From an uncultured bacterium (GTDB taxonomy: Bacteria > Lernaellota > Lernaellaia > Lernaellales > Lernaellaceae): a DNA stretch of 19,269 nucleotides. The position numbers were made by a program, and so were the translations under genes. The stretch is taken from assembly GCA_964534375.1 (NCBI GenBank), contig CAZHPN010000123.1, positions 1 to 19,269 on the forward strand, given 5' to 3'. Positions within the stretch are counted from its first letter, which is position 1. Each line of letters opens with the position of its first letter. Positions 1 through 19,269 of this stretch are shown in pieces. The notes beneath the pieces were generated by a model. That model did not search any database. It was not told where the DNA came from and saw only the letters and a program-made list of their open reading frames with translations.

Positions 1-174
1 GGCCACGCTTTCGCATTGCTCGGAGATCCTAAATCGACTTTGCCGTTGCCCTGGCCCACACGGTTGTTTCGCTTGCGCTGCCCCTTTGAATAGGATAGAA
101 GGCTCTCTTCGTCGTGCGAGAATTGCGAACGCGGCGAAGGCCCGGACCACCTGGTGTCCGGCGGAGGATGAAGA

Positions 175-420
175 GTGTTTGGGCGCAACAAGGAACGTCG
201 AATCGGAACCCAGCCGCTGCCGACGGTGGCGTGCCCGGTCTGCAAGGGCGTCTCGACTGTCCGCATGTCGGCGCGCGAGGCGAATGTCTGGCATGAGCGA
301 ATCAAATCGAGCGAACACGGCGCCGCCGAATCCGTGGATCGTCCGTGTTGGGCGTGCGACGGGAAGGGCCAGATACCGGTCGAACGCCGCAAGTCGCAGA
401 TCGGCCACTTCAGCCGCTGA
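175..420 (+). CDS. Small hypothetical protein with a DnaJ-like zinc-finger pair (CPVCKG...CWACDGKG), 81 aa
   Basis: GGAGG at 163-167, 7 nt before GTG 175; two CxxCxG motifs resembling the DnaJ CxxCxGxG repeat; overlapping frames look like shadow ORFs. Confidence 0.6.
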   Translation: MFGRNKERRIGTQPLPTVACPVCKGVSTVRMSAREANVWHERIKSSEHGAAESVDRPCWACDGKGQIPVERRKSQIGHFSR

Positions 421-586
421 CGGCCGAAAACATTCGCCGCCGCACCGGCATTTGGAGCCGCTTCGGGAGCGGGTAATAACTTTACAGCCGTAGACTGGAC
501 CACATATAAACGAGGATTATGTTTGGATTTTCAGACCGAGACCGGATGTTGATTTCAAACGGACTATCTCCAGTGGTCGCCGCGCC

Positions 587-917
587 ATGAAGAAAAAAAA
601 GCACGCTTCGTTCGATGCCGTCGAGATGCGCCGCCGCGCCGAGGAGAAGCTGCGGGAGAAGCAGGCCGGCGCCGCCGCGCAGCCCGGCGAGGCGGACGTG
701 AACATGCCGCTTCACGAATTGCAGGTCCGCCAGATCCAACTGGAGATGCAGAACGAGGAGTTGATTGCGTCGCGGGCTGAGATCGCGGCCGGGCGGAACG
801 CCTACGCCGAACTCTACGATTTCGCTCCCGTGGGCTATTTCACTTTGGCGCCCGACGGCGCGATCCGCTAGGTAAATCTAACCGGGGCGGGCCTGCTGGG
901 ACGAGAACGCGCCCGGC
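587..917 (+). pseudogene. Truncated PAS-domain sensor protein (N-terminal coiled coil plus start of PAS)
   Basis: LHELQVRQIQLEMQNEEL...YAELYDFAPVGYFTLAPDGAIR is the typical leader of many PAS kinases/diguanylate cyclases. In-frame TAG at 869-871 is followed by VNLTGAGLLGRERARL, which still matches the PAS pattern, and the similarity ends at the intron fragment near 918. Confidence 0.72.
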
Positions 918-1096
918 TGGCCGAATGCTTTCTTTGAAGGGCTTGGGCTGCACTCTCTTGCCACAGCCTACGCCAAAGAATGTCACTCCTTGAAAAGGTA
1001 CAACCACCAACCGGAGAGCCGTGGGCGGGAGATCCGCTCGCACGGTTCGGAGGCAGGGGGGGGGACCGACGCAAGTCGGTCCTTCCTACCCCCTAG
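918..1096 (+). mobile_element. 5'-truncated, degenerate group II intron remnant (end of RT/maturase ORF, domain V, domain VI)
   Basis: 918-998 reads WPNAFFEGLGLHSLATAYAKECHSLKR, like the C-terminus of group II intron-encoded proteins. 1016-1048 GAGCCGTGG-GCGG-GAGAT-CCGC-TC-GCACGGTTC folds as domain V with an AGC triad and 2-nt bulge. 1049-1096 gives a G-rich/C-rich domain VI hairpin (GGACCGAC-GCAA-GTCGGTCC) ending CCT-A-CCCCCTAG with a candidate branch A at 1088. Confidence 0.8.
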
Positions 1097-1112
1097 CCAT
1101 GACGCGGCGTCG

Positions 1113-1850
1113 TCACGCCCCGCCGAACGATTTGTTCATCTCGCCCCACATCTTTTCGATGGCGGCGGGATCGTCGTTCTTCATGATTTCGAAGGCCTTG
1201 GCGCGGGCGCCCTGTTTGATCGCGGCGAAGGTCGAGAGCTTGTAGCTGCCGAGCTTCTTCGCGGTCTCGACGGCGGCGGGGCGCAGCTCTTCGGCGGAGC
1301 AGACGCGGTCGACGAAGCCGCAGGCCTTGGCCATGTCGGCGGTGTATTTCTGCGGGTTGTAGGTCATGTCGCGGAAGGCCGGGGGCGGAGTGACTTCATG
1401 GAAGATGGCGACCATGCCGGGCAGGAACGGGATGTTGATTTCGATTTCCGGCAGGCGCAGGAAGCCGCGGTCGCCCTGCATGAAGCGGTAATCCATGCAC
1501 AAGGTGATGATCGCGCCCATGCCCGTGGCGTGGCCGTTGATCGCCGCGATCATCGGTTTCGGGAACGCGGTGACTTTCAGCATGAACGTGTTGAGCGATT
1601 TGAGGAATTCGAGCACCTTGCCTTTGTCGGCCATCGCGGTCTGCATCATCCATTCGAGGTGCAGGCCGTTCGAGAAGAACTTCTCGACGCCCGAGGTGAT
1701 GACGACGCCGCGCACTTCGCGATCGGCCGCGAGTTCGTCGAGCGCGGCGAAGATTTCCTGGTTGAAATCGAGCGTGAAGCGGTTCTGCGTTTCATGCCGC
1801 CAAACCATCACCGCGACCGGACCTTCTTTTTCGATTGCCAGATTTGCCAT
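1113..1850 (-). CDS. Enoyl-CoA hydratase/isomerase (crotonase) family protein, 245 aa
   Basis: Crotonase motifs KFFSNGLHL, FPKPMIAAINGHATGMG, DYRFM, LRLPEIEINIP. Start moved to ATG 1850 (MANLAIEKEG) because AAGGAG lies just upstream on the minus strand. Confidence 0.9.
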   Translation of the reverse strand: MANLAIEKEGPVAVMVWRHETQNRFTLDFNQEIFAALDELAADREVRGVVITSGVEKFFSNGLHLEWMMQTAMADKGKVLEFLKSLNTFMLKVTAFPKPMIAAINGHATGMGAIITLCMDYRFMQGDRGFLRLPEIEINIPFLPGMVAIFHEVTPPPAFRDMTYNPQKYTADMAKACGFVDRVCSAEELRPAAVETAKKLGSYKLSTFAAIKQGARAKAFEIMKNDDPAAIEKMWGEMNKSFGGA

Positions 1851-1945
1851 CGGCCTGTGCTCCTTGCTGAAAGTGAAAGACGCCGAGATATTCGCGGGTC
1901 GCGCAAAAAAAGACAAGCGGGCGCCGCGGCCCTCGCGCGCACGGC

Positions 1946-2104
1946 TTTTTGACAGAATCGACAGGATGGATTTCAGGTTTTTTTGACAGGATCAACGGGA
2001 TCATTTCCGCAACCGCTGGTCTCGGGTCGGATCAACGCGAACGATGGTTTTCGCTGTTCACTGTTCACTGTTCGCTGATCCTGTTGATCCTGTCAAAAAA
2101 ATCC
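1946..2104. repeat. Intergenic inverted-repeat element built of 9-bp units (GACAGGATC-type) with an internal heptamer tandem
   Basis: 1978-2003 TTTTTTTGACAGGATCAACGGGATCA pairs with 2076-2101 TGATCCTGTTGATCCTGTCAAAAAAA (one G-T mismatch). There is an extra half copy at 1946-1967 and a CTGTTCA tandem at 2054-2073. Confidence 0.75.
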
Positions 2105-2125
2105 TCAAGAAATCGCCGCAAAGTC

Positions 2126-3385
2126 TCACGCACCGCGAATCGCGCGGCGGATTTGGGGCGTCAGACGGGCGAACCACGCCGCGCCCAAAAGCATCGCCAC
2201 GCCGCTGAGCAGCAGCGTCCGCGGCGCGCCGATCGTTGCGGCCAGCGAGCCGGCCAGCAGCGAGCCGAGCGGCGACATGCCGAGCAGCGCCATCGCGAAG
2301 AAGCCCATGATGCGCCCTCGTTTCTCGTCCGGCACGACCGTTTGCAGGACCGTATTGCACGCGGCCGTTTCGGTCATCACCGCGAATCCGACCAGCGTCA
2401 GGATCGGCAGCGACAACCAGAGACTGCGCGAGAAGGAAAAGGCGACCAGCGCCGCGCCGAAGCCGCCCATCGCCACGCCGATCGCGGTCGCCAAACCGAC
2501 GACGTTGCGGCGCGCGGCCAGCGCCAGCGCGGCCGCGATCGCGCCAACGCCCACGGCGGCGGTCAGAAAACCGAACGTCTGCGCGTCGCCGTGGATGATT
2601 TGCTTCGTGACCACCGGCAACAGCACGTCGTAGGGAACGCCGACGAGGGCGGTCAGCGCCAGCACCAACAGAGCCGAGCGGATCGGCAGCGAGTGGAACG
2701 CGTAGGAAACGCCCGCTTGGAATTCGACGAAGGCCGGACTGGTTGCCGATGCGGCGGGGCGCGCCGCGATCCGCATCGCGCACAGCGACGCGAGCACGGC
2801 CACGTAGCTGAGGCCGTTCAGCAGGAAACACGCGCCTTCGCCCAGCGTCATAATCAGCAACCCGGCGACGGCCGGGCCGATCAGCGCGGCGGAGTTGAAC
2901 ATTAACGAATTGAGCGCAATCGCATTCGGCAGATCGTCGCGGTCGTCGACCATTTGCAAAACGAACGATTGGCGCGCCGGCGAATCGAAGCCGTGGATGA
3001 GGCCGAGCGCCAAGCTCAGCGCCAGCACGTGCCAGACATGCACGACGCCCGTCAGGGTAAGGGCCGCAAGGATCAGCGCCTGGATCATCGACGCGGCCTG
3101 CGTCACGATCAGCAACCGGCGGCGATCGACCCGGTCGGCCACGACGCCGGCGAACGGCGCCGCGAGAAAACCCGGAAATTGGCCGCAAAAGTTGACCAGG
3201 CCCAGCCAGAACGCCGAGCCGGTCATCCGGTACACCAGCCAATTGACCGCGATGCGCTGCATCATCGTGCCGATCAGCGACAGGCCCTGGCCGGCGAAAA
3301 ACAGGCGATAATTTCGCGAACGCATCGCGCGCCAGGCGAATTTCAGCCTGGCAATAACACCTTCCGGCGGGTTGGCGGCGGCCAT
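2126..3385 (-). CDS. Major facilitator superfamily transporter (EntS/MFS_3-like exporter), 419 aa
   Basis: RNYRLFFAGQGLSLIGTMMQ start, MFS motif A (GVVADRVDRRRLL), about 12 hydrophobic segments, PDEKRGRIMG in the C-terminal half. Start chosen at ATG 3385 (MAAANPPEG). Confidence 0.92.
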   Translation of the reverse strand: MAAANPPEGVIARLKFAWRAMRSRNYRLFFAGQGLSLIGTMMQRIAVNWLVYRMTGSAFWLGLVNFCGQFPGFLAAPFAGVVADRVDRRRLLIVTQAASMIQALILAALTLTGVVHVWHVLALSLALGLIHGFDSPARQSFVLQMVDDRDDLPNAIALNSLMFNSAALIGPAVAGLLIMTLGEGACFLLNGLSYVAVLASLCAMRIAARPAASATSPAFVEFQAGVSYAFHSLPIRSALLVLALTALVGVPYDVLLPVVTKQIIHGDAQTFGFLTAAVGVGAIAAALALAARRNVVGLATAIGVAMGGFGAALVAFSFSRSLWLSLPILTLVGFAVMTETAACNTVLQTVVPDEKRGRIMGFFAMALLGMSPLGSLLAGSLAATIGAPRTLLLSGVAMLLGAAWFARLTPQIRRAIRGA

Positions 3386-3525
3386 GTTTGAACTCGGCGC
3401 GGCCCGCTCGATCGTCGCAATCGAGCCGGTGCGCCAAGCGCTCCTTTTTGGTTGGCGAAGGCGGCAAATGCGCCGGTCAGATTTTGCACGCGCGCGCCGC
3501 GGAAGCAAGCCGAATTCGCTTTCGC

Positions 3526-3553
3526 TTGACACGCGGCCGACAAAGACCAAAAT
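3526..3553 (+). promoter_or_regulatory. Candidate sigma70 promoter for thyX
   Basis: TTGACA (3526-3531), 16 nt spacer, CAAAAT (3548-3553), about 65 nt upstream of the thyX start. Confidence 0.35.
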
Positions 3554-3617
3554 GAATTTTTGCCGTTCCGCAAATCTTGAGCGAAATTCACGAGCGACCC
3601 ACGGAGGCGCAGCGCGC

Positions 3618-4451
3618 ATGGCCCACGTCGTCAACGAAGCAGCCGAAAAGATTCTCGACCAAACGTTCCCCGTGCTCGACCACGGTTTCGTCCGCCTGGT
3701 GGATTACCTCGGCGGCGACCTGCGCATCGTGCAGGCCGCGCGCGTTTCCTACGGCCGCGGCTCGAAGGGCGAGGAAAAAGACCGCGAGTTGATCGACTTC
3801 CTGCTGCGCCACGACCACACCTCGCCGTTCGAGCAGGTCGTGTTCACCTTCGACGTGAAAATGCCGATCTTCGTCGCCCGGCAGTGGATTCGCCACCGCA
3901 CCGCGCGCATCAACGAGGTGTCGGGGCGCTACCGCAAGATGCCCGACGAGTTTTACGTGCCCGAGGACGAGAAAATTCATCTGCAAAACAAGGACAACCG
4001 GCAGGGCCGCGACGAAAAGCTGCTGGCCCCGTTGGAAGTGCGCGCGACCGTTCGCAGCCGGATGGAAGAGCACAACAAGCAGGCGTACGAGCATTATCGC
4101 TTCATGCTGAAGAACGACATCTCGCGCGAAGTGGCGCGCATTGCGCTGCCGCTGTCGCTCTACACCGAGTTTTATTGGCAGATGGACTTGCACAATCTGT
4201 TTCACTTCCTGCGGCTGCGGCTCGACGACGAGGCGCAACTCGAAATCCGCGAGTACGCCAAAGCCTTGGCCGAAATCGTCAAAATCGTCACGCCGTGGGC
4301 GTGGGACTCGTTCGAAAATCACATCCTAAAGGGCGCGCGGATTTCGGCCGACGAGGCGGCGGCGATCAAGAAAATGATTGCCGGCCAGGAAACGGGCTTC
4401 AGCGAGGAGCGCACGCGCGAACTGCGGAAGAAGCTGCGCCTGGAAAGTTGA
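3618..4451 (+). CDS. thyX: FAD-dependent thymidylate synthase ThyX, 277 aa
   Basis: VLDHGFVRLVDY, IVQAARVSYG, HTSPFE, ThyX signature RQWIRHRTARINEVSGRY, REVARIALP, LHNLFHFLRLR..AQLEIR; GGAGG at 3603-3607 before ATG 3618. Confidence 0.97.
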   Translation: MAHVVNEAAEKILDQTFPVLDHGFVRLVDYLGGDLRIVQAARVSYGRGSKGEEKDRELIDFLLRHDHTSPFEQVVFTFDVKMPIFVARQWIRHRTARINEVSGRYRKMPDEFYVPEDEKIHLQNKDNRQGRDEKLLAPLEVRATVRSRMEEHNKQAYEHYRFMLKNDISREVARIALPLSLYTEFYWQMDLHNLFHFLRLRLDDEAQLEIREYAKALAEIVKIVTPWAWDSFENHILKGARISADEAAAIKKMIAGQETGFSEERTRELRKKLRLES

Positions 4452-4484
4452 TCATTAACCTTCGGTTTCCCGGTGATAGATTTC

Positions 4485-4540
4485 GACAGGACAGACAGGA
4501 TCGGCAAGCGCCATATTCTGTGAATGCCGTGAATCCTGAA
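4485..4540. repeat. Degenerate copy of the 9-bp-unit element (GACAGGACA GACAGGATC ... GTGAATGCC GTGAATCCTG)
   Basis: Same GACAGGA unit as 1951-2003, located directly after the thyX stop; pairing between the arms is only partial. Confidence 0.4.
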
Positions 4541-4688
4541 CCTCTTGAAAAAAATACAGGCTCAGCAAGCGGCGCTATTCGACGCATCGCGGATGTTAAG
4601 GCAGCGCGAATGCGGGTACGCCCTTTGGTTCATCAGTCGCGCGACGGCGCGAATCACATATTGGGCGGCGTTTGCCGACCAATCGCGA

Positions 4689-4746
4689 GCCCCTCTCCGC
4701 GTCGGGGAGGGGCAGGCCACGCTCCGAGCGTGGCCGGGGAGGGGTC
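4689..4746. repeat. REP-like palindromic element (two stacked hairpins)
   Basis: GCCCCTCTCCG-CGT-CGGGGAGGGGC (4689-4713), then a perfect palindrome GGCCACGCTC-C-GAGCGTGGCC (4715-4735), then GGGGAGGGG. Confidence 0.6.
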
Positions 4747-4795
4747 GCGCTTTGCAGCGAATTTCCCGACGCAGGCCCAGGCCGGGCCTTCGGCC

Positions 4796-4825
4796 TTGAC
4801 TTTGCCCCGAGCCCGGGCGGATTAT
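4796..4825 (+). promoter_or_regulatory. Candidate sigma70-like promoter for the DUF1566 lipoprotein
   Basis: TTGACT (4796-4801), 18 nt spacer, GATTAT (4820-4825). Confidence 0.3.
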
Positions 4826-4863
4826 CCAAGCAATTCCGAAGCATTTGGCAAAGGGAGGGCAGG

Positions 4864-5733
4864 ATGAAGGCGAGGGCTGTTTCACTGTGGGCGCTGGCGC
4901 TTCTTCTCGGGCTGGCCGTCGCCGTGGCGGCATCGTGCGGCACATTCGGCGGATCGAGCAGCAGCGCCGCCGCCGATGACGACGATAATGACGACGCCGC
5001 GCCGGACGACGACTCCTCGCCGAGCGACGACGACACGGCGACGGACGACGACGACGACACGTCGCCGGCGGATGACGACGACGACAACGACGACAACGAC
5101 AACGACGGCGACGACAACGATAATGACGACAATGACGATAACGACGATGACAACGACGATAACGACAATGACAACGACGATTCCTCGCCGACCGACGACG
5201 ATGACGACGACGATTCCGCCGCGGGGCTCAACTGCAACAACGACGGCAGCGTCTGCACGGATCCCAGCACGGGTTTGATCTGGCAAAACGGCGGGGGCGT
5301 CGGAGCCAATTCGTACAACTGGCTGGACGCGCAGAGTTACTGCGAGGGCCTGAGCTGGGGCGGGATGACCGGCTGGGCCTTGCCGGACATCGACGCGCTG
5401 CGCAGCCTGATCCGCGGGTGCGCCGCCACGTACACGGGCGGCACGTGCGGCGTGACCGACAGTTGCCTGAGCGATGCGAGTTGTTGGAACGACACGTGCA
5501 CGGGTTGCAGCTATCTGGGCGGTCCGGGGTCGGACGGCGCCTACTGGCCGCCGGCGATCACGGGCGACCCCTTCGATTGGTATTGGTCGTCCTCGGCCGT
5601 CGCGGACCAAAGCGGCGACGCGTGGGGCATCGGCTTCACCACCGGCTACGTCTACGGCGGCATCACGCAGGGCTCCAGCCACTACGCGCGGTGCGTGATG
5701 CAGCCGGGGCGCCGCCCGAATACGCCGGGATAA
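4864..5733 (+). CDS. Lipoprotein with Asp/Asn-rich linker and C-terminal DUF1566 (Lcl C-terminal) domain, 289 aa
   Basis: AGGGAGG RBS then ATG 4864; signal peptide MKARAVSLWALALLLGLAVAVAAS-C (Cys25); about 80-aa D-rich linker; DUF1566 motifs TDPSTGLIWQ, WLDAQSYC, GWALPDIDALRSL, WYWSSS, AWGIGFTTG, ARCV. Confidence 0.87.
   Translation: MKARAVSLWALALLLGLAVAVAASCGTFGGSSSSAAADDDDNDDAAPDDDSSPSDDDTATDDDDDTSPADDDDDNDDNDNDGDDNDNDDNDDNDDDNDDNDNDNDDSSPTDDDDDDDSAAGLNCNNDGSVCTDPSTGLIWQNGGGVGANSYNWLDAQSYCEGLSWGGMTGWALPDIDALRSLIRGCAATYTGGTCGVTDSCLSDASCWNDTCTGCSYLGGPGSDGAYWPPAITGDPFDWYWSSSAVADQSGDAWGIGFTTGYVYGGITQGSSHYARCVMQPGRRPNTPG
4975..5214 (+). repeat. Low-complexity GAC/GAT/AAC coding repeat (poly-Asp/Asn linker with DDDSSP/DDDTSP units)
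   Basis: Directly visible trinucleotide run encoding D/N tracts. Confidence 0.9.
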
Positions 5734-5756
5734 CCGATCTTTCGCCGACGCCGCAC

Positions 5757-5785
5757 TCGACAATCCGTTCGACATTTGGTACAAT
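5757..5785 (+). promoter_or_regulatory. Candidate sigma70 promoter with extended -10 for the Cys-repeat genes
   Basis: TCGACA (5757-5762), 17 nt spacer, TACAAT (5780-5785) preceded by TGn. Confidence 0.55.
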
Positions 5786-5859
5786 CTTGTCACGGTATCT
5801 GGTTCGCGCAGCCTTGAGTCGCCGTCCTTAGTCAGCCGGCGAGAAGCGGAGGTCAGCCG

Positions 5860-7704
5860 ATGCGTTCCTTCAGCAAATACGTTGCGTTCCTGGCTCTATG
5901 CACAGTGCTGGTGATTTTCCCCGGCGCCGCCAAGGTCCAGGCCGCCGTTCCGGACGGCGTTGCCGTTTCCGTGATCAATACGGATGCGATGTCGGCATTT
6001 GTGGAGAATTTTCCGGGAATTGCGCGAGTGATTCGGTTCAATAAACAGGCGCTCTTCATTCTGGAAGACGGCTTGGTGTGGGAATTTACGGATGTGACGG
6101 ACGCCGGCATCGTCATTCGGCCCAACAGCCAAATCCTGGCGGTCGTGGCGGAGATGCGGCGCGGCGATTATTTGATCAGCCCGTATACGCAGTCGCGGCA
6201 GATCCGCAGCATCGAAATTTCCCCGGAAACCATCTATTTGGCCGCGCCGGTCATGGAAAAGCCGGCCGGGGCTCGCGGCGACAAGGACAAGGACCAGTTT
6301 GTCGGGAACGATTCCTGGCCTTTCGACGTGCCGATCATCAACGAGCAAAACATCACGCTGTTCGATTTGCCGATCGACGGCGTGCCCGTGACCCTCATCG
6401 CCAACAACCTGATCATCGAGTATTCGGGCAGCCTCGACCTCGGCTACAACTTCAATGTGCTGCCGCCCGACATCGATTACCTGCTCATGGAATTCGATTC
6501 GGATTTGGCGGTGACGATCGACTACACGGCGTTGGTGGGCGGAAAACTCAATTATGACTTCAATCTGATCAATATCAGCATCCCTGTTTTCTCGGTCGGT
6601 TATGCGACGGTCGACGTGACCGTGGCGCTGCCGACCACGCTGGTGACGGACGGCGCGGTGTGCCTGGGCGGCGGCGTCGCGTTCAATTACGGGTTCCAGG
6701 CGGGCGTCGAGATTCAGGAAGGGAATGTCGAGCCCATTTGGGCCTCGTCCCCCGGCAATTTCAACAACCTCGACCCGAGCTACGGCGCCGAAGCCGATGC
6801 GAATCTGAAGACGACCGTCAATATCGGCGTCTCCGCGGAAGTCGGGATCCCGGATGTGGTCACTCTGGTTTCCGCGGCCCTGACGCTGGGGCCCTATGTG
6901 GAAACGGTCGGCACGGAAACCCCGTGCAGTTGGCAGCTCAATACGGATATCAGCGCCGCCCTGGAGATCGTCGAGTTCACCGGCTTGCTTTGCCCCAAGG
7001 GCAAGTGCGACTGGACGTTGTTTGACGCCCAAGTGTATTCGAGCACGGTCGCCTGTAGCGACCTGACGGACAACTGCATTTGCGACTCCGAAGTTTGCAG
7101 CAAAGGGTGCTGCAACGGGAAAAGCTGCATGCCGGGAACGGCGGACGACGCCTGCGGCACGGCCGGCGCGGCCTGCGTGACCTGCGGGGCCATGCAGCAT
7201 TGCGAAAGCGGCAAGTGCGTCGCCGCGTGCGACGCGGGTCTCTGTCCGACCGGGTGCTGCGACGGCACGACCTGCGAACCCGGGACGTCCGCCGGACAAT
7301 GCGGCGACAAGGGCGCCACGTGCGCGCAGTGCGGCGCGAACGAGATCTGCGCCGGCCAGCAATGCACCGCGGTGTGCGACAAGACGCAGTGTCCGCTCGG
7401 TTGCTGCAATGGCACGCAGTGCGAGCCGGCGGGCGACACCAACGAAGCGTGCGGCACGGGCGGCGGCATCTGCAAGACCTGCGGCCCGGGCACGCATTGC
7501 TCGGGCGGCGACTGCGTGGCCGGCGCCGACGACGACGACAATTCGCCGGACGACGACACGTCGCCCGACGACGACACCATGGCCGACGACGACACGATGG
7601 CCGATGACGACACGGTTGACGACGACACGTCTCCCGTCGATGACGACGCCTCGCCGGCCCCTCGCCACGGCGGCACGAGTTCGAGCGGCGGCTGCGGCTG
7701 CTGA
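5860..7704 (+). CDS. Exported protein: signal peptide, uncharacterised beta-rich domain, three 10-Cys repeats, Asp-rich linker, C-terminal SSSGGCGC; 614 aa
   Basis: GGAGG RBS; SPI-like MRSFSKYVAFLALCTVLVIFPGAAKVQA; repeats at 7081-7527 (CDSEVCSKGCC..., CDAGLCPTGCC..., CDKTQCPLGCC...); tail at 7528-7704. Confidence 0.87.
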   Translation: MRSFSKYVAFLALCTVLVIFPGAAKVQAAVPDGVAVSVINTDAMSAFVENFPGIARVIRFNKQALFILEDGLVWEFTDVTDAGIVIRPNSQILAVVAEMRRGDYLISPYTQSRQIRSIEISPETIYLAAPVMEKPAGARGDKDKDQFVGNDSWPFDVPIINEQNITLFDLPIDGVPVTLIANNLIIEYSGSLDLGYNFNVLPPDIDYLLMEFDSDLAVTIDYTALVGGKLNYDFNLINISIPVFSVGYATVDVTVALPTTLVTDGAVCLGGGVAFNYGFQAGVEIQEGNVEPIWASSPGNFNNLDPSYGAEADANLKTTVNIGVSAEVGIPDVVTLVSAALTLGPYVETVGTETPCSWQLNTDISAALEIVEFTGLLCPKGKCDWTLFDAQVYSSTVACSDLTDNCICDSEVCSKGCCNGKSCMPGTADDACGTAGAACVTCGAMQHCESGKCVAACDAGLCPTGCCDGTTCEPGTSAGQCGDKGATCAQCGANEICAGQQCTAVCDKTQCPLGCCNGTQCEPAGDTNEACGTGGGICKTCGPGTHCSGGDCVAGADDDDNSPDDDTSPDDDTMADDDTMADDDTVDDDTSPVDDDASPAPRHGGTSSSGGCGC

Positions 7705-7797
7705 CGCGATAGTAATTTCGTCTTGACAGGTGGGCGCATGCCTTCCGGAAATTATCGTTGGGGAGTCGACGTAGTCCCGCCCACGAAGGAGTGGTCG

Positions 7798-9354
7798 ATG
7801 CACAACCGAGTTATTCGCACGTCCGTTCTCTTGGCGCTGGCCACGGTGCTGTTCCTGGCGCTGGCGAGCCCGCCCGCGGCGTCGGCCGCGCCGATCGATC
7901 GCCTCGCGTGGTCGACGGTGCAAGCGGGCGGCAAGAGTTGCGATTTCTTTTCCTGCCCGCTTGGCTGTTGCGACAACCAGGGCAATTGCCATACGGATGA
8001 GGACGCCCAATATTGCGGCATCGGCGGCACTTCCTGCAGCACGTGCACGCCGCCGAGCCCCAATTGCATCGAGGGATTTTGCGAGGGCTGCGGCGTGGTG
8101 GATTGCCCGACGGGCTGCTGCGACTCCAGCGGTTACTGCCACACCAACGACGACGCCCAATACTGCGGCATCGCCGGCACGTCGTGCGCCACGTGCAACC
8201 AGCCGACGCCCTATTGCGAAGCCGGCTTCTGCATCGGCTGCGACGCGGTCATCTGCCCGGTCGGCTGCTGCGACACGAACGGCGTTTGCCACACCGAGGA
8301 GTCTCCCCAGTATTGCGGGTATTATGGCGACGCCTGCTCCGCCTGCGCGCCGCCGAATCCCTATTGCTTCGACGAAGGCGTTTATTCCCAATGCACGCCC
8401 TGCAACACGCTCACGTGCCCGCTGGGGTGTTGCGGCTCCGACAGTTATTGCCACACCGACGAGGACGCCCAATATTGCGGAATTGGCGGACTCTCCTGCG
8501 ACACTTGCACGGGGACGACGCCGAATTGCCTCGCCGGCGTATGCGTGGAGTGCGACCTCGTGACGTGCCCGACCGGGTGCTGCGACACGAACGGCGTTTG
8601 CCACACCGAGAACGACGCCCAGTATTGCGGCATCGCCGCCACGTCCTGCGGCGCCTGCACCGGGGCGACCCCCAATTGCGACAATGGCTTTTGCGTCGGC
8701 TGCAGCAACCAATATCCGTGCACCAACGGCTGTTGCGACACCGATAGCAGCGTCTGTTTCCCCGGCACGAGCAACAACGAGTGCGGCGGCGTCGGCGCCG
8801 CGTGCGCGGATTGCACGGGCAACAGCGACTTCTGCCAGAACAACGCGTGCGTGAGCTGCAGCCCGCAGACCTGCGCGAGCGGCTGCTGCGACACCACCGG
8901 CGCTTGCCAGGCCGGAACGGCCGGCGACGCTTGCGGCGCCGGCGGAACGCAGTGCGCAAATTGCGCCTTGCAGGACGAAGACTGCGTCAGCCAGGTCTGC
9001 GTAACGCCCACGGACGATGACGACGACGACAACGACGACAACGACGACGACAACGCCTGCGGCGCCGATAATTGCGCGGCCGGTTGCTGTTATCACGACC
9101 AGTGCTGGCCCGGGATCGCCGACGACAACTGCGGCGTGGGCGGAATCGCCTGCGTCGATTGCACGACGAGCGGCGAGATTTGCCAAGACAATAAGTGCGT
9201 CGCCGGCGACGACGACTCTTCGCCCGACGACGACACGTCGCCCGACGACGACTCTTCGCCCGACGACGACACCTCGCCGGCGGCGGACGACGACACTTCG
9301 CCGGCTCCGATTCACCACGGGAGCAAGAGTTCGAGCGGCGGCTGCGGCTGCTGA
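7798..9354 (+). CDS. Exported protein made almost entirely of eight ~50-aa 10-Cys repeats, Asp-rich linkers and C-terminal SSSGGCGC; 518 aa
   Basis: AAGGAG at 7786-7791 then ATG 7798; SPI-like MHNRVIRTSVLLALATVLFLALASPPAASA; repeats at 7939-9207 with a D-run between units 7 and 8; tail at 9208-9354. Confidence 0.88.
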   Translation: MHNRVIRTSVLLALATVLFLALASPPAASAAPIDRLAWSTVQAGGKSCDFFSCPLGCCDNQGNCHTDEDAQYCGIGGTSCSTCTPPSPNCIEGFCEGCGVVDCPTGCCDSSGYCHTNDDAQYCGIAGTSCATCNQPTPYCEAGFCIGCDAVICPVGCCDTNGVCHTEESPQYCGYYGDACSACAPPNPYCFDEGVYSQCTPCNTLTCPLGCCGSDSYCHTDEDAQYCGIGGLSCDTCTGTTPNCLAGVCVECDLVTCPTGCCDTNGVCHTENDAQYCGIAATSCGACTGATPNCDNGFCVGCSNQYPCTNGCCDTDSSVCFPGTSNNECGGVGAACADCTGNSDFCQNNACVSCSPQTCASGCCDTTGACQAGTAGDACGAGGTQCANCALQDEDCVSQVCVTPTDDDDDDNDDNDDDNACGADNCAAGCCYHDQCWPGIADDNCGVGGIACVDCTTSGEICQDNKCVAGDDDSSPDDDTSPDDDSSPDDDTSPAADDDTSPAPIHHGSKSSSGGCGC

Positions 9355-9379
9355 CCCCATAGTTCTTCTGGCAACGCGG

Positions 9380-9409
9380 AAGGGCGCCGGCAACGGCGCC
9401 CTTTTTCTT
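9380..9409 (+). terminator. Rho-independent terminator after the Cys-repeat genes
   Basis: AAGGGCGCCG-GCAA-CGGCGCCCTT stem with a GNRA loop, running into TTTTTCTT. Confidence 0.85.
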
Positions 9410-9588
9410 GAATGGCGCCGCGAATTGAGCGCGCCGCAGCGTGAAAAATCAGCGCTTTCGCTGAAATATCCGCACAAGAAAGTTCATTTTTGCGCCCATG
9501 TTGCGACGCAGTCGCATCGTCGCCCGTCAAATCGACCAAAATGATAACTTTTTTGTCCGTGATTCACGGCGCGGGCGCGCGGCCGTGT

Positions 9589-9604
9589 TGGCAAGCTAAT
9601 TGCT
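9589..9604 (+). promoter_or_regulatory. sigma54 (RpoN) -24/-12 promoter
   Basis: TGGCAAGCTAATTGCT matches TGGCAC-N5-TTGCW with exact GG-N10-GC spacing; upstream palindromes at 9502-9516 and 9449-9464 and an AT-rich stretch at about 9529-9555. Confidence 0.65.
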
Positions 9605-9636
9605 AAGTCAACATAGCGGTTCACCAGAGGGCTGCG

Positions 9637-9822
9637 ATGTATTGCGTGGAATTGCTCAATGGCCGCGTTGTGGAGGTGAACGGCGCCGAATTGAAGCGCC
9701 GGCGGGCGGTGATTCGCTGCCTGCTGCTGGAAGAACTCGCCGAGGCGAGCGCCTCGGCTGAGAACGGGCGAGAGGGAAACGCCGGCCGCGCCGGCGCGTC
9801 GCGAAAACGCGTTCGCCGCTGA
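9637..9822 (+). CDS. Small hypothetical protein, 61 aa
   Basis: AGAGGG RBS-like sequence before ATG 9637, directly downstream of the sigma54 motif; no recognisable family. Confidence 0.45.
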   Translation: MYCVELLNGRVVEVNGAELKRRRAVIRCLLLEELAEASASAENGREGNAGRAGASRKRVRR

Positions 9823-9835
9823 AAATGCGCTGAAT

Positions 9836-9948
9836 CGGAATCATGGCAATCATGGGAATCATGAGACGTAGGCGACGTATGGCGCCAAGTCGCCACCGGC
9901 GAGTCGGCGAAGACGACCGATAAGTCCCCTAGGTCCTGCAGGTCCTAT
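9836..9948. repeat. 9-bp-unit inverted-repeat element between convergent genes
   Basis: Left units CGGAATCAT GGCAATCAT GGGAATCAT GAGACGTAG GCGACGTAT; right units TAAGTCCCC TAGGTCCTG CAGGTCCTA. GGGAATCAT is the reverse complement of the unit at 14247-14300. Confidence 0.6.
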
Positions 9949-9966
9949 TGAGATTTTCGCCGTCGC

Positions 9967-10911
9967 CTACCGCGCCGTCACAAACCGCAGTACGGCCGCC
10001 GCGGCCTGATCGCCGGGTTGGGGCATCAGGACGAACACGGCGATGTGGCTGCGGCCGGGCGCGGTCACGGTGTTCGCCGAGCCGCCGGCCGCGCGGATCG
10101 CCGCGGCCATCGCCTCCGCCTCGGGCTGGGTTACGAACGGGTCCTCGGCGCCGCGAATGATGAGAAACGGCGGCAATCCCGGCCGCACATGGGCCAGTGG
10201 CGACATCGACCAGCGGAACGGCAGATCGCTGTCGAACGCGAAACCGATCGTCAGCCGCGTGGCCCAGCGCCGGGTCGACGAGATGTCGCGCAAGTCGAAC
10301 GGCGCGGAAACGGGGACGACGCCGGCCGGGACGTTCGGCGGGGCGCCCAGCGCATCGAGATATTTGCGGTCGGCGGCGATCAGCGCGGCCAATTGCCCGC
10401 CCGCGCTATGGCCGAGCAGAAAGATCCGTTGCGGATCGCCGTGAATTTGCGCCGCGTGGCGATGCAGCCAGACGGTCGCCCGCGCCGCATCCCAGGGCAG
10501 GTCGGCCGCGGCGACGAACGGCCGGACGCGATAGTCGATCGCCGCCGCGATCACGCCGCGTTCGGCCAGCCACGCGGCCACCTCGCCGCACTGGCGGCGA
10601 TCGCCCGACGCCCAGCCGCCGCCGTGCAGCAGGCCGACGATCGGCGCGGCCGTCTCGCCCAGGCCGAAGGGCACGTACAGATCGAGCCGCTGCCGTTGAC
10701 TGGCCGGCGCCGCGCCGTCGAGGTAATCGATGTCGGTGCGGCGAACGTACCGGGCGTTTTTCGGCAGCGGCCGGCTGCCGTGGGGAAAATTGCCGCTCAG
10801 CCACCACGCAAACAGCCAGATCCCGAACGGGACGGCGGCGACAGCGAGAAGCGCGAACCAGCGCCGGCGGCGTTTTTTCGGGTTGGGCGAGGGCGTCGAG
10901 TTCGCGGTCAA
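9967..10911 (-). CDS. Membrane-anchored alpha/beta hydrolase (HSL/BD-FAE-like esterase), about 314 aa
   Basis: HGGGW oxyanion motif, GHSAGG nucleophile elbow, GAEDPFV (Asp), GRSHI (His); N-terminal KKRRRR plus a hydrophobic helix. The TTG start is uncertain. Confidence 0.9.
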   Translation of the reverse strand: MTANSTPSPNPKKRRRRWFALLAVAAVPFGIWLFAWWLSGNFPHGSRPLPKNARYVRRTDIDYLDGAAPASQRQRLDLYVPFGLGETAAPIVGLLHGGGWASGDRRQCGEVAAWLAERGVIAAAIDYRVRPFVAAADLPWDAARATVWLHRHAAQIHGDPQRIFLLGHSAGGQLAALIAADRKYLDALGAPPNVPAGVVPVSAPFDLRDISSTRRWATRLTIGFAFDSDLPFRWSMSPLAHVRPGLPPFLIIRGAEDPFVTQPEAEAMAAAIRAAGGSANTVTAPGRSHIAVFVLMPQPGDQAAAAVLRFVTAR

Positions 10912-10935
10912 CGGCGGGCTCTAGAGAGTTACGGG

Positions 10936-10986
10936 ATCACAGACAGACAAATGAAAACACTCCGTGTCCTCTGTGGCTCTGTGGTT
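10936..10986. repeat. Short CTCTGTG-type tandem/inverted repeat remnant
   Basis: ATCACAGAC on the left and CTCCGTGTC CTCTGTGG CTCTGTGGTT (10960-10986) on the right. Confidence 0.4.
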
Positions 10987-11176
10987 CGTATTCATTTTCG
11001 TCCGCCGACTATATAACATGTTCGCCTGCGGGCGAAAGACGGCGCCCGCGCTCTTGTCGCGCCGCGCCGGGTTTGGCATACTTTTGCGGCCGGGTTGACG
11101 GCGAAAGCGTCCGCGAAATTACGAACAGCACGGCCGGCCGGCGACGGTCGGCGACGCCCGCACAGGTTGCAACGGA

Positions 11177-12274
11177 ATGAGTGAACAGCGCGTCGCCTGG
11201 GTCGATGCCCTGCGCGGCATGGGCATCGTCTCCGTCATGTTGTGCCACAACCAGATCGAGCCGGCGCCTTTCAAGTTTCTGAAACTGATCCTCGTGCCGG
11301 TGTTCTTTTTTGCGTCCGGCCTCGTGTTCAATCCGGGGAAATACGACAGCTATCGCGCCTTCGTCCGGCGCCGGTTTCGCGCCCTGATCGTGCCGTATCT
11401 GTTCTATTCGGGCGTCGCCTGGGTCTTCTGGCTCCTTGTCGGGCTCTGGAGCAATTTTCACCTCCACACGCCGCAGCCGGCGATCGGCCTGACGCTCGCG
11501 ATGGCCCTGATCGGCGTGCCGTACGGCATTGCGCCGCTCATGCCGTACAACATTCCGCTCTGGTTTCTCACCTGCCTGTTTTCGGCCGACAGCGTCCTTT
11601 TTCTCCTGCAACGGCGCGTGAAAACGCCGGGCAAACTGCTGTTCTGGATGGCGGCGCTGTCGGTCGTTGGTTTTCTTTACGGCGCGAACCCGCGCGATCT
11701 CCGGCTTCCGTGGAACTTCGACACGGCGCTTTCCGTCGTCTTTTACTACGGCGCCGGCTACCTGTTTCGCCGGCGCTTCGGGCTGAGCCTGACGTGGCCC
11801 TGGTGGGGCAAGCTGCCGATCGCCGCCGCTTTCCTGGCGCTGTCCGTTTATCTGAGCACGTTCAATCCGCAGACCTATCTGTTCCTCAACCAGCTCGGCA
11901 GTTGGCCGTGGTTTCACGCCACGTCGCTGACGTGCATCGTGGCGTTCGTGCTGATCGCGCAACTGATCGCGCCGACGCGCTTGTTCAGCTACCTCGGCCG
12001 CAATTCGCTGCCCCTGCTCGGTTTGCACGTCATGGGCATCGTCGTGTTTCGCACGATCGTCGGCGCCGCGACGCCGATCGCGTTCGACCAGAATGTGGCC
12101 ACGACGATGTGGTCGTCCTATTGGACCGCGGGCGCCATTCTGGTGGTCATGCCCTTCATCGAAATTATGAACAAACATGCCCCGTGGACCGTTGGCCGGC
12201 CGAAGCCAAAAACGCCCGCCGGCCCGCCCGCGGCCGCAACGGGCGGCGACGCGGACCCATCCGGCGCGGTTTGA
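11177..12274 (+). CDS. Acyltransferase-3 (OafA-like) family membrane O-acyltransferase, 365 aa
   Basis: RVAWVDALRGMGIVSVMLCH, VPVFFFASG, RRRFRALIVPY, PLWFLTCLF, YLGRNSL..H; about 10 hydrophobic segments. Confidence 0.9.
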   Translation: MSEQRVAWVDALRGMGIVSVMLCHNQIEPAPFKFLKLILVPVFFFASGLVFNPGKYDSYRAFVRRRFRALIVPYLFYSGVAWVFWLLVGLWSNFHLHTPQPAIGLTLAMALIGVPYGIAPLMPYNIPLWFLTCLFSADSVLFLLQRRVKTPGKLLFWMAALSVVGFLYGANPRDLRLPWNFDTALSVVFYYGAGYLFRRRFGLSLTWPWWGKLPIAAAFLALSVYLSTFNPQTYLFLNQLGSWPWFHATSLTCIVAFVLIAQLIAPTRLFSYLGRNSLPLLGLHVMGIVVFRTIVGAATPIAFDQNVATTMWSSYWTAGAILVVMPFIEIMNKHAPWTVGRPKPKTPAGPPAAATGGDADPSGAV

Positions 12275-12275
12275 A

Positions 12276-14150
12276 ATGGCGATGCAGTTCACTGCAACGT
12301 ATCTCGCCTATTTTGTCTTTCTGGCGGCGAACTTCTATGCGGCCGGCGCCGCCGGCTTGCGCCTCATTCGCTGGCGCGAGGAGAACGCGGCGGCGCGCAC
12401 CGTGTTGGCGTTCGCGTCGGGCATGATCTTTTGGATGTATTTCATCTTCCTGCTGAGCGCGGCCCAGATCTTGCGTTTCGGCGCGGTGGCCGCGGGCCTC
12501 GTCGCGGTCTTCGCGGCGTTCGCGCTGACGCACGCCGGCGCGGCGCGACAATGGATCGCGACGCTGCGCCGTCGGCCGGCGGCGGGGACGGCGCCGCCGG
12601 TGGGAACATCGCCGCCGCGCTTTCGGGGCCTGCGGTTGGCGCTGGCCGGCCTGGTCGCGGTCTATTTGGGACATCGATTTCTAGCGGCGTTGGCCCACGC
12701 GCCGGCGTGGGATGCGCTGACTTATCACCTTTTGGTCCCCAAACTCACCATCGCCCATCACGGCTTTCGGCCGATCGCTTTCAACGTTTATTCCCATTGG
12801 CCGATGAACGCGGAGCAGCTTTTCACGCTGGCGCTGACGATCAAGGATTATCGACTGGCGGCGTTGGTCCATTTCGGCTTCGGCCTGTTGTGCTTGTGGC
12901 TGATCCGGATCATGTGCCGCGAGGCCGGCCGGCCGGAGATGGCCTTGTTCGGCGTGCTGTGGTTCGTGCAAAACCCGGCGGTCGGCGACGAATTCAGCGT
13001 CGCGTACATCGACGTCGCCTGCGCCTTTTTCATGCTGGCGGCGTTCTGGCAAATCCGGCGCAGCCTGGCGGAGGCGGCGGCGCGGCGCCGGCATCTGCTC
13101 GCGGCCGGAGTGTTCGCCGGCGCGTTGGCCGGCTGCAAGTTCAATGGCTTTTTCGGCGCCGCGTGCCTGGCGGTCGTCTATGTCATCGAGCGCCGGCGCG
13201 AGGGCCGGCTGGCGCAGATCGCCGGCGAGACGTTGCTGTATTTTGCGGCGCCGGCCGTGCTGCTCTGGGCGCCGTGGGCGGTGAAGAGCGCGCTGGAAAC
13301 CGGCAACCCGGTGTATCCGGAACTGTTCGGCTGGTTCGGCGGCATCGAATGGAACGCCGAATTGACGCGGCGTCTGCACCAGTGGCATTGGTCGATCGGC
13401 ATGGGCCGCCGCTGGTTCGATTACCTGCTGCTGCCGTTCCGCGTATTTTTGCACAGCGACGTCGGCTTCGAGCGCTTCGCCGGCGCGCTGGGGCGGCACT
13501 GGGCGTTCTTCATTCCGTGGGCGCTGCTTGCTTCGCGGCGGCCGGTGGTCCGTTGGGGGCTGGCGACCGCCGGGCTTTATTTCGTGCTCTGGAGCGCGAC
13601 CTCGCAGCAAACCCGCTTTCTCGCGCCGGCGCTGCCCCTGCTCAGCGTCGCCTGCGCCGTCGCGCTCGGCGACTGGTTCGCCCGGCCCGGCGCCAGCCGC
13701 CGTTGGGTCGAGGGCGTGCTGCTGGCGCTGTCCGGCGTGTGGCTCGCGCTGTCGATCGGCGGGCTGAGCAGCGCCCTCGGCGTCTGGAACGGCGATTACG
13801 CGCGCCAGATTGCCGCGGATCCGACGCCGCCGCTGTACCGGTACGTCAACGAGAACCTGCCCGCCACCGCGCGGCTGCTGTTCTTGCACACCAATCGCGG
13901 TTTCTTTTGCGACCGGGAATACATCGCCGACAGCTTTTTCCAGGCGTCGCAGATCGACGAGCTGCTGCTGCGCGGCGGCGGGCCGGCGATCGACGCGCGG
14001 CTGGCGGCCATGGGCGTCACCCATGTGCTGGATTGGCCGGCCGCGAAGGCCGGCTCGTATTCGCGCGAATTTCTGAACCTGCTGGCCGACCCTGCACGTT
14101 TTCGACTCGTGCGCCAGGACGAGGGCGCAAAGCTTTACGAGCGGCTCTGA
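12276..14150 (+). CDS. Polytopic membrane protein, probable GT-C fold glycosyltransferase (ArnT/PMT-like), 624 aa
   Basis: ATG 1 nt after the acyltransferase TGA; WDALTYHL loop motif, AYID, AGCKFNG, TGNPVYP, QQTRFLAP and many TM segments followed by a soluble C-terminal domain. Family assigned by motif recall only. Confidence 0.72.
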   Translation: MAMQFTATYLAYFVFLAANFYAAGAAGLRLIRWREENAAARTVLAFASGMIFWMYFIFLLSAAQILRFGAVAAGLVAVFAAFALTHAGAARQWIATLRRRPAAGTAPPVGTSPPRFRGLRLALAGLVAVYLGHRFLAALAHAPAWDALTYHLLVPKLTIAHHGFRPIAFNVYSHWPMNAEQLFTLALTIKDYRLAALVHFGFGLLCLWLIRIMCREAGRPEMALFGVLWFVQNPAVGDEFSVAYIDVACAFFMLAAFWQIRRSLAEAAARRRHLLAAGVFAGALAGCKFNGFFGAACLAVVYVIERRREGRLAQIAGETLLYFAAPAVLLWAPWAVKSALETGNPVYPELFGWFGGIEWNAELTRRLHQWHWSIGMGRRWFDYLLLPFRVFLHSDVGFERFAGALGRHWAFFIPWALLASRRPVVRWGLATAGLYFVLWSATSQQTRFLAPALPLLSVACAVALGDWFARPGASRRWVEGVLLALSGVWLALSIGGLSSALGVWNGDYARQIAADPTPPLYRYVNENLPATARLLFLHTNRGFFCDREYIADSFFQASQIDELLLRGGGPAIDARLAAMGVTHVLDWPAAKAGSYSREFLNLLADPARFRLVRQDEGAKLYERL

Positions 14151-14167
14151 GACAACGCCCGGGCCAC

Positions 14168-14307
14168 GGGAATTCTGGGAATTCTGGGAGTTATGGGAAT
14201 TCTGGGAGTTATGGGCAGGCCGCCTCGCGGCAAGGTCGTGGCTGCCATGATTCCCAGTCATCCCAGGACTCCCATGATTCCCGGAATTCCCATGATTCCC
14301 ATTTTTT
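14168..14307. repeat. 9-bp-unit tandem arrays in inverted orientation (long imperfect hairpin plus T-tract)
   Basis: Five units GGGA(A/G)TT(C/A)T at 14168-14212; six complementary units (ATGATTCCC, AGTCATCCC, AGGACTCCC, ATGATTCCC, GGAATTCCC, ATGATTCCC) at 14247-14300; TTTTTT at 14302-14307. Confidence 0.82.
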
Positions 14308-14452
14308 CGTGCGCTGGCTGATCTTCGCCACCGTTTTCCCGCCTTGACCGCCCTGCGAATTGCTGTTCAAATTCCCCCTGCGGCCAGGCGTCCGAGAAGG
14401 GTTTCTTTTCCCCGCCGCCGTCGTTCCGGGCGACCGGAAGAAAAACAGCGCA

Positions 14453-18469
<4,017 letters not shown>

Positions 18470-18489
18470 CGATTGCGGAGGAGGCCGGC

Positions 18490-18864
18490 ATGGCCGGTGA
18501 AAAAATTCTCGTCGTCGAAGACAACGACGCCAACATGCTGTTGACGACCGATATTCTCGAGGTCTCGGGTTACGTGGTCGTGCAGGCCGAATCGGCCGAG
18601 CAGGCGATCGCCATGGCGCGGGCCGAGGCGCCGGCGCTGATCTTGATGGACATCGCGCTGCCGGGCATGGACGGCCTGGCTGCCGCCGGGCTGCTCAAAG
18701 CCGACGAAGCCGCACGGCGCATCCCCATCGTGGCGCTGACCGCCTACGCCATGAAGGGCGATCGCGAACGCATCCTTGCCGCCGGCTGCGACGGCTACGT
18801 CACCAAGCCGTTCGAGATCGCCGAGTTTCTCAAGACGGTCGCGGAATTCGTCGGAAAAAAGTAG
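18490..18864 (+). CDS. Single-domain response regulator (CheY/DivK-like), 124 aa
   Basis: GGAGGAGG at 18477-18484 then ATG 18490; ILVVEDN, LILMDIALPGMDG, ALTAYAM, GYVTKPF. Confidence 0.95.
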   Translation: MAGEKILVVEDNDANMLLTTDILEVSGYVVVQAESAEQAIAMARAEAPALILMDIALPGMDGLAAAGLLKADEAARRIPIVALTAYAMKGDRERILAAGCDGYVTKPFEIAEFLKTVAEFVGKK

Positions 18865-18949
18865 CGGGCGTTCGCGCCGAACGGAGTCTGGGAAACTCGT
18901 CGGTTGCCGGCGCCGCAAACCGTGCCGCCCCGCCAACGCCGCTTTTGGC

Positions 18950-18978
18950 TTGACATGCGGGGGGGATTGGCGGATTTT
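18950..18978 (+). promoter_or_regulatory. Candidate sigma70-like promoter for the final lipoprotein
   Basis: TTGACA (18950-18955), 17 nt spacer, GATTTT (18973-18978). Confidence 0.3.
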
Positions 18979-19066
18979 AGCGCCAGACTCGGATCCGGAA
19001 AGATTGTGGCGTTCGCTAGGGAAGTTGCGGCGCGCCGAGTGGGTTTCGCACGTGGGAGGAAGGCAA

Positions 19067-19269
19067 ATGTCAATATATGTGCGATGGATGCAGTTCGTGA
19101 TCGGCGTTGGTTGCCTCGTGGCGTTGTTCCTCGGTTGCACCGTCAAACTCGACCTTCCGGGATCGCATACGAACTCGACAGCGCAACACGACGATGGGGA
19201 CGACGACGACGACGACGACGACGACGACAATGACGACAACGACAACGACGACAACGACGATTTTCTCGA
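19067..19269 (+). CDS. Partial lipoprotein with Asp-rich linker (runs off the window; absent from the ORF track)
   Basis: GGGAGG RBS, ATG 19067, MSIYVRWMQFVIGVGCLVALFLG-C (Cys24 at 19136), then TVKLDLPGSHTNSTAQHDDGDDDD...NDDNDNDD; no stop before the window end. Confidence 0.78.
   Translation, partial: MSIYVRWMQFVIGVGCLVALFLGCTVKLDLPGSHTNSTAQHDDGDDDDDDDDDDNDDNDNDDNDDFL

Follow-up and report, generated by a model that had tools for sequence, protein, structure and literature searches.

The window analysed here, a stretch of 19,269 nucleotides from an uncultured bacterium of the Lernaellota, encodes two adjacent exported proteins that end in an acidic linker and GCGC directly before the stop codon. 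The features of the locus are listed below with the basis of each call.

4864..5733, + strand: N-terminal lipoprotein, upstream neighbour (translation; Pfam Lcl_C, 58.9 bits)
5757..5785, + strand: promoter-like site TCGACA-17-TACAAT, 5' of gene 1 (consensus match alone)
5860..7704, + strand: gene 1, exported protein of 614 aa (translation)
5860..5943, + strand: gene 1 signal peptide, SPI type without lipobox, likely cut between VQA and A (translation, hydrophobicity score)
7528..7647, + strand: gene 1 acidic linker DDDxSP/DDDTMA, residues 557-596 (translation)
7648..7704, + strand: gene 1 tail ASPAPRHGGTSSSGGCGC and TGA stop (translation)
7798..9354, + strand: gene 2, exported protein of 518 aa (translation)
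7798..7887, + strand: gene 2 signal peptide, SPI type, likely cut between ASA and A (translation, hydrophobicity score)
9208..9294, + strand: gene 2 acidic linker DDD(S/T)SP (translation)
9295..9354, + strand: gene 2 tail TSPAPIHHGSKSSSGGCGC and TGA stop (translation)
9382..9406, + strand: GC-rich hairpin GGGCGCCG-GCAA-CGGCGCCC followed by TTTTT, likely terminator (read from the sequence; unlisted by the scan)

Gene 1 begins with a Sec/SPI-like N-terminus (MRSFSKYVAFLALCTVLVIFPGAAKVQA, with A following the likely cut) and continues through an uncharacterised N-terminal body, three Cys-rich GCC modules (GCC at residues 416, 465 and 514) and the acidic linker to a GCGC tail, with a translated C-terminus of VDDDASPAPRHGGTSSSGGCGC and 39 Cys in total. 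Gene 2 starts 94 nt after gene 1; its open reading frame spans 7723-9354, and translation probably begins with the ATG at 7798, downstream of an AAGGAG. Its Sec/SPI-like N-terminus (MHNRVIRTSVLLALATVLFLALASPPAASA, then A) leads into eight Cys-rich GCC modules (82 Cys; 8 GCC cores) with one internal and one terminal acidic linker, and the protein ends in DDDTSPAPIHHGSKSSSGGCGC. In both genes a DDDxSP linker leads through 18-19 polar spacer residues to GCGC and the stop, and both translations bear out the initial annotation of this pair as adjacent Sec-exported proteins with the same ending. Neither translation contains a hydrophobic stretch or transmembrane (TM) helix past the Cys motif, and profile searches placed neither protein in a Pfam or NCBIfam family (NCBIfam at E<=1). 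The final 29 nt of the genes, stop included, are identical, indicating that the pair has a recent copy of the tail in common. Three orthologues of gene 1 (P0003-P0005; 49-60% identity) have differing linkers, and all three stop at GCGC; the initial annotation had named continuation into a TM helix as the outcome that would speak against a sorting signal. The lipoprotein that adjoins gene 1 upstream is a mirror image of the GCGC-tailed proteins, in that a lipobox (...VAASC) is followed by a 12-residue G/S spacer, a poly-Asp/Asn linker of ~90 residues and an Lcl_C lectin-like head.

The tail extends well beyond this pair. Six-frame translation of the genome yielded 57 ORFs with an acidic linker and GCG.{0,2}-stop, and their conserved core is G-C-G, 1 to 3 residues from the end. 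A second Cys is present in 40/57 tails; the other 17 have one Cys, after which come 1-3 small or basic residues (GCGG, GCGA, GCGR, GCGS and others), so that the terminal Cys pair of the initial annotation is not required. In 38/57 tails the Cys lies 15-17 residues past the last DD, and 51/57 contain (S/T/A)P. Genome-wide, the motif is far commoner than expected by chance: the DNA pattern GGNTGYGGNTGYTGA occurs 34 times, compared with three occurrences of the same pattern reversed. Of 385 Cys-terminated ORFs with a length of 150 aa or more, 33 end in GCGC, and only one GCGC-ending six-frame ORF, Arg-rich and off-frame, lacks the acidic linker.

Of the 49 tagged ORFs with 150 aa or more, 46 have an N-terminal signal, and the occurrence on cytoplasmic proteins that the initial annotation had named as a refuting outcome was not seen. 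No lipobox-like motif was present in 42 of these 46, consistent with the SPI-type signals predicted earlier, and the four remaining cases were regex matches inside h-regions, ahead of AxA sites. The tag recurs on unrelated bodies: among 40 scanned, 18 were peptidases (C1, n = 10; S8, n = 5; neprosin, n = 2; C25, n = 1), and others were glycosidases and repeat or binding proteins. Downstream of the tags examined in this genome no TM-like or basic remnant is encoded, in line with the original description of a tail lacking both elements; the DNA 3' of the tags shows nothing conserved and often enters the signal peptide of the next gene.

Across genomes, GCGC-TGA occurs 6-60 times in each of 17/17 genomes of the class, as compared with 0-9 times in 384 outside genomes and 0-6 times for the reversed control, with the caveat that class genomes are related and their counts not independent. 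The tag is a clade marker of the class, present in dozens of copies per genome in four of its families. We found no description of this tail in the published literature, and the prokaryotic C-terminal sorting signals described in passages of the Haft preprint and of Guo et al. are tripartite, in that a motif is followed by a TM helix and then by a basic cluster.

Five proteins in this genome do carry a full tripartite Cys signal (...H..GCG, TM helix, GRRxKK), and the bare form, without TM helix or Arg cluster, accounts for 57 of about 62 Cys-tagged proteins. A profile built from the five tripartite signals matched the bare tails in its signature half only (positions 1-24). In a relative (G006:C38) the sequence reads ...DNSGCGC-TGA-ACRRNPGLPLAVLMFAIGFAALLVARRKK-TAG, with a stop exactly after GCGC and an intact TM/basic remnant in frame behind it. 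Profile searches of the genome with the myxosortase core model NF040914 (Mrt_core; cut-off 100 bits) recovered a 213-aa protein (G000:C155; 106.2-107.7 bits), a single such gene as against 57 tagged ORFs. This protein fell below the cut-offs of MrtX, MrtC and MrtP, as well as those of MrtS (92.9 bits) and MrtJ (68.3 bits). Mrt_core was above cut-off in 12/17 class genomes versus 0/14 control genomes, and the type II secretion system (T2SS) secretin GspD (TIGR02517) scored 517.8 bits here and exceeded its 351-bit cut-off in 16/17 class genomes. The same genome searches gave no match to a sortase, exosortase or archaeosortase, and no rhombosortase above cut-off.

These observations place the tail closest to MYXO-CTERM (TIGR03901), the signal of Myxococcota and Bradymonadales processed by the CPBP/Rce1-like myxosortases MrtX, MrtC and MrtP (core NF040914), although the tails here belong to a different phylum. 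Excerpts of the Haft preprint give the MYXO-CTERM signature as an invariant Cys, often in GCGC, and the model outlined there and in parts of Guo et al. has the Cys lipidated before myxosortase cuts a generic GCGC on the distal side of its last Cys; according to sections of PMC11980579, this lipidation is presumed, even in Myxococcus. In both systems a disordered linker precedes a conserved-Cys signature, commonly GCGC, each genome encodes dozens of Sec-exported cargo proteins that are unrelated to one another, and it also carries a myxosortase-core protease and a T2SS secretin. Moreover, the C-terminus encoded here equals the predicted product of cleavage distal to the last Cys, in agreement with the initial description of the tail as seeming already processed. 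In contrast, the bare tails have no TM helix and stop 0-2 residues past GCG, the Arg cluster is restricted to the five tripartite proteins, and the poly-Asp DDDxSP linker and fixed spacer of 15-17 residues are particular to the tails. The proposed comparison with TIGR03901 accordingly held for the Cys signature and failed for the HMM match, the TM helix and the Arg cluster: with 20 bits or more as the criterion, a six-frame search of the genome gave no TIGR03901 match at the C-terminus of any bare-tailed protein, the only match inside one being internal and weak (12 bits), and the tripartite protein C290 scored 20.7 bits.

Because five tripartite signals align with the tails and a myxosortase-family protease is encoded, the tail is probably a derivative of the MYXO-CTERM/myxosortase system and not, as first suggested, a wholly distinct one. 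More specifically, we give roughly even weight to the reading that it is a TM-less, 'pre-cleaved', lineage-specific version of the MYXO-CTERM type of signal from which the helix and Arg cluster have been lost. In three class genomes with a completeness of 98-99% (G009, G010 and G011), 24-39 GCGC-TGA sites occur with no Mrt_core above cut-off, which indicates that bare tails do not need the protease. This independence fits the 'pre-cleaved' idea, yet it also means that no functional link ties the tails to the myxosortase machinery.

The tail is built as an acidic stalk followed by ~15 polar spacer residues and then G-C-G-(C)-COOH. Under the 'pre-cleaved' reading, the proteins would be encoded in the form that myxosortase cleavage otherwise produces. 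Judging from their N-termini, they would undergo Sec export and cleavage by signal peptidase I; from there onwards we infer each step. The conserved Cys beside the free C-terminus would be covalently modified, most likely with a lipid, and the tail probably tethers its protein to the cell envelope. The myxosortase homologue may act on the few proteins that retain a full tripartite signal.

Other Cys-based and C-terminal signals offer partial parallels. MrtS/MrtJ-type signals likewise have an invariant Cys and a protease of the same superfamily, but are tripartite with a TM helix, and the tails showed neither their DP and GP nor an internal Pro. Substrates of eukaryotic CaaX and Rab CXC/CC prenylation (Rce1) likewise lack a membrane helix and have a Cys within 1-3 residues of a free C-terminus; the form most often found in the tails is CXC, and the Rce1/CPBP protease family includes the myxosortases. 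Those substrates, however, are cytosolic whereas the tagged proteins are Sec-exported, and the single-Cys tails with small or basic residues after the Cys depart from that pattern. A search of the genome for prenyltransferase PF00432 gave no match, and control genomes were silent too. GlyGly-CTERM/rhombosortase and PGF-CTERM/archaeosortase are similar in being many-to-one C-terminal tags on surface hydrolases, but both depend on a TM helix together with a transpeptidase-like protease of their own; sections of PMC11980579 state that such tags give a lipid-linked C-terminus, with T2SS export in Vibrio.

A further parallel lies in the N-terminal lipoproteins (Lgt, LspA, Lnt). In this genome 163 ORFs combine a lipobox Cys and G/S-rich spacer with the same poly-Asp linker, as mirror images of the tagged proteins, and their spacers (11-14 residues in 107/163) are similar in composition to those of the tails. 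The tail Cys is also preceded by Gly, as at lipobox position -1; on the other hand, it is C-terminal, with no h-region and no Leu at -3, and a signal-peptidase II step is impossible. Three Lgt paralogues were found in 15/17 class genomes, compared with three or more in 3/124 outside genomes. One is the canonical copy in ileS-lspA-lgt, and two extra paralogues, LgtB and LgtC, are kept across the class; the three form separate orthogroups spanning families f1 and f3, and all keep the residues invariant among them and align with E. coli Lgt (PDB 5azb). Among myxosortase-positive genomes outside the class, 10/12 have only one or two Lgt (123 genomes covered by both searches), and in the two with three (G017 and G034) the extra copies group with neither LgtB nor LgtC.

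LgtB and LgtC are speculative candidates for the enzyme that would modify the tail Cys. The idea that Lernaellota make 'reverse lipoproteins', in which a free C-terminal G-C-G(C) of soluble periplasmic proteins with no membrane-spanning segment is lipidated by LgtB and/or LgtC, is one that we put forward tentatively and regard as unlikely. The Cys on which Lgt acts, like that of the proposed MYXO-CTERM lipidation, is held at the membrane by a helix, and an unanchored soluble C-terminus would therefore need a new form of substrate presentation; the extra Lgt copies could also simply serve a very large lipoprotein load. If correct, the proposal would add a new way for surface proteins to be lipid-anchored at the C-terminus and would suggest a candidate for the lipid transferase that the MYXO-CTERM pathway still lacks. 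Motif-only tails found class-wide on dozens of secreted proteases, glycosidases and Cys-rich stalk proteins would mean either that the Cys can be modified and the protein anchored without the helix or that the motif has a second function. For the MYXO-CTERM model, they bear on the identity of the Cys-modifying enzyme and on its possible need for a membrane-held substrate. The tails are too short for current HMMs, so that annotation overlooks about 57 probable surface proteins in each genome.

The best-surviving alternative to the 'pre-cleaved' reading is that the terminal Cys or Cys pair is not lipidated but forms a disulfide with an envelope protein, the S-layer or another tagged protein, holding the cargo on its stalk. 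Such a tether would use a Cys at the very tip of a long flexible linker, in an organism that makes disulfide-rich exported proteins (up to 121 Cys per tagged protein), by a chemistry that requires no membrane helix. We nevertheless consider it unlikely, as no partner protein was identified and it leaves unexplained both the close likeness to the signature half of the presumed-lipidated tripartite signal and the mirrored resemblance to the spacer of N-terminal lipoproteins. Surface disulfides would also be labile in anoxic or interface water, the source of the published Lernaellota genomes according to parts of their descriptions.

The tail might instead be a release variant or decaying relic, in which nonsense mutations after GCGC freed former surface proteins and left the motif functionless. 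The G006 locus illustrates such a stop arising within an intact signal, and much of the cargo consists of hydrolases that could work in solution. Against this decidedly doubtful account, 57 proteins of this genome, and dozens per genome in four families of the class, preserve the G-C-G core with its 15-17 residue spacing, orthologues at 49-60% identity retain GCGC despite diverging linkers, and the lack of a TM remnant 3' of the examined tags implies that the stops are old and the motif undecayed.

Binding of metal ions or mineral surfaces by a tip His and one or two Cys, together with the poly-Asp stalk, appears very unlikely. The H-x-G element originally included in the tail proved common but not general, with a His 4-18 residues ahead of the Cys in 32/57 tails, and poly-Asp is a known cation binder. 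However, 25/57 tails have no His and 17/57 no second Cys, the genome gave no match to an MNIO-type Cys-modifying enzyme (PF05114), and the tie to tripartite sorting signals is left without an account. Because CXC can mimic disulfide isomerase, the C-terminal CGC could also be a built-in, tethered redox catalyst that aids folding of Cys-rich bodies such as those of the window pair and several other tagged proteins (39 to 121 Cys). This we judge highly improbable, since 12/48 tagged bodies contain four Cys or fewer, two of them none, 17/57 tails have a single Cys, and median Cys content is similar in the CGC class (1.7%) and the single-Cys class (2.4%). Finally, read-through of the TGA after GCGC, or its decoding as selenocysteine, would suit the excess of TGA among tag stops (44/57, 77%, versus 55% among 6002 six-frame ORFs no shorter than 350 aa) and the intact tripartite signal that the G006 TGA would yield if read, but is scarcely credible given that TAG or TAA ends 13/57 tags, that the downstream DNA lacks conserved coding and often runs into the next signal peptide, and that a terminator-like hairpin follows gene 2 and the ribosome-binding site and start of gene 2 follow gene 1.

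The two adjacent tail-bearing genes lie downstream of a lipoprotein gene in the window.

4864-5733, + strand: lipoprotein with lipobox ...VAASC, then spacer GTFGGSSSSAAA and ~90 residues of poly-Asp/Asn linker leading to a lectin-like Lcl_C domain
5860-7704, + strand: gene 1, with a Sec/SPI-type signal peptide and Cys-rich modules
7723-9354 (ORF), + strand: gene 2, with a Sec/SPI-type signal peptide and Cys-rich modules
14360-18469, + strand: large hybrid sensor kinase combining extracellular 7TMR-DISM and 7TM domains with multiple PAS domains, HisKA/HATPase and two receiver stretches

Gene 1 encodes an uncharacterised body of ~370 residues followed by three GCC cores (39 Cys in total), and gene 2, whose likely start is the ATG at 7798 with AAGGAG ahead of the start codon, encodes eight GCC cores and 82 Cys. 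In both proteins a DDDxSP-type acidic linker precedes the tail, which reads ASPAPRHGGTSSSGGCGC in gene 1 and TSPAPIHHGSKSSSGGCGC in gene 2, each directly followed by the stop. The final 29 nt, stop included, are the same in the two genes, indicating that they share a recent copy of the tail. Directly 3' of gene 2 we found a GC hairpin and T-run, and directly 3' of gene 1 the ribosome binding site and start of gene 2; both proteins therefore stop where the initial annotation had placed their ends. Neither protein matched a family in Pfam or NCBIfam, and a search of the genome contig set with the gene 1 protein (P0001) gave no relative. Modelling gene 1 with AlphaFold2 on an alignment of 4 sequences gave an unusable prediction (mean pLDDT 37, pTM 0.31). 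The lipoprotein gene adjoins gene 1 on its upstream side and is an N-terminal mirror of the C-terminal architecture of the tail genes. The sensor kinase bears no relation to the tail.

The initial annotation had proposed these GCGC-stop tails as a candidate C-terminal sorting signal. A six-frame scan of the entire genome (6.3 Mb, 381 contigs, of which the window is C123) turned up 118 ORFs (minimum length 40 aa) whose end is GCG followed by 0-2 residues. An Asp-rich stretch lay within the last 70 residues in 57 of these, so that the tail extends well beyond genes 1 and 2. The remaining 61 were nearly all short, Arg-rich and off-frame; two non-acidic ORFs (on contigs C5 and C8) resembled real proteins and had a Ser-rich tail. 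The 57 acidic tails ended in GCGC (38), GCGG (5), GCGR (3), GCGA (3) or GCGS (2), with GCGCY, GCGCG, GCGGQ, GCGGW, GCGY and GCG seen once each, and 40 contained a second Cys. Since the GCG core served as the selection criterion, its invariance is by construction, and two more acidic tails outside this set end in ACGA and GGCAG. Nine of the 57 ORFs were truncated by contig ends. Among the 49 tagged ORFs of at least 150 aa, 46 had a hydrophobic signal-like N-terminus; of the other three, two are cut by contig ends and the start of the third is unclear. No lipobox-like motif was present in 42 of these 46, and the four regex matches all fell within h-regions.

Stop codons of the 57 tags were TGA (44), TAG (8) and TAA (5). 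The TGA share of 77% compares with 55% among 6002 long six-frame ORFs (350 aa or more), a baseline that takes in non-genes, and the tails are themselves paralogous, which may account for the excess. Readthrough or selenocysteine insertion at TGA, which this excess would favor, is unlikely and was rejected, given the 13 TAG or TAA stops among the tags and the unconserved sequence downstream of them.

We examined how widely the tails occur. The DNA pattern GGNTGYGGNTGYTGA was present in 34 copies in this genome. Copy number ranged from 6 to 60 across all 17 class genomes, as against 0-9 per genome in 384 genomes from about 270 other families; a reversed-pattern control gave 0-3 in the class and at most 6 outside. 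A set of 5.8 billion proteins yielded three gene 1 orthologues (60, 49 and 59% identity), all ending in an acidic linker and GCGC without a helix, so these three homologues do not run on into a transmembrane (TM) segment. That the tail is a decaying relic is unlikely, as its core and spacing are kept throughout the class and in these diverged orthologues. A tail-only query (gene 2 protein P0002, residues 484-543) against the same set gave no match at E≤0.01, probably due to low complexity.

Spacing between the Cys and the nearest DD before it was 11-24 residues (15-17 in 38/57 tails), (S/T/A)P followed the acidic run in 51/57, and the seven residues preceding G-C were mainly S, G, N, K and A. 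His occurred 4-18 residues ahead of the Cys in 32/57 tails; metal binding by the tail is weakened as an explanation by the 25/57 tails with no His. Likewise, a foldase role for the CGC is weakened by the 12/48 tagged bodies with four or fewer Cys and by the single Cys in 17/57 tails. Of the 49 tagged proteins that reach 150 aa, 40 were scanned for cargo domains with Pfam (all but the window pair and seven later-contig ORFs). The scan detected peptidases of families C1 (10), S8 (5), neprosin (2) and C25 (1), as well as GH123, GH2, DUF2961, an FGE-sulfatase domain, BNR/PKD (2), Kelch and FG-GAP, while 14 of the 40 had no Pfam family. One tailed protein is pilin-like.

G000:C113:6999-7913 (source genome), - strand: pilin/pseudopilin-like tailed protein with a type IV pilin-like N-terminus (…KGFTLIEIVGVLVVISILAAIAIPHY…), ending ...NNHHGGCGY

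The MYXO-CTERM signal is tripartite, with an invariant Cys in a frequently GCGC motif, a TM helix and a basic cluster. In its working model an unidentified, possibly Lgt-like, enzyme lipidates the Cys, the CPBP protease myxosortase then cuts distal to the last Cys, and type II secretion (T2SS)-dependent surface display follows (Haft preprint; Guo, Haft and Wall, mBio 2025). The encoded end of the bare, TM-less tails equals the product predicted after myxosortase cleavage. GspD scored above cut-off in 16/17 class genomes. We found the full tripartite signal in five proteins of the genome (two in tandem on C127, and one each on C290, C3 and C57), for example ending ...SPARHGGSSHQRSGCGVFAGNTDLLMFLFMTGIGLAALALGRRAEKKR. 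A profile of these five matched bare tails over the signature half alone (model positions 1-24) and gave 0-5 matches per class genome, with 8/17 genomes matched at E≤0.01. When 150 nt of downstream sequence was appended in all three frames, skipping tags with <90 nt downstream, no TM/basic remnant was found behind the bare tags of the genome; ten hydrophobic windows were mostly the signal peptide of the next gene. Two loci are listed here, the second being among the class-wide matches to the tripartite profile.

G000:C127:6683-7698 (L006 2184-3199), - strand: two tandem small (~145 aa) Cys-rich exported proteins with the full GCG, TM and GRRxKK signal
G006:C38:1-3049 (L015), - strand: gene with an in-frame stop inside the signal (TGA at 1511-1513), ...DNSGCGC-TGA-ACRRNPGLPLAVLMFAIGFAALLVARRKK-TAG

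In the second, from another class genome, the TGA falls exactly after GCGC and the TM/basic remainder is intact and in frame. This single case may have caught a tripartite signal in the course of becoming bare, or else be an assembly variant; a search of five family genomes for the ancestral codon found no close orthologue (best 24% identity). Tandem pairs with tripartite tails like that on C127 also occur on G001:C46, G003:C122 and G004:C103.

The myxosortase core model NF040914 matched a 213-aa protein of the genome at 106-108 bits (cut-off 100 bits), which scored under the MrtX, MrtC and MrtP cut-offs. Together with the tripartite proteins and the stop-in-signal gene, this homologue ties the bare tails to a MYXO-CTERM-like system. 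NF040914 scored above cut-off in 12/17 class genomes, 25/384 outside the class and 0/14 control genomes. Positive genomes outside the class include ones of 1.5-2.7 Mb (401 genomes searched), and with them the model reaches further than Myxococcota and Bradymonadales, the range that the Haft preprint gives in its section 20. Two class genomes 98-99% complete (G010 and G011) had no match to the core even at E≤0.01 and a third (G009) reached only 69 bits, yet the three genomes contain 24, 32 and 39 GCGC-TGA sites; in the 25 positive genomes outside the class the number of sites, 0-5, is at background level. The bare form is therefore peculiar to this class and does not require the protease. Such independence is expected of a pre-cleaved substrate, and it makes any functional link to the myxosortase system a putative one. 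The neighborhood of the homologue is only partly conserved, with a convergent response-regulator/HD-GYP gene common to G005 and differing upstream genes, and gene context thus offered no candidate partner enzyme. Two large fusion proteins are encoded upstream, an arrangement not kept in G005.

L005 (G000:C155) 5222-7756, + strand: GT4 and radical SAM/SPASM fusion, upstream of the myxosortase homologue
L005 (G000:C155) 8372-11056, + strand: carbamoyltransferase (NodU-like) and radical SAM/SPASM fusion, ending at the start of the homologue

We prefer Cys lipidation as the reading of the bare tails, an interpretation drawn from sequence comparison, in which the conserved Cys near the C-terminus would carry the lipid. 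In 163 ORFs of the genome a lipobox Cys is followed by a G/S-rich spacer (median 13 residues; 11-14 in 107/163) and then a poly-Asp linker as in the tails, with spacer and tail compositions of 0.17/0.20 for G, 0.26/0.18 for S, 0.16/0.14 for A and 0.03/0.05 for H. One ORF of this kind is the Lcl_C lipoprotein gene next to gene 1. Because this layout is shared and the composition is close, the tail mirrors the part of the lipoproteins that lies nearest the membrane. A disulfide tether formed by the terminal Cys is a serious alternative. Among other enzymes, no sortase or exosortase was found in the genome, no rhombosortase scored above cut-off, rhomboids gave generic matches only, and no MNIO enzyme (PF05114) was found. 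The prenyltransferase family PF00432 had no match in the genome, with control genomes equally silent. A limited search of the literature on Lernaellota, MYXO-CTERM and C-terminal Cys lipidation or sorting found no published description of a TM-less Cys tail, and a word search of the Haft preprint gave no mention of truncated, TM-lacking or stop-codon forms; we read the bare tail as a TM-less form of the MYXO-CTERM type of Cys sorting signal.

For Cys lipidation, the prolipoprotein transferase Lgt (PF01790) is of interest. Three full-length copies were present in 15/17 class genomes (G014 has two and the fragmented G012 one), whereas only 3/124 genomes outside the class had at least three. In the source genome they form members of three orthogroups conserved across the class.

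G000:C111:12290-13129, - strand: Lgt paralogue
G000:C110:18642-19397, + strand: Lgt paralogue, LgtB
G000:C35:33314-34042, - strand: Lgt paralogue, LgtC

Copy A (TIGR00544, 142.6 bits; cut-off 118.9) is the only one in an ileS-lspA-lgt cluster, copy B (122.1 bits) has N- and C-terminal extensions, and copy C (104.6 bits) falls under the cut-off. A tree of 18 fragments supported three orthogroups (A 93/89, B 99/96, C 100/99), each spanning families f1 and f3. LgtB and LgtC are candidate tail-modifying enzymes, a lead and not evidence of function. The Lgt and myxosortase searches had 123 outside-class genomes in common, and 10 of the 12 myxosortase-positive ones among these had 1-2 Lgt. The other two (G017 and G034) had three, with extra copies that sit at open forks or on long branches, outside both the LgtB and the LgtC group; a specialised Lgt subfamily shared with myxosortase-positive outgroups was not shown by the tree. 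All three class copies align with E. coli Lgt (5azb) and share the Arg, Tyr and Glu residues that are invariant in their own alignment, which we take to include catalytic positions.
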